A stretch of DNA of 63,707 nucleotides, filler included. It is 9 parts of 9 records of this genome, joined end to end, with 100 filler letters (N's around TTAATTAATTAA, not from the genome) between each part and the next. Parts side by side here need not be neighbours in the genome. Positions count along the whole stretch, not along the records: positions 44,055 to 50,327 come from SRR31147125_51610; 8 more parts are not named here. One strand, written 5' to 3'. This document shows positions 1 to 63,707 of the stretch, piece after piece; positions within the stretch are counted from its first letter, which is position 1, and each line of letters opens with the position of its first letter. A program made the position numbers and the translations under genes. The notes below the pieces were generated by a model. The model was not told the origin of the DNA and ran no database searches. It was given only the letters and a program-made list of their open reading frames with translations.

Positions 1-2097
1 TTTACGATCGCCTGCGGGAAATGTTTGCAGAGGGCAAATCGATCACCACATTCGGCCCGTACTCACCAGGCCAGGCCGTCACCATCAAGCGGATCGGCAT
101 CGAGGGTGTCTATCTGGGCGGCTGGGCGACATCCGCCAAAGGCTCACGCAACGAAGATCCCGGTCCTGACCTGGCCAGCTATCCCTTAAGCCAGGTCCCT
201 GATGAAGCAGCCCCGATCGTCCGCGCCCTGATGGCGGCTGACCGCAACCAGTACTTCCAGCGCCTGCACATGAGCGAAGATGAGCGCCAGCGCATCCCGG
301 AAGTGGACTACCGTCCCTTCATCGTTGCCGATGCCGATACCGGCCACGGCGGTGATGCCCATGTCCGCAACCTGATCCGGCGCTTTGTCGAGGTCGGTGT
401 TCCCGGCTACCACATCGAAGATCAGAAGCCAGGGGTCAAGAAGTGTGGTCACCAGGCGGGTAAAGTTCTGGTTCCGGTCGATGAGCAGATCAAGCGCCTC
501 AACGCTGCCCGCTTTCAGCTCGACGTTATGAACGTTCCCGGCATTATCGTCGCCCGGACCGACGCCGAAGCAGCAACCTTCCTCGATGGTCGTGGCGATG
601 AGCGGGATCACAACTTCATCCTCGGCGCAACCAACACCAATATCCCCAGCTACAAGATTGCCTTCCTGGCAATCATGCGTCAGTTCAACAATAAGGGTGT
701 CAATGCAATCAACGGCCACCTGATGTACCGCATTGCCGACGACGTCTACGCCGAAACCGACAAATGGCTCGACAAGAATGGCCTGTCCGGCGAAATTGAT
801 GCTGCCATCAAGACCATGCCGTCGCAGAGCGCAACCGACGCCAATGCCGCCCTGGATAACATCTCGACCCGTCTGCTCGAACCTGGGCAGATGGAAGCCA
901 GTATGAAAACCTACGGTGAAGCCGTCGCTGACAACATGCAATTCCAACTGGACGAAGGCGCCGAACTGAGCATGACCGTCGACGAATGGAATGCCTTCGC
1001 CGAAGGCGCCTCGCTCTCCGAAGCACAGGACAAAGCTCGCTCCATCGGCTGCAACGTTATCTGGAACTGTGACATTCGCCGCACACCAGAAGGCTACTAC
1101 CAGGTTCGCGGTGGCATCCCTTACGCGGTTGCCAAGTCTCTCGGCGTTGCTCCTTACGCTGACATCATCTGGATGGAAACCAAAACCGCCGACCTGCATG
1201 ACGCAAAAATCTTCGCCGACGCGATCCACAAGGTCTACCCGGACAAGATGCTGGCCTACAACCTGTCACCATCGTTCAACTGGGATACCACTGGCATGAG
1301 CGAAGAAGAGATGCGCCAGTTCCCGGCTGAAATCGGCAAGCTCGGCTTCGTCTTCAACTTCATCACTTACGGTGGCCACCAGGTCGACGGTCTGGCCAGC
1401 GATGAGTTCGCCCAAGCCCTGAAGGATGATGGCATGCTCGCCCTGGCACGTCTCCAGCGGAAGCTGCGTCTGATCGATTCACCCTACCGGACACCGCAAA
1501 CCTACGTCGGTGGCCCGCTCGGATGCCGGTCTTATGGCAACCTCCGGCGGCACAGCCACTACCAAAGCGATGGGCAAGGGCTCGACCCAGTTCCAGCACC
1601 TGGTCGAAACCGAGGTTCCACCATGGCGCCTGGAAGAGTGGCTCAAACAATGGACCGCTCACTACAAGCTCGATTCCAATCTGCGCGTCAAGCTGAGACC
1701 ACACACGGCCGGTTCCGAACTGCTTGAACTGACCCTGCTGGATGGCAACGACAATAAAATGGCCAACGTCATTTTTGCTGTCCTTCAGGATCGCCGCAAA
1801 CTCAACATGCTGTCGATCCGTGATCAGAACACCTTCAGCGAAGAATTCCGCCAGAAGCGTTTGATGACGCTCTGTACCCTGTTCCTGATCCATCGTTACA
1901 AGGCGATTTCGGTTCACTACGTCACACCGACCGAAGACAACCAGCGTCAGGCCGAAGGGATGCGCGGACTCGGTCTGTACAGCGAAATCAGAACTGAGAT
2001 CGGCGAGATCATCGTTGCCCTGGTCGATGACGACAACGTCAAAGGTCTGGTCAAATCGGGCAGCGAGTCCCTGTCCAAGCTGATCACCAAAAGCTAG
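1..2097 (+). CDS. aceA: Isocitrate lyase, long ICL2-type with C-terminal extension; 5'-truncated, frameshift near 1515
   Basis: Catalytic KKCGH motif plus [19 protein letters not shown] and [14 protein letters not shown] 21-1727 joins ORF 1510-2097 (…[26 protein letters not shown]…) with one shift. Confidence 0.93.
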
Positions 2098-2126
2098 AAC
2101 AGATAACTGTCGTACCGAGAAGATAG

Positions 2127-2159
2127 AAAGGGGTGCCCGTAAAAGGCGCCCCTTTTTTT
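2127..2159 (+). terminator. Rho-independent terminator after aceA
   Basis: AAAGGGGTGCC-cgtaaaa-GGCGCCCCTTT stem followed by a T-tract. Confidence 0.8.
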
Positions 2160-2293
2160 ATTTAATAAGTCATATATAGAAGAAACAATATAATAATTTT
2201 AACTATTTGTCTTTCAACAAAGGAGTGGTAAAGTTTAACAAAATTGTATTGTTGATTAAATGACTGTTACTACAAAAGCTACAAGGAGGCCCC

Positions 2294-3070
2294 ATGCGCA
2301 CTGCTCTGTTCCTGCCGCTCCTCTCTGTCCTGGCGACCCTTCTGATCATTCAACCCGGCCCTCTTGAAGCCGCCAAATCAAAAAAAAGTTACGAATATGG
2401 CGATATCGTCATGATGAATTCAAAAGCTGAAAATGGCGGTGGAGCTGTCACATTCCGCCATTGGACTCATCGGGACCGATACACCTGCCGCCTCTGTCAT
2501 GTGGACCTCGAGTTTTCCCAGATAGCTGGAGATACGGAAATTCTCGAAGAAGACAATCAATCCGGCCGCTTTTGTGGCGCCTGCCATAATGGAAGAGAAG
2601 CCTTTTCAATCAAAAGCTGCACACTTTGCCATGCAAAAGACGACGACCACTTTGCGTTGATGAGGAAAAAGGCCAAAAAGGACTTTTACGCCTTACAGAA
2701 AAAGATGCCCCGCTCCATGTACGGCAACAAGATTGATTGGATGCGTGCTGAGGATGAAGGTCTCATCACTCTGAAAGACCGGCTGCCCAACTTCCCGTCA
2801 CCCAAGAGGACTTACATCTCAAATCAGAGAGACGAGCCCTTGGAGCCGAGCCTCACAGGGCTACCGAATATCATCTTTTCACACAAGAAACATGTGACCT
2901 GGAACGGCTGCGGCATGTGTCACCCTGAGCCCTTTGAGCTGAAAAACGGAACGACTGACATCGACATGCAAAAAATCATTGATGGCAACCTGTGTGGACG
3001 CTGCCATGGAACCGTTGCTTTCCAGATCAATGACTGCGCTCTTTGCCACTCCAATCCGGTCAGTCTTTAG
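2294..3070 (+). CDS. Periplasmic hexaheme cytochrome c with two c(7)-type triheme domains
   Basis: Signal peptide, GGAGG RBS, six CxxCH motifs (CRLCH, CGACH, CTLCH, CGMCH, CGRCH, CALCH) and FxHxxH motifs before each triplet. Confidence 0.92.
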   Translation: MRTALFLPLLSVLATLLIIQPGPLEAAKSKKSYEYGDIVMMNSKAENGGGAVTFRHWTHRDRYTCRLCHVDLEFSQIAGDTEILEEDNQSGRFCGACHNGREAFSIKSCTLCHAKDDDHFALMRKKAKKDFYALQKKMPRSMYGNKIDWMRAEDEGLITLKDRLPNFPSPKRTYISNQRDEPLEPSLTGLPNIIFSHKKHVTWNGCGMCHPEPFELKNGTTDIDMQKIIDGNLCGRCHGTVAFQINDCALCHSNPVSL

Positions 3071-3078
3071 GAGTCATC

Positions 3079-3977
3079 ATGAAAACAGGGGCCTTCTTTG
3101 CCGCCACCCTGATTCTTTGTCTGTCCATTTTAAGCTGTACATTTTACATAACAGTGGATGACCCGGAAGAGGAGGCAAAGCAGGCCCGCTCCATCATCAA
3201 GAAGAAATATAAAGAAGCCCCCCTGACAAGAAACGAACTCGGTCGGCTGATCGAGATGACCGTCTACACCGGCAGAGCGGAAGACTACGGAACCCTGACC
3301 CTTGATCGTCGTGCAAGAAAGCTCGGCAGCAAACCGGTTCGTTTCTCTCACTCCCTGCACAGAAAACGCTTTACCTGCGGCGTCTGCCATACCGATTTGG
3401 AATTCAGCCTGGAACTCGATGGAACTGAAATCACTCGCAGCGACTACCTAGAAGGGCGCTACTGCGGCGCCTGCCACAACGGCAAGGTCGCTTTTGCAAC
3501 CAGCTACAGCTGCGATGCCTGCCATATCACCGCTTCGGGTCGCGACGAAAAAACACTCCGCCCGGAAGCTGAAAATGAAGGTCCCCACTCCCTAAAACAA
3601 AGTATGGAGACCATGTCAATTGGGTCCAGGCCTTTGAGAGCGGAGCGGTCCAACCGCTCAACTTTATTCCGGGCCGCGTTAAAATCGACACCAACATGCC
3701 CTTGCCGAAGCACCTGGAAAATCCGCTCTACTGGACAACCAACGCCTCTAATGTCATTGTCCGCTTCCCGCATACAGCACATACCGACTGGCTTGACTGC
3801 TCCAATTGCCACCCGGACTTGTTCACCATCAAATCGACGGGAACCGTTGAGTTCCACAAAAAAACCAACCTCTATGGGCAATTCTGTGGTGCCTGCCACA
3901 TGAACGTTGCCTTCCCCATGAATGGTTGTCATCGCTGCCATCCCGGCGTCAACAACTACACAAAAAGACATCTGTAA
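3079..3977 (+). CDS. Hexaheme c(7)-type cytochrome c, probable lipoprotein; frameshift near 3590
   Basis: ILSC lipobox-like signal. CGVCH, CGACH and CDACH lie in one frame, CSNCH, CGACH and CHRCH in ORF 3696-3977. Paralogue of the upstream gene. Confidence 0.88.
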
Positions 3978-3996
3978 ACAATCTGAAAAAGAAACA

Positions 3997-4045
3997 AAAA
4001 AAGCCCCGCAGCCAGGAGGGTAACTGCGGGGTTCATCTTTTTTTA
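3997..4045. terminator. Bidirectional terminator-like hairpin between convergent genes
   Basis: A-tract, CCCCGCAG…CTGCGGGG stem, T-tract. Confidence 0.65.
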
Positions 4046-4212
4046 AAAGGAGGATTGAAATGTTTTATCGCCAGAACGCCTGCCACAACGATCCTTTGAT
4101 GGTTGTGAGATTAGACGATCAGGACAAGAAAATAAACGTGGGCTCACGCAAAAGATTGGTAGAAAATGATTGAAATGAGACTGCGCAAATGCACAGTTGT
4201 TGACCAAAGTGG

Positions 4213-4938
4213 TCAGATAGACAGACTGATCTGCTTATCGGCGTAAAGGGCAAAGGTCTGATCGCGCCGTTGATAAAGGATCGCCTTTCGACCAACCTCA
4301 TCGACCTCACTGGCCGCAACCAGGATTGAAATACTCAAAGAAAAGTTCACCCCTTGAGGGTCATCCGGATGCAGCTCGAAACGGGTCCGGCCTCGCTCAA
4401 AGGTTAAAAATCCATCCCGCTGAATCACCTCGTGGATCCCTTCAGAGCGATCACCAACGCGGACATGCACCTCTGAAATCGACAGGCGAAAGGCAGTCAA
4501 CCCCGACATAAAAACCGGTAAAAGATTGTCTTCCTCTGTCAATCGTCCGTCGGGCTTTAAAACCGGCATTTCGGTTTTCTGGCGCAACTGCTGAAAACAG
4601 TCCTCCGTACTTTCGACAATCAGTCCCGCTTCTGCCAGAACCGTTCTGACCTGCTGACTGTCAGCCTCCAGAAGAGCCTGTTCAACCAGTTCCTGCTCGG
4701 CGGTCATATAATCAACCCGGATAAGCGTCTCCCCCTGTTTCAGTTCATCGATGAGCTTGCGCATGGCGTTGAAGCGCCGAGCCACATGCTCTTTGGAGCC
4801 ATCCTTGTGAGCTTCACGCTGACTTGGATACTCATCACGAGGCTGTTGTGGATCAATGCGAGGGTAAGCCGGTACCGGTTCGACTTCTCGATAAAGCTGA
4901 TATGCGTGTGTTCTACCAACGCGGAGATTTGTTGCCAT
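4213..4938 (-). CDS. Hypothetical protein (241 aa)
   Basis: Long ORF with protein-like composition and a GGAAGG RBS; no family recognised. Confidence 0.7.
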   Translation of the reverse strand: MATNLRVGRTHAYQLYREVEPVPAYPRIDPQQPRDEYPSQREAHKDGSKEHVARRFNAMRKLIDELKQGETLIRVDYMTAEQELVEQALLEADSQQVRTVLAEAGLIVESTEDCFQQLRQKTEMPVLKPDGRLTEEDNLLPVFMSGLTAFRLSISEVHVRVGDRSEGIHEVIQRDGFLTFERGRTRFELHPDDPQGVNFSLSISILVAASEVDEVGRKAILYQRRDQTFALYADKQISLSI

Positions 4939-5166
4939 CGGTCAATCCTTCCCTGGACTTTTTCCTGCCTGAGCCTCCATGATTCTACTATGCTCACAGT
5001 GCTTATCGGAAACAACGCTGTGAATCTTTAATTTTCACATCCGTAACCTATTGACTTAGCGATGCCTTTTATAAAAACGACCGTTTAGACGTTTGACATC
5101 CGGAGCCACAACAACTAAATTAATAAATACAAATCACTTTTCCACCCATCTTCCTGGAAGGCGAAT

Positions 5167-6405
5167 ATGACGAAGACAAAGGACCGACTCAAACTTCCCG
5201 ACCGTGGCCAGATGGATAAACTTTATCTCCAGCAGCTTCCTCTGTTTGAAAAAACCCTGCAGGAGACCTACCGCCAACTCCGCAGCCTGGTCGATAACCG
5301 TGGGCTCTCCGTCACCATTAAATACCGGGTCAAAAGAATCGACAACTATTGTGAAAAGCTTCGAAGAATCAGCAAGGTTCAGGGGAGCGACATGCTGCAG
5401 ATCACTGACTTGCTCGGCATCAGGATCATCTGCCCCTTCCTGGAAGATCTGGAGACGATTGAAAAACTGCTCTCGGACAACTTCACCATTCTTGAGATGG
5501 AGCACAAAGCGGAACAACATTCTTTTCGTGAGTTCGGCTATGACTCGGTTCACCTGCTGATCAAAACGGACGAACCACCGGGAGGATTTAAACTGCCCTA
5601 CAGCAGCCCGGCCTGTGAGATCCAACTGCGAACCATTCTTCAGGAAGCCTGGGCCGAAGTGGAGCATGAACTGGTCTACAAATCGGACATCGACATTCCC
5701 AACCACGCGATCCGACGGAAACTGGCATCCCTGAACGCATCCCTGGCCCTGTCCGACCTTATTTTCCAGGAGATCCGTGACGAGCAGAAAGAGATCAGAA
5801 AGCGCGGCCTGAAACGCAGACAGAGCGTCGAATCACTGGCGGGTGACAGCGATGACATCCACATCTCCCAGATGCCCCAACTGGATCATCAGCACCCGGC
5901 CGCAGACATGATGTTCAATGATGTGACGCCGGTGAAAAAGCTGGAACAGCTGATGCTCACAGCGCTGGATGCTCACAGCAATAACCGCTTTCATGACGCG
6001 ATTGAGCTGTACAGCACGCTCCTCAAAATGAAGCTGGAGCCAAAGATCCGTTCATTGGTCTACAACCATCGGGGCATGGCCCTGTTTGCCCTGTCTGAAT
6101 ACCAGAAGGGCGTCGAGGACTTCAGTAAGTCGATAGAGTACAACGAAGAAAATTACCGCGCCTGGAACAACCGCGGTCTGGCCTTGCGCGTTCTTGGCAA
6201 GTACGATCAATCTTTGGCCGACTACGACAAAGTCATCGAAATGGACCCGAGGGTGCTCGAAGGCTATTGGGGCCGGGCGCAAACTTGCTTTGAAATGAAG
6301 CTCTTCAGCCAGGCGCTGAAAAACTGTCAAACGGCCCTTGAACTCAACAACGATTTCCACCCCGCGAAAGAGCTTGAAAAAGCGATCCGCCAACAGATGT
6401 TTTAG
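5167..6405 (+). CDS. RelA/SpoT (ppGpp synthetase) domain protein with C-terminal TPR repeats
   Basis: RVK…EKL, DLLGIRII, GYDSVH and EIQLRTILQEAWAEVEH synthetase motifs; TPR-type YNHRG, WNNRG and YWGRA repeats. Confidence 0.9.
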   Translation: MTKTKDRLKLPDRGQMDKLYLQQLPLFEKTLQETYRQLRSLVDNRGLSVTIKYRVKRIDNYCEKLRRISKVQGSDMLQITDLLGIRIICPFLEDLETIEKLLSDNFTILEMEHKAEQHSFREFGYDSVHLLIKTDEPPGGFKLPYSSPACEIQLRTILQEAWAEVEHELVYKSDIDIPNHAIRRKLASLNASLALSDLIFQEIRDEQKEIRKRGLKRRQSVESLAGDSDDIHISQMPQLDHQHPAADMMFNDVTPVKKLEQLMLTALDAHSNNRFHDAIELYSTLLKMKLEPKIRSLVYNHRGMALFALSEYQKGVEDFSKSIEYNEENYRAWNNRGLALRVLGKYDQSLADYDKVIEMDPRVLEGYWGRAQTCFEMKLFSQALKNCQTALELNNDFHPAKELEKAIRQQMF

Positions 6406-6439
6406 CTTCAACCCGGCAACACAAAAGGCTCCGGCGGAG

Positions 6440-7513
6440 CTACTGCCGCAGGGATTCGATCCCCAGCCCCGGGGAATCCGGAAGTCGAACCTGTGCCCCG
6501 TGGTACGAGATCCCACCGACGACAGGGTTCGTCCGGCAGAACAAAGGAGCATCAAGATCAAACTGTTTCACGACAGCACGGCTGGCAGCAAAATGAGCAG
6601 CTGCGCCGACACTGAGATGTGATTCCATCATCGAGCCAACCATACAGGGGATTCCCGCGGCTTCGGCGATGGCGGCAATCTTTAACGCATTATAGATCCC
6701 GCCACATTTCATCAACTTGATGTTCAAACCGTCAACAGCGCCCATACTGACCAACTCCAGAGCGTCCTGAGGCGTAAAGATACTTTCGTCAGCCACGACC
6801 GGCATTGAGACACGCTCCCGGACATAGCGCAGAGCGGAGAAATCGCGCGCCGCAACCGGCTGCTCCATCAGCTCGATATTCAGTTGTCTCGTGCTCAGCT
6901 CCCTGCCGACCCATACGGAGTCCTTGGCGCTCCAGCCCTGATTGGCATCGATGCGGATCTTCACCTCAGCACCGACCGCATCCCGTACTGCTTGTAAGCG
7001 CACGACATCCAGTTCCGGATCTCCTCCAACTTTAACCTTCAAGATCCGAAATCCTTTCTCAACAATCGTCAGACTTTCGGCAACCATTGCCTCAGGGGTA
7101 TCGAGGCTGACAGTCCTGTCGGTTTCTATCACATTGACATTCCCGCCGAGGAGGCGATAAAGCGGCACCGCCATCGATTTGGCAAGCAGGTCGTAGATCG
7201 CCATATCGACAGCGGCCTTGGCGGAACCATTGCCGATGATGCAGTGATTGAGTCGCTGAAAAACCTGCTCGGAATCTTCCAACGCCATCCCGACAAGGTG
7301 GTCGCGAATATGCTCAATCCCACCGACAATTGACACCAGGGTCTCACCGGTAATGGCCGCTGTCGGAGCGGCCCCTCCATAGCCGACCAGTGAGGAATCG
7401 GTGACCACCCGGACCATGATATTCTCGATTTGGGTCACCCTGCGCAAAGCGGTTTTGAACGGGGTCACCAAAGGGATATTCACCGTATCAATCTGGATGT
7501 CTTTAATCTTCAT
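6440..7513 (-). CDS. L-Ala-D/L-Glu dipeptide epimerase (enolase superfamily)
   Basis: PFKTALR, KVKVG, DANQGW, EQP, ADES, NIKLMKCGG and DLD motifs. Confidence 0.92.
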   Translation of the reverse strand: MKIKDIQIDTVNIPLVTPFKTALRRVTQIENIMVRVVTDSSLVGYGGAAPTAAITGETLVSIVGGIEHIRDHLVGMALEDSEQVFQRLNHCIIGNGSAKAAVDMAIYDLLAKSMAVPLYRLLGGNVNVIETDRTVSLDTPEAMVAESLTIVEKGFRILKVKVGGDPELDVVRLQAVRDAVGAEVKIRIDANQGWSAKDSVWVGRELSTRQLNIELMEQPVAARDFSALRYVRERVSMPVVADESIFTPQDALELVSMGAVDGLNIKLMKCGGIYNALKIAAIAEAAGIPCMVGSMMESHLSVGAAAHFAASRAVVKQFDLDAPLFCRTNPVVGGISYHGAQVRLPDSPGLGIESLRQ

Positions 7514-7700
7514 GCGCTTTCCTCAGTTTTGACAGTTGGGTCGAGCAACTGTGCATATCATAGCAGGCACCAGGCACCCGGTGGCAGACATTTAGTTGAC
7601 ACCCGGAAAGTCCGGCAACCAGAGAACACGTTTTCAAATTGGAAACGAGTAATTTTTCGTTGTAGCAAGTAAATCAAGGGCTTGCGCGGAGGCGTAGTGC

Positions 7701-7800
7701 NNNNNNNNNNNNNNNNNNNNNNNNNNNNNNNNNNNNNNNNNNNNTTAATTAATTAANNNNNNNNNNNNNNNNNNNNNNNNNNNNNNNNNNNNNNNNNNNN
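7701..7800. other. Artificial contig linker (also at 16107-16206, 24420-24519, 31194-31293, 36487-36586, 43955-44054, 50328-50427, 58210-58309)
   Basis: N44-TTAATTAATTAA-N44 with stops in all six frames; GC content and gene content change abruptly at each one. Confidence 0.99.
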
Positions 7801-8239
7801 TTTTTGCTTCATCATGATTAGCGTAGACGATTGTACGGCTCTGTGACCACGGCAGTTTTATGGCTTGGTCGGTCGCGGTCAGTTTACCTTCGCGGGGGAG
7901 GGAAGCCTGGCGTCCGGGATACTGCAGCTGTACGGCACATTTAGCACCATATTTCTGCATGCTTTCGGCCAGTCGTGCGAATCCCGGAATATGGGAATCG
8001 GTATCGATGGAGAGTCCGGTTACCGTGGAACGTCCCGTTTTCAAATTGGGCGAGGTTGCTCCGACAATAATGAGACCGGTTCCGCCCTTGGCGATCATGC
8101 TGTGGTGGTGGATATCGCGATCGCTTACCGAACCATCGACATTTGATGAACTTACATCGGTCGGGACATGACATATCCTATTGGGGATTATCATATTGCC
8201 TATCTTTATTGGTTTGAAAAGATGTGAGAATGCTGACAT
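7801..8239 (-). CDS. NADH:flavin oxidoreductase (old yellow enzyme family), 3'-truncated
   Basis: LFKPIKIGNMIIPNRI…AKGGTGLIIVG…QLQYPGRQ N-terminal OYE pattern. Confidence 0.85.
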
Positions 8240-8542
8240 TGTCTTCCTCCTGATGGTTTGCTGAATGCGGAATATTCCTGACTTAATCAGTAATATATTA
8301 GTTCAGATGAGTTCTTACTCAGGTATACATAGTTAATCAGATGTTGCCGCATATCGTCTTTTATTGTATCATATCACACAGAAAACGCCAGCAAATAATA
8401 ACAAAAAGCAGTTAACAGTAATAATTATAGATAAACACTAAAAAGTTTGACAAACCAACTTTGGGGATTTACAATGATTAAAACGGGCAAATTAAGCATG
8501 AGAACTGCATTTATCCGTAAAAAATCTATTTGGGGGTCAATT

Positions 8543-9556
8543 GTGAAAAAGCTACTGTTGTTATTAGTTGTGTTAATCATGGCTACATCAGCAATCTTCT
8601 CGGCTGCGGAAGCTGAAGATGAGGAACTTACTGTAGGGTATGTAATCCCCTACGAAATCGGCTGGTTTGCGGCTTTCGTTCAAGGATTTGAACTGGTTGC
8701 TGAATCTGAAGGGGTAAAGACAACTCGTCTGCACCACAACTACAATCCTGCCGAAGAAACTACGGCTGTTGAAAACCTGATTGCTCAGGGTGTTGACGGT
8801 ATTAACGTTACTTCAGCAAGTCCGACAAGTGCAGAATATTCCTGCCGACTGGCCAATGAAGCTGATATTCCTATCCAGGTAACTGAATCTGGTGTTGCAG
8901 AAGGTTCTGGCAAACCTTTCGCTGATATCGACTTCAACTGGAATCAGATTTATCGTTATATAGCAGAGAACCTGAGAGGCGATGTCGATGGCGATCTTTC
9001 CATCATCAACCTGCAGGGATTCCTGGGAACTCCTCCTGTAATGCAGGGAATCGCGGGATTTACCGCAGCAATTGAAAGTACAGCCGGTATGGCACTTGCC
9101 ACCGACGTACAGGATGGACAGTATGCTACCGCTCCTTCACTCGATATTACCAAAGCTCTGGTACAGGGTGGAATCGAATTCAACGTAGCAGTTGGTTCCT
9201 GTCAGGAAATTACCGAAGGTATTATCCAGGGGCTGAAAGAAGAAAACGTTGCAAGAGAAGACGTAACAATCGTTTCCGTAAATGGCGGACCGATGGATGT
9301 TGAAAACCTGAAGAAAGGCAACATCGACTACGTTCTGAGCCAGTCACCTGCCGTACACGGCATGATCTGTGCGCTGAACCTGATCTCTTACCTGAAGGGC
9401 GAAACCTATCAGGTTAAGACCTACTCACCGGTAATCTGGGTGAACCAGGATACATGGCAGACCGATCTCATTCCTTGGGATGTAGACAACAGCTGGCTGC
9501 CGGTAGTTGAAGAATTTGTAAAAACCGGAGAATACAAACCCGAACTCAGAATGTAA
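8543..9556 (+). CDS. Sugar ABC transporter substrate-binding protein (RbsB-like)
   Basis: Probable GTG start at 8543 gives a signal peptide (VKKLLLLLVVLIMATSAIFSAAEA). ENLIAQGVDGI pattern; lies upstream of the ATPase and permease. Confidence 0.85.
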   Translation: MKKLLLLLVVLIMATSAIFSAAEAEDEELTVGYVIPYEIGWFAAFVQGFELVAESEGVKTTRLHHNYNPAEETTAVENLIAQGVDGINVTSASPTSAEYSCRLANEADIPIQVTESGVAEGSGKPFADIDFNWNQIYRYIAENLRGDVDGDLSIINLQGFLGTPPVMQGIAGFTAAIESTAGMALATDVQDGQYATAPSLDITKALVQGGIEFNVAVGSCQEITEGIIQGLKEENVAREDVTIVSVNGGPMDVENLKKGNIDYVLSQSPAVHGMICALNLISYLKGETYQVKTYSPVIWVNQDTWQTDLIPWDVDNSWLPVVEEFVKTGEYKPELRM

Positions 9557-9644
9557 CAGCTGAGAAATCCGAACCGCTTCAGCCATTTGAAGGTTGGCGG
9601 TTCGGTATTGTGAAAAGAACTATTTCGACGGTTTTTCGGCTGTG

Positions 9645-9768
9645 ACTGCAGATGCCTGCACATAATTGCAGATGCTGGCAGATGCCTACTATGCCTGCCA
9701 TGCCTGCAGATACCAGTAGATGATTGCATATGCTGCACATGACTGCACATGCTGCAGATACCTGCACG
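9645..9768. repeat. Degenerate ~10-11-bp tandem repeat, consensus roughly CTGCAGATGC, intergenic
   Basis: About 12 units such as ctgcagatgc, ctgcacataa, ttgcagatgc, ctgcagatac and ctgcacatga. Confidence 0.75.
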
Positions 9769-9943
9769 GTTTGGAAAATCGTCACGGAAATTGTGCCCGA
9801 CTATTCGTATGCGTGTCAGAGGAAATCAGATGACTCGTACGCGGCAGGTCGAGGCGCAGTGCAAGGTCTCCTTCCGGAGATTAGTCTCCTCATGGAGACC
9901 CGGTCTCCCGCGGGAGGCCTTTTACATAAAGAGGGGTATCGTA

Positions 9944-11446
9944 TTGGAACAGGACATCATTCTTCAGGCGAGAAATATTTCCAAAGCGTATCCTGGTGTC
10001 CAGGCTTTGGATAACGTCGATTTTGAACTGCGGCAGGGAGAGATTCAGGCCCTGGTCGGGCAGAACGGTGCCGGGAAATCGACCTTCATCGAGATCATAG
10101 CCGGATCGCTCTCACCGGATGAGGGCGAGATAGAGATAGGCGGATCAACCTATAAACAATTTGATCCATCGATCTCCATCGAACTGGGAATTCAAACAGT
10201 GCACCAGGAGAATCAACTGGTTGAAGAGCTTTCGGTGGCTGAAAATATTTTTCTCTACAACCTTCCGAAAACGAGTTTGGGATTTGTCAATCTGCCGACC
10301 TGTATAGAGGCCGCGGATGCCCTGCTGGCTGAACTTGGGATTGATATCTCGTCAGGAAAGAAGCTGGTGGAGCTGACATTTGTAGAGAAAAAATTGGTAA
10401 GTATTGCCAAGGCATTCTCCAGGCAGGCCCGCATTCTGATTCTGGATGAGCCCACCGCGTCACTGGATAAGCATGGGCGGGAAATTCTCTTCCAGATTAT
10501 CAGGAATTCGACCAAAAAAGGTCTTAGCGTTATCTATATTTCCCATCACTTGAGTGAAATATTTGAAATCTGCGACCGTGTGACCATCTTCAAGGATGGA
10601 TTGAAGGTCGATACTACCGAGGTTCGCGAGACCGAGATGACCTCTATCGTGCAGAAGATGATCGGAAAATCATCCAATGACCTTACCGTGAAGAAGCATA
10701 TAAAGCTCGATGTCCGTAAAGATCATGAAGTGCTTGAAATTGTCGACTATGCCCGTGACAACGTGGTAAAGAATGTGTCGTTCTCCGTTGGCAAGGGGGA
10801 AATATTCGGGTTAGCCGGTCTTGTCGGAGCGGGGAGAACCGAGCTTGCACGCATGATATTCGGACTGGACAGCAAAGAGAGCGGACAGCTTATCTACTGT
10901 GGTAAGGATATAACCCCGCAAAGTCCTCAGGACGCGATTCGAAAAGGATTGGGGTATCTTACCGAGAGCCGCAAAGATGACGGACTATTCCTGATTCGCC
11001 CTATTTTCGAGAATATCAGTACCGTACTGTTTACCAAGATGAAGAAACTCTTTCTGGATTTGAAAGGGGAGAAACAGGGAGCTGAGAAATTGTCGGAATC
11101 GCTCTCCATCAAGACTCCCTCCATCGGGCAGTATGTCATCAACCTGAGCGGTGGAAACCAGCAGAAGGTGGTACTGGCCAAGTGGCTGAATGCCGAGTCG
11201 GAAATTCTGATTTTTGATGAACCTACGGTGGGAATCGATGTAGGTAGCAAGAGTGAGATTTATCAGCTGATGGATAGTCTGGCCGAACAGGGCAAGATTG
11301 TTATTGTGATATCGTCTGACACGCCGGAGCTGCTCGCCATCTGTGATCGGGTGGGTGTAATGCGTTATGGTGAACTGGCCGATATCCTGGAAGGCGATCA
11401 AATTACCGAAGAAAATATCCTTCGATTATCGATGGGTGTAGAGTAG
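9944..11446 (+). CDS. Sugar ABC transporter ATP-binding protein (RbsA/MglA-like, two ABC domains)
   Basis: GQNGAGKST, LILDEPT, LSGGNQQK and DEPTVGIDVG. Probable TTG start at 9944 after GAGGGG. Confidence 0.93.
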   Translation: MEQDIILQARNISKAYPGVQALDNVDFELRQGEIQALVGQNGAGKSTFIEIIAGSLSPDEGEIEIGGSTYKQFDPSISIELGIQTVHQENQLVEELSVAENIFLYNLPKTSLGFVNLPTCIEAADALLAELGIDISSGKKLVELTFVEKKLVSIAKAFSRQARILILDEPTASLDKHGREILFQIIRNSTKKGLSVIYISHHLSEIFEICDRVTIFKDGLKVDTTEVRETEMTSIVQKMIGKSSNDLTVKKHIKLDVRKDHEVLEIVDYARDNVVKNVSFSVGKGEIFGLAGLVGAGRTELARMIFGLDSKESGQLIYCGKDITPQSPQDAIRKGLGYLTESRKDDGLFLIRPIFENISTVLFTKMKKLFLDLKGEKQGAEKLSESLSIKTPSIGQYVINLSGGNQQKVVLAKWLNAESEILIFDEPTVGIDVGSKSEIYQLMDSLAEQGKIVIVISSDTPELLAICDRVGVMRYGELADILEGDQITEENILRLSMGVE

Positions 11447-11456
11447 AGGGACTGAT

Positions 11457-12467
11457 ATGAACAGCACAATTACCAAAAATACAAAAGAAAAACGAGACAA
11501 GAAGGGGATTAATCAGTCACTGCTGCTGATCTTTCTCATCATAGCCATAGTGCTGGTTGCCACGATTGTGAACCCGCGCTTTATTCGCATAACCAATATT
11601 ATTAATATTTTTCAACAGGTTTCCGTTTTGGGAATTATTGCCTGTGGTGTCGGAATGCTGCTGATTTCTGGTGATATCGATATCTCGGTCGGGGCGCAGG
11701 TTTCCCTGCTGGGTATTATCATCGCCATGATCATTGAGAAGCTGGGTGGACTGGAAACCGGAGATCCCAATGCCTGGCTGCAGCCTTTCGCCATTCCGTT
11801 GGCGGTTGTGGCTTCATTCGGAGTCGGTGCCCTGCTGGGACTGATCAACGGCGTTATCGTTATCAAGTCCGGTGTGACATCTTTCATTATCACGCTCGGT
11901 TTCAGCACTATCTATAAAGGTGTGGCACTACTGATAAGTCACGGGGCATCTTTTATGCTGTTCGGCCGATTCGAGACGCTTGGAAGGGGAAGGGTTTTCG
12001 GAGTTATCCCGGTGGCCATCTTTTTCTTCATCGGCGTAGTGATTCTAGCCCATATTATCCTGAAGTATACCAAGTATGGTCGTTTCCTCTATGCCCTGGG
12101 CGGCAATAAGAAGGCGGCCTACGTTTCGGGTATCAATACCCGCCGCGTAACCCTGCGGGCCTATGTCGCCGTTGGTCTATTGAACGGTCTGGCAGCCCTG
12201 ATTCTGATTTCGCGAGTCGGCTCAGCCCTGGCTACTACCGGTGAAGCCTATTCACTGGATGCCCTGGCGGCAATCATTGTCGGCGGTGTTATCCTGACCG
12301 GTGGGAAGGGAAGCGCGCTCAACATCTTTCTGGGTGTTCTGCTGATCGGTCTGGTGGGTAATGCGCTGGTTATTATGAATGTAAATCCCTACATTCGCGG
12401 CATCGTGATCGGTGTTATAATCATCGCGGCCGTTACTATCAGTAATGCGTCTCGTAACCGCACATAA
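11457..12467 (+). CDS. Sugar ABC transporter permease (RbsC-like)
   Basis: GDIDISVG, FIITLG, YALGGNKKAAYVSGI and LDALAAIIVGG motifs; multiple TM segments. Confidence 0.93.
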   Translation: MNSTITKNTKEKRDKKGINQSLLLIFLIIAIVLVATIVNPRFIRITNIINIFQQVSVLGIIACGVGMLLISGDIDISVGAQVSLLGIIIAMIIEKLGGLETGDPNAWLQPFAIPLAVVASFGVGALLGLINGVIVIKSGVTSFIITLGFSTIYKGVALLISHGASFMLFGRFETLGRGRVFGVIPVAIFFFIGVVILAHIILKYTKYGRFLYALGGNKKAAYVSGINTRRVTLRAYVAVGLLNGLAALILISRVGSALATTGEAYSLDALAAIIVGGVILTGGKGSALNIFLGVLLIGLVGNALVIMNVNPYIRGIVIGVIIIAAVTISNASRNRT

Positions 12468-12499
12468 TAGAAACTCGGAAACCAGTTAAAGGAAAGAGT

Positions 12500-13459
12500 A
12501 TGGAAAAAATAGATTTATTATCAACTATTGAAGGATCGTTATTTACCGACGTATATCCGAAAGGGATCGATCTTGCCCGTCTGGATGACTGCTGCAGCCG
12601 TAAACCCGAAGAGGTGTTTGAAAAAGAGGAGTGGTGGCATCCCGATTTTCGTCCGGTGCAGGCCGATACTCTGGAAGATTTCAATACCATGATGGGACAC
12701 GAAATCGCCTATCAGATTAAGCTGGCCCGAGATGAGGGTCGTGATCTGATCGTAATCCTGTCGGCCGGTCCGATGGGCATGTACCGCTGGGCGGCGGAAT
12801 TCCTCAACACCTGGGGCGTGGACTGCTCGCATGTGCATGGATTCAACATGGATGAGTGGTCGGACAGTGAGGGTAATACCCTGCCTCCGGAAAATACGGG
12901 CGCTTTCCGCAATGCCATGGAGCACGCTTTTTACGGCAGATTGGATAAGACGGTCCCGGTGGCACAGCGCCACTTTGCCACGAAAGATGAGCTGCCGCGT
13001 TATCCCGGTATGATCAGCGACCTGAAAGCTTCCGGAGCCAAATTTCTCCTTATTTACGGCATTGGCTGGATTTACCACATCGCTTTCTGGGAACCCCATT
13101 TTGCCGAAGATTACGACTCAATTGAAGATTGGAAGAAAGAGCCCTACCGGCTGGCAGCAAAACTGCATCCCATGACGATCATCCAGAACTCGATCACCAG
13201 CTTCAAGGGTAAACTGACCTCAGTTCCCGCGCGTGCCAATACCATTGGTCCGGGAATTTTCCTGCAGGCAGATGTTACAATCGGCGGTGTCGACGGATAT
13301 CTTCCGGCGCGAGACATGATGTATCAGAGTATGGCGCTCTGGGCAACGCTGAAATATGGTCCCGATATGTGGGTACCATCCAGCATTATGCCCCAGTATC
13401 CCGGTAAGCTCTTCTTTATTAAAGATCTGGCAGGACCGCTGGACCCGGTAGTCAACTAA
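12500..13459 (+). CDS. Glucosamine-6-phosphate isomerase/deaminase-like protein (NagB-like, divergent)
   Basis: ILSAGPMGMY, HGFNMDEW and GIGWIYHIAFWEP match the NagB-fold pattern; adjacent to nagA. Confidence 0.75.
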   Translation: MEKIDLLSTIEGSLFTDVYPKGIDLARLDDCCSRKPEEVFEKEEWWHPDFRPVQADTLEDFNTMMGHEIAYQIKLARDEGRDLIVILSAGPMGMYRWAAEFLNTWGVDCSHVHGFNMDEWSDSEGNTLPPENTGAFRNAMEHAFYGRLDKTVPVAQRHFATKDELPRYPGMISDLKASGAKFLLIYGIGWIYHIAFWEPHFAEDYDSIEDWKKEPYRLAAKLHPMTIIQNSITSFKGKLTSVPARANTIGPGIFLQADVTIGGVDGYLPARDMMYQSMALWATLKYGPDMWVPSSIMPQYPGKLFFIKDLAGPLDPVVN

Positions 13460-13504
13460 TCTGCCGGGTGGGCATGGTTCGAGACACGGATTCATGCAGA
13501 GGAG

Positions 13505-14764
13505 GTGCTGACGATGGGAAAAGATGTTCCAGATGGAAACGCGCGATCGGGAAAAACGCTGGCATTGGTCAACGGAACGGTAATTGCCGCTGATGCGGTC
13601 ATAGAAAACGGATATGTGCTCATTGAAGGTGAACAAATCGCCGCAATCGGTTCGGGCAGACCGGCACGGGAACATATAGATCAGGTGATTGATGTTGAAG
13701 GACGGGTAATCAGTCCCGGCTTCATAGATATGCATACGCACGGCATTCTGGATGTCGATTTCATGAGCAGCACCTTCGAGGAGACCGAAAAGGCTCTGAA
13801 AGCCTATGCCCGATTCGGGGTTACGCGGGTGGTGGCGACCATGCTCTCCAACCCGATTCCCAATATCATACAGCAGGGCAAGCTGCTGCGAAAGGTGAAA
13901 CGGGAAAGTGCTGTCGGCGATCTGATGCACGGTGTCCATATAGAAGGGCCCTGGCTGGCCGAACGCTGTCGGGGAGGACATGCCGCCGAGTATCTCTGTC
14001 ACCCCGCTAAAGATGATGTGCGGGAAATTCTGGAAGAGATCGGCGATGTGGTACGTTCGGTAACCTTTGCTCCTGAACTTGCTAATGCCGTCTGGCTCAC
14101 TGAACAGCTGAACGCGCGCGGTATTTTACCGGTTTTCGGCCATACCGAAGCTACTTATGAACAGGCCGAGGCGGCAATTAAAGCCGGTGCACGGCATGTG
14201 ACCCACATGTACGATACTACTTTGGGATATAAGGAAGATCCGGATGAAGCCCTGGTGATGATGCCCGGTATGGAGACGGCGGTGCTCTACTACGATCAGG
14301 TGAGTATTGAGCTGATCGGCTGTCCCGTGCATGTGCCGAAACCTTTTTTCAAGTTCATAGCCAAAGTGAAACCACGCGATAAACGCATAATCGTAACCGA
14401 CTCACTGGTTGGAACCGGCATGCCGGAAGGTACCATTATCACCTACGAGGACGGCCGCAAAGTCTATGTGGAGGAAGGGGTCCTGCGTATGATCGATGAT
14501 GACCCGAATGTGCACGGCAACCTGACCGGCAGTGCCGTCACCCTCAATGTTGCTCTGCGCAGGCTGGAAGAGTATGCCGAACTGCCGCAGTCCGAAGCTG
14601 TGCGGTGGGGCAGTTACAACCCGGCTGTTACGCTGGGTATTTCAGAGGAGACCGGATCACTGGCGGTTGGAAAATTGGCCGATATTACGGTAATAGATGA
14701 AAAATATTCGGTATATATGACCCTGATGAAGGGACGCATGCTGTATGACAGCAATGGAGATTGA
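13505..14764 (+). CDS. nagA: N-acetylglucosamine-6-phosphate deacetylase
   Basis: PGFIDMHTHG, GVHIEGPWL, TFAPE, GHTEA, THMY, VTDS, LTGS and NPA motifs. Confidence 0.85.
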   Translation: MLTMGKDVPDGNARSGKTLALVNGTVIAADAVIENGYVLIEGEQIAAIGSGRPAREHIDQVIDVEGRVISPGFIDMHTHGILDVDFMSSTFEETEKALKAYARFGVTRVVATMLSNPIPNIIQQGKLLRKVKRESAVGDLMHGVHIEGPWLAERCRGGHAAEYLCHPAKDDVREILEEIGDVVRSVTFAPELANAVWLTEQLNARGILPVFGHTEATYEQAEAAIKAGARHVTHMYDTTLGYKEDPDEALVMMPGMETAVLYYDQVSIELIGCPVHVPKPFFKFIAKVKPRDKRIIVTDSLVGTGMPEGTIITYEDGRKVYVEEGVLRMIDDDPNVHGNLTGSAVTLNVALRRLEEYAELPQSEAVRWGSYNPAVTLGISEETGSLAVGKLADITVIDEKYSVYMTLMKGRMLYDSNGD

Positions 14765-14767
14765 TCT

Positions 14768-15799
14768 ATGAAAAAGTATAAAGTTGGCATAATTGGACTG
14801 GGATGGGTTGCCGGAGCACATCTGGAAGCATTCAAGACCATGCAGCAATATGAACCTTATGCGGTGCTTTCTACCCGAAAACTCGATCCCGCGCAGTTGA
14901 AAGCGGAACATGGCGTGGAGCTGAAAGTCTATAACGACCTGGACAAGTTTCTGGCCGACCCGGAAATCGAGGTTGTTGATATCTGTACTCCGCATTTTCT
15001 GCATAAGGAACAGACCATAGCTGCCAGTAATGCCGGTAAGCATATTATTCTGGAAAAACCAGTTGCCCTCAATTATCCCGATTCAAAAGCTATGCTGGAT
15101 GTCGTCAAGAAGAACGGCACCCTGACATCGATCTGCTTTGAGGTGCGTTTCATCTCATCGGCCAAGGCTATCAAATCGATCATCAATAAAGGGCTGATCG
15201 GCGATGTCTACTACGGAGAATCTGACTACTACCACGGAATTGGTCCCTGGTATGCCAATCAGCGCTGGGAAGTGGAGAAGAAGAACGGCGGCAGCTCTCT
15301 GCTGCGGGCCGGCTGTCACGCGCTCGACATGCTGCTCTACCTGATGGATGAACAGGTGGATGAGGTATTCACATACGGAAATAAAAATACGAATCCCATC
15401 TATGAACCGTATGATTATGCATTGAATACCGTCTCTCTGCTCAAGTTCAGAAACGGCAAGGTCGGGAAAGTCTCCTCCTGTACCGACTGCGTGCAGCCCT
15501 ATGTATTTAACATGAACATAGTAGGCAGCGATGGGGCGATAAAAAATGACCAGTTTTTCAGTAAAAAGATCGATGGCCTGACGGGGTGGTCGAAACTGGA
15601 TGTTGACCTGATCGACAGCGGGGATGTCTCCAACCATCCCTATGTTGAGCAGTTTGCTCATTTTGCCGAATGTCTGGATAAGGGTGTGGAAGCCGAGAAT
15701 AATCTGGAAGATGCCGTGGAAACCCACCGGGTAATCTTTGCTGCCGACTTATCGAACGAGGAAGGAAGACCGGTTAAGGTTGATGAATTCAGGGAGTAA
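14768..15799 (+). CDS. Gfo/Idh/MocA family oxidoreductase
   Basis: GIIGLGWVA Rossmann motif, ICTPHFLH, KHIILEKP and GCHALD. Confidence 0.92.
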   Translation: MKKYKVGIIGLGWVAGAHLEAFKTMQQYEPYAVLSTRKLDPAQLKAEHGVELKVYNDLDKFLADPEIEVVDICTPHFLHKEQTIAASNAGKHIILEKPVALNYPDSKAMLDVVKKNGTLTSICFEVRFISSAKAIKSIINKGLIGDVYYGESDYYHGIGPWYANQRWEVEKKNGGSSLLRAGCHALDMLLYLMDEQVDEVFTYGNKNTNPIYEPYDYALNTVSLLKFRNGKVGKVSSCTDCVQPYVFNMNIVGSDGAIKNDQFFSKKIDGLTGWSKLDVDLIDSGDVSNHPYVEQFAHFAECLDKGVEAENNLEDAVETHRVIFAADLSNEEGRPVKVDEFRE

Positions 15800-15901
15800 T
15801 TTCTCCAAATTATGATACACTGAGCCGGGGCGGGTATGTCGTTTCCGGCTCTTTTTGAGCTTGCAGATAGTATACATTAGGATGATTTTTGGAGTGTGCC
15901 G

Positions 15902-16106
15902 ATGAGAAAAGAGACCATGACTCCCCGGGAACGCTGGGATGCCGTTATCTCCGGGAAAGAACCGGATAGAATTCCCATGGACTGGTGGGGAACCCCCGAA
16001 GTGGAGGATAACCTGAAACGCTATCTTGGTATGGACGATATCTGGGACGTCTTCCGCCATCTGCACATCGACCGTACCGTTGCCGTTGAACCGTGCTATG
16101 CGGGAC
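15902..16106 (+). CDS. Uroporphyrinogen decarboxylase-like (URO-D/MtaA-like) family protein, 3'-truncated
   Basis: MTPRERWDAVISGKEPDRIP is the typical N-terminus of this family. Confidence 0.7.
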
Positions 16107-16400
16107 NNNNNNNNNNNNNNNNNNNNNNNNNNNNNNNNNNNNNNNNNNNNTTAATTAATTAANNNNNNNNNNNNNNNNNNNNNNNNNNNNNNNNNNNNNN
16201 NNNNNNGAGTTTCGATCGGTTCGTTTTCGACACTCACTTAAAAGGTAAAAGAGGCAGCAGATGCCTCCTCAAAAATGCACCCGGGTAAGCGCTAAATGGA
16301 AGGGATGGAAAAATCACACCGAACATATTGACAGCGTAAGGCTTTATATTTAAATGTTTTCTATGTCAACAAGGTTCCTCAACAAAGGATAAGAGATACG

Positions 16401-16679
16401 ATGGACCCAAGAAATATCGGTTTTGATTTCAGGCGCAAACACGAGAGGAAAGAATACCTTGCCGATGTGATCTTTGCACACAAAGGGCGGGCCTATAACG
16501 GTACCATTGAGAACATCAGCCTCGGAGGAGCCTTTATCACCTCGTCCAGTGTGAATCAGTTCTTGCCTGGAGACGTGATCACCATCACCATCCCCTTTAC
16601 AGACGGTAGAGCGAGCTTGAAACGCAAGGCGCGGATCGAATGGCAAAATGATGCCGGCTTTGCAGTCGAATTCTTTTAG
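16401..16679 (+). CDS. Stand-alone PilZ domain protein
   Basis: RRKHER (RxxxR) and ENISLGGA (NxSxxG) c-di-GMP motifs. Confidence 0.9.
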   Translation: MDPRNIGFDFRRKHERKEYLADVIFAHKGRAYNGTIENISLGGAFITSSSVNQFLPGDVITITIPFTDGRASLKRKARIEWQNDAGFAVEFF

Positions 16680-16697
16680 ACACATCCAGTCTGTCGA

Positions 16698-17408
16698 TCA
16701 CTTGCGTATCGAAACGAGAAAAGGATCGAAGGTCGATCGAATCTGTGCCAGTGAATCCTCCAGCGGCGGCATGAGAAATTTCGCAAACACATCCAGGTGA
16801 ACCAGGGCATTGACTGCCGAGTCTTTGGAAGTGGCCGATCTCAAACGTTGAACCATGGCATCGTTGAGACGCGCCACATCGTCATAAATTTTGACCAGGC
16901 CATCGAGCTTCAAATCCGTTTCGCAAACGCCGTTGCTGGTGAAATAGCGTCCCAGCAGGAAGGTGGCGGCCGCCCTCCATATGGTCTCATCCTTGCTGGC
17001 AAAGGGCAGGTGAAACCGGGCCATGGGCTTGAAAAAGTGGGTATAGGGGCAGCTGCTGCCCGCAATAAGCAGCCCCATGAGAGAACTCAGGCCCTCCTGG
17101 GCCGTTGTTTGCAGCTCTACCTGCCGCTCCGAGCTAAGCACTTTTACGGAAACCCGGTCAAATGACATCAGACGATCGAACTTGTCGATGGCCGGGACCA
17201 GGTTCAATGCCACCGGGCAATGGGGGTTCCGGTCGGGTTGCAAAGGGCAATGGAAACACTGTTCATACTCAAGTTGCGTCCAAAACAGTTCCCTTTTTTG
17301 AACATCGGTGATCAATTCCGTCTTCAGTGCATCAAATGCGAGTTCGAACATCTCTTTGCCCCCGTCCGGCAGCGTGAACTCGTATGTGATCGTAAACGTT
17401 TGCGGCAT
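16698..17408 (-). CDS. Conserved Cys-containing hypothetical protein (DUF6901-like)
   Basis: WTQLEYEQCFHCPL…HCPVA and SSCPYTHFFKPMARFHLPFA motifs; family name from recall; start may be 17450. Confidence 0.75.
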   Translation of the reverse strand: MPQTFTITYEFTLPDGGKEMFELAFDALKTELITDVQKRELFWTQLEYEQCFHCPLQPDRNPHCPVALNLVPAIDKFDRLMSFDRVSVKVLSSERQVELQTTAQEGLSSLMGLLIAGSSCPYTHFFKPMARFHLPFASKDETIWRAAATFLLGRYFTSNGVCETDLKLDGLVKIYDDVARLNDAMVQRLRSATSKDSAVNALVHLDVFAKFLMPPLEDSLAQIRSTFDPFLVSIRK

Positions 17409-17612
17409 TGCGCTGGCTCCTTCCCAACCGGGTATATGCAATAACGGCAACTTGACAACGCCCCCACAGGAGCATATATGTGTCCGGTCTGCCGTGATTC
17501 AACGCTTCTGTGGGACTATCACTGCAAAAAGCAAGCCGTCCCAGGATAACAGCCCTGCAGACATACCACAAACACCCGGAAATAAAAACACGATGCGGAT
17601 ATTCGTGCTGCC

Positions 17613-19043
17613 ATGCTATTCGCCAGTGCGGTTTTTCTTTTAGCTTTTCTTCCTGCTGTCATTCTCTGCTATTACACCCGGAGGGCCGTGCTGGGCAACA
17701 GGCTCCGTAATGGGGTCTTGCTGGCATTCAGCTACCTGTTTTACGCATATGGGGCGGCTGAGTTTGTCCTGATCCTCCTGGGGTCAACGGTGATGGACTA
17801 CGTTCTCGGGCGCCTCATTGAAAAGTACAGGCGCCACGGCAGGTTGTGGGTAGCCGCCTCCGTCCTCATCAATCTGGGGGTGCTGGCCTATTTCAAGTAT
17901 GCCAACTTCATGATCGCCGAGCTGTCCCAATGGTTTACACTCATGGGTATCCCCGCCTTCCGGGACTGGGCTGCCGTAGCCCTTCCCATCGGTATATCCT
18001 TTTTCACCTTTCAGAAGCTGAGCTATATCATCGACATCCATCGGCGAGAGGTCAGCGCCTTGACCCGATTCGACGATTTTGCCCTCTATGTGGCCATGTT
18101 TCCCCAACTGGTTGCCGGCCCCATCGTCCGTTTCAAGGATATTTGCGACCAACTCCGCGATCGTCTGGAAACTTGGGAACATTTTTATATGGGAGCCATT
18201 CGGTTTTGCTGGGGTCTCTCCAAAAAGGTGTTCATTGCCGATGCCTGTGGCCAGGTAGCGGATGCCGCTTTTGGTTTGGATATCGCGCTGCTGGACACCA
18301 AAAGCGCCTGGGCGGGCGCTCTCGCCTATACGATGCAAATCTATTTCGATTTTTCCGCCTACTCGGATATGGCGATCGGCCTGGCCAGGCTCTTCGGATT
18401 CGAGCTGCGGGAAAACTTCAACCGGCCTTACGCAGCCATCAGCATGACGGACTTCTGGAGAAGGTGGCACATCTCCCTGAGCACCTGGTTCAGAGACTAT
18501 CTCTACATCCCTTTGGGCGGCAACAGGAAGGGTTCTAAACGTACCGCCTTTAATCTGCTGCTGGTCTTTCTGCTCTGCGGCCTCTGGCACGGCGCCAATT
18601 GGACCTTTGTCGCCTGGGGGCTTTATCATGGCCTTTTTCTCGGCATAGAAAGGGCGACCGGCATCCGAAACCGTCACCAATCGAACTGGATCCCTGCACG
18701 ACGCCTGGTTACGTTTCTTCTGGTGCTCTTTGGTTGGGTGCTCTTCCGGGCGGACTCCATCACCGCTGCAACCGCTTTTATGCAGGCGATGGTCATACCC
18801 TTCGATCTGCCGCTTTCGTTCGAGCTGTTCCAGGCCATGAATTATCGCAACATCGTCTTCATGTTGATCGCAGCCATATCGGTTATCGGCGCACCATGGT
18901 TGCCAAAGATCGAGAATGTGCTTCAGGATACGGGCCCCGCAAGAAGCATCGTCAGTGCTGTCCTGCTGTTGCTGGTACTGCCCTATTGCGCCGGAACCAT
19001 TCTGGCGGGGGCTGGCAATCCATTTATCTATTTCCGATTTTAA
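17613..19043 (+). CDS. MBOAT O-acyltransferase (AlgI/PatA-like)
   Basis: LPIGISFFTFQ, FPQLVAGPIVR, YFDFSAYSDMAIG, FWRRWHISLS, GLWHGANWTF and NPFIYFRF motifs. Confidence 0.95.
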   Translation: MLFASAVFLLAFLPAVILCYYTRRAVLGNRLRNGVLLAFSYLFYAYGAAEFVLILLGSTVMDYVLGRLIEKYRRHGRLWVAASVLINLGVLAYFKYANFMIAELSQWFTLMGIPAFRDWAAVALPIGISFFTFQKLSYIIDIHRREVSALTRFDDFALYVAMFPQLVAGPIVRFKDICDQLRDRLETWEHFYMGAIRFCWGLSKKVFIADACGQVADAAFGLDIALLDTKSAWAGALAYTMQIYFDFSAYSDMAIGLARLFGFELRENFNRPYAAISMTDFWRRWHISLSTWFRDYLYIPLGGNRKGSKRTAFNLLLVFLLCGLWHGANWTFVAWGLYHGLFLGIERATGIRNRHQSNWIPARRLVTFLLVLFGWVLFRADSITAATAFMQAMVIPFDLPLSFELFQAMNYRNIVFMLIAAISVIGAPWLPKIENVLQDTGPARSIVSAVLLLLVLPYCAGTILAGAGNPFIYFRF

Positions 19044-19082
19044 CCCGCTCTTTAACCCGCTCATCGGCCAGACTGTGCAGAT

Positions 19083-21957
19083 ATGAAAAGAAGAGAAAAA
19101 ACTTCAGACAAAAAAAGAAGCATCTGCCCACATCATCTTTTTTTCCGTGCTCTTTATATTGATGCTCCTTCTGCCTGCGGTACTGAGCATGCTTGGTGTC
19201 GCTTCAACGGCTGGAAAGACCAAGCCGGCCACTAAAGCACCGGGCATTGAATTCAATGCTCTGCTGGCACCGGGGTACTACCAGGCGTGGGGCAGCTATG
19301 TGGACGGTCGTTTGGGAATGAGCCGAATCCTCGTTAAGGCCAAACGATGGATGGACTATCGCGTTTTCAACATGACCGATGTCCCTGACGTTTATGTGGG
19401 GCGTGATGGGTGGATTTTTCCCCGGGCTGCCGTTGAGCAAAGCCGTGTCGGTGCTTGCGATCAAATTGAAGCGGTTCGCAGCTTGGTTTTTGATCTAACG
19501 GTGCTCTCCCACCTGGCCAAGTTGTCAGGCCGACGTCTAATTGTAGCGATCGCTCCGGACAAAACGAAAATCTACCCGGAGCAAGCCGGCTCCTTCCCCA
19601 AAGCCACTGAATGCCATAAAACCCTCTATGATATATTTGTAGATGAGTGTGCATCAGCAAAGGCTGATTGGCACGTTCGCCTGGATCATCTTCTCATCAA
19701 TGCCAAAAAGCCGGGCCAATTGCTTTATGAAAAGACCGGTGCCGTATGGAATCATCACGGGGCGGATATTGCAGCCAAAGCCCTGCTGGACAAAGTTTTC
19801 GATGGCTCAGGATCGATCCCGAACAAACATCACGATCTGACCACACAACTACTGGAGACAACAACCCGAACCCCGGTGTCGACCACTGCAGCACCGCGCC
19901 AACTCTCTTCCGCACTCCTGTATGGGGGCCTGGCAATGGCCGAATTGATGCCGATGCTCTCACGGCCTTTCAACCGCATGGATGCCATCTATTCAGACAC
20001 CATTCCCTCTTCCAACCATATGGAGGATCTGTCCGCCTACGACGTGGCGATGGTCGTTCTGGATGTATCGCAACTGAAAACGTTTAAGCTTGACCTTGAC
20101 CGTATATGCCGAATGATAGACATCGAATCATTGGCTGAGCAGGAGAATTCAATCCCACTAAAAACCATATCCGGTCAAACCGGCCTCTCTCTCAAGATGG
20201 AGAACAACAAACTGGAGGTTAAATCCCTTGGCGATGGGGCCTCATTCGTATTGCCGTTTTTGCCGGGATCGGAACCCCATGCATTGAGAGTGCTCAGGTT
20301 GGACATCGAAGCACCGAACGGCGACACGCTTCTGTGGCGGATTGACGGCCCTTCCGAAGCTGTTGGTGAGAAGGCCATACACAAAGGAGAAAACCGCCTC
20401 TATTTTATTCTGCCGGTGCAGCCATCGGTGCGCCTTAATATCTATCCCGGCCAACATGCCGGCCTTTACCGCCTCTCCAACACCAATCTGCATGAATATA
20501 TCAACGGTCTCTCTCTGGTCGCCATGCCGGTAACGAAAAGGGGCAAGGCGCCCCAGCAGGGTGTAACGGGCAAGAGGGATGTGGTCACAACAATTGATGA
20601 CGCAGCCGCCCTGACATCTTTCCCGATGCCGGACAGTGGTGCCGTGCCATTGATCCGGCTTCATGATTTGGAGGAAATGCGCGTTTATCAACGCAATGGA
20701 TCGACAGCGGACATTGTTGTCTCCGGCACCTTTCAGGGCCGGCCTCAGGCCATTGAGGCCCGTGTTTCGAACCATGCCACCAGGGAGTGGATAACCCCAT
20801 GGACGGTCATTGACAGTGCTCCCGCTGATGGCGTCTTCATGGGCATTCTGCCCGAAGTACCCCAGGGCGGCTGGTATCGCCTCTCAGTAAGGTTCTCAAA
20901 TGAAACCAATATCATAGATGCGGGAAAAGCCAAATGGGGAATCGGTTTGCTGGTGGCCTGTATCGGTCAATCCAATATGAAGGCGTGGTTCCACAGTGGC
21001 GCTGACCTGCCCCCCCACCCCTTGCTCTCCGTTCATCGCGAAGGCCACTGGATGTTTATGGGTGAAAAGGGAAATGGCGCGATCGCATTCGGCAACCGTC
21101 TGGTTGGAAAACTCGGTATCCCGGTCGGTTTGCTGGATTATGCGGTCAATGGATCGGGATTGCGCAAGGAGGCCGACTGGGGGGTAGGCTACTGGATCGA
21201 CCGATCGGACGATGCCATCTACGACCGATTCATTCAAGCGGTGACCCAGACAGGTGGAGCGCTTGAATACGTTGTGTGGATGCAGGGCGAAGCCGATGCT
21301 GCAAGGGCTACGATTTCCGGCAACCAGTATCGCGGCGCTTTGAATCGATTCATTGAACAGCAGATCCGGCAGGACATCGTCAATGGCTCCCTTCGGTCGC
21401 ATCTGCCGTTTTTAATAGTAGGGATGGTCAAGCGTCCGGTGGGCAAGGACTCGCCCCACCAGGCGATCCGGATGGCACAGCAGAAAGTAACCGAGGAGTT
21501 GCAGGAATGCTATCTGGCAGCAACAAGCTTGGATTTGGAAAATATGGGGCGGCAACATCTTGCACCCGCCGCCTATATCACGCTGGGACTGAGGGTGGCC
21601 CAAACGGTACTCTACCTGCTTGATGAGGAGAGCTACTATCGGGGTCCATCCGTTTTTAGTTCAACCATCGTCAATGATAAAACCATAGATGTCCATCTTT
21701 CCCACAGGGGAGGTTTCGATTTCACACCCCACGAAACGATCAGCGGATGGGAGGTTGTCAGTGAAGGATCGAAACTGTCTATCACTGACGTCATACGCAA
21801 GGACAGCGATACGGTTAGAATTCTGATGGCTGGGAAGCTGGATGGCCCGGTGACGATACGCTATCTATTTGGAGCGATGCCTGATGCGGATCGATCCATA
21901 CACGACAACTCCCCCATGGAACTGCCCCTTGAACCGGTCGAAATATCGATAGAATAA
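19083..21957 (+). CDS. AlgX/AlgJ-like N-terminal domain fused to a SASA/sialate O-acetylesterase (SGNH) domain
   Basis: VYVGRDGWIF and IAPDKTKIYPE (AlgX/J); CIGQSNM and VWMQGEADA (SASA). True start is probably ATG 19083 with a poly-T frameshift near 19140. Confidence 0.78.
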
Positions 21958-22052
21958 CACCCTCGTCAATAGGAAACGGGAGGATAATGTCGGTTGTGAC
22001 GTGGGGTCGGTCTGAAATTCGGTGCGGCCCTCTTTCCGTAAGACAAGAACAA

Positions 22053-23146
22053 CTACACCCGCAGACACCCTGAGCGTAGCGATTCCGAAGGTGGAAGCTT
22101 GAAAGCAACCTTTTGCCGCCTCTGACGCTCACCTGTGGTGCAGACAACCTCCCAGAAGTCGATCCAGCCTTTGCCGCAACATTCGGAACAGAGAGCGATA
22201 TCGCTCTCCACCGGCTTGTGGCCGGTAGAGACGGTTTTGATCAGTACATACCCCTTCCCCTGGCACTGCCGGCACGAAAACATTTGGGCTGTACGCCGAC
22301 ATGCCAGCCGGCTCGGGTAATCTTTTCAAATACACTCTGGACCATCTCATCGGAGATAAAAAGGAAATCCAAACGTGCCATATACTGTAGCGTAGCGAGG
22401 CCAATATACTCATTCGGCAGACGCAAAAACGCCTCCAACTTGAACGGCAGATGCGCCTGTTGGTGCAGAAAGGCCAGCAAGGCACTACTGTGACCTCTGT
22501 CTGCCAGTTCATCAAGATGTTGCAACAGGGCGCTAAAGGCCTGCCTGCGCAATGGTTCAAGGTTAGATCTGGACGGCTTGAACAGGGCAACGTCAGCCAT
22601 CAAGTCGGGATCATTCAATTGCCGGGCCACCTTCCAACGCAACGAAAGATCCGCCGTTGTCAGGGCAATCTGTTTTAACACCTTATCATTTCGGAGTTTC
22701 TCGGCGGCGGCAAGCCTTACCGCATCTTGTCTCGCAGAAGCGGAAATCCGTCTCAGCAAGAGCGTGTTCTCCACACGCGTGACAACATTTTGCCCCTGCT
22801 CAATATCCCATGCATTTAAAGCGACGGCTGTCAGAAAAGCCTCACTTTCGATTAACATGGATGCCCGATGGCGTATATGTTGTTGATTCGCTTCCAGGGC
22901 GATCTTTTTCAAGACACCCCAGTCTCTCATTTTACTTGCTTTCCGCAGACGGCGATATTCATCTCTTGTGCACCACGCCTTCAGGCGTAACGCCTCGGCC
23001 AGCCATGCTTCCAATTTTACGATGATGGTGCCGAAGATGTGTCGGCACCTCGTCATCCTCTTATCCGACGTCTTGAATGTAGACAGATGGTTGGTCACTG
23101 CAACCTCGCTAAATAGATGCATCAATCGCCGGTGCCCTTTTCCCAC
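22053..23146 (-). CDS. Hypothetical helical-repeat protein with C-terminal CxxCxGxG zinc finger; frameshift near 22280
   Basis: ORF 22241-23146 has VRLAAAEKL-type repeats and continues into ORF 22053-22283 (CRQCQGKG…CSECCGKG). Confidence 0.6.
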
Positions 23147-23426
23147 AGGTCATCCGACCGCCCTTGCCCGGCTTTTGGTTATTGCGGCTGATAGTTGCCG
23201 GCTTTTGGATTATACTCACTTTAATGAGCGTTTGCTTAATAATCCTATGCTGTTGTATAGTGCCGGAAAGTGCCGCATCGCCGGCAACTGGGTATGTTCG
23301 CGTTTTGTACCGCTGGATGGAAGCAATTAATCGTTTTGCTTTACACCATACACTGTCGCGACTCAAGCTCAAAGAGCCGGTCTTTAAACCGGCACTTCAA
23401 CCGCAACAAAAGGCACGTAATCCGCC

Positions 23427-24391
23427 ATGCCCGACAAAACACCAACCACCCCTTCTGATAATAGAGGTGACAAGAGCGGTATAAGTCCACCCGACCGAGA
23501 ACAGCCCTGCGCTCACTCCCATTGCGTAGCCTGCTCGATCGACGCCTATATTCAACTATGCGGCAGCATCAACGACTTTAAACAACAGGATCAATTGATA
23601 CAAACAATTGCGAGTTTTATTCCAAAAGTGATCACGGCAGACGGTGGCGCTGTACTCCTGTGGGACCGGAAGGAAAATGCCCTGGTGGCAAAGGCCGTCG
23701 GCTTCACAATGCAGCTCACGCCGCCCAGTTTGAAACTGAACGCCACCCTGATGGAGAAGGTATCGGTGGCCGTGTGCTCGAAACCGGAACTGCGCTGATC
23801 GTCAACGACTACAATAACAGTCCATATAGATATCGATCAGCCGGAAGCTCGAGCCTGGATTGGATCTGTAACCGTATGGATGTTCCCCTGAAAATTCATG
23901 GCCGCAATGTCGGGGTTTTAAGTGCCATCAATAAGAACAGTGGGGATTTTCATCAACCGGATGTGGAACTGCTCTCCTCGGTTTCAGGTATAACCGCCCT
24001 TGCCTTGGAGAATATCCGCATCCGCGAATCACTGGCCGGCTACTATCGCCAGATGAAGGATTTCAACCGCGCCAAAGACAGTGTGATCCACCAACTCTCC
24101 CATGCACTGAAAACCCCTCTGGCCGTAGTGATGGCCTCGCTAAAACTGTTGCGGAAGTATTTAAACCTGTCGCCGGACAAAGCCTGGATTGACATATACG
24201 ATCGCATCCAGCGAAACCTGGCAAGGCTATTGACCATCGAGTACGAGATGGAAGATATCCTGCGTCAGCGACAGGAGAACAGCAGTATGGCAGCCTCTCT
24301 GACAATGCCGCCTGACAGCTCGTCAACAGTAGAATCTGAAGAGGTTGGGGACCACTCGGACGAACCGGATCAGAACGGTGGAAAGTTATGA
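23427..24391 (+). CDS. GAF domain protein with HisKA-like helix and no ATPase domain; frameshift near 23700
   Basis: GIGGRVLETG…VPLKIHGRNVGVLSAINK…FHQPDVELL (GAF); QLSHALKTPL H-box-like motif. Confidence 0.75.
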
Positions 24392-24519
24392 ATAAGGCCA
24401 ATCCCCCAAAAGAGCCCCCNNNNNNNNNNNNNNNNNNNNNNNNNNNNNNNNNNNNNNNNNNNNTTAATTAATTAANNNNNNNNNNNNNNNNNNNNNNNNN
24501 NNNNNNNNNNNNNNNNNNN

Positions 24520-25385
24520 ACAAACAAATCTAAATCGCCATCATTGTCATAGTCGGCAATACTACTACCAAAAGAATTAGAGTTTTCATTAACAACATTG
24601 CTTTTAGTTATTTTAGTAAATGTGCTGTATCTCTTGTTTAAATACAAGAAATTGTTCCCGCTTATGTTAGCGACAAACAAATCTAAGTCACCATCATTAT
24701 CAATATCGCCCCAACTACTACAATAAGAACTGCCAACATCGTTTATTATATCTCCATGGGTTACTTTCGTAAAGTTACCATCATTGTTGTTAGCATACAA
24801 GAAATTATTCGAACTAACGAGTCCACCTAATCCTTGATTAGTGACAAAGATATCTAAATCACCATCATTGTCATAATCACTCCAATTGCATGTTTTAGAG
24901 TTCCCACGATCTTCGAAAATATCACCAACAATCATTTTTGTAAAGCTGGCATTTCCATTGTTAGAATAAAGAACGTTGTTTTGTTCTATGTATAGAGTAA
25001 AAGGAGCGCCATTTGCAACAAATAAGTCTAAATCACCATCGTTATCATAATCCGCCCAAGAACTACTATTCGAAGATAAAGAATCACTGACTATATTACC
25101 GGTAACAATTTTACGAAATGTACCATCTCCATTATTAGCAAATAATAAATTCGGTTTCCAAATATTAGTAACAAAAAGATCTAAATCTCCGTCATTATCA
25201 TAGTCACCCCAGCTGCAACCAATCGATGGGCTTTGATCGTTAACAATTTCATCTGAAATAATTTTAGTAAAGTTCTGACCGTAAATGTTTACTGTCAATA
25301 AAAAAAGAATATGATGGATCATTACCGTCAGTTTTGAATAGTAAGAATATTTGAATAACATATTATTTAATTTCGTACAATTCAT
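24520..25385 (-). CDS. FG-GAP/VCBS repeat (CRTAC1/ASPIC-UnbV-like) secreted protein, 3'-truncated
   Basis: Five repeats of the DYDNDGDLDLFV type. Confidence 0.9.
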
Positions 25386-25687
25386 AATAGAAAGGTTTTA
25401 TATTTTCTTTATAACTGGATAATGAGATCAAGCAGGATGAACTAACGTATTATTTTCATATGAGGTTAACTAAATATAAAAAAATATATATTTGTTTATT
25501 TGATGAATCTGAAGTTTTGAATATTTGTTTTTTTAAAGTTGCATAACTACTTTGACTACAACTTGTTATCTTACAAAGAAGACAAGCATGTTTATACAGT
25601 AATATCGTGTGATCCTATCAAATATCTTTTCATCGATTGACGCCAATTGCCAACTGCCGGTCCGCATTTTGTGGGATTAAATTTTCC

Positions 25688-27778
25688 TTATCTAATCAAA
25701 TGGAGCTTTTTAGTATCAGCAAATGTATCAGTTTGTAATTGATATAAATAAACTCCGCTTGCGATACCTTCAGCATTCCATTCAAATGTATAACTGCCTG
25801 CAATGAGAAATTTATTTATTATTGTTTCAACTTCTTCTCCTAACAAATTATAAACTTTCAAAGTAACAAATCCAGACCGCTGCAAAGAAAATTGAATGGC
25901 TGTTGTCGGATTAAAAGGATTTGGATAATTTTGTTCAAGAGAGAACGTTAATAACTGTTCGTTTAAAATATCCTCAACAGGAGTCGTTTTTAGAACACTT
26001 TTAAATACGCCTCCACCAACAGTACCCGCAAAAATGAAATCATTCGAATCAACATGTAATGACCAAACCACTTGATGGGTTAAGCCGCTATTAATAGGCA
26101 TCCAAGTTTCACCATTATTCATTGAACGGAAAACCCCTGCTCCAGAACATGCAAATACCTGGCCAGCTGAATTAACAGCGAGTGAAAGAATATCGTAACT
26201 AGTTGAACTTGTAAAGAATTGTTCCCAATTATCTCCGTTATCTGTTGAACGGTAAACAATACCATTTTCAGAGCCAGCAAAAATATCATCGTTTGAATTA
26301 ATTGTGAGGGCTCCAGTATATAAGTTTATTCGTCCATTATTTACAGCAGTCCAACTATCTCCGTTGTCTGTTGAGCGAAAAACACCATAATTATCAGTGC
26401 CAGCAAAAATATGGTTTTGAGAATTAATGGTAAGAGACAAAACTTTATAATTCTCTTTTAAAGTTTGCGACCAACTGTTTCCGTTATCTATGGAACGGTA
26501 AATTCCATTACTAGAAGTTCCAGCAAAAATATGCCCGGCATTATTTATAGCAACAGACCATATCCATTTATTTTCCAGGCTGCCTTGATTCCATGTTTGC
26601 CCATTGTCTTTTGAGTGAAAAATTCCACTGTTCGTTCCAGTAAAAATGTGGCCAGAAGAATTAATGGCAATTGCTAAAACAAAAAAGTTTTCTAATCCTG
26701 TTCGAAGCCAATTTTCACCCTTGTCTTGTGAACTGTAAATACCGTATGATCCTCCTGCAAATAAATCTCCATTTTTCACATTGTTAATTGACAGAACGTA
26801 TTTAACGAATGTGCCAGGTTGGCTCCAATTTCCTCCGGTATCCTTCGAGATAAAAACACCGTTATTTTTTGTGCCTGCATAGACATCTCCATTAGAATTG
26901 ATCGCTAAAGCCTGTACATCCAGGTCGGTCAATCCTTTTTTCACTATAGTCCAATTTTCGCCATTATTGGTAGAACGAAAAATTCCTTTTTTTAACGTCC
27001 CTGCAAATATATGATTATTTAAATTAATGGAGAGAGTTTGAACTTCTTTTGTTGTCAGCCCGCTATTAATCTCAATCCAGCTTTCTCCATTATCATCCGA
27101 ACGAAAGATACCAAGCCCGGTTCCTGCAAAAATTTGGTTATTCGAATTAATAGCAATATCCATTACTGCGGTATTAGAAAGTCCGACATGATTCCAGTTA
27201 TCACCATTGTCCATTGAACGGAAAACGCCACCTGCTATCCCTACAAAAATATGTCCTTCAGAATTGATCGAAATAGCATTAATTACAGCATTTGTTAAAC
27301 CGATAAGAGTCCAATTTTCACCGTTATCTACTGAACGGAAAATTCCGTCCGATAAACTTCCTGCAAAAATATGCCCATTTTTATTGATAGCAAGAATTAA
27401 TCTTAATGTAATCTCCAATCTTATTTGTAAGTTAGTCCAATTTTCACCGTTATCAAATGAACGATACACCCCATCATACATAGTTCCAGCGAAAATATGT
27501 CCATTAAGATTTATGGCAAAAGAAGTTACCCATGCCCATGGATTATTGGTTATCGACGGCATATCTAGCTGAGTCCAATTGTTGCCGCGATCAAATGAAC
27601 GAAAAACACCTTTATTTACAGTACCCGCAAATACATGCCCACTATCATTAATTGCAAGAGACTCAACATTTCCTGTATAAGGGCCTTTCGTCTGATACCA
27701 ATAATTATCTTGTGAGAATGCTATTGTAAAACAAAATATGTACAATGCAATGCTTAAGATAAACTTATAATATTTCAT
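25688..27778 (-). CDS. Secreted beta-propeller (Asp-box/BNR repeat) protein with T9SS type-A C-terminal domain
   Basis: About 14 repeats of LAINSxGHIFAGT…GVFRSxDNGxNW; C-terminal QNYPNPFNPTT…SGVYLYQL…KKL. Confidence 0.9.
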   Translation of the reverse strand: MKYYKFILSIALYIFCFTIAFSQDNYWYQTKGPYTGNVESLAINDSGHVFAGTVNKGVFRSFDRGNNWTQLDMPSITNNPWAWVTSFAINLNGHIFAGTMYDGVYRSFDNGENWTNLQIRLEITLRLILAINKNGHIFAGSLSDGIFRSVDNGENWTLIGLTNAVINAISINSEGHIFVGIAGGVFRSMDNGDNWNHVGLSNTAVMDIAINSNNQIFAGTGLGIFRSDDNGESWIEINSGLTTKEVQTLSINLNNHIFAGTLKKGIFRSTNNGENWTIVKKGLTDLDVQALAINSNGDVYAGTKNNGVFISKDTGGNWSQPGTFVKYVLSINNVKNGDLFAGGSYGIYSSQDKGENWLRTGLENFFVLAIAINSSGHIFTGTNSGIFHSKDNGQTWNQGSLENKWIWSVAINNAGHIFAGTSSNGIYRSIDNGNSWSQTLKENYKVLSLTINSQNHIFAGTDNYGVFRSTDNGDSWTAVNNGRINLYTGALTINSNDDIFAGSENGIVYRSTDNGDNWEQFFTSSTSYDILSLAVNSAGQVFACSGAGVFRSMNNGETWMPINSGLTHQVVWSLHVDSNDFIFAGTVGGGVFKSVLKTTPVEDILNEQLLTFSLEQNYPNPFNPTTAIQFSLQRSGFVTLKVYNLLGEEVETIINKFLIAGSYTFEWNAEGIASGVYLYQLQTDTFADTKKLHLIR

Positions 27779-27813
27779 GATTTCTTTTCCCTAATTCTTT
27801 AATTAAACAAATG

Positions 27814-29247
27814 TTAGGGTAAAGGAGGTGGAGCTGGTAAATCTTTTTCTTTTTCCTTCGAAAGGTAATATGTAATAATTGCAACGGTTCCTGCCGTGGT
27901 ACCGGAAATTAACCAGAGTTGATTTCTTTTCCAAAATGAAGGATAATAATAAAAACGCCATTTCTCTTTAAAATCAATTTCAAAAGTCTTCAATTCCAGG
28001 TAACTTAATATTGCGGAACTATTGATGGAAATATCTTCCGATGTTTGTTGCATTAAATTAATTGTATGCAAATTCATTCCAAGAACTTCACCTTTTTTAT
28101 TAAATATAGGGCCACCGCTATCCCCGCTAATGAGGGATAAATCAGTTTCAATTTTTGTGTTTGTAACATTTTTAATAGAGCCGAATTTCAATTGCCAGTC
28201 AACATTTTTTTTATCGTACCCAATTGTCGCAATTTTATCTTTACTATCTAATTTTTGAATATTTTCAAGAAAATTATTTCGAATGAAAGTAACTGGTTTT
28301 ATTTCAGGGCAACTATCGACTTTTACAATCGCCAGATCTTGATCGATATCTATAGTACTTTCAATAACTTCACCATGGATTTCACCTTCAATATAATCAG
28401 GGAAGAAGTGAATGCTGAATTGCCATTTTTCATCTTCGATTATGTGATTTGCAGTTAGAATGTAACCTGACTGGTCTTTATCTCTTCCCAAAAATATACC
28501 AGCGCCACTGTTCTCTGTTAAAAGAAGAGCGACACTTTCGTTTACAAAATTCTGAATAAACTGATTGGGATAGACTTCGTCCCAGAGTGGATATAAATCT
28601 AGATCCTTTAGCTCGGTTGTTGCGTAATTTAATATTGTGGATATGGATGGTAAATTATTTGACTTTTCACCAGCATCCACTAAATAGGCTACCATTCGAC
28701 CTTGTTTATCAAATAAGGGGGAGCTTGAATTGATGTTCGTAAAACTTTCTGATACCTGGATATATTTATCAGCCCGATTTGCTTTTAACAGTTTAAATTG
28801 TACCAATCCAGTCTGATCTAAATTACTATCCAGCCCCCAGATAATACTGTCTGCAGGAAGACTATCTTGAGGTATTCGTGTTATCGGGATTAATTGCTTT
28901 GGAGGTGATTTTATTTTATAGATTGAGCAGTTGATATCATCGTTTTTGTGAAATACTTCGGCATCATGTATCTTTATTTTATTATTGATTAAAGCAATAC
29001 CTATCTTTTTTTCATACCCTATTGACAGGTTATTGGATGCAAGTACATACATATATTTACCATCTCTCGAACGTGCCAGATACATTCCATAGGCTTTATT
29101 TGCGCCAGCATCCAACAACATGATGTTGGCTTTAATTCTTTCAACAAGGTCAATTTCATTATTAAGAGAATCTATTTGAGAAAATACAAAAGTAATATGA
29201 ATAAAAATTGTACAGATCGAAATCCAATATGATTTGAAAAATTTCAT
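27814..29247 (-). CDS. Trypsin-like serine protease with tandem domains (N-terminal copy degenerate) and C-terminal TM anchor
   Basis: ILTANH, DLAIVKV and GDSGGP triad in domain 2; signal peptide; TM followed by LPAPPPLP tail. Confidence 0.85.
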   Translation of the reverse strand: MKFFKSYWISICTIFIHITFVFSQIDSLNNEIDLVERIKANIMLLDAGANKAYGMYLARSRDGKYMYVLASNNLSIGYEKKIGIALINNKIKIHDAEVFHKNDDINCSIYKIKSPPKQLIPITRIPQDSLPADSIIWGLDSNLDQTGLVQFKLLKANRADKYIQVSESFTNINSSSPLFDKQGRMVAYLVDAGEKSNNLPSISTILNYATTELKDLDLYPLWDEVYPNQFIQNFVNESVALLLTENSGAGIFLGRDKDQSGYILTANHIIEDEKWQFSIHFFPDYIEGEIHGEVIESTIDIDQDLAIVKVDSCPEIKPVTFIRNNFLENIQKLDSKDKIATIGYDKKNVDWQLKFGSIKNVTNTKIETDLSLISGDSGGPIFNKKGEVLGMNLHTINLMQQTSEDISINSSAILSYLELKTFEIDFKEKWRFYYYPSFWKRNQLWLISGTTAGTVAIITYYLSKEKEKDLPAPPPLP

Positions 29248-29250
29248 TGT

Positions 29251-30369
29251 TTACTTACCTCTGGCCATTTTAATAAAATCAGCGACCGTTTTTGCTGCTT
29301 TCTCTCCAAAAGCGATTCTGATAATGAGAAAAATATAAATAGCTAAAAAACCCGGGAGGGTAATCGATGAATAAGGTAGCCATTTATCAGCGTAGTAATT
29401 TAAAAGCGAAGGCAACATATCTTGCTGATCTCCTAACTTCCTAATCTTAAATTTATTAAACCGACCACTAATTTCAGATCTTAGCATAGCGTTCACAATT
29501 TCTATATTATTGATTTTTAATTCATTGGCTTTAAACTCAAGTTCACTTCCTTCGGAAATGTGTTTTTTATTTGTATCGATATTAAATAGATATTCCAAAC
29601 TACCTCCTTTAAGTGTCGACACGGGCTCTTTTTCTCTCAGATCGAATCCTAATACTCCAAAATTTTGAATGTTTATCTTTCTAAATATTTTTTTATTTAT
29701 AATGTTCTTATTTTTGACCTCTAAACGTAAATGTTTATCTATATTTGCAAGTGTGATGTTTAAATTTTGCGCTCCGCCATAAGGTTGTTTAATTGCGGTT
29801 AATCCAATATTTTTGGCTGATAAATTAAAATTATGTTCATCATACTTTAGCTCAAATATTTCGGGAATACTTAATTCAGTATATACCTTACTAGCAAAAA
29901 GTGAATCAGAATCAAGAATAAATTGAAAAGAGGTTGCTGAATCACTTGTTGATAATTTTAAAGTACCTGAGCCATCATAAATAAGAGAAACAACATCGAT
30001 ACTGTCTTTTGGGCACGAAATAGTAATCTCACTTCTATCACTGCCGATTGGTTCGAGAAAAAGTGTTTGCAAACTATCCAAATTTTTTGTTTTTATTACA
30101 AAATCGAATGTGTCTGCTCCTTGAACTTTCAGTGATGGTGTGCTTATTCGATCTTGAAGTAATTCAGTTTCATATGCAGGCCTGTCAAGTGAGTTGTTTG
30201 TACTTTTAAAATGAATGTCAATTTGGCTGGAATAAAGTGTTAATAGCAGTGGCTGCTCTTTTTTCTTGATTGCTACAAATAAAAAAAGTAGTACCAATAC
30301 TGAACTGAAAATAATTCTCAATATTAAAGCTATGTGATATTTTTTTATAATTGTATTTAGATTATTCAT
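29251..30369 (-). CDS. Hypothetical membrane protein with N- and C-terminal TM helices
   Basis: 372-aa ORF tightly coupled to neighbours (8-nt overlap upstream, 3-nt gap downstream). Confidence 0.75.
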   Translation of the reverse strand: MNNLNTIIKKYHIALILRIIFSSVLVLLFLFVAIKKKEQPLLLTLYSSQIDIHFKSTNNSLDRPAYETELLQDRISTPSLKVQGADTFDFVIKTKNLDSLQTLFLEPIGSDRSEITISCPKDSIDVVSLIYDGSGTLKLSTSDSATSFQFILDSDSLFASKVYTELSIPEIFELKYDEHNFNLSAKNIGLTAIKQPYGGAQNLNITLANIDKHLRLEVKNKNIINKKIFRKINIQNFGVLGFDLREKEPVSTLKGGSLEYLFNIDTNKKHISEGSELEFKANELKINNIEIVNAMLRSEISGRFNKFKIRKLGDQQDMLPSLLNYYADKWLPYSSITLPGFLAIYIFLIIRIAFGEKAAKTVADFIKMARGK

Positions 30370-31123
30370 TATAGATATAAAATGAAATTGGTTTTCTATT
30401 TGTATTTGAATCTATTTTTTCAATAACAATTAGCTCATATGTTCGACTATTTCCCAACAGCTCAATATCGACATCCCAGTAAATTGTTTTTAATTCACCA
30501 GATTTAATTTCAATGTTTTTCCACTGTTTTATTGGAATACTACTTTCAGATGTTTTTAAATCAACATCACACTTTATATCTTTATCTGGAACAAACGATA
30601 TTTCTGCTATCAAATCAGTTTTAATGGAGTCGGGTTGTTGAAAATAGAGAGGGAAAAATGTTCGTTTATTCTTTAATCTTCCATGAACCTTGCCTAAAAG
30701 TACATTCGATGGTAAATTAATTGTATTTAAAATTGTTGCTGGCCAAATAAAAATATGATGTCCCTTTTTTGTTGACTTTTTAAATTTGGGTTCCATAAAA
30801 TATCGTGTTTTCGGATCAAATACTGATAAATTGAGTCGATTAACATTTGGAGTTCGATAAAACACTGATATTGAGTCAACTCTTTTATGAGATGCTATCC
30901 TACGCCATTCTTTTCCATAATAAACAAGTGATGCTAACTCTAATGAACTCGATTTTTCATTTTTAGACTTAAATTTAACACCTTCATATCGATTGTTGTC
31001 ACGAAATTTATACACTACTTTATGTTTTGGGATATCTTCATCTATTTGAGCAAGTGCAAAAGTTATATTCAATATTTGAATTGTTATAATTAATACCAGT
31101 ATAGGTGACAATCTTATTTTCAT
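30362..31123 (-). CDS. Hypothetical secreted protein (253 aa)
   Basis: GAGGTG RBS and signal peptide; first gene of the operon. Confidence 0.75.
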   Translation of the reverse strand: MKIRLSPILVLIITIQILNITFALAQIDEDIPKHKVVYKFRDNNRYEGVKFKSKNEKSSSLELASLVYYGKEWRRIASHKRVDSISVFYRTPNVNRLNLSVFDPKTRYFMEPKFKKSTKKGHHIFIWPATILNTINLPSNVLLGKVHGRLKNKRTFFPLYFQQPDSIKTDLIAEISFVPDKDIKCDVDLKTSESSIPIKQWKNIEIKSGELKTIYWDVDIELLGNSRTYELIVIEKIDSNTNRKPISFYIYNE

Positions 31124-31877
31124 ATTTGCACCTCGCTTTTAAATAAAAGTGATCTACCTACGTGATGTTATCATCGATAAAATCCGACACAGANNNNNNN
31201 NNNNNNNNNNNNNNNNNNNNNNNNNNNNNNNNNNNNNTTAATTAATTAANNNNNNNNNNNNNNNNNNNNNNNNNNNNNNNNNNNNNNNNNNNNAAAAATT
31301 TCTTAATCTTATGAAATTTTAAAAGCAGGTTTTGTAGTTATTAATAACAATTAATGTGGGAATACTTTCTGGAGCCCAGCATCGTTGATGCTCTTTTTTA
31401 GACGTATACCGGGATTGTAATAAATACTTATCTTTCGAAGGTATATCCTTTGTCTCTGCCATAACTTCGCTACTAATCATCGGTTAAGTTGAGCCTATTT
31501 TTCAAACCTCACAATATTACTTCCTGTCAATTTGTTAGCGAGAACATTCTCTAGCGCTATAATAACAATACTAATTTCTGGTTCACTCAGCGCAGGGAAT
31601 TTTTTAAATTTCCTTTATAAACTCGTCAATTGTTTATTTTCTTTATTAATAACATTCACATAATACTTTTTTTTACCACCGCCTGCAATTCAAGAGAGAT
31701 TGTTAATTTTTCGAATCTGCATGGGATTGAGTCTTTGGAAAATTTTTGTAAAAACCAAATAAACAAATATAAAATGTCTTTAGAACTTGTTGGTATTTGA
31801 GAAATAAAATCCTTGCTTTTAACCGACAAGTAAGAAAATCTTATACTAAAATTTATTCATTTCAAAATTTTCACATT

Positions 31878-32528
31878 ATGAATTTATTAAAAACACCAAA
31901 ACTAAGGTTGGCACAGCTACAGAGTTTTACCAAGACTGTACTTAATATTGCCCAGGACCACACAGAAATTGAAGTTGAAACAAATCAGGTTTCCATTGCA
32001 TTTGCACCTTTTAACGAAAGTGTGATAAACATTGAGGCAAAAAGCAATAAGAAAGTGCTCGACCGATTACGCGACACCCTCATTTCAGGCTTGGTATAAG
32101 CTGCACAAGCAGAACAGAAGTTTCTGCACGAAGACAACACAGTCTCTACAACGCTAAAACAATTCACTGATATCGTGTTCAAATACGGTTACGATCTTGC
32201 TTATTTGTCCTATGATGATGAATCAGCCGAGACAGATAATCTTTTAGCTGAACTAAAAAGACTAGATCTCACTCCTTTGGATTCAACCGGTTTGCCACGT
32301 TGGATTCCGGTTATTGAAAATGCAAACAATGCATTTAAAACAAGAGCAGATGAATACATTGGAGAATCAGCTAATTCAGATGAATCAGCTTCTGCACTTG
32401 CTGAACCATTAATTAAAGCGCTTAATAATCTTTTTATAATGTTATTCTCTCAGGCTAACTCTGCAAAAAGCGAATCCTTGTTCCACGCGCATGGCGAAAT
32501 GGAAAAACTGGTAGATTCTTACAAATAG
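31878..32528 (+). pseudogene. DUF6261-like protein interrupted by one in-frame TAA (32097-32099)
   Basis: ORFs ending at 32099 and 32175-32528 share a frame. LDRLRD…YG…LSYDDESAETDNLL…W…ENANNAF is typical of this Bacteroidota family. Confidence 0.65.
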
Positions 32529-33035
32529 TAAAATCATTTTTTGAAAATTGAGATTTATACCCCTCCGAATCCCTTATAAATACTGTTCAACAGAAAAAAC
32601 ACCATTCTGCAACTTGCAGAAACGTGTTTTTTGCGTTGAGCAAGCTTCTGCAACCTGCAGAACGATGGTTTTTGCATAATTCGATCAATTGCCCGTTTGC
32701 AAAAGGGTGGTTTATTGAAAAAACGGACAATTGCATCCATTCAATTGCGAACCTCGAGGTTAGAGTGGCTCTCTGTTAGATAGAGAAAGGCTGATATTTT
32801 GGTTTATTTTCAAATTAAAATTGGCGACATATTTCTTATTCTTTTCTCCTTTGCTGAGATAACAAAAATTAATCTCTGCACTAATTTTGTTATCTTTGAA
32901 AAAAGAGCAGGAAATGAAACATCCAAGATAATTTATTTAACATACACCCACGATTATTGCTAAAAAGCAATATTACAAATGTGAAGCAACAAAAAGGATG
33001 TTCCATCTGACTTTTGAAAAGTTAAAAATATACAG

Positions 33036-33278
33036 ATGAAAACAATACTCTTAAATATTCCAGAATCTTTAGATTTAGATGATAGGGAAGCAAAGATGTT
33101 ACTTGCATCCCGACTATATGAGAAAGGGAAGCTGACTTTAGGGCAAGGAGCTGAAATGGTCGGTTTATCCAAGTCTACTTTTATGGAATTGTTAGCGGAT
33201 TATGATGTTCCTTTAATAAATCACAATGTTTCAGATTTAGATACTGATATAGACAATGCAAAGAATTATAGTATCTGA
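33036..33278 (+). CDS. UPF0175 family antitoxin-like protein
   Basis: LYEKGKLTLGQGAEMVGLSKSTFMELL HTH pattern; overlaps the PIN gene. Confidence 0.88.
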   Translation: MKTILLNIPESLDLDDREAKMLLASRLYEKGKLTLGQGAEMVGLSKSTFMELLADYDVPLINHNVSDLDTDIDNAKNYSI

Positions 33279-33711
33279 TACCAGTTGTTTGATTTTATTG
33301 CATAAAATCGGGCATATTTCTTTGCTTAAATCATTGTTTGGAGAAATTTTAATCACATCAATCGTTGCTGCTGAATTTGGCGATATTCTTCCGGATTTCA
33401 TCAAAATTGATGGTCCTAAAGATAAAATTTACCAGAAAATATTAGAAGGGTATTTAGATCCAGGAGAAGCAAGTGCAATTGCATTAGCTTTGGAAAATGA
33501 TGATTGTTTATTGATAATTGATGAATCAAAAGGGAGAAAAGAAGCAAGGCATTTAAAATTAAATATAACTGGTACAATTGGTATATTGATAACTGCAAAA
33601 GAAAAGGGGCTAATTGAATCGATTTCAACAGTAATAGATATGATAAACCAAACTGATTTTAGGATAAGTGAGATACTTTTACTTGAGGCTAAAAAGAGGT
33701 GTAATGAATAA
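33256..33711 (+). CDS. DUF3368 PIN-domain (VapC-like) toxin
   Basis: IVSDTSCLI, LDPGEASAIALA, IIDESKGR and GTIGIL motifs. Confidence 0.88.
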   Translation: MQRIIVSDTSCLILLHKIGHISLLKSLFGEILITSIVAAEFGDILPDFIKIDGPKDKIYQKILEGYLDPGEASAIALALENDDCLLIIDESKGRKEARHLKLNITGTIGILITAKEKGLIESISTVIDMINQTDFRISEILLLEAKKRCNE

Positions 33712-33830
33712 TAACATTTCTTTCCTTGGGATATTAGGTTTATAAGTTATAATTAGATTAATAATCCAACTCTTTTTGTAAATCCAATATTTTCAATTTC
33801 TTTGGAGTTTTAAGATAGAAAACTTAACAA

Positions 33831-35236
33831 ATGAAAGACAAAACATCCCTAATTAATTATTACAATAAGACAGCAGCAAAACGCGATAAATGGAAAAAAC
33901 GCAACCGGTTTTACCACAAAACAATTGAAAATTATTACAAAAAATCCGTTCCGGAAGGTTCTAAAGTACTAGAGCTAGGCTGCGGTACGGGTGATTTATT
34001 GGCTTGCTTAAATCCCGAGACCGGCGTTGGAGTAGATATTTCTTCAGATATGCTTGAGAAGGCTAAAACCAAGTACCCACAATTTAAATTTATTGAAGGA
34101 GATGTGCACGATATAGAACTTAATGAAAAGTTTGATTTTGTAATCATATCCGATTTATTGAGTGGATTATGGGATGTTCAGCAATTGTTCTCTAATCTGA
34201 AAAAATTTGTGCACCCTGGAACACGAATTCTGATTAATAACTATAATTATTTCTGGGAACCATTTTTGAAATTAGGAGAAACGCTGAGGATTAAACAAAA
34301 ACAATATCTCCAAAATTGGTTATCAGTAACCGATATCGAGAATCTGTTAAAACTAGAAGGATTTGAATTAATAAAAGTAGAGAGCAAGCTCCTAATCCCA
34401 AAGTATATACCTATTATTAACTTAATATTTAACAAGTTTCTATCGAACTTGCCGATTATTAACAGTCTTAACCTAATTAAATTTCTAATAGCAAAACCAG
34501 TGGAGACTGAAAAACATGATTATTCAGTTTCTATTCTTGTGCCAGCCAGAAACGAAAAAGGGAATATTGAAAATGCCATTTTACGTACTCCCAAATTCGG
34601 GAAGTGGCAGGAATTTATTTTGTTGAAGGAAACTCCAGTGATGGCACATACGATGAGATACTCCGTGTTAAGGAGAAATACAGTGACATGAAAATCCAGA
34701 CATTAAAACAATCAGGAAAAGGCAAAGGCAATGCCGTTCGCGAAGGTTTTGATGTTGCCACGGGCGATGTACTAATGATTTTAGATGCTGATTTAACAAC
34801 CCCGCCCGAGGATATGCCAAAATTCTATCGTGCTATTAGTGAATCAAAAGGTGAATTTATTAATGGTTGCCGACTTGTATACCCCATGGAAAAGCAAGCA
34901 ATGAGGTTTTTAAACTTCTTGGGAAATAAGTTTTTCAGTTGGTTGTTTTCTTACTTGCTCGGTCAAAAATTAAAAGATACCCTTTGCGGAACGAAAGTAC
35001 TTTTAAAAAGTGATTACGATAAAATTGTAGCAAATCGAAAATATTTTGGAGATTTCGATCCTTTCGGCGATTTTGATTTACTGTTTGGTGCAGCCAAGCT
35101 TAACCTTAAGATTACTGAAATAATTGTGAGGTATAAAGACAGGGAATATGGTTCAACCCAGATTTCCCGTTTTAAACATGGTTGGCTTCTCATAAAAATG
35201 AGTGCTTTTGCAGCAAGGAAATTGAAGTTTAACTAG
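33831..35236 (+). CDS. SAM methyltransferase-GT2 glycosyltransferase fusion; frameshift near 34620
   Basis: VLELGCGTG, then VPARNEKGNI continuing into VEGNSSDGT, ILDADLT, DTLCGTK and DPFGDFDLL. Confidence 0.85.
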
Positions 35237-35339
35237 AAAATCAGAGATTAATAAAATTACAATTTATAAATCTTAGTGTAGCTTTGTGTCTTCTTTGAGT
35301 AGCTTAGTGGAATAGCTGTTACACAAAGAAAGTTCATTA

Positions 35340-35711
35340 ATGATTGAAAATGAAATCTCCAATACAATAATTGGATGCGTAATAGAGGAGCATAGACAAT
35401 TAGGACCTGGATTGTTAGAGCCAGCTTAACAAGAGTGCCTTCTATTTGAGATAAAAGCAAAAAGACTAAAAGTTCAGAAAGAAAAACCAATGCCAATAAT
35501 TTATAAAGATGTTAAGGTGGAACATGGTTATAGAATTGACCTTTTAGTAGAAAATAAAGTTGTTGTTGAAATTAAAACAGTTGAGGCGTTAAATGATGTG
35601 CATACTGCGCAGGTGCTAACTTACCTTAAACTTGGAGATTACGAACTTGGATTGCTCTTAAATTACCAAGTTGCGATGTTAAAGGATGGCATAAAGCGTC
35701 TGATTAATTAA
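35340..35711 (+). pseudogene. GxxExxY protein with a nonsense codon at the motif Tyr
   Basis: MIENEISNTIIGC…LGPGLLEPA* (TAA 35427-35429), then in frame QECL…YRIDLLVE…EIK…AQVLTYLK. Confidence 0.85.
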
Positions 35712-35725
35712 AAGAAAGATTTTAT

Positions 35726-36486
35726 ATGAGCGCTAAAGACAAAAGTTACTTTAACGAAGAAATCCAAAATAATCTCGAAATATGGGATAAAAAAGAAGTA
35801 CTTCGCAATGTTTACACTGAATTTTACGAATACATAAAATCCCAAGTAGATTTCGAAGAACCTGGCAAAATTGTAGAACTTGGTTCAGGAATAGGTAAAA
35901 TAAAAACTGTTATTCCAAATGTTGTAACAACAGATATTTTTCCTAATCCATTTATTGACAGGCAAGAAAATGCTTACTCGCTTAATTTTGATGACAATTC
36001 CATTTCAAACTTAATTTTGTTTGATGTCTGGCACCACTTGAAATATCCAAAAGTTGCATTAAATGAGTTTCAACGGGTATTGTCAAAGAATGGGAGATTA
36101 ATATTATTTGAACCAGCAGTAAGTCTTTTAGGGTTGCTCGTTTATGGGGTGATGCACCAGGAACCCCTGGCATTAAAGCAAAAATTGAGACCTCGTTGGC
36201 CAACGATAAAAATGAATTATTTAAAGATGAGTATTATGCAGCTCAATCCAATGCTCACAAGATTTTTGTTAAACAAAAATATCCCGGTTTGCTAAAGGGG
36301 TGGATGATTAAAAATATGATTCGGATATCAGCCCTTCGATATATTCTCTCTGGTGGATATAGCAAATCTCCGGTTGTTCCTGTTGGATTGTTCCCAAAAT
36401 TAGTTGCGATAGAAAAATTATTCGATAGACTTCCAATGTTGTTTTCTACCAGGCTTTTAGTTGTCTTAGAAAAGAATAAGATTAAA
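35726..36486 (+). CDS. Class I SAM-dependent methyltransferase; frameshift near 36190
   Basis: IVELGSGIG, DVWHHL and GRLILFEP motifs; C-terminus in ORF 36196 onward. Confidence 0.8.
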
Positions 36487-36586
36487 NNNNNNNNNNNNNN
36501 NNNNNNNNNNNNNNNNNNNNNNNNNNNNNNTTAATTAATTAANNNNNNNNNNNNNNNNNNNNNNNNNNNNNNNNNNNNNNNNNNNN

Positions 36587-37101
36587 GACATATTTCCACT
36601 AGCTTCTTTAACCGCGATAATGTTTGGAATCTCTGCAAGTCGTAATGTGGTCTCAGCAGAGATATTGCAGCTTGTTCGTCCCGGCACATTATACAAAACA
36701 ACAGGTAATTCTGTCACAGCAGCGATTGCCTTAAAATGCTGGTACAATCCTTCCTGTGTGGGTTTATTATAATAAGGTGCAACAGACAATATGGCACTTG
36801 CTCCGGCATGATCCGCATGACGGGTAAGTGAGATCGCTTCCTGGGTCGAATTACTGCCGGCACCACACATAACCGGAACGCGGCCCTTTGCCTGGTCAAT
36901 AACAACTTCCATTACCCGGTGATGCTCATAATGAGACATGGTGGCACTTTCACCAGTCGTGCCACAGGCCAGCAATACATCTGTACCATTTTTTATTTGC
37001 CAGTCGACAAATTGTCGTAATTGTTTCTCATCGATCTTGCCTTTTTTATCAAAAGGTGTTATCAGAGCAACGGTTGTTCCGCGAAATTTACTCGTGTCCA
37101 T
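36587..37101 (-). CDS. dapA: 4-hydroxy-tetrahydrodipicolinate synthase, 3'-truncated
   Basis: ALITPF, GTTGES, PYYNKP, YNVPGRT and KEASG motifs. Confidence 0.96.
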
Positions 37102-37276
37102 TTCTATCCTTACTTTTTATTTTTTTAATTCCGTATCCGGTTAAAACTCTATACTAAACCGACATTTTTTATTTTAATATAAAATTAAGAGCTCTCTGTT
37201 TTTGCTCTAGATCTTTCAGCTCTTTACCTTCATTTTCAGTAAGCTCGTTGATACACAGCGTGAGGCAACCTCTATT

Positions 37277-37350
37277 TGCCAACTGCCAACTGGGATCTGC
37301 CTACTGCCCACTGCCTACTGGTTTCTGCCCACTGCCTACTGGATTCTGTC
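37277..37350. repeat. Short heptamer tandem repeat (CTGCCYA-like) between dapB and dapA
   Basis: gccaactgccaactg…ctgcctactgcccactgcctactg…ctgcccactgcctactg. Confidence 0.7.
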
Positions 37351-37362
37351 TAACGAAGAATT

Positions 37363-38088
37363 TCAAACATTCGAAATATCGCTCATAAAATCATCCATCG
37401 TGAAAATACCGGATTTCCCGGCAATCCATTCGGCAGCGCGAACAGCACCGTAAGCAAAACCTTGTCGACCCCGTGCTTCATGCTTTAGCTTTATGTAATC
37501 TACCTCTGAATCAAACCCAACCTCATGAGTTCCAGGCACGCGTCCCACTCTTGTGGACGTCACATGCAGATGTTTTGCATTAATGCGGCCATGACTCGAA
37601 TCATACAAGGCACTCTCTTTGCCCGGAAGATTCTCAAGCATAACGTCTGCCAGTTTTTTAGCCGTACCGCTGGGACTGTCAGCCTTGCCTGTATGATGCC
37701 ATTCATGTAAATAACTATCATAATCTGTTAATGGAGCAAAAAGTTGAGAGGCATATCTGACCAGTTTAGTAAACTGGTATACACCAATGGAAAAATTGGG
37801 GCTATAGATCACTGTCAGGTGATCTATTTTTTCAAGACTGGCCACCTCATCCAGCCATCCGGTCGTTCCCTCTACCACCGGAACGTTTAAAGCAGCAGCT
37901 GTTTTTAGATTCTCCAAAACACCATCCGCCAGTGTAAAATCAATAAGAACCTCTGCCCCATTTAATTCAGATGTTGGAGAAAATGTATCATCTATATCAA
38001 AAGTAACACAAATGGTATGTCCCAGATCAATGGCTGCTTTTTCAACCTCATGACCCATGCGCCCATACCCTAAAAGACCTATATTCAT
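37363..38088 (-). CDS. dapB: 4-hydroxy-tetrahydrodipicolinate reductase
   Basis: GYGRMG, IDFT, GTTG, NFSIG and [15 protein letters not shown] motifs. Confidence 0.95.
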
Positions 38089-38226
38089 CCTTTTTCCTTA
38101 AAATAATATCATTAACAAACTGTAAAAGTTTCATGTTTGTTTTCTGGTTGTTTATTGTATCCTAATATCCTGACGGTTTACTCTTTTACTTTTTTTACAT
38201 CTGCAATAATCCGCCAACTCCTGACA

Positions 38227-39609
38227 TCAAACAGCAAAAACCTTTGGATCCAGATTTTTGAAAAAATGTTCATGTAATCGATTGATAATCTTTTCCAACT
38301 CCTCTTCATCAATGACAAAACTAATATTGATTTCAGAAGCACCCTGGGAAATGAGGTGTACAGGGACATCATCCAATAACGCAAATATCTTTCCTGGAAT
38401 TCCGGGAGTGGTCTTCATAGCCTCTCCGACCAGACAGACAATAGCATTACCTTTTTTCACCTCCACTTCGGCAAATCTGCCCAGTTCATTGGTAATTTCT
38501 CGTAATCGTTCGGTATTATCTATGGTCATGGAAACACTGACCTCAGATGTGGAAACCAGGTCAATAGATGTCTGGTAGCGATCAAAAACCTCAAATATAT
38601 GCGCCATGAAACCATGAGACATCAACATTCGGGTAGAAGTAACCGTGATAACCGTAAGACCTTCCTTGTAGGCAATGGATTTGACGATACATTCGCCATT
38701 TTGTCCATTGTTTTTGGTATTGGATATTTTCGTACCACTTTCAGCAGGACGCATGGAATTGAGAACATATACTGGAATATTTCGCTCGATGGCCGGCAAC
38801 AGCGTGGATGGGTGCAGGACTTTGGCGCCAAAATAGGCCAATTCCGCTGCTTCCTGAAAACTCATTGTCAGGATCCTCGTTGCTGTTGGTACCAGCGACG
38901 GATCCGCTGTCAATACACCATCTACGTCAGACCAGATTTCAACAATATCCACATCAAGCATGGCACCTATTAATGTAGCTGAGTAATCAGATCCGCCTCG
39001 TCCCAATGTGGTAATACGACTAAACGTATCCCTGCCAACAAAGCCCTGTAAAATAGGTACCTTTTTCTCCTGCAGAGCAGGCAATAATTGACTTTTGGCG
39101 TTTTTCTTTGATTCATCAAACAAGGGTTTGGCGCTGCCAAATTCCGAGTTGGTAACGATGATGTCACGTGCATCCATCATATAACCGTTTATACCCATTT
39201 TCTGCAGATGACAGGCCAGTATATGAGCTGACAGGAACTCGCCCATACTCGTCAGTTCATCACTCTTGATTTTTGCCGCTTCATCACTCGTTGTTTTTTG
39301 CTCGCTTAATTCTTTTAACCGATCCAGACCCTTTTGAATATGGACCAGCAATTCCTGATTATCCTGCAATTCAAGACCGCGAATAATGTCCATATGAATG
39401 GATTCAATTGTCGTAAGGTATTTTTCCTGCACAGAAGCATCATTTGATGCCGATTCTTTTGTCAAAGCCACCAGTTTATCTGTAATACCACCAACGGCAG
39501 ATGTCACCACTACAGGCTCCTGAGGTAAACGACTTTTAATAATTTCACAGACGCGTTGAATGGCAGACGCGCTACCAACGGAAGTACCACCGAATTTCAT
39601 TGTGATCAT
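38227..39609 (-). CDS. lysC: Aspartate kinase (lysine-sensitive AKIII-like)
   Basis: MKFGGTSVG, TTLGRGGSDYSA and FGAKVLHP motifs; two ACT domains. Confidence 0.95.
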   Translation of the reverse strand: MITMKFGGTSVGSASAIQRVCEIIKSRLPQEPVVVTSAVGGITDKLVALTKESASNDASVQEKYLTTIESIHMDIIRGLELQDNQELLVHIQKGLDRLKELSEQKTTSDEAAKIKSDELTSMGEFLSAHILACHLQKMGINGYMMDARDIIVTNSEFGSAKPLFDESKKNAKSQLLPALQEKKVPILQGFVGRDTFSRITTLGRGGSDYSATLIGAMLDVDIVEIWSDVDGVLTADPSLVPTATRILTMSFQEAAELAYFGAKVLHPSTLLPAIERNIPVYVLNSMRPAESGTKISNTKNNGQNGECIVKSIAYKEGLTVITVTSTRMLMSHGFMAHIFEVFDRYQTSIDLVSTSEVSVSMTIDNTERLREITNELGRFAEVEVKKGNAIVCLVGEAMKTTPGIPGKIFALLDDVPVHLISQGASEINISFVIDEEELEKIINRLHEHFFKNLDPKVFAV

Positions 39610-39627
39610 ATTTTCTACTCTTTTATT

Positions 39628-40620
39628 TTAAATTAAAAGGTTTTTGGCAATTTTGACATACAGCTCTGTGGCCTCAGCCAGTTCATTAAATGTGATCTGT
39701 TCATTCTCCGAATGAGCAAATTCAACCGATCCGGGTCCAATCATCAGGACCTGACCCAGAGGTTTTAAATAAGAGGCATCTGATCCAAAAGAGACAATGG
39801 TGCTGTCAAAACCAGGCAGGTTCACCAGTTTTAGCGCCTCGCATTCACTGAGAATCTCAAAATGAACACCTCTTACGTCACAAACCTCAATTTTCTCCTT
39901 TATATGCTGCAATGAACCAGCAACGCGGATAATACCCTCTGCCTCAGCGTGCCCGGCAATCACATTCGGTCCGGTTCCACCGGATATTTGTCCAATATTG
40001 ATTGTCGATTTACCAAAATAGTCATCCTCACCCAGGTCCAGAATCAGTAATCTGGACAGATAAGGCACAAGACTGTGAATAGCAGACACACCCTGTTGCG
40101 GATAAGCCGAATGACCAGCCTTGCCATCGGCGGTAATACGAAAAACAATGGTTCCCTTTTGTCCGATGGCCAGCTTGTTCTGCGTGGGCTCTCCAATAAT
40201 GATATATTCAGAATTCAGCTTTAATTCCGCTGCTTTTTTCGCCCCGTCAGAGTCCATTTCTTCACCAACCACGAACAACATGCCAAATTCTGTTATATTG
40301 TCCTGCATAAGCTGCTCGGCAGCCATGAGCATACTGAACATGGATCCTTTGGCGTCACAGGCACCTCGTCCCTTTATAACTGTTCCTTCATACCCTAAAG
40401 GGACATCCGGCAATACCGTATCCATATGCGTGGAAAAAAGAACCCTGGGTTGCTGCATTGTTGTTGCTATCACATTAAACCGTTTCTCATCCACATACTG
40501 TTTTTCCACCTGGAAACCATACTGCTGTAACACACCAAACAGATACTCGCCCAGTTCTTCCTCACTCCCTGTTGGAGATTTTATATTCAATAGATTTTCA
40601 AATAAAGCTAACATGTTCAT
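39628..40620 (-). CDS. M20 metallopeptidase (ArgE/DapE-like)
   Basis: THMDTV, GRGACDAKG, GEE, IGEPT and AHSENE motifs. Confidence 0.9.
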   Translation of the reverse strand: MNMLALFENLLNIKSPTGSEEELGEYLFGVLQQYGFQVEKQYVDEKRFNVIATTMQQPRVLFSTHMDTVLPDVPLGYEGTVIKGRGACDAKGSMFSMLMAAEQLMQDNITEFGMLFVVGEEMDSDGAKKAAELKLNSEYIIIGEPTQNKLAIGQKGTIVFRITADGKAGHSAYPQQGVSAIHSLVPYLSRLLILDLGEDDYFGKSTINIGQISGGTGPNVIAGHAEAEGIIRVAGSLQHIKEKIEVCDVRGVHFEILSECEALKLVNLPGFDSTIVSFGSDASYLKPLGQVLMIGPGSVEFAHSENEQITFNELAEATELYVKIAKNLLI

Positions 40621-40867
40621 TTTTCTTTCAAGCTACAATTCCATAGGATGTTAAATCGCCACATTCGCCAGGCAGGATTATTGTTCCTTGCTATTTTAAA
40701 CCTTTTTGCTCTTCTTCGTGCTTTCGAGCCTTTGTGGTTGCTCTAAATTCTTTATTTTTTTCTTTGCTCTTCTCCGCGCCCTCTGCGGTTTGCCCTTGCT
40801 CTTTATATGCGCTACTGGCGGTCTTGCGTGAATCAAGTTTCCTTTCCTAAAAATTTACCCGCCAGAC

Positions 40868-40911
40868 AAAAAAAGGCCGATCGAATCAAGAACGCCTCTT
40901 ATCAACCAACC
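40868..40911 (-). terminator. Intrinsic terminator of the riboswitch expression platform
   Basis: Minus strand GGTTGGTTGA…TCGATCGGCC stem followed by T7, about 30 nt after the aptamer. Confidence 0.7.
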
Positions 40912-40942
40912 TACTGATTACTTTTGTAATCCAGCATACTGA

Positions 40943-41123
40943 TTAAATAGCGCTCCATGGATTCTTTTTCTCCATGACAGTCCAACAGTTATTCACACGC
41001 TGAACCAACGATTTTACCCGGCAGTTTTAAATCGTTTCGGCCTGATACCCTTTCACCGTATTCTCTAACAGGACTGCCGTCCCTCAAATACGCTTACTAT
41101 TGTAACAGGCACCTCTACTTAAA
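40943..41123 (-). promoter_or_regulatory. Lysine riboswitch (L-box)
   Basis: Minus strand TTAAGTAGAGGTGC…AGTA…GAAAGG…GCCGAA…TTGG…GAATA…ACTGTC…GGAGCGCTATTTAA with P1 pairing TTAAGTAG/CTATTTAA; upstream of the lysC-dapB-dapA operon. Confidence 0.93.
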
Positions 41124-41298
41124 GCAGATAATCTAAGATGAATTATAATAAATTATTTTCTTTTTTGCAAGGTAATTATAGAGGAAACTAAATTTATTTT
41201 ACTTTTGCGGAATTTTATTTTATTATTTTAGGTAAGAAGCATAGGAATAGAGTAGATTTCTGTTTTGTTCTAATGGAGAAATTGTATATAAAACGTAT

Positions 41299-41616
41299 TT
41301 GCACGTTAGACTATATTTACCAAACAGCTACGTTCCTGTCTTTGGGCAGCGGCTATCTTTGGTTTTGTCGTCCACATGCGTGTTTATTTATTGTGGATTG
41401 TTTTATTCGGAGGAATTTTCCACTGCATTGAGCAATCCGAGCTCTCTGGCATTCATCGTTGATGCCTTGATTGTAATGCTACTCCTGGTTTATTTATTTA
41501 CATATGTATATCTCAGACTTTTCTCCTGGACGTGGTTTATTATCCTTTCTCTGCCAGTCAACTTCATTTTAAGTGTATCAACTTTTATATTAGTTAGGTC
41601 TACTAATAGCAAATAA
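41299..41616 (+). CDS. Possible small membrane protein
   Basis: Three hydrophobic segments; TTG start uncertain. Confidence 0.35.
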   Translation: MHVRLYLPNSYVPVFGQRLSLVLSSTCVFIYCGLFYSEEFSTALSNPSSLAFIVDALIVMLLLVYLFTYVYLRLFSWTWFIILSLPVNFILSVSTFILVRSTNSK

Positions 41617-41697
41617 ACATATTACAACAATAGAGTTATAAATAAAAGACCCAACAGATCAACTCTAGCAAAAATAAAAAGAAAGGCAGGTAATACA

Positions 41698-41979
41698 ATG
41701 TCTAGGTATCTCATTGAAGTACCGCATGAAGCTGAAGAAGTGTCATGTGCACGTGCCGTCAAAGTCCTCCTCACAACAGGTTCCCATTTTCTAACCCATG
41801 CCGACTATGGGTGCCATGACGGGGATCATAGAGCATGGTTAATTGTAGATGTGGATAGTAGAGAGGATGCCCGGTCCATTTTACCCCCTGTTTATAGATC
41901 GGATGCCAGGATTATAGAGCTAAACAAGTTCACTTTGGAAGAGATAGACGAAATCCTTACCCATCACCAGAAAGTATAG
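41698..41979 (+). CDS. Conserved small hypothetical protein (93 aa)
   Basis: RBS present; H…C…GCHDGDH motif suggests a metal site; no family name I can support. Confidence 0.75.
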   Translation: MSRYLIEVPHEAEEVSCARAVKVLLTTGSHFLTHADYGCHDGDHRAWLIVDVDSREDARSILPPVYRSDARIIELNKFTLEEIDEILTHHQKV

Positions 41980-42471
41980 AAGCGGTCTGAACATAACAGG
42001 ATAAAAATTATTTTTCTTAATTTAACTGCAAAAAAAATTAAATTCTGACAGTCGTTAAAAAAGATAAATTCCATCTCTATCATGTCATTCTCAAACGACC
42101 ACGAACACCCTGGTCTGAGTGAACAGATGTCGATAAAATAAGTACAACTATAGGTTTTCCTTGAAGCAAAGAATCCGGGTAGAGACAAGAATATCAGACG
42201 GGCAGCACAAAAAAAGTTAATCCAATTAGAATTAGCAGCTGTTCACTGATCCAGTATGCCAGTTTTTCACCCATGCAATTAATACATACTCGAATACGAA
42301 TAATCGAATTACAGGAGAAACTATTTTAATAGAAATGAACAGCAATCCCTCGCCCTCTGGCCTGTCCGCACAAATTGATGTATATAATTTTTCAAAAGCT
42401 CTCCGCGTCAAGAACGCTCAATAAGAAAAGTGAAAAAAAACAAAAGCTGACCTTTCATTAAGAGAATAAAA

Positions 42472-43790
42472 ATGCGTGACAAACCTCAGGCAAATTCTTC
42501 AGTTTCTGCTTCAAATACAAATATCTCATTATATCCAATCCTTTCAGTCAATTTTGTCGGAACGCTTGGATTTGGTATTATCCTTCCCTTTTTAATTTTT
42601 TTAGTGACAAGATTTGGTGGAAACGCCGTAATATACGGAATTATGGGCGCAACCTATTCTTTCTTTCAGCTGATCGGGGCTCCCCTGTTAGGAAGATGGT
42701 CAGATAGATACGGACGCAGAAAAATACTGTTGTTGAGCCAGATCGGAACTCTGATTTCATGGTTCATATTTTTAATAGCGATGTTTCTACCCGTATACAG
42801 TCTTTTTAAGGTCGAATCAAATATTTTGGGTAGCTTTACTTTAACTCTGCCTTTGATTGTCTTGTTTTTTGCCCGGGCTGTGGATGGTATTACCGGAGGC
42901 AACGTATCGGTTGCTAATGCTTATCTTGCAGATATTACGGAGGAATCAAAGCGTGGTGAAAACTATGGAAAACTGGCAATCTCTTCAAATCTGGGTTATA
43001 TTATTGGTCCGGCTTTGGCCGGACTGCTTGGTGCTGCAGCCTGGGGTGCAAAGCTGCCAGTTCTGGCAGCGCTTCTGATTTCTATTATCGCAACATTCAT
43101 CATCATTTTTATGCTACCGGAACACAAAACAAGACTTATCGAAAAAGATCATGAATTAATAAACGTTCGAAAAATATTAGGTCAGGAGCAAAAAGAATGT
43201 TTCCGAATTGAGTGCAAGGATAAAATTACTGTCAAAGATGTTCTAAGAATGAAGAAAATTACTTTTTTGCTGGTCATTTATTTTCTTGTATTCCTCGGTT
43301 TCAATTTTTTCTACATCGCTTTTCCTGTTCATGCAGTTCAGGTGTTGAACTGGGACCTGACAGGTACAGGATCTTTTTTTCCTTTCTGAGCATCGTGATG
43401 GTAATTGTTCAAGGTCCTCTATTGAGATATGTTTCAAAAAAATGGACCGATAATTTTTTGGTGGTTATAGGGAGCCTTATATTGGCGCTTAGTTTTCTCT
43501 TTTATGTATCCACAACCATTTGGATTATCTATTTGAGCGCTGCTTTGCTGGCCACGGGAAACGGGATCATGTGGCCTTCACTACTCTCTTTAATCTCCAA
43601 ATCAAGTAATGATAAATTCCAGGGTACCATTCAGGGGTACGCAAGCAGTCTGGGTAGCGCTGCAAGCATTATCGGACTTTTAGCAGGCGGTATGTTATAT
43701 AATCAAATGGGATCTAATATTTTTATACTTTCTGCAGCGATCATCTTTATTATTTTTCTGATGTCGTTCAGACTTTTCTCTTTTAAATAG
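42472..43790 (+). CDS. MFS transporter (TetA/DHA1-like); poly-T frameshift near 43378
   Basis: GRWSDRYGRR motif A, RAVDGITGG and AYLADIT; continues in ORF 43395-43790. Confidence 0.88.
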
Positions 43791-44054
43791 ATTTAAACGT
43801 TTAAACGCTTTACACGGTAAAAGAGACTGTAAAGTAATAAATATAGTAGAAATAGAATCACTTTTGTCGAGATATAACCAGGCGGTATTTGTGTTTCGTT
43901 TTGATTACTGATTTGAGAACGCCTGTATTTTTGGGTTTCGTGCGCAACATCCCCNNNNNNNNNNNNNNNNNNNNNNNNNNNNNNNNNNNNNNNNNNNNTT
44001 AATTAATTAANNNNNNNNNNNNNNNNNNNNNNNNNNNNNNNNNNNNNNNNNNNN

Positions 44055-45378
44055 CGCGGTCTCCCCCGTTGACGGCCGCTACCGGCGGGCCACCGCCGCC
44101 CTGTCCGATTACTTCAGCGAAGGCGCCCTGATCCGCTACCGGGTGCATGTGGAGATCGAGTATTTTATCGCCCTGTGCCAGTTGCCCCTGCCTCCGCTGG
44201 CCGATATTGATCCGGCGCTGTTCGAGCCTTTGCGCGACATATCGCGGCAGTTCAACATGGACGACGCCGCCCGGATCAAGGAGATCGAGAAGACCACCAA
44301 CCACGATGTCAAGGCAGTGGAGTATTTCGTCAAGGAGAAATTCGACGCGCTGGGCCTTTCCGCCCACAAGGAGTTCATCCATTTTGGATTGACATCCCAG
44401 GATATCAACAACACGGCCATGCCGCTTTCCTTGAAAGGCGCCTGGCAGTCGGTGATGCTGCCCTCCCTGGAGACTGTGGTGGCCGATCTGACAGCCAAGA
44501 CCCGGACCTGGAAAGATGTGTCCATGCTGGCCCGCACCCATGGCCAGCCGGCCTCGCCCACCCGATTGGGCAAGGAGATCCTGGTGTTTGTGGACCGCCT
44601 TAAGGAGCAGATGAAGCTTCTTGAGGCCGTTCCCTTTGCCGCCAAGTTCGGCAGCGCCACCGGCAATTTCAACGCCCACCACGTGGCCTACCCAGAGATC
44701 GACTGGAACGGTTTTGCCAATCATTTGCTGGGGGCGGTGCTGGGGCTGCACCGCTCGCGCGTGACCACCCAGATCGAGCATTACGACCATCTGGCGGCAT
44801 TCTGCGACGGGGTAAAACGCATAAACACCATCTTGTTGGACCTGTGCCGGGACCTGTGGACCTATATCTCCATGGATTATTTCAAGCAGAAAATCAAAAA
44901 GGGCGAGATCGGCTCCTCGACCATGCCCCACAAAGTCAACCCCATCGACTTCGAAAACGCCGAGGGCAACCTGGGGCTGGCCAACGCCGTCCTGGAACAT
45001 CTGGCGGCCAAGCTGCCCATCTCCCGGCTGCAGCGCGATCTGACCGACTCCACCGTGACCCGCAATATCGGCGTACCCCTGGGCCACACCCTGATCGCCT
45101 TCAAATCGATTCTGCGAGGGCTGGACAAGCTGATTCTCAATGACAACGCGCTGAAAATGGATCTTGACCGCAATTGGGCCGTGGTGGCGGAAGGCATTCA
45201 GACCATCCTGCGCCGGGAAGGCTATCCCAATCCCTACGAGGCCCTGCTGGCGCTGACGCGCACCCACGCGGCCATCGACCGGAAGGCGATCGCCGATTTC
45301 ATCAACGGTCTGGATGTGAACGCGGCGGTGAAAGCGGAGCTCTTGGCCATTACGCCGGAGAACTACACCGGTATTTAG
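44055..45378 (+). CDS. purB: Adenylosuccinate lyase, 5'-truncated
   Basis: SPVDGRY, TNHDVKAVEY, ARTHGQPA and GSSTMPHKVNPIDFEN motifs. Confidence 0.97.
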
Positions 45379-45391
45379 ACCCACAAGTTTC

Positions 45392-46384
45392 ATGCCCAAA
45401 CTATACATCAAAGAATATGCACGCGCCCTTGCCGGCCGGCGAGTCTTCATCGCCTGCCGGGAGGGCATCCTGCGTGACCATTTTCAGGATATCATCGCCG
45501 ACATCAAGTTCCTGGCCCGCCACAGTGCCAGGCCCACCTTGCTGCACAACATGCCCAACCGCTTCGCCAACCAGAAGCTGGTCAAAACATTAGCGCAGCG
45601 CTTGCCGACCACCCATGTCGTTCGCATCAACCCGGAAATCGATTTCTACGATGCGGTGCTGAACCATAGTGAATCCATGTTCAAGGTCATCTTCCTGGAG
45701 CGCCGCTATATTATCGATAGCAAGGGAAACAAGATCAACGCCATCACCACCGGCCGGGTCCGGGAAACCCTGGCGGACTTCGGCGACCTGATCGCCAATG
45801 TGAATTTCAAGGGCGCCCTGGCCCGCATCTGCGAGAAGATCGAGGTCGGCCGGTGCGATCGTGTGCATATACTGCCGGCGGACAAGAACACCATCAAGCA
45901 TGAGCTGTTTACCGTGGAAGGGTCCGGGACTCTGATCGCCAACAACTTCGAGGAAACCTTCCGCCAGGTGCAGACCGACGAAGACGTGGCCATTGTCCAT
46001 CGGATTCTGACCATGTACAAACGCTCGGGATTCTTGAAACCCCGTTCCAAAACCTATCTTAGCGACAATCGTCGCCATTTCTTCGTGACCGCCATCGACG
46101 GCATCGTGGTGGGCTGCATCGAGCAGAAGATCATCGACGAGCAGACCGTCGAACTGGGTGCCCTGGCCATTTCCACTCGTTTCCGCAATCAGCGGGTGGG
46201 CGTGCATACGGTCAAATCCTTCATGGACCTGATGCGCGAGAAGGGCTATTCGCGCTTCATTTCTCTCACCAATAATCCCCGTTTGAAAGAACTCTACTTC
46301 CAGCTGGGTTTCGTCCAGGAAAGCCTACCGGAATACCAGGCGCGCCAAGCCCAGAGCCCGGATGTGGAGATGTTTTTTCTATAG
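45392..46384 (+). CDS. ArgA-like protein: reduced amino-acid-kinase-like domain plus GNAT acetyltransferase
   Basis: RVHIL…ELFTVEGSGTLI linker as in N-acetylglutamate synthase; GNAT RFRNQRVG motif. Confidence 0.7.
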   Translation: MPKLYIKEYARALAGRRVFIACREGILRDHFQDIIADIKFLARHSARPTLLHNMPNRFANQKLVKTLAQRLPTTHVVRINPEIDFYDAVLNHSESMFKVIFLERRYIIDSKGNKINAITTGRVRETLADFGDLIANVNFKGALARICEKIEVGRCDRVHILPADKNTIKHELFTVEGSGTLIANNFEETFRQVQTDEDVAIVHRILTMYKRSGFLKPRSKTYLSDNRRHFFVTAIDGIVVGCIEQKIIDEQTVELGALAISTRFRNQRVGVHTVKSFMDLMREKGYSRFISLTNNPRLKELYFQLGFVQESLPEYQARQAQSPDVEMFFL

Positions 46385-46469
46385 GTGCCTTGACCAGCAG
46401 GAGTCCGGCTGAAAGCCCGGGGTGGTAAGGATAACTATCTGTAATAAAAGTAAAAGGGTCGAAGGGATG

Positions 46470-46720
46470 GCATGGTTAGAGGCCATTTCGCGATTTTCGG
46501 GGTTAAAAATCGCCTGATTGCGCCTCCCGAATTTCGAGTACCCCTTCGGAGGGTTGAATAAAACGGCCCCTTACCATGGCTCCCACGGCGTCTTTAATGC
46601 GTTCGATGAACAGACTGCTTCCCACGGCAATACTCTCCCTCCACCGGCTTCCGCTTTTGGCTTCAATCTCTTCCAGCGCTGCCTGAATTCATTATCTCGT
46701 TGGCAATGTACCCAGGTTTG
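46470..46720 (-). mobile_element. Remnant of a REP-associated/IS200-like transposase C-terminus
   Basis: Minus strand reads RWRESIAVGSSLFIERIKDAVGAMVRGR…LEIREAQ, resembling from memory the WTxSIAVGS tail of such transposases; no intact ORF. Confidence 0.45.
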
Positions 46721-46904
46721 GGGATCACATTGCCTGGGCCTCATCGGGCAGCCATGTTTTCGCCAACTCCGTCATCGGCGCCCGATCCAACCGGGACGGA
46801 GACCATGCAGCCTTGGCGCGGCCATCACCGGGGTAATTCCGGAATATCGTAAAAATCAAGGGGCTTTTATATACCATGACGGTTACCGGTGCCGCAGGAT
46901 TGAT

Positions 46905-47093
46905 TCACTTTATATCATTCCCCCGCCTGGGCAGCATATCGACGGCGCGGCGTTAAAGGCCTATATGAAGGCGCGCCTGGCCAGCTACAAAGTGCCCAAG
47001 GCATTCATCGAGGTTGACGAACTGCCCAAAAGCAGCGCCGGCAAGTTGTTGAAACGTGAGATCCGAGAAGCCTATGCTGCACCGAAACGTTGA
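46905..47093 (+). pseudogene. Orphan C-terminal fragment of an acyl-CoA ligase (AMP-binding_C)
   Basis: LKAYMKARLASYKVPK…VDELPKSSAGKLLKR; the upstream part of ORF 46518-47093 is not ligase-like. Confidence 0.75.
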
Positions 47094-47134
47094 ATCTTCC
47101 CGAAACTTGAGCGGCATCATCACCAATTGACGGA

Positions 47135-48752
47135 TCATGCGGTGGATGACGAATTCTCACCGCTGACCCGGGAGGGCGCGAAGCAAAACGGATCCTTGTG
47201 GGTAAAAATGTCCTGTTTCAGGCTGTAGGCCATCGCCAAGCAACCCCGGCAGACCATATTCAGTGTGCATTGGCGGCAAGCCGCCACTCCGTTTCGAAAT
47301 CGTTCGGCACGTTCGCTGTGGTAAATATCGTAGAGGGTGGATGATGGAACGGACCCTATAAGCGAGGGGAATTTCCTGCAAGCGTGCACTTCACCGTCTG
47401 GCAGAAGGGCCAAAAATTAAATGCGGCACCGCATCCATGCCCCGTACATCCGCCAAAGGGGGGCAGTCCTTGCTCCTCCAATACAATGTTGATCAGGTTA
47501 TCCTTGAGTCCCAGGATGGGGTTCCCCGTCGTGGCGGCGTGATACTCGCCCAAAAACGCTTGGAATACCGATGGGTCCGGCATCAGTAGACTGGCACCTT
47601 CGCCCACGGTGGAGAGACGGTTGAACGTGAAGAAGTCCACCCGCGTCCTGAGCATTTCCGCCAGCGGCAGCACCTGATCGATGTTGTTGCGGGTCAGGGT
47701 CAGCATCACCATGGCATAAATTCCCAGCGTGCGCAGTTCATCCATGAAGGTGAGGGAACGCTTAGAATGACCCTCGCCGCGAATCTGATCGTTATGCACC
47801 TGCAAGCCTTCGAGGCTGATCTGGTAGAACAGGGGGGGAGCGATGTTCAGGATTTCGCGGATCCTTTGTTTTGGGGCGGGGTTGCCAAGAATGGCGACAC
47901 CGAAACCGTAGTTCGCCAGCGGACCGATAAACAGAATCAAAATAGGGATAAAGCAGGGGGTTGCCGCCGGTGAATGAGATTTGGCCGCGTACGTGCATCC
48001 GGCGGCAGAAGCTGTAAAAATCATCCAGAATGCCCATGGCCGTGTCAAGGGCCAGCGGTGAGCGTTGGCTGCGATCGTAACAGTGCTTGCAGTGCAGGTC
48101 GCAGGATTGCGTGACATGCCATTGCAAGGTGAAAACATCGCTCGAGAGAAATGGCACAAGGTTTTCTGGCACCGGTATGTCCTGCCTGCGTCGCACGCGG
48201 GAAGCCGGGCTGATCAGAATGCCCTGCTCGACGCCCCGGTCAATGGCGCTTTGGATCTCACCGACAGTGACCTTGCCGATTTCGGCCGCTTCCCTCGGAT
48301 CGACGCCATCTACGGTGAGCTTCAGTGCCAACAGGTCGATGGGTTCTGCCTCACGCACCATCTTTCGACCTGATCGGGGATGACACCAGATCATGGCATG
48401 GTTTTGCTCCTGAACCGGTTCGGGACCCTGCTTGTCCGATTGGATCAGTGTTGTCAGATGCCTCCACGCTAACGGCACCAGCGTCAATGTGGGGTTGACC
48501 ACGGTGGCGGACACCGGTGAGGGCGGAGTCTCGCCCTGCTCGCCTTTTTCGTAAAGGACCTGTTCCAGGCGTGCCAAATCAACAATGTAGGGGGGTAGTT
48601 CAAATGACGCACCCAGGTGTTCAAGGGCATCAGGAAACGACCCAGGGGGGGATCGTTTCCATTGCCACCAGCACCCTGCCCCAGGTTTGCTTACCAAGGG
48701 TGCGACGGCAAGTGGAAAATATTTCGCCGTAGGGCTTCACAATATCGGACAT
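47135..48752 (-). CDS. sbtM: Selenobiotic-family radical SAM/SPASM RiPP maturase; three frameshifts (~48648, ~47916, ~47414)
   Basis: QWHVTQSCDLHCKHCYDRS (CX3CX2C), FTGGNP, QISLEG, GGCTGHGCGAAFNF-LALLPDGEVHACRK and CRQC…VCRGC (SPASM). ATG at 48752, just downstream of the precursor. Confidence 0.88.
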
Positions 48753-48812
48753 CAGGTCAAATGGCAAAATAGGTAGTAGAAATTCCTACTCGGGGTGGTG
48801 AGCTGATTTTCT

Positions 48813-48829
48813 TCACGCAACCTGCGTGA
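48813..48829 (-). promoter_or_regulatory. SECIS-like hairpin for Sec72, located in the 3' UTR
   Basis: TCACGCA-GGT-TGCGTGA, loop starting 20 nt after the UGA. Confidence 0.78.
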
Positions 48830-48836
48830 TGATTGA

Positions 48837-49058
48837 TCAACTTCAGCCGCTTTTGCCAGGTTGCTTTTTCTGTGTGTCGGTGCCACCGGCACCGGAAGTC
48901 CCGCCACTTCAGCCGCTTGTGGAGCCACCGGCTCCAGCTTTATCGCCGCTTCAGGCGCTTTTCCCGCCTGCACAGCCGCTTACCGTTAACGTGGACCCTG
49001 CAATCAGTCCAGCGATGCAGAAGCCGGTCAGGACTTTTTTGAGGTCGTCTACATCCAT
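48837..49058 (-). CDS. sbtA: Selenocysteine-containing RiPP precursor, 73 aa with three UGA read as Sec
   Basis: MDVDDLKKVLTGFCIAGLIAGSTLTVSGCAGGKSAUSGDKAGAGGSTSGUSGGTSGAGGTDTQKKQPGKSGUS*; CAGGAG RBS; TGA at 48951-53, 48909-11 and 48843-45; SECIS-like hairpins; adjacent rSAM gene. Confidence 0.9.
48878..48894 (-). promoter_or_regulatory. SECIS-like hairpin for Sec50
   Basis: CGGTGCC-GGT-GGCACCG, loop starting 21 nt after the UGA. Confidence 0.78.
48921..48935 (-). promoter_or_regulatory. SECIS-like hairpin for Sec36
   Basis: GGAGCC-GGT-GGCTCC, loop starting 21 nt after the UGA. Confidence 0.78.
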
Positions 49059-49638
49059 GGTTTACTCCTGAGGTGGAAAAGGTTTTCCTTCAACACCCTC
49101 CTGGGGTAGGAGCTTGAAGGGCCGTTGCCCGGGTGTGGGGCAAAGATGGCATCGATAATATCAATGCTAAAAACATAGGTGATCGTTAAAAGCTATCAAA
49201 TGGCCATTCGCATGTCAACCTTACGGATAGACGGGCAATAATCACAGCGCACTGAAAAAATCGTTCCACAGTGCCAAGTCCCAAATCCATCAATAGCGAT
49301 CCCGATTTGGATTCTCCCAACAACCGATATGCGATTGCCCTGGACACCCCCCTGACAAGCACCGTATCTTTCTTTGGATCTGCCTTTATGTGTAAATGAA
49401 TTGCCCAAAATATGTACAATTATATATTCATTTTAGTTTAAAAAATAACAATATAATTGAATTTTATTTCCAAATGCTATTAATTTGTACTTGACAAATT
49501 TACTTATTTATTCGTACAAATTGTAAGTCATGGGTACAATCAAAAATCGTTTGCCGGTTTTCAGCTACCTTCTATATCTCCATGAATGCCAGTCACCCAT
49601 TATCGTTTAACGCAGTTTAAATGAAGAAAGGGGACCGC

Positions 49639-50327
49639 ATGTCTGCCACCGGCCAACTGAAACGGGAAATCGGCCTCTTTTCGGCCATCGCCATCGTCGT
49701 GGCCAACATGGTCGGCACCGGCATCTTCACCACCTCCGGTCTCATTCTGCAGGAAGTCGGCAGTCCCACGCGATTGCTTTGGGGCTGGCTGGTCGGCGGG
49801 GCCTTCGCCCTGTGCGGTGCCCTGTGCTACGGTGAGCTGGGCGCCCGCTACCCCGAAGCCGGCGGAGAATATGTTTATATTCGCGAGGCATTCGGCAAGC
49901 CCCTGGCCTTCCTATCGGGCTGGATATCGTTGATCGTCGGTTTTTCGGCCCCCATCGCGGCCGGGGCGATCGCCTTTGCCACCTATCTTCTGCGAGCTGT
50001 CGGCATCGCCACCGATATGGCGCCCGCGATCGTCGGCTCCGGTGGTCCAATTCCTGGTTTTTCTCTGCCCATGGTGCTGGCCATCACCGTGGTGATCCTG
50101 TTATCGGTCCTGCACGCCACCAGCCTGCGTGTTGGCAGCCGGGTCCAGAACCTGTTGACCCTGTTCAAGATCGCGGTGGTGATATCCTTCATTGTCGCCG
50201 GTTTGCTTTCCAAGGGCGGCAATGCCAGCCATTTCGGCATGGGCGGTTTATCGGGAAGCCTGTTGGACGCCCGCTTCGCCGTGGCATTGATTTTCATCAG
50301 CTTCGCCTACAGCGGCTGGAATGCGGC
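49639..50327 (+). CDS. APC-family amino acid permease, 3'-truncated
   Basis: LKREIGL, VANMVGTGIF, YGELGARYPEAGGEY and FAYSGWN motifs. Confidence 0.92.
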
Positions 50328-50427
50328 NNNNNNNNNNNNNNNNNNNNNNNNNNNNNNNNNNNNNNNNNNNNTTAATTAATTAANNNNNNNNNNNNNNNNN
50401 NNNNNNNNNNNNNNNNNNNNNNNNNNN

Positions 50428-51836
50428 TTTTGGATAATGTCTTCTTTTTCAATCAACTGAAGCATGTTGGCGGTAAGTTCTTTGTTTTTGTGTTCCAATA
50501 ACTCTTTTGATATTTGCATTTGTTTTCTATGCTTTATCTCCTTTAACCGCGACCAAAGAATTATTGCAACAATAACAATAAATCCAATCAAAATTGCCAG
50601 AATTATCCGAATCCGAAATACTTCTTGCTTCTTCTCGGCAAGTGCAATTCTTTGTTTCGATATTTCCCTATCCTTTTTCTGCAATTCTTCTAAATATGGA
50701 TTTGTAACAGATAGAAAGCCTTGCGACCTTAAATTCCGGGGATTCAGGTATTGCTCGTGTATTTGTTTTGAAATAAGAACTTGTTTATATGCATTTTCAA
50801 AATCACCCGACTGTTCCAATAAGTTTGCATAACTACTACGTGCGAATGCCTGAAAAAAAATAAACTCGTTACTAAGAATATTATCAGCAAGTGCTTTTTC
50901 GATGTGCGCAATAGCTTTTGGTATATTGCCAAGCGCCGATTCAATTCGGGCTAATCCAAAATAAATTATGGTAAGAAAGTTTTTGTGAGTTGCGCCAGTA
51001 TTTTTTTGTGGTAGAATCTCCAGTAACTTTTGTGCTTCGATTAACAATTTCTGAGCCTTAATGTATTCTTTGTCGCGAAATAAGTACTCTGCTTCGCCAA
51101 AATTAAGGTAGACCTTATTTATTTTGTCCAGTGTTGTTTCTTGTAATATTTGTCTGCAACTATCAAGGTAAATAGGTGCAGTGGCTTTATTTTCCGTTCG
51201 CATACCATTCAAAAAAAGATAATAGTAAGGCTGAAATAGTTCGGACTTTTCTACTGCACCTGTTTCATAAGCGAATCTATAGTTCTGCAACGATTTTTTG
51301 AAATGAAAACTTGCATCTTCATCTTGAAAAAAACTATGATGTAATATTCCAAACTCTTCATGTGCCAAGGCTTTTAAATAGGCATTGTTATATTGTTCCG
51401 ATAGAAAAACTGCCTCACCCGAACTCTCAAAAGATTTTTCAAATTGTAAATTGTAGCGATAAATCGAGCCCATACTAATAAGGCATTTAAGCATGGCAAT
51501 GGTATCCTGGCTATTTTCAGCCGTTAAATAATACTGATTAAGAACCTGTAAAGCCGAATCGGGATTTGTAAATTCAGGTGTTAGTTCCGGAAAAATATGT
51601 AAGCGGTAATGTTGACCATGTAAGTTGGTGTTATACCCAAAAGTAATAACTGCAAAAATTACAACTGACTTTTTAATAAAGCCCGAAAGGTTGAAGTGTA
51701 TTGTTTTCAAGTGATTAAGTTGATATAAACAAAAATCAAAGATAATTAATGTAATACGTAATAGCGAACGAATATAATTATTGTAAGATGGAATAATAGC
51801 CTTTTTACAACTCGTTTCCATAGTTTTGAATTGCAA
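50428..51836 (-). CDS. TPR-containing membrane-anchored sensor/regulator (probably LuxR C-terminus, truncated)
   Basis: TPR-like helices, one TM, then ELLEHKNKELTANMLQLIEK coiled coil typical of Bacteroidota regulators; start uncertain. Confidence 0.7.
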
Positions 51837-51975
51837 AAGTTACTCTCGTTGCTCCAAAATGAAAGTGAAAAGTAATATAGTTTATTTAGAGTGAAGAATG
51901 TGTCTCTTTTAAACCAGGGAGTATCGAATTCTCTGGTTTAGTTTCTTAATCCGATTAAAAATTAAAAGATATAAA

Positions 51976-53985
51976 ATGAAAATTAGACTGATTTTATTGC
52001 TGTTGATTATTCAAAATGTTTCGGTAGCACAAGTTAAAAAAGGTGCGTTTACCGACCCGCGTGATGGTAAAGTTTATAAAACAATTACCGTTAATGGCTA
52101 TACATGGATGGCTGAAAACCTGAATTATGAAATTGCAGGTAGTTGGCATTGGGGTGATAATCCTGTCAATGGCGAAAAGTATGGACGTTTATATAAGTTT
52201 AACACGGCTTTGAAAGCTGCACCTGCCGGGTGGCATGTTGCTTCCGATGAAGAATGGGATGCCTTGGAAAAGGCTGTAGGTGGAAATGAAATTGCCGGAA
52301 AGTATTTAAAGAGTACTGATAGCTGGGCAGAAAATGGTAACGGTTCAGATAAAATAGGTTTTTGCGCATTACCCGGTGGCGACCGTTATATCGATGGAAC
52401 GTATCGGCATCTGGGAAAACAAGGCTGTTGGTGGTCGGTTGGAGCAGGTGTAAAACAAGTTGCCAATCGTAGACTTATGGGATATGATTATGATTACGTC
52501 TATAATCATGAGCGTGGTTTGGGATATGCACGTTATGTACGTTGTGTTAAAGATTATCCCAAAGAAAAACCAAAGTTTGAAGCATCCATTGAATCTTTAA
52601 AACAGTATGAATGTCCTGAATGGTTTCGCGATGCAAAGTTTGGAATATATGTAACCTGGGGAGTATTTTCGGTAGCTGAGTTTGGAGAATGGTATCCCCG
52701 CTATATGTATTGGGAAGGCACCGATGTTTATCAGCACCACTTAAAAAACTATGGGCATCCATCAGAATTTGGGTACAAAGATTTTATTCCGATGTGGAAA
52801 GCCGAAAAATTTGACCCCGATGCTTTGATAGCCTTGTTTAAAGAAGCAGGGGCAAAATATTTTACACCATGCGCCGTACATCACGATAATTTTGATTTGT
52901 GGAATTCGAAATATCACGAATGGAATGCTGTGAATATGGGACCGAAGAAAGACATTATTGGAATGTGGAAAAAAGCAACACATAAAGCGGGTTTACGTTT
53001 TGGTGTAACCACACATTTGGCACGCAGTTATACATGGATGAATACTGCAAACTCAGCCGATACACGTGGTCCGAAAAAAGGAGTGCCTTACGATGCATTA
53101 CAAGGCAAGGGAAATGGTCTATATCCATCAAACGATGGGCAAAGTACCATGCTGAATCCTCAGGAAGATTCGCCTAGAGCATGGCGGGAAAGCTGGTTTA
53201 ATAGAATAAAGCAGCTTATTGACGACTACCAGCCCGACCATATGTATTTTGATGGTGCCGTACCCTTTGCAGGCAGCGATAAAGGGCAAACAGGAATGGA
53301 CCTTATGGCACATTATTACGATACACGCCCCGAGGGTTTCTTGTGTTACAAACAAAGGCGTTCGGGTATTTTTGTTGAGGGAATGGGAACGCTTGACCAC
53401 GAACGTGGAAAAGCTGAGAAAATTTTTAAGGAACCCTGGCAAACGGATGATGCGCTTGGCCCGTGGAGCTACATAAAAGATGCAACTTATATGACACCTG
53501 ATTTGGTAATCGATAAATTGGTTGATATTGTAAGTAAAAACGGAAATATGCTTTTGTGTGTTCCGTTGAAAGCTGAGGGAACTCTTGACGACGAAACCAT
53601 ACAGATATTGAAAAACGTGGGCGATTGGTTTAAAATGAATGGTGAAGCAATTTATGGTTCGCGCCCATGGCATACTTCAGGAGAGGGTGAAAGTGGTATT
53701 GGTGATTGGGACCAAAAATCGCAAATGACTTCTCGTGATATTCGGTTTACTACAAAGGGTAACACGCTTTATGCGATTGTTTTGGATTGGGCAGATAAAA
53801 ATAACCGCGTAACAATTAATAAGCTTGGTAGCGAAAAATTGAAAGCAGGTAAAATAAGAAGTGTTGAAATGATTGGCTACGGTGGCAATTTAAAATGGGA
53901 ACAATTTGGCGACAGGCTACAGGTGCAGTTTCCTAAAAAGAAAGTTGGCAACTATGCCCATGTGTTAAAAATTGAGATGGAATAA
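51976..53985 (+). CDS. FISUMP (Fibrobacter major paralogous) domain fused to GH29 alpha-L-fucosidase
   Basis: FTDPRDGKVYKT…WMAENLNY…YGRLY…VRCVKD, then PEWFRDAKFGI, HHDNFDLW, YFDG and DIVSKNGNMLL. Confidence 0.88.
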   Translation: MKIRLILLLLIIQNVSVAQVKKGAFTDPRDGKVYKTITVNGYTWMAENLNYEIAGSWHWGDNPVNGEKYGRLYKFNTALKAAPAGWHVASDEEWDALEKAVGGNEIAGKYLKSTDSWAENGNGSDKIGFCALPGGDRYIDGTYRHLGKQGCWWSVGAGVKQVANRRLMGYDYDYVYNHERGLGYARYVRCVKDYPKEKPKFEASIESLKQYECPEWFRDAKFGIYVTWGVFSVAEFGEWYPRYMYWEGTDVYQHHLKNYGHPSEFGYKDFIPMWKAEKFDPDALIALFKEAGAKYFTPCAVHHDNFDLWNSKYHEWNAVNMGPKKDIIGMWKKATHKAGLRFGVTTHLARSYTWMNTANSADTRGPKKGVPYDALQGKGNGLYPSNDGQSTMLNPQEDSPRAWRESWFNRIKQLIDDYQPDHMYFDGAVPFAGSDKGQTGMDLMAHYYDTRPEGFLCYKQRRSGIFVEGMGTLDHERGKAEKIFKEPWQTDDALGPWSYIKDATYMTPDLVIDKLVDIVSKNGNMLLCVPLKAEGTLDDETIQILKNVGDWFKMNGEAIYGSRPWHTSGEGESGIGDWDQKSQMTSRDIRFTTKGNTLYAIVLDWADKNNRVTINKLGSEKLKAGKIRSVEMIGYGGNLKWEQFGDRLQVQFPKKKVGNYAHVLKIEME

Positions 53986-54111
53986 TAAAGATAAGTTTGG
54001 ACAAGGTGGGTAAATGAATACCATTTTAGGTTAATTTACGCCCCCAATTATATTTCAATTTCCACTTTCTTTGTAAGTATAAATAATAAAATTATGCTTT
54101 GGAATGCTTAC

Positions 54112-54160
54112 CATTCTCCACTTTAGGGGAGATGTCCGACAAAGGAGGACAGAGGGGTGA
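54112..54160. repeat. Short intergenic palindromic element of Bacteroidota type
   Basis: ctccactttagggggag-atgtccg…ggaca-gagggg nested hairpins. Confidence 0.45.
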
Positions 54161-54190
54161 TTTCGTACTTCAAGCATCAAACTTTTCAAT

Positions 54191-55585
54191 ATGTACAAAA
54201 TAAAATACCTATTAACGCTACTTTTAATTGTTTCAGTAAGTGCTGTATTCGCACAAAAACAGCCCAATATTATTCTCCTTTATTCTGATGACGCAGGTTA
54301 TGCCGATTTCGGTTTCCAGGGAAGTAAAATAATGAAAACGCCAAACCTCGATAAATTGTGTGAAAGTGGTGTTCGTTTTTCGCAAGGTTACATGTCGGGT
54401 TCAACTTGTGGACCATCGCGCGCCGGGCTTTTCACCGGAAAATACCAACAGCGTTTTGGTGCTGAAGAAAATGGCGTTCCTGGTTTTATGAGTAAAGTTA
54501 CTGCTGCGGACGGTGAAGATATGGGCGTTCCCTTATCTGAAAAAATGATGGGTGAATACCTGAAAGAATTGGGCTACGCAACTGCTTACTACGGAAAGTG
54601 GCATTTAGGTGGCGCCGACCGTTTTCATCCGACAAAACGTGGATACGACGAATTTTATGGTTTCCGCGGTGGTGCCCGCAGTTACTGGGCGTATCCCGAA
54701 GATTACGATTATAAAATGAATTGGTTAGAGAAAGGTTTTGGCAACTATGAAGAACCGGATAAATACCTAACCGATAGATTGGCAGAAGAAGCCTGCGATT
54801 TTATTGAACGCAACAAAGAGCGTCCGTTTTTGGCCGTGCTGGCATTTAATGCGGTGCATACTCCAATGCATGCCACCGACGATGATATGCTTTTATATCC
54901 TGAACTTTCAGGACTTCGCCAACAGGTTGCAGCCATGACTTCGGGGCTTGACCGTGCTTGCGGCTTAGTGCTTGATAAGTTGGAAGAACTGGGGATTGAC
55001 GACAATACAATTGTAGTGTTTACCAACGATAATGGCGGTCCTACCGATAAAAATGCATCGTGTAACTGGCCGCTTGCCGGAACAAAATCGAACCAGTACG
55101 AAGGTGGAATTCGTGTGCCTTTTGTAATGAAATGGCCCGGGCAAATTAAAGCCGGCACCGAGTATAATAACCCAATTATTGCACTCGACCTTATTCCAAC
55201 ATTTGTAGCAGCTGCAGGTGGTGATGCCGATAAACTTTCCGACTTGGATGGTGTAAATATTTTGCCTCATATAAATGGCGAAAAAACAGAGCGACCACAC
55301 GAAATATTATTCTGGAAAAAAGAGGTGCGTGCCACAATCCGTAAAGGTGATTGGAAGCTGATGCGCCACATCGACCGCCCGGCTGAGTTATACAATATTG
55401 CAGAAGATACTTCGGAACGAAATGATTTGGCAGCCCAATATCCCGAAAAAGTAAAAGCCATGTTTAAAGAACTTTACGAATGGGAATTGACATTGGAGCG
55501 CCCACGCTGGCTGCTCGACCGTAAATACGAAAAAGTAGACATCGACCGCATGAACCTTTATCGCGAAGTGCCTGCGGAATATTAA
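54191..55585 (+). CDS. Formylglycine-dependent S1 sulfatase (Cys-type)
   Basis: [30 protein letters not shown] and NDNGG motifs; signal peptide. Confidence 0.95.
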
Positions 55586-55592
55586 AGTTTTT

Positions 55593-55826
55593 GCACCGTG
55601 GCTTCAGCCCGGTGTTTTCAAGGATGAAGAGAAAAAAGGCTTTAGCCATTAACAAATTATATTAACGGCTAAAGCCTTTCTTTTTTCTATTTCTGTAATT
55701 GCCAAGCTAAAAAGATTGTTTGAAAATGACTAACTCCGGCATTCATGCCGGACAGTTGAGATTAAGGGCTAAAGCCCGTTTTTGAGTTTAATTAAAATCC
55801 ACGGCATGAATGCCGTGGTTAGTCAA
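55593..55826. repeat. Cluster of REP-like palindromes (BIME-like)
   Basis: caccgtggcttcagcccggtg; aggctttagcc…ggctaaagcct; ccggcattcatgccgg; gggctaaagccc; ccacggcatgaatgccgtgg; flanking tgactaac…gttagtca inverted repeat. Confidence 0.75.
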
Positions 55827-56043
55827 AAAATACAATTTTAATCAGCTTATAAAGCATGGCGTAAAATTGTATTTCACTGCAAATTCTCTGTAAACTCTGC
55901 AGAAAAATCCCCAAGGGTAAAATAGTACCAATACCAGATAAATTTCATAAATCAGAATTTACAGGAATATTGTTTTTTTGTAATTGTAAAGAAGAGAGCT
56001 AATTTAAGGCTCATGTAATTTGACAAATCAATAAATAATCAAT

Positions 56044-58065
56044 ATGAAACGACTTATCATTCTTACAATTTGTGCACTTTTCGTGCAAGTCTCCTTTGCA
56101 CAGGAGCACGGAATCATTGACAATTCGAAAAGCCCTTACGTACAATTAAAATCTATCGACATGGGCGACTGTGTGTGGACCGATGGATTTTGGGCCGAAC
56201 GTTTTAAAGTGGCTACCGAACACATGGTGCCTTACATGGGGAAACTGCTGTGTGGTGATGTTGGTCATGCGCTAAATAACTTTAAAATTGCTGCCGGCGA
56301 AAAAGAAGGCGAGCACAAAGGAATGCGTTGGCACGACGGCGATTTCTATAAATATATGGAAGCCATGTCGTATGTGTACGCACAAACTAAAGACCCAAAA
56401 TATTTAGAAACACTTGACGAGTACATCCGGATAATTGGCAAAGCTCAAATGGAAGACGGTTATTTGCAAACGCAAATTCAGCTAAACGACAAAGTTGACC
56501 GTTACGAAAACCGTAAATACCATGAAATGTACAATACCGGGCACCTGTTAACCAGTGCTTGTATTCACCATCGTATGACAGGGCAAACCAATTTCCTCGA
56601 CATTGCAGTGAAACATGCCGATTTGTTGTACACCCTGTTTATGCCCGAAGATAAAAAGTACGGTCGTTTTGGTTTTAACCAGACACAAATTATGGGATTG
56701 GTTGAATTGTATCGTACCGTTGGAGATAAAAAATATTTGAAACTGGCTGAGAAATTCATCAACAATCGTGGTAAATACAAAGTAGAAGAAACGCCTGCAA
56801 CCGAAGGTTATCCAATTGGAGATATGGTTCAGGAATTTACGCCATTGCGCGAATCGGACGAAGCTGTTGGGCACGCTGTTTTGGCTCTTTATTATTATGC
56901 AGGAGCTGCCGATGTGTATGCCGAAACTGGTGAAAAAGCTTTAATTGATGCCCTTGACAAATTATGGTATAACGTTACCGAACAAAAAATGTATGTAACC
57001 GGAGCACTTGGTCAAACACACTACGGAGCATCGACCAACCGCCAGATGATTGAGGAAGGTTTTATCGATGCTTATATGATGCCAAACATGACCGCTTACA
57101 ACGAAACCTGTGCGAATATTTGTAACTCGATGTTCAGTAAACGAATGCTGGAAATTCATGGCGAATCGAAATATGCCGATATAATGGAGCTTGTAATTTT
57201 CAACAGTGGTCTTTCAGGAATTAGTTTGGACGGAGAGGAATATTACTATGCTAATCCACTGCGTGTTATCAACGATTCGCGCGATTACGATAAACTGGTA
57301 ACTGAATTCCCTGAGCGTCAGCCATATTTAGAGTGTTTCTGTTGTCCTCCGAATTTAGTTCGTACCGTTTGTAAAGTGTCGGGCTGGGCATACAGCAAAG
57401 CCGAAAATGGTATTGCCGTAAACTTGTATGGTGGAAATAAATTAACCACAACTCTTGCCGATGATTCTGAAATTGAATTGAACCAGGTAACCAAATATCC
57501 ATGGGAAGGAAGAGTCGAAATCACTGTTGAAAAATGTAAAAAAGATGCATTTGATATTATGCTGCGTATTCCGCGTTGGGCAAGAGGTTCTTCAGTAAAA
57601 GTTAATGGCGAAGATGCAGGCGTTACAGCAAAAGAAGGAGAGTTTGCAACTATTTCGCGCAAATGTAAAAAAGGCGATGTTATTACTTTAAATATGCCAA
57701 TGGATGTAAAATATGTTGAAGGTCACACCCGCATTGAAGAGGTTCGTAACCAGGTAGCTGTTCAGCGCGGCCCTGTTGTATATTGTGTTGAATCGCCAGA
57801 TTTACCCGAAGGAACAAAAATTACCGACGTGTATTTGAAAAGCAGTACTCCGATTAAAGCCGAATTCAAAAAAGATTTATTGGATGGCGTAACAGTTTTA
57901 AGTACTGAGCTTTTGATTCGTACAAACAACAACGAAGAAAGTATGTACCGCGAAGTGAAAAAGCCGGAGTTTAAAACATATAAAACGCAGCTTGTACCCA
58001 ATTACGCATGGAGTAACCGCGGACAAGGTGAAATGACTGTGTTTATGCCAATTATTTGGGAATAA
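56044..58065 (+). CDS. Glycoside hydrolase family 127
   Basis: HEMYNTGH, GHAV, YNETCA, CFCCPPN and RGPVVYCVE motifs; signal peptide. Confidence 0.93.
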   Translation: MKRLIILTICALFVQVSFAQEHGIIDNSKSPYVQLKSIDMGDCVWTDGFWAERFKVATEHMVPYMGKLLCGDVGHALNNFKIAAGEKEGEHKGMRWHDGDFYKYMEAMSYVYAQTKDPKYLETLDEYIRIIGKAQMEDGYLQTQIQLNDKVDRYENRKYHEMYNTGHLLTSACIHHRMTGQTNFLDIAVKHADLLYTLFMPEDKKYGRFGFNQTQIMGLVELYRTVGDKKYLKLAEKFINNRGKYKVEETPATEGYPIGDMVQEFTPLRESDEAVGHAVLALYYYAGAADVYAETGEKALIDALDKLWYNVTEQKMYVTGALGQTHYGASTNRQMIEEGFIDAYMMPNMTAYNETCANICNSMFSKRMLEIHGESKYADIMELVIFNSGLSGISLDGEEYYYANPLRVINDSRDYDKLVTEFPERQPYLECFCCPPNLVRTVCKVSGWAYSKAENGIAVNLYGGNKLTTTLADDSEIELNQVTKYPWEGRVEITVEKCKKDAFDIMLRIPRWARGSSVKVNGEDAGVTAKEGEFATISRKCKKGDVITLNMPMDVKYVEGHTRIEEVRNQVAVQRGPVVYCVESPDLPEGTKITDVYLKSSTPIKAEFKKDLLDGVTVLSTELLIRTNNNEESMYREVKKPEFKTYKTQLVPNYAWSNRGQGEMTVFMPIIWE

Positions 58066-58087
58066 AAGGTAGTCTAAAATAATTCAC

Positions 58088-58123
58088 TGAAGGTGTTAGT
58101 TTTAAGTAGCTAACGCCTTTTTT
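58088..58123 (+). terminator. Rho-independent terminator
   Basis: GAAGGTGTTAGT…AGCTAACGCCTT stem plus T-tract. Confidence 0.75.
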
Positions 58124-58309
58124 ATTTGATATTTTGTTTTGCCAGATTGAATAATACTATGTATATCCGCGTTGTATTAGCATTAGCACGTCATGCTGTC
58201 CGGCAGCTGNNNNNNNNNNNNNNNNNNNNNNNNNNNNNNNNNNNNNNNNNNNNTTAATTAATTAANNNNNNNNNNNNNNNNNNNNNNNNNNNNNNNNNNN
58301 NNNNNNNNN

Positions 58310-59486
58310 CCATCCCATCCCATCCCATCCCATCCCATACAACAGACCTGTGTGATGGCATCCTTGGCTGCCTGTCCCTCGGCATCCTTTCGATTCCTTC
58401 CCATACCATCTCCCCACACCGTCTCCCCATCGCCTTACAGGATCGTTACAGGAGGAAGAAGATAGATAGGCACGGCGGATGGCGTACCCACGGGAACACC
58501 TACTGTCGCTTTAAATCCCTCTTGGGTGTCCTCTACGCGATACAATGCCGTCGTCGCTGGTCCTGGACATAAGCCACAAAATACACGCACCCATACCCAC
58601 AGATACATACCCAGTGATGCACATAATTCATTGAGTTGAGTCTTATACCAACCCGACGCGTCATCTGATCCGCCTCCACCTAACACGTAGAAAGATTGGC
58701 GTATCCTTCATGATCAAACAGCAGACGTACGATGGGAAGAAGAGGCCTGCATTGGCACAAGAAGTTCCAACAAATCCGCCGCTGCGGCACCCTCAGCCTC
58801 CTTCTTTGTGCGTCCCTACGGAACTCCTCATCACACACCTCCACACACTTCCCTACGCACACCTGTCCCTCTGCCTGCAAGGAATCTTCACTCTCCACAG
58901 AACCTGGAATGGGTGGAACGGATACACGAACCCCAATGTCCGTGCATGGTCAGGGCCTCGTGTCCACAGAAGTGTATAGGATGGAACGATTCCGTGTCGT
59001 AAACACAGTTCGTTCAGACGTGACTTTGCTCCGGATGTGTCTTGCCTTGGAGGACAAGGGGGTTGGGATGGGGGTTGAGGTTGAGGTTGAGGTTGAGGTT
59101 GAGGTTGGGATGGGAAGGTTAGGGGGGTGTAGGGAGGAAGATGGGGCGACGGTATTGTGCGTTGTGACTTGCCCTTCATGTATTGAAGTACTTCCAGAGC
59201 GGCCTCCTCCTTTGCTTCCGGCTTTGTTGGACCACGACCTTTTCCACGGATTTCCCCAACCTTGGATGGGGCGTTAAGTTCCTTCCTCTCCGGCCAACGA
59301 AACGCACTTGTACTTGAACCGAGTGAACGGGCATGTGGGAGGGTCTGGAGGTCCGGTGTGTGTGGGTGTGTGGGGGTGTGTGTGCCGTACACCCGGAACG
59401 GACCCTTCCGTTTGACAGGACCATACAGGCTCCACACCCATCCTCTGACACCTTTCATGGAGCAACGAACGGTAGTTCTGACTCAT
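58310..59486 (-). CDS. Eukaryotic intron-containing protein with at least three dsRNA-binding domains, 3'-truncated
   Basis: NYRSLLHERCQ…GRGPTKPEAKEEAALEVL; AKSRLNELCL…GPDHART…GRTKKEAEGAAAADLL; YKTQLNELCA…GRNRKDAEGQAAKDAI. Exon boundaries approximate. Confidence 0.78.
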
Positions 59487-60374
59487 GGCAAAGACAAGTG
59501 ACTGGGAAGAATTTTAATGAATTAATTAATGAATTGCATCATTATGGAACAAGGTGAGTCCATCTCCTCCGTCTTCTCTCTCCCCCCTTCCATGAAGAAT
59601 GCTAATTGTACGTGAGAAGGAAGGGAAGGGGACACGAAGGTGGAGTGGGGTGGAGTGGGGTGGAGTGTGTGTGTGTGTGTGCATGGAGGAGACAAGAGGG
59701 GTGGGGAGACGTTGTTCCAAGTCGTTGACTCGTGACACAGCACGAACCGACCCGCTTGGGTCGGAGTCCCGCATGAGGAGGAACACTAACGAGGATCTCC
59801 ACTTCATGTCCGTCCCACCTCGTCCGCCTTTCAGCGAAGCCGCCTTGCGAGGTGTAGGAAGTCCTGCGGGATCCGATGTGGGGGGTATCACACCCAAGTC
59901 GTACGTCCAACATCCTACCTCACCCACATGCCCATCCCCCACCTCCATAACCCACGGAACAGATTCCTCTCTGATGGAATGCTTGAGGTCGGTGTTGTAA
60001 TGAGACACTTACGAAGTGGGGATCCACGCATGTGCAAGAAGGCTCTCCACGTGCTTGCAAAGTACGGTCTAGGAGGGTGCACTGTTCATGGGAGAGGAGT
60101 GGTTACATGGGGAGTGAGGTAGACAAGCGGCCGAGAACCCTGAAGAAATCGAACCTCTTCTTCGAGACTTGCTGCAATGGGCACGAAGTGGGACGTCCCC
60201 ACAACGAGAACAGTCTCTTATGATGTCTCGTGCAGGTGGATGTGAGGGAAACGCCGATGGGATGCTAAAGGTGGCACGCATTGTGTCCGCCGTGAACAAA
60301 AAGTGCCCACGCACGGGGTGTGTGTGTGTGTGTGTGGTTTTGTATGTGTGGGAACGTGACGATGAGCCTGAACA

Positions 60375-63300
60375 ATGAGTAGGACAACCCATTTCTTTCT
60401 GATTGTGGATCTATTGGAGAATCTGGCACGCCAGGAGATGGCCGAGGGTCGGGTGGTGGGGTATTCAGACGAGGTACTCTTGTATTGTTCGCACGTGAGA
60501 AGACATTAATCGTCTCTCAGCGTGCTGTGGTTGGAAATGCAGCCATTCTGTTGTTTCAAGCGGTCCAGCAGACGCTGTCCACGGATGTTGCAGCCTTAGA
60601 GGGTGCTTTGCCCATGCTCTTCAACTTATTGACAAAAGATCACTCTGGTGAGTACATCAAACCACACGTGCCAGCCACATCAGGGGCTGACACGGGTGGT
60701 TCGTAGTTCGATTTGCTTCTTATGGAGTGATTGCGCCTGTGTCCATGTCCTCTCCCCAGCTTCTTGCCAACTACGTGGGCCTCCGTGTCCGATCCTCTCG
60801 TGGGACATTGCTTACCTCCTCTTGCTCTCAGGTTCCTCAGTTGTTTGCTGTGGTTCGACAGTTCGCAAACCTCCTCATCCCTCTTCTCAACCTATACGCT
60901 GTCTGTCCCGACCACTTTGTTGCACACGTGGATGTGCTGTTTGGTACGTGGGTTGAGTGTTGTCGGTGTGGCGTGATGCAACTCCCTTCAGACATCTATG
61001 AGAACGAATCAAGTAATCGAGCTGCTTTGGTTGAGATATTCGGAGACATGGCAAAGCGACAGCCACTCGCTCTTGAACCGTACGTTCCCATACTGGGCAT
61101 CCCCTATACTTACCACAAAACCCACTAGACACGTCACCAAGCTTCGAACTTCACTGGAAGGCAACAAGGAAGCCGGATTTGCTGTGGCGGTCATTCGGGT
61201 TTGTGTCCGTCACCATCATCATCATCATCATCATCATGGAGACACACAGCTCACATCTCCCCACAGGAGGTAGCGATGCGGCGCCCCGTATCTGTCTTGC
61301 CCTTGGTTCCAGCCTTGTGTAAGGTCATGCCACGGATTGCCAAGGAATCGAAGACGGTGATTGATTTGGTTGGGGAGATGACAACAGTACGGTAACACAT
61401 GTGCAGATTCGAATAGGGTTAATTCAAACCATGGGATTGCTTGCCAGGACATCTGAGGATGCGATTCATGATGGTGGGTGACGGTGTGGTACCTTGTAGC
61501 GTCCTGATGCCCGTGCAGCAATGAGTCTTTTTGCCTCCATTCTGAAAAAGTCGTTTACGGACACAGATGCCGTCCTATACAAGGTGCGATGTTTGCTCGT
61601 ATACAAGGGTGGCCCAGCTTATCCTGTGTCTAGACTCTCATCCCCACAGTACTTCTCGAAATGGGGCGAATTGCACAACCCAACCCACAGATCTTGGTGG
61701 GTGGGTGTATGCGTCTGCCTGTCTCTGTTTGTAATGTCCCGTTAGATGCCTCATGTGGAATTGATTCGACGCTTAACAAACGAACAATCTACACCTATTC
61801 GTAGGAGTGCGAGTGCCCTTGTGCAACTTGCGGAAAGCCACGTACCTCTTCCCAACGATTTTGATGACACATTGGAGAGTGGAACCCGAATCACGCCACG
61901 GGAGGCAGCACCCCCACCCCCATCACAAGCACAAGTAGATCGGCGACGAGACATTGTGAAAGAACCACCCAAATGGGTTCCGGACATGGCGGCGCCCCAG
62001 GTGGGTTGGACTCCCGCCCCCGTCTCCCATTTGCCTGAATGGTTGGTGATCCAGTGTTTCAAATGTGGAGCGACGTTTTGGCTTCTGCGGCGTAGACATC
62101 ACTGTCGACACTGTGGACAAGTGTTGTGCAAGGCGTGTACCTCAAACAGCTTTCCACTTCCCCAATTCGGCGCCCAGTGCGTCTCAAATCGGATACCATG
62201 CAATTCTTCTCATCTATTGGGCACAGGTTTGAGCGGCCCGTCCGTGTATGTGATGACTGCTACGGAACTCTTTGCAGTACGTAGAAGGCACAGAAGAAGC
62301 TCCATCATCCAATCTATATGACGACACAGAGGATGAAATGAAAAAACGGAATCAGACCCTTCCCATCCAGACAATGCAGAAATCGGGTTACATGCACGAC
62401 GTGAGGTGTGTTGTCTCGTGTCTCTCGTGGTTTGTCATTCATTACACCGACTCTTGGATCCAGGAAGAAACTCTTCTTCACACGAAGTCGACGTATGTGG
62501 TTTGTGTTGGGAGAGCAACAGCTAGATGCCTATAGTCAAGCAAGAGTACGTGTCCTGCCTGTCTGCCTGTCTGTTTGCCGGCCTGCCCTCTCATCCCAAT
62601 GATTTCAGTCCTCGAAGCGTTTGACGACTGTGAAACTTGGGGACATCCTTCGTCTCAGGTACACCACGGGCTACTACGGGATTCCCCAGACCTCGATTTC
62701 TCACAATCCCCGCCCGTCCTGTAAGTGAGTCCAAGCTTGGATCCACCTTTGCCCTTTCCACAAGAAAGGGGACGACTGTTCTTCGAGCAGACAGTGCATC
62801 CGATCGTGAGCAATGGACGTGCGTACTCTTGATTGTAGGTGTGTGTGATTCTCGTGATTCTTACAAGGTGTGATCGGGATAGTCGTGCCATCCAGTGTAA
62901 CATGTCGGCATTAGCCCAATCAGGTCTTCTCTAGTAAACGATCCCATGATCCTGTGTTCCTACGGAAGAAAGAGAGTGGAGCACGTGAACGCTGGGGATG
63001 CCAATGGGAAGACACGGCAACCCAACCGCCTCACTCCCCCCCTCCCGTCCCCGTATGGAGGATCCCCCGCCCTTGTACGATGCGGCTCGTCCCACTCCCT
63101 TGCTCGCACGCGTACTAGAGAAACGTCATCGGGGGACCACAAGCCCCAAACGGAGGAAGAGTCGATCCGGACACCACCGCTCCTCCCCCTCCCGGTTCTT
63201 CCTTCCCATCGTACGGCCTTCCAACGATGTCTAGAAGAAGTCAACGGGGATGTATCTGCTCTGTTACAATCCCTTGCCCAATGGCTGCGGGAAGAGGGCC

Positions 63301-63600
63301 GGGTGAGGAGGGAAGGGGTCAACCACCATCGGGTTGGCTGATGGTGTTTCGTGTTTCGTGTTAGAACGAAGACATTGAACGGATCCTTGTCGCTCCCGAT
63401 CCACGCGTGAAGGCACTCCACGAGGCCGTGCGCACGATGCAGGTAAGGGGGATATGAGGGTTTCAGGCCACCAGTGTCATGGGCTCACGATGCGCAGATT
63501 GGTCAGTGGAGACGTGCGTCGGTTGCGTTGGAGGATGCACCTCGAGGTTCCTTCCCATCGACGCCTGGATCGTCGGACGACGAGAACAATCGGGGGGCGT
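60375..63600 (+). CDS. Eukaryotic multi-exon protein: helical N-terminal region, FYVE zinc finger and PH domain (3' end uncertain)
   Basis: Removing GT-AG introns 62001-62054 and 62177-62226 gives WVPD…CFKC…RRRHHCRHCGQVLCKAC…PVRVCDDC. PH pieces: KSGYM, RRMWFVL, LRADSASDREQW. Confidence 0.8.
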
Positions 63601-63707
63601 TCACACCCGATGAGAGTTCCCCCTCCACGGAAGGAGTGGCGAGCCATCGAAACAGGTGTGTTCTTAGGGCGGTTGAAGATGGGATGGGATGGGATGGGAT
63701 GGGGTGG

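Follow-up and report, generated by a model that had tools for sequence, protein, structure and literature searches.

Predicted SECIS hairpins downstream of three putative selenocysteine codons in an sbtA precursor gene

To our knowledge, SbtA/SbtM is the only RiPP system described so far with genetically encoded selenocysteine (Sec). Bacterial SelB requires an adjacent hairpin, and dual coding is a general and known property of bacterial SECIS elements. In Escherichia coli fdhF, the SECIS is a stem-loop located immediately 3' of UGA140 (...UGC-A21-G22-G23-U24-C-U-GCA, numbered from the U of UGA) which requires G23/U24 and a bulged U. Both SbtA and its SECIS have been published before: a SECIS is placed directly 3' of the recoded stop codon and at least two Sec are attributed to the SbtM-associated peptide (PMC9204691, PMC11002830), and TIGR04081 has been tabulated as a 2-Sec family under the name 'selenobacteriocin' (PMC13188914). 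A consensus for bacterial SECIS elements (bSECIS) comprises a loop of 3-9 nt, a stem of 4-16 bp, a G as first or second loop nucleotide, mostly with G or U after it, a spacing of 16-37 nt and an MFE (minimum free energy) no higher than -7.5 kcal/mol (PMC13188914). PMC8704476 says nothing about bacterial spacing, and PMC3834832 and a mycobacterial preprint provide no spacing values. The literature searched contained no description of one hairpin per UGA, of GAGG[ST] spacers dictated by the RNA, or of a UGA stop two codons past the last Sec; Haft & Basu (2011) and Lewis et al. (2021) may cover these points.

The gene analyzed here, sbtA, is encoded in the minus strand of the window, i.e., the whole 63,707-nt stretch of DNA under analysis, filler included (Table 1). 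Its assignment as an SbtA precursor gene is supported by the match of its product to the TIGR04081 SbtA leader (46.6 bits, cut-off 30.5; its residues 1-26 cover positions 1-26 of the 27 in the profile) and by the adjoining predicted gene sbtM, situated 60 nt 3' of it and split by frameshifts in the assembly. The gene was intact and collinear in a full-length alignment with 14 close homologues; codon 36 was U in 14 of the 15 aligned clade members (Cys in L053) and codon 50 was U in all 15. The three predicted Sec codons display the small-residue Sec motif (contexts in Table 1), and Cys took the place of Sec at equivalent positions in L053, L062, L035, L039, L043, L052, L061, and in copy 2 of L072. 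The leader match, the predicted maturase gene directly 3' (frameshifted in the assembly), Sec in a G/A/S-U-S/G motif, and a SECIS directly after the recoded codon, as described in PMC9204691 and PMC11002830, are shared with the known SbtA/SbtM systems (TIGR04081/TIGR04082). In contrast, the window gene presents three predicted Sec codons vs. 2 in the review table (PMC13188914), and a Sec context S-[GA]-U-S vs. the published GGUG/SGUG. Standard gene callers cut sbtA at codon 36; correct annotation and expression of the precursor depend on knowing its Sec UGAs and its C-terminal end.

Table 1. Location of the sbtA and sbtM features within the window.
Feature	Position	Strand	Remarks
sbtA CDS	48837-49058	minus	ATG at 49058; 73 codons including 3 UGA predicted as Sec; UGA74 taken as stop
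AGGAG, putative Shine-Dalgarno-like motif	49065-49069	minus	6 nt 5' of ATG; read from the sequence
UGA36, predicted Sec codon 1	48951-48953	minus	Context KSA-U-SG
UGA50, predicted Sec codon 2	48909-48911	minus	Context TSG-U-SG
UGA72, predicted Sec codon 3	48843-48845	minus	Context KSG-U-S
UGA74, presumed true stop	48837-48839	minus	Separated by 14 nt from the hairpin 3 loop
UGA82, fifth in-frame UGA	48813-48815	minus	Within the 3' arm of hairpin 3
Predicted SECIS hairpin 1, UGGAGCC-GGU-GGCUCCA	48920-48936	minus	Translated within A-G-A-G-G-S-T
Predicted SECIS hairpin 2, CGGUGCC-GGU-GGCACCG	48878-48894	minus	Translated within S-G-A-G-G-T-D
Predicted SECIS hairpin 3, UCACGCA-GGU-UGCGUGA	48813-48829	minus	Untranslated sbtA-sbtM spacer
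sbtM, radical SAM/SPASM thio(seleno)oxazole maturase	47135-48752	minus	Three frames in the assembly

A first-pass annotation of this DNA had assigned to each UGA a hairpin of its own, and the coordinates, sequences and spacings that it gave were all confirmed on the minus strand, with the loops 21 nt from UGA36, 21 nt from UGA50 and 20 nt from UGA72 (loop G at +25, +25, and +24 for hairpins 1, 2, and 3, counted from the U of UGA). Each hairpin consists of a perfect 7-bp stem closed by a GGU triloop, which was both the MFE and the centroid structure obtained with RNAfold (the 17-nt hairpins 1, 2, and 3 reached -10.7, -11.3, and -8.2 kcal/mol, respectively), and all the printed bSECIS features were found in the three of them in relation to UGA36, UGA50, and UGA72. 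As with fdhF, they are stem-loops immediately 3' of a UGA, and they share core and register with its element (GC-A-GGU-...-GC); unlike fdhF, they are shorter and perfectly paired, have a triloop instead of a 4-6 nt loop and lack the bulged U; moreover, two of them are one codon further from the UGA and one is untranslated. The core GC-A-GGU-G-GC occurs in SbtA family members, its G lying at +22 or +25; many SbtA hairpins carry the G at +22, the position of fdhF G22. Several Sec codons in one short ORF occur also in eukaryotic selenoprotein P, where two SECIS in the 3'-UTR act at a distance on all the UGAs (PMC8659212), in contrast with the adjacent hairpin per UGA of the window.

Energies compared with those of 200 dinucleotide shuffles gave a less uniform picture. 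Over 45 nt the difference was clear only for hairpin 3 (z = -4.8, no shuffle as good), with z = -1.2 for hairpin 1 (24 shuffles folding as well) and z = -1.8 for hairpin 2 (10 shuffles), whereas the 17-mers yielded z values of -3.4, -2.9, and -4.3 for hairpins 1, 2, and 3 (1, 6, and 0 shuffles as good, respectively). The covariance model R1 scored hairpins 1 and 2 at 22.6 and 25.6 bits, its training set having included the three hairpins of the window. An Rfam scan of positions 48500-49300 on both strands (E ≤ 10) retrieved no SECIS family and two chance-level matches (6C RNA and mir-4928); we know of no Rfam family that models short bacterial SECIS hairpins broadly. Folding energy alone is a mixed case against chance; the comparative evidence is decisive.

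For this comparison, we assembled a family set of 68 SbtA genes, made up of the window gene and 67 homologues from 64 of 80 loci. Among Sec-context UGAs, 151 of 168 had a bSECIS-like hairpin 3' of them, as did 7 of 24 Cys codons of equivalent context and 2060 of the 14855 TGA trinucleotides taken as background. When the hairpin was defined more strictly (6 bp or more in the stem and a G[G/U] loop located 17-24 nt from the codon), the counts for these loci became 118/168, 0/24, and 344/14855, respectively. The enrichment had Fisher P values of 8e-12 and 2e-135, which are not exact, the sites being phylogenetically related. The remaining 17 of the 168 Sec-context UGAs in the family had no consensus hairpin at 16-37 nt; therefore, one hairpin per UGA is not universal. 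The number of Sec varied among relatives, from all-Cys precursors to five.

Covariation, which the first-pass annotation had proposed to look for among sbtA homologues, was present: the score over 124 distinct 21-mers was 0.501, as compared to 0.179 for shuffled sets (none of 500 reached the observed value) and to at most 0.143 for slid partners. At pair 6-16 of these 21-mers we counted UA 72, CG 34, AU 10, GU 5, and UG 3 times, and never an unpaired combination. The percentage of paired positions in the hairpin-centered alignment (A1) is inflated because its segments were picked for having at least 5 pairs; this bias bears less on the covariation counts and on the alignment anchored at the UGA (A2). 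The latter, built on the last Sec codon of 18 relatives, gave a consensus helix of 7 bp with compensatory change at 5 of the 7 pairs. These data support the recurrence of the hairpins after predicted Sec UGAs across the SbtA family, with compensatory changes. It had also been claimed that the stems vary while loop and spacing are conserved. Structure does covary and the spacing is the norm, in that 143 of 166 Sec-class UGAs show the loop G at +20 to +26 and 21 of 23 terminal ones at +13 to +18; the loop, in contrast, is G[G/U]N in the family and not strictly GGU (GGU 29, AGGUA 26, AGGUG 22, GGC 13, GUU 9, GUC 7, and others, among 147 detected hairpins that were each required to fit the bSECIS loop pattern).

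Hairpins 1 and 2 would also be translated, as G-A-G-G-S and G-A-G-G-T, and being inside the reading frame these spacers would therefore be constrained mainly at the RNA level. Dual coding of the GAGG[ST] spacers, tied to the RNA hairpins as the first reading of the sequence had suggested, is supported because the silent wobble base of the first Gly of the motif G[AT]G[GS][ST] covaries with the first base of Ser/Thr, the two pairing in 61 of 62 occurrences. Synonymous entropy was lower in stem codons than elsewhere (0.39 vs. 1.28 bits; Mann-Whitney P = 0.002), with 0-0.35 bits for the stem codons of hairpin 2. One could argue instead that a Gly/Ala-rich repeat is under selection as protein, GAGG[ST] serving SbtM or the mature product, and that the hairpins arise from it as a side effect and not as recoding signals: the codon string GGN-GCN-GGN-GGN has an intrinsically high GC content and can pair in part with itself, hairpins 1 and 2 did not significantly exceed shuffles in stability over 45 nt, and there was no SECIS match in Rfam. 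We regard this as very improbable. Hairpin 3 is untranslated and of unrelated sequence, and has the same shape, loop and spacing; the silent sites covary, and GGU accompanied Thr in 46 of 47 cases whereas it represents 17.7% of background Gly codons (GGA, 18.6%). The motif appeared after 59 of 168 Sec UGAs vs. 1 of 24 Cys codons, motif and hairpin being both lost in paralogues and orthologues on a switch to Cys (for instance L072 copy 2 and L062), and in other relatives different peptides (GSAVST, DAGGI, GAVGT) still encode a hairpin with the core GC-N-G[GU]N-N-GC. Under dual coding, part of the SbtA peptide sequence would be set by RNA structure and not by peptide function, and for engineering purposes Cys variants could drop GAGG[ST]-type spacers.

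Taking these results together, we consider it very probable that UGA36, UGA50, and UGA72 of the sbtA mRNA are read as Sec, each through its own SECIS of the E. coli type, that UGA74 is the stop, and that sbtM comes next. The sbtA product would serve as a ribosomally made precursor for a thio(seleno)oxazole peptide, and sbtM would encode its radical-SAM maturase. SelB would bind each SECIS, which would hold the tRNA at the right distance for delivery of Sec when the upstream UGA enters the A site; after translocation, the ribosome would melt the hairpin and proceed to the next module of UGA plus hairpin. Hairpin 3 would be placed after the stop, with UGA74 two codons past Sec72 and 7 nt before the stem. 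By the time UGA74 occupies the A site, the ribosome should have taken in the 5' arm of the stem, leaving no intact hairpin at the right distance for SelB, so that release factor 2 would terminate there; the product would be a 73-residue precursor ending in ...K-S-G-U-S. This makes the sbtA locus a clean and well-supported case of the standard bacterial mechanism, which does not overturn the current understanding.

The assignment of UGA74 as a stop, with two hairpins coded inside the peptide and one past its end, agrees with the initial interpretation and is the most likely one, because the sequence downstream is not conserved, the frame shifts among relatives, and the loop spacing of terminal UGAs is short. 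Tails after the equivalent of UGA74 were unrelated and ranged from 0 to more than 50 codons, the same hairpin being read as TQVA, RRLRD or CARSA, and 1-nt indels occurred between this codon and the hairpin in 6 of 18 relatives. UGA74 could also be Sec, hairpin 3 serving both UGA72 and UGA74 and the peptide ending in ...G-U-S-U-SIITQVA at UGA82, or both forms could be made; we find this unlikely. The doublet UGA-NNN-UGA is kept in 17 relatives, and in L005, L018, L055, and L069 the second UGA is directly followed by TAA/TAG, which would fit a Sec-ending peptide too. Nevertheless, no homologue has Cys at the UGA74 position, sister genes have TAA/TAG there, and the mostly-Cys L035 and L043 retain at this place a lone UGA without a good hairpin. 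Two nearby UGAs apparently share one hairpin in L023, L028, L029, and L068 (loop G at +22 and +40), and the same arrangement was seen in L060 and L063; in all these cases, however, both UGAs stay at +20 or beyond, whereas the 14 nt that separate UGA74 from the loop of hairpin 3 fall below the 16-37 nt of the bSECIS consensus (PMC13188914). The proposal that hairpin 3 recodes UGA72 and not UGA74 is thus supported, at the level of sequence, by this spacing and by the unconserved tails. No preference for UGA as stop was detected in the 68 SbtA genes (TAG 24, TGA 23, TAA 20, undetermined 1). The pair UGA72/UGA74 offers a natural test of how close a UGA may lie to its hairpin for recoding through SelB.

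In practical terms, a UGA followed by the core GC-N-G[G/U]N-N-GC with the loop G 20-26 nt from its U would be annotated as a Sec codon, and a UGA closer to the hairpin than this as a stop; for engineering, the SECIS may be placed 3' of the stop codon. A bolder reading, which we hold tentatively, as conceivable though somewhat short of probable, is that the SbtA core is an array of self-contained RNA modules of UGA plus SECIS, whose translated form, GAGG[ST] and the like, has little or no role at the peptide level. If true, module number would evolve freely between none (all-Cys) and five, and the family would calibrate the reading window of SelB, a loop G located between +20 and +26 (+31 to +40 where two UGAs share a hairpin) meaning Sec and one at +13 to +18 meaning stop; this would let a UGA stop lie safely in the 'shadow' of a SECIS just two codons past Sec. 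As a still bolder sub-case, UGA74 may be partly recoded, giving two C-terminal isoforms.

The position of hairpin 3 within the 60-nt sbtA-sbtM spacer would also suit a transcription terminator, an attenuator or an mRNA-stabilizing element. RNAfold predicted for it a lower helix, in which AGUUGAU (including UGA74) pairs with AUCAGCU, with a total of -16.5 kcal/mol over 45 nt; analogous pairing was seen by eye in some relatives, and the helix was discarded as it is absent from the RNAalifold consensus of 18 relatives. That this extended structure (z = -4.8) serves mainly one of these functions seems to us hardly credible: no T-tract follows hairpin 3, a terminator scan of 48600-49400 gave 0 sites, the consensus of the 18 relatives lacks the lower helix, and in both loop and spacing from UGA72 hairpin 3 agrees with the coding hairpins and the family norm.

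Regarding the integrity of the locus, TIGR04082 matched two ORF fragments of sbtM with 266 and 255 bits, each below the cut-off of 350 bits because the gene is split by three frameshifts. A tblastn search with the SbtM of L001 yielded four collinear segments (frames -1, -2, -3, and -2; 57-78% identity), with breaks near a G7 run (~48646) and a T5 run (~47415). Three frameshifts distributing sbtM over three frames could mean that the cassette is decaying and that the hairpins are relics without present function in the organism, a view that we consider decidedly improbable. The frameshifts lie at or near homopolymer runs in a draft of short contigs with N44-TTAATTAATTAA-N44 linkers, which indicates sequencing error; the breaks in sbtM are probably assembly errors at homopolymers. 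In addition, the four segments, at that identity to an intact relative, are free of in-frame stops, and sbtA itself is intact, collinear with its homologues and endowed with three perfect 7-bp stems.

ARAGORN found no tRNA gene within the window. SelB scored above the cut-off in 4 of the 5 genomes of relatives searched, including the close relatives L001 and L003; there was no link between all-Cys SbtA and loss of SelB, which was present in the genomes of L052 and L061. A lipobox was tallied in 49 of the 68 SbtA genes with an over-permissive pattern, and we mention it as a passing lead. Finally, a 5-bp helix was observed directly 3' of UGA50 and, by eye, in only some of the relatives.

The sbtA gene was read directly from the sequence and, with TGA translated as U, gave MDVDDLKKVLTGFCIAGLIAGSTLTVSGCAGGKSAUSGDKAGAGGSTSGUSGGTSGAGGTDTQKKQPGKSGUSUSIITQVAURKSAHHPE*, with in-frame TGA at codons 36, 50, 72, 74 and 82. 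The NCBIfam model TIGR04081 ('SbtA family thio(seleno)oxazole RiPP natural product precursor') matched residues 1-26 (46.6 bits against a cut-off of 30.5). The first-pass annotation had named one GGU-loop hairpin after each of UGA36, UGA50 and UGA72; all three were present with the sequences it gave and with UGA-to-loop distances of 21, 21 and 20 nt, respectively, and RNAfold, the check it had proposed, recovered them as the MFE and the centroid fold alike, whether given 45-nt windows or the full 196 nt. Its observation is confirmed, and its interpretation of one SECIS element per UGA is supported. The loop of hairpin 3 was 14 nt from UGA74, and UGA82 fell inside its 3' arm. As isolated 17-mers, hairpins 1, 2 and 3 reached -10.7, -11.3 and -8.2 kcal/mol (z of -3.4, -2.9 and -4.3, respectively). 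Within the GC-rich 45-nt context, 24/200, 10/200 and 0/200 shuffles folded as well, hairpin 3 being clearly beyond the shuffles and hairpins 1 and 2 not clearly so; these results being mixed, the SECIS case does not rest on folding energy alone. RNAfold also added to hairpin 3 a lower helix that takes in UGA74 (-16.5 kcal/mol, z -4.8), and similar pairings (GCUGA/UCAGC, UGAAAC/GUUUCA) were seen by eye in several relatives; this helix was absent from the RNAalifold consensus of 18 relatives. Hairpin 3 has no T-tract and was not scored as a terminator in a terminator scan.

Coordinates of the features discussed, counted along the whole stretch
Feature	Position	Strand	Description
sbtA	49058-48837	minus	ATG at 49058; precursor gene up to UGA74
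AGGAG	49069-49065	minus	upstream of the sbtA ATG
SbtA residues 1-29	48972-49058	minus	N-terminal 'leader' region
Hairpin 1	48936-48920	minus	UGGAGCC-GGU-GGCUCCA; 7 perfect pairs, GGU triloop
Hairpin 2	48894-48878	minus	CGGUGCC-GGU-GGCACCG; 7 perfect pairs, GGU triloop
Hairpin 3	48829-48813	minus	UCACGCA-GGU-UGCGUGA; 7 perfect pairs, GGU triloop
Hairpin 3 with lower helix	48794-48842	minus	lower helix AGUUGAU/AUCAGCU
sbtM	47135-48752	minus	TIGR04082; ATG at 48752
Contig carrying sbtA	44055-50327		
Amino-acid transporter ORF	49621-50379		cut by contig end
FISUMP-domain ORF	51976-53985	plus	669 aa, on the next contig
Linkers	7701-7800, 16107-16206, 24420-24519, 31194-31293, 36487-36586, 43955-44054, 50328-50427, 58210-58309		N44-TTAATTAATTAA-N44

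Relatives were collected by scanning genome contigs with the N-terminal 269 residues of the maturase SbtM, which gave 227 confirmed stretches; the best 80 of these 227 were taken as loci (labelled L001 and so on), mostly from Desulfobacterota and Nitrospirota MAGs, with a top identity of 58%. Their six-frame translations, with TGA treated as a sense codon, were searched by jackhmmer with the window leader. This yielded 67 SbtA genes spread over 64 of the 80 loci, with sbtM immediately following in nearly every case; the flanking sequence retrieved for the remaining 16 loci gave none. Several in-frame UGAs per gene, in the context [SGAT][SGAT]-U, were present in almost all 67 genes, and Cys occupied equivalent places in L035, L039, L043, L052 and L061, in parts of L062 and L053, and in the second copy of L072. 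Real Sec codons are typically recognised by such Sec/Cys interchange. SelB scored above the curated cut-off in four of the five relatives' genomes searched, among them the genomes of both close relatives that were tested, L001 and L003. Whole UGA-plus-hairpin modules were duplicated in tandem in L076 (L076:2562-2860), L021, L045 and L077; in L076 the copies of SGSTGAGGTQQEQTTPQKPASGU are identical, and L045 carries five modules, suggesting that the SbtA core expands when an RNA/peptide cassette is duplicated.

The bacterial SECIS (bSECIS) consensus printed in a 2026 review sets four criteria: a stem of 4-16 bp capped by a 3-9-nt loop; a G within the first two loop positions, as a rule with G or U after it; a UGA-to-loop distance of 16-37 nt; and an MFE <= -7.5 kcal/mol (PMC13188914). 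Hairpins 1, 2 and 3 agreed with all four. The loop of E. coli K-12 fdhF, read from the sequence after UGA140, is A21 G22 G23 U24 C25 U26, flanked by UGC/GCA. Like fdhF, the SbtA hairpins have a GC-N-G[G/U]N-N-GC core (consensus nnnGGTGCAGGTnGCACCnAn, 124 distinct elements), and many SbtA relatives also have the loop G at +22, whereas the hairpins of the window depart from this register (G at +25, +25 and +24). A detector was used that accepted only perfect stems (5 bp or longer, with G-U counted as a pair) carrying a 3-7-nt loop that begins N?G[GT]. By this detector, a hairpin followed at 16-37 nt in 151/168 Sec-context UGAs, 7/24 Cys codons in the same context and 2060/14855 of the remaining TGA trinucleotides across the 80 loci; the corresponding counts were 137/168, 5/24 and 825/14855 at 17-24 nt, and 118/168, 0/24 and 344/14855 when a stem of at least 6 bp was also required, p values from Fisher tests on these counts being indicative only because the sites are related by descent. 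A covariance model built from the family hairpins, the window's own three included, returned over the 63.7-kb window exactly hairpins 2, 1 and 3 (25.6, 22.6 and 20.9 bits, respectively), followed by a hit at 12.5 bits (E = 1.4). An Rfam scan gave no SECIS match. Hairpins 1-3 are very probably functional SECIS elements for UGA36, UGA50 and UGA72.

Of the 147 distinct hairpins detected, 8 were removed for a loop of 4 or 7 nt and 15 as exact duplicates, and the 124 distinct 21-mers that remained were put into an ungapped, loop-centred alignment. Their covariation score was 0.501 vs. 0.179 ± 0.011 in shuffles (0/500 shuffles reached 0.501) and at most 0.143 with the 3' partners slid; cells changed on both sides numbered 254, against 105 expected. 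Pair 6-16 was UA in 72, CG in 34, AU in 10, GU in 5 and UG in 3, with none unpaired, pair 4-18 was GC in 65, AU in 32, CG in 15, GU in 7, UA in 2 and other in 3, and pair 3-19, beyond the five pairs required for detection, was paired in 102/124 with six pair types, the percentage paired, but not the diversity of pair types, being inflated because the 21-mers were picked for hairpin formation. In a check free of this ascertainment, the 52 nt from the last Sec UGA of 18 relatives were aligned by anchoring on the UGA, and RNAalifold again gave the 7-bp helix, 5/7 of its pairs showing compensatory changes. Covariation, which the first-pass annotation had set as a check, was thus found in both sets. 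The three UGA-plus-hairpin modules are of the canonical bacterial type, conserved, covarying and tied to Sec, not Cys.

Two Sec-context UGAs 3-6 codons apart appeared to share a single hairpin in L023, L028, L029 and L068 (U40/U46), L060 (U38/U41) and L063 (U58/U61), with the loop G at about +22 from the nearer UGA and +31 to +40 from the farther; if this reading is true, one SECIS serves two codons, both inside the consensus distance range. No consensus hairpin was detected for several upstream Sec-context UGAs (L064 and L074, both copies each, L078, L073, L067 U39 and L056 U33). These were mostly in Nitrospirota SbtA genes, where the sole good hairpin, AUAGUGC-GGUC-GCACUAU, follows the last UGA, at least 57 nt from the earlier one. 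Imperfect stems may have escaped the detector, or these codons are served in another way.

Translation of bacterial SECIS elements is textbook knowledge. Hairpin 1 is read as GGA-GCC-GGU-GGC-UCC (G-A-G-G-S) and hairpin 2 as GGU-GCC-GGU-GGC-ACC (G-A-G-G-T); in both, the wobble base of the first Gly codon, a silent site, pairs with the first base of codon 5. When the motif G[AT]G[GS][ST] was located by peptide only, not folding (62 occurrences, 21 distinct 15-mers), these two bases were A:U in 12, U:A in 46, G:U in 3 and mismatched in 1 (paired in 61/62), and the third bases of codons 4 and 5 were C or U in 62/62. The loop codon was GGU in 49, GGC in 11, GGG in 2 and GGA in none, against a background in long ORFs of the same loci of 17.7% GGU and 18.6% GGA. 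Among conserved four-fold codons in a codon alignment of 15 close relatives, mean third-position entropy was 0.39 bits in six stem codons vs. 1.28 in fifteen others (one-sided Mann-Whitney p = 0.002). The motif occurred within 13 residues after 59/168 Sec UGAs vs. 1/24 Cys codons. In Cys lineages or paralogues the spacer differed and the hairpin was gone (L072 copy 2 vs. L051; L062 vs. L065 and L029), and the sole Cys site with the motif, L053 C35, kept a 5-bp relic and is apparently a recent Sec-to-Cys change. Other clades encoded the hairpin via different peptides (GSAVST, DAGGI, GAVGT), which indicated that the RNA is the conserved object and the peptide follows it. Dual coding explains a repeated peptide motif in SbtA, and the earlier idea that the GAGGS and GAGGT spacers are dictated by the RNA is supported by the wobble pairing, the low stem-codon entropy and the occurrence of the motif after Sec, not Cys.

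The sequence after the UGA74 position had nothing in common among relatives, with tails from 0 codons (TAA/TAG directly after the second UGA in L005, L018, L055 and L069) to >50. The nucleotides of hairpin 3 were read as TQVA, RRLRD or CARSA in different relatives, and 1-nt indels between the UGA doublet and the hairpin occurred in 6/18 relatives. Sister genes (L006, L016, L054, L056, L062, L065, L067 and L071) ended ...G-U-S or ...G-U-N followed by TAA/TAG at the same place, and no homologue had Cys at the UGA74 position. Taken together, the unconserved tails, the indels, the sister TAA/TAG and the lack of Cys indicated that UGA74 is probably a stop, and hairpin 3 would therefore be untranslated and lie past the stop, as had been proposed. 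Across 68 SbtA genes the stop codons were TAG in 24, TGA in 23, TAA in 20 and undetermined in 1, so that UGA is not preferred as the SbtA stop. With UGA classes set by peptide context and comparison, not spacing (by hand, four were reclassified as terminal and two as Sec), the loop G of Sec-class UGAs was at +20 to +26 from the U in 143/166 and at +28 to +48 in 13, no hairpin being detected for 10, and that of terminal UGAs was at +13 to +18 in 21/23; for the other two (L011, L075) the detector chose a longer stem farther downstream, and a SECIS-type loop starts at +15.

In the mechanism that we propose, the lower part of the SECIS structure would be unwound as the ribosome nears, Sec-tRNA would be delivered once the UGA is in the A site, and the element would refold after the ribosome has passed. 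UGA74 has only 7 nt to the stem and, given the length of the mRNA channel, the 5' arm would already be inside it; SelB would then find no element both intact and correctly spaced, leaving termination to RF2. The minimal SECIS of E. coli reportedly follows an 11-nt spacer rule, with contacts at G23 and U24.

According to two reports, the SbtM-associated peptide has been put forward as a selenopeptide whose recoded stop codon is directly followed by a SECIS, later annotations having at least two Sec, and SbtM turns Gly-Cys/Sec into thio(seleno)oxazole in vitro (PMC9204691, PMC11002830); the 2026 review lists TIGR04081 as 'selenobacteriocin', with motif SGUG and 2 Sec (PMC13188914). Since the family and its SECIS are already in print, the window's gene adds one more member to a known family and relies on the standard bacterial mechanism. 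An explicit one-hairpin-per-UGA layout, RNA-dictated GAGG[ST] spacers with wobble-to-Ser/Thr covariation, and a UGA stop kept inside the 'shadow' of the last SECIS were not found in the literature searched, which covered sources in part; the family's two primary papers may contain some of these. Mechanism and family are known, and within them sbtA stands out as an instructive case of unusual clarity that also provides a useful series of natural spacings.

The N-terminal region of SbtA has a KK motif, an 18-residue hydrophobic stretch and then a lipobox-like L/V-x-[GAS]-C (TVSGC here), which a permissive pattern found in 49/68 SbtA genes; some clades have AxA-like sites (AHA-GSGU, AQA-ADK) in its place. 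Judged by these motifs, the 'leader' looks like an export signal, and instead of a classical leader-cleaved RiPP the precursor may be a selenopeptide that is exported or lipid-anchored. At L010:2735-2737 (sbtA codon 29, Olavius algarvensis Delta 4 symbiont MAG) an in-frame UGA replaces the lipobox-position Cys (TLSA-U-ATGK), with no consensus hairpin within 37 nt and the next one, belonging to U36, 41 nt away; sequencing error, a pseudogene and Sec at the lipidation site are all candidate explanations.

The sbtM gene opens 60 nt past hairpin 3 and is split over three frames in this assembly, two of its ORF fragments scoring 266 and 255 bits with TIGR04082. Searching by tblastn with an intact relative's SbtM gave four collinear pieces (frames -1, -2, -3 and -2; identity 57-78%) without internal stops, the frame breaks being near 48646 (G7 run), ~47915 and ~47415 (T5 run; a relative implies T6). 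Genuine gene decay is another reading of a gene broken in this way and is less likely than sequencing error, probably at homopolymers. Eight identical linkers chain short draft contigs in the window, and genes flanking a linker therefore need not be genomic neighbours. No tRNA gene was found within the window. An amino-acid transporter ORF is truncated where the sbtA contig ends, and an ORF on the next contig, unrelated to the sbtA finding, carries an N-terminal FISUMP domain (TIGR02145, 143 bits).

Follow-up and report, generated by a model that had tools for sequence, protein, structure and literature searches.

The closest described system is SbtA/SbtM, a precursor peptide and its maturase represented by the curated models TIGR04081 and TIGR04082 and known earlier as the 'selenobiotic family' or 'selenobacteriocin'. 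Lewis et al. 2021 studied the SbtM of Geobacter in vitro, as cited in the available text of PMC9204691, PMC11002830 and PMC13188914, and the first two of these describe, in the same portions, the removal of four hydrogens from a Gly-Cys or Gly-Sec unit to give a thio- or selenooxazole (PMC9204691, PMC11002830). On the number of selenocysteines (Sec), the passages available from PMC9204691 give SbtA precursors 'at least two SeCys', and Table 1 of a 2026 review, in its accessible part, lists 'Selenobacteriocin, TIGR04081, SGUG' with 2 Sec, the same part of the review placing 2-3 Sec in only a small subset of prokaryotic selenoprotein families (PMC13188914). In its accessible part, a preprint (10.1101/2025.11.18.689057) assigns the substrate modified by SbtM to the 5-thiooxazole compounds on the basis of its absorbance near 305 nm. 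The family, the chemistry of its maturase and its curated models are already known, and the member described here is in the expected lineage.

This member lies in a window of 63,707 nucleotides, the whole stretch of DNA analysed here, and we put at about 90% the probability that sbtA and sbtM together make up a genuine two-gene operon belonging to the known thio(seleno)oxazole RiPP family, carried on a short Desulfosarcina-like contig. The analysis bases this reading on family membership, conserved U columns in the precursor, hairpins with covariation and an intact maturase in a second assembly. The locus shares with the described system a leader recognised by the curated model, an adjacent radical SAM/SPASM gene with a CxxxCxxC motif, (G/A/S)-Sec-(S/G) units each with a putative SECIS element, and a Desulfobacteria-like background. 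Nothing essential differs, although the window's member has 3 predicted Sec in place of the 2 tabulated and a core motif of SA/SG-U-S in place of the GGUG of Geobacter SbtA. The features of the two genes are as follows.

48837..49058, minus strand: coding sequence of sbtA (73 codons, then a TGA stop), with Sec predicted at codons 36, 50 and 72 from translation with TGA=U
49065..49070, minus strand: Shine-Dalgarno-like CAGGAG, 6 nt 5' of the sbtA ATG (49058-49056), read from the sequence itself
48975..49058, minus strand: SbtA leader, residues 1-28, with a Lys-Lys n-region, a hydrophobic stretch and a lipobox-like T-V-S-G before Cys29
48951..48953, minus strand: UGA codon 36, predicted Sec1, context KSA-U-SG
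48909..48911, minus strand: UGA codon 50, predicted Sec2, context TSG-U-SG
48843..48845, minus strand: UGA codon 72, predicted Sec3, context KSG-U-S; Ser73 and the UGA stop come next
47135..48752, minus strand: sbtM, radical SAM/SPASM thio(seleno)oxazole maturase, from TIGR04082 pieces, tblastn of the homologue P0002 and the motif CDLHCKHC; TGA stop

With TGA read as U, the SbtA frame begins MDVDDLKKVLTGFCIAGLIAGSTLTVSGCAGG and continues into a core rich in Gly and Ser, in which Cys29 (context SG-C-A) precedes all three Sec codons and translation stops at a TGA at codon 74 (48837-48839). An earlier note on this DNA had described an ATG at 49058, a CAGGAG ribosome-binding site, a hydrophobic leader and a Gly/Ser-rich core, and its coordinates and description proved exact; the three in-frame UGAs that it listed (SA-U-S, SG-U-S, SG-U-S) and the earlier SG-C-A all read in frame with TGA=U. 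Its assignment of the locus to the SbtA/SbtM family likewise held, with the leader above the TIGR04081 cut-off and the downstream gene matching TIGR04082 in two pieces. Residues 1-26 of SbtA aligned to positions 1-26 of 27 of the NCBIfam profile TIGR04081 at 46.9 bits (cut-off 30.5), and the SbtA peptide had no Pfam match.

As the note had also reported, the radical SAM/SPASM gene follows on the same strand, with the SbtM ATG at 48752, 85 nt past the last base of the sbtA stop. Within the window sbtM is spread over three frames, with breaks near 48644 (in a C7 run), 47918 (at GG) and 47411 (in a T5 run); its two TIGR04082 matches scored 266.1 bits (profile 24-273) and 255.0 bits (271-439), each below the 350-bit cut-off, and Pfam gave weak Radical_SAM matches only. 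When the N-terminal piece was compared with 5.8 billion proteins, 846 matches were obtained at E<=0.001, the best 58% identical, and many of these were labelled selenobiotic/SbtM maturase by JGI or NCBI. SbtM homologues carry Pfam PF13186, which we take to be the SPASM domain.

The three breaks raise the question of whether the operon is a decaying relic, in which sbtM is a true pseudogene and no modified peptide is made. We consider this very improbable. Despite the breaks, tblastn with P0002 recovered sbtM as three frame segments of 58-69% identity without internal stops, the C-terminal segments aligning at 67-69% identity to GCGAAFNF and HACRKFPS, which are conserved in the SbtM alignment. 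Moreover, 94% of the words sampled from 47100-49150 occur in the public run X1, and a 5285-bp contig from this run (depth 31.6) that spans the whole interval differs from the window at exactly the three break sites (two letters more at 48644, one fewer at 47918 and one more at 47411) and by one swap of two adjacent bases (47764-47765), with nothing else changed and zero differences in sbtA (48837-49058). With these differences applied, sbtM becomes one 539-aa frame without an in-frame TGA, 65% identical to P0011 (498 residues) and 64% identical to P0002 (497 residues), with the CxxxCxxC motif CDLHCKHC at residue 218 and with residues 39-533 aligning to 505-aa homologues up to their last residue. 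Because three frame-restoring indels are accompanied by almost no substitutions, the breaks are most likely errors of the homopolymer-length type in the window's contig rather than decay. The note had spoken of a maturase in need of repair, a description that does not fit the X1 contig, where all three breaks are absent; X1 is possibly the window's own sample and is to be read as a second assembly, not as independent biology. Were the three frameshifts to reflect a real strain, the SbtA peptide there would go unmodified.

The decoding of the UGAs was assessed by comparison with related loci. A scan of contigs from one genome per species gave at least 600 pattern-matched stretches, at least 560 of them with an SbtM relative by tblastn, and the best 80 of these were kept. 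Six-frame translation of these 80 loci with TGA read-through, searched by phmmer with the window's leader (E<=0.01), identified 69 SbtA candidates in 66 of the SbtM loci, themselves the best 80 of at least 560, and almost every candidate directly precedes SbtM and is encoded on its strand. The closest precursors within this set (L002, L003 and L001) likewise span 73 codons and carry U at 36, 50 and 72, and the window's U36, U50 and U72 align with the U columns of L001-L004 and others. These columns, their spacing and the residues downstream are kept even in relatives in which SbtM identity to the window's is down to 53-62%. The note had proposed that homologues be checked for Cys or Sec at the UGA columns, and both occur, the U columns being shared and Cys standing in place of Sec in, for example, L029 and L055, the latter with KSAC where the window has KSAU. 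Matches to selA and selB above cut-off were found in all three genomes with the closest SbtA homologues (G001, G002 and G003); ARAGORN detected no tRNA, including tRNA-Sec, in the window, and no sel genes were present among the 44 ORFs scanned there. The selA match in G002 (G002:C7:52326-53393) covers profile positions 98-453 only and contains one in-frame TGA, and may be a truncated or frameshifted call in a metagenome-assembled genome (MAG).

Among 70 precursors, the window's included and the others drawn from the best 80 of at least 560 loci, 0, 1, 2, 3 and 4 Sec were counted in 8, 4, 18, 36 and 4, respectively, from residue 28 on and with a U-x-U ending taken as Sec-x-stop. The rows for L069 (short), L073 (reads through) and L042 (masked) are doubtful, and since the 80 loci were selected by similarity to a single query, the distribution is not an unbiased census. 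These counts suggest that three Sec is usual, that four occurs and that the window's SbtA would be a normal member rather than an exceptional one; three are also present in 35 of the 69 other precursors extracted from these best 80 of at least 560 loci. Thus, of the note's description of a multi-Sec member, the three Sec codons stand, but there is nothing special in them, three being the mode of the family in this sample (36/70).

Each UGA of the window's sbtA is followed by a hairpin, listed below.

48920..48936, minus strand: SECIS-like hairpin 1, UGGAGCC-GGU-GGCUCCA, 14 nt after UGA36; in frame, encoding G-A-G-G-S
48878..48894, minus strand: SECIS-like hairpin 2, CGGUGCC-GGU-GGCACCG, 14 nt after UGA50; in frame, encoding G-A-G-G-T
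48813..48829, minus strand: SECIS-like hairpin 3, UCACGCA-GGU-UGCGUGA, 13 nt after UGA72; in the 3'UTR, between sbtA and sbtM

In all three cases the hairpin stands 13-14 nt past the in-frame UGA and combines a perfect 7-bp stem with a GGU triloop, as would be expected for bacterial SECIS elements. Using a family-wide criterion (score >=6, loop <=5, within 9-20 nt of the codon), we found a hairpin after 103 of 164 core UGAs, the corresponding figures being 3 of 58 for core Cys codons and 132 of 3000 (4.4%) for TGAs drawn at random from the same loci, an enrichment of about 14-fold after core UGAs. For hairpin 3, RNAalifold on 32 homologous 3' ends predicted 6 pairs; four of them covary, both partners having changed with pairing kept in 14-18 sequences per pair, and the two at the apex (G-C/C-G) do not vary among these homologues. 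The minimum-free-energy z-score was clear for hairpin 3 (-3.16) and weak for hairpins 1 (-1.41) and 2 (-1.46), and Rfam over 48600-49300 at E<=10 returned no SECIS family, only a chance miRNA match. No T-run follows hairpin 3, and we therefore ruled it out as an intrinsic terminator. The stop codon UGA74 lies only 7 nt from hairpin 3; in the 32 aligned homologous 3' ends TGA, TAG and TAA interchange at the stop column, and the stop directly follows the last Sec codon, with no intervening codon, in 2 of the 32.

The in-frame hairpins also appear to leave a mark on the peptide. Among family precursors, 75 of 127 internal Sec have a G[AT][GV][GSD] motif after them, compared with 1 of 55 internal Cys, and this single Cys is that of L055, at a column that is Sec in close relatives. 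Because the in-frame hairpins would dictate the codons of the G-A-G-G-S/T motif, the GAGG repeats are probably the peptide shadow of in-frame SECIS hairpins. In L055 itself (L055:2371-2838, Desulfospira joergensenii), Cys occupies the first Sec column and G-A-G-S is retained downstream, which looks like a recent Sec-to-Cys change with a relic of the SECIS-encoded peptide.

The sbtA gene is largely hidden from standard annotation. The table 11 ORF list contains over sbtA only a 73-aa GTG frame in another register, and no frame spans the gene. Among proteins of 40-130 aa in the collection of 5.8 billion there were only 3 SbtA matches: P0242 (87 aa), 76% identical to the window's SbtA, carries W at all four TGAs, the stop included, and was apparently called under a TGA=Trp code; P0244 was called only as far as the first UGA; and the third ends at the last UGA and has non-Cys residues at the first two Sec columns. 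The note's claim that such a gene is invisible to standard gene calling is borne out for generic calling by these 3 matches; a curated TIGR04081 model and at least one RefSeq accession tabulated with 2 Sec do, however, exist. The window's sbtA provides a clean worked example of how multi-Sec genes are missed or mistranslated in large protein collections.

The missing spanning frame, the truncated call of P0244 and the weak energies of hairpins 1 and 2 would all agree with the first UGA being a real stop, such that only a 35-residue hydrophobic peptide is made and the frame downstream is a coincidence of low-complexity, GC-rich sequence. A coincidence of this kind would not account for U columns, spacing and downstream residues that persist at the SbtM divergence given above, for Cys replacing Sec at homologous columns, for the enrichment of hairpins after UGAs, or for the conserved arrangement of one codon plus a stop after the last UGA, and we judge this reading more improbable still than that of a decaying relic. 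That TGA is read as an ordinary amino acid (code 4 or 25), with Trp or Gly at the three positions, as the W residues deposited in P0242 might imply, is hardly credible, because on the same contig TGA closes sbtM and orf191 at the position where their homologues end, PurB, the GNAT protein and the 539-aa SbtM have no in-frame TGA, and simple recoding would leave the hairpins that follow the UGAs without a function.

Returning to the operon as a genuine member of the family, we propose that sbtA is translated to a 73-residue precursor in which UGA36, UGA50 and UGA72 would each be read as Sec because a SelB-type SECIS hairpin of its own follows each of them at 13-14 nt, two of these hairpins lying in the reading frame, where they would dictate the G-A-G-G-S/T motif, and the third in the 3'UTR, and that UGA74 would terminate translation. 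SbtM, with its radical SAM and SPASM clusters, would then convert each (Gly/Ala)-Sec unit to a selenooxazole by the chemistry of Geobacter SbtM in vitro. The N-terminal 28 residues would serve both as recognition leader and as lipoprotein-type signal peptide, and the modified core of about 45 residues would be exported by the general Sec (secretion) pathway and cleaved before Cys29, so that a dedicated protease or transporter, neither of which is conserved nearby, would be unnecessary. In this scheme the insertion of Sec, the conversion of all three sites, the export and lipidation of the peptide and its biological role are predictions from sequence. In our sample three Sec, each with its own SECIS, appears to be the norm, which would be a modest correction to the 2 Sec given in the available part of the review table.

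Several features of the leader suggest that it doubles as a Sec-pathway, lipoprotein-type signal peptide. Residues 9-24 have a mean Kyte-Doolittle value of 1.88, and a lipobox pattern that we take to be PS00013-like matches IAGSTLTVSGC, ending at Cys29. Family-wide, the pattern is matched by 37 of 70 precursors in strict form and by 54 of 70 in the relaxed form x-x-[GAS]-C, the strict match stopping at Cys29 for the window's leader and for 33 of those 37. A Cys is present at residues 26-32 in 56 of the 70; 13 of 70 have no Cys at the lipobox place and Ala-rich ends instead, and 1 of 70 has Sec there. Cys29 is accordingly placed where lipidation could occur, and we consider it at least as likely to be a lipidation site as a fourth heterocycle. 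Like lipoprotein signal peptides cleaved by SPase II at a lipobox, the SbtA leader has Lys-Lys in its n-region, then a hydrophobic core some 16 residues long, and V-S-G-C at -3 to +1; it differs in that the same stretch is also the TIGR04081 RiPP leader and in that 13 of 70 members have no Cys, and its link to Lgt/LspA is putative. Apart from SbtM, and from ORF clusters overlapping SbtM or SbtA coordinates on either strand, which we took to be shadow frames, no neighbouring gene family was common to more than 9 of 81 loci, which fits reliance on housekeeping export and signal peptidases. A lipoprotein-like leader with no conserved export genes nearby provides a testable idea on the destination of the mature product.

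In one locus from the Olavius algarvensis Delta 4 endosymbiont (L013:2262-2879), the lipobox position is occupied by an in-frame UGA (LSA-U-ATG) and not by Cys. A hairpin scan after this UGA found none, and the codon could be a fourth Sec, a sequencing error or the sign of a broken gene.

A further comparison is offered by the copper-binding bufferins/captophorins of the MNIO/DUF692 systems, whose heterocycle is of the same type as the SbtM product and whose precursors, like SbtA, are small and rich in Gly and Ser. Bufferin precursors carry Sec-type signal peptides. Their maturase is an O2-dependent iron enzyme, whereas SbtM is an oxygen-independent radical SAM enzyme and the chalcogen is selenium. 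By analogy, the shared 5-thiooxazole type motivates a possible metal-binding role for SbtA products. We suggest, as a tentative proposal that we think less likely to be right than wrong, that SbtA peptides are not diffusible 'bacteriocins' but exported cell-envelope peptides, lipidated at Cys29 and bearing three selenooxazoles, which would form an anaerobic, radical-SAM selenium counterpart of the bufferins/captophorins acting in soft-metal binding or redox buffering, with GAGG a SECIS shadow of no peptide function. If this is true, 3-4 Sec per approximately 45 mature residues would place these peptides among the most Sec-dense bacterial gene products.

The genomic setting of the operon is limited to a single contig. 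The window consists of nine contigs of 5.2-8.3 kb, with GC of 0.327-0.558, split by eight 100-nt linkers that each consist of 44 N, TTAATTAATTAA and 44 N.

7701-7800, 16107-16206, 24420-24519, 31194-31293, 36487-36586, 43955-44054, 50328-50427 and 58210-58309: artificial linkers
44055..50327, no strand assigned: sbt contig, 6273 bp, GC 0.558, carrying a purB-like gene, a GNAT gene, orf191, the SbtM and SbtA genes and a cut amino-acid permease gene

Because the linkers between contigs are artificial, gene neighbourhood across them is meaningless, and the concatenation of mixed contigs affects any reading from neighbouring genes in the window. For the same reason the note's proposal to look for selA/selB/selC/selD in the source bin is no valid check on this stretch. 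The sbt contig looks Desulfosarcina-like, its purB-like protein (44143-45378) being 82%, 81% and 73% identical to those of G001, G002 and G003, respectively; G001 is the genome of L003, from a record titled Desulfosarcina alkanivorans. The neighbouring contig (36587-43954) looks KSB1-like, as its aspartokinase (38227-39609) is 62-63% identical to 'candidate division KSB1' proteins and 94% identical to one unnamed protein, with a best identity of about 33% in 401 genomes of the class of G001. Judging from these genes, the contigs of the window are of mixed origin, or unrelated. At both of its ends the sbt contig shows a step in GC from about 0.3 to 0.6, and a horizontally acquired high-GC island in a KSB1 genome was considered and rejected, the 'junctions' being artificial linkers. 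Genes truncated relative to Pfam were likewise rejected as a sign of an indel-rich assembly, since several truncations are contig ends: the truncated dapA, Oxidored_FMN and amino-acid permease genes simply end there. On the sbt contig, orf191 (46518-47093, plus strand) matches the C-terminal part of acyl-CoA synthetases (profile approximately 465-519 of 523) over the last 55 or so of its 191 residues, and may be a gene remnant or another frame error.

Some minor observations concern the distribution of the family. SbtM loci were present in MAGs labelled, as deposited, Nitrospirota/Nitrospiraceae, Chloroflexota and Gammaproteobacteria (L021, L033, L035, L043, L048, L049 and others) in addition to Desulfobacterota, a range of labels wider than the 'Geobacter and Desulfobacteria' of the available text of PMC9204691. 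Two SbtA-like precursors occur near one SbtM in L036, L021 and L077; in L077 one copy has 1 Sec and Cys and the other Cys only.

Elsewhere in the window, a 191-aa frame (61746-62321, plus strand) matches the Pfam FYVE zinc finger (E 2.9e-12), a domain known mostly from eukaryotes. Two further proteins on low-GC contigs, a BNR/sortilin-repeat protein with a Por_Secre_tail (T9SS sorting) domain (25688-27778, minus strand) and a fucosidase with a Fib_succ_major domain (51976-53985, plus strand), are indicative of an organism of the FCB group, with no relation to the sbt contig.
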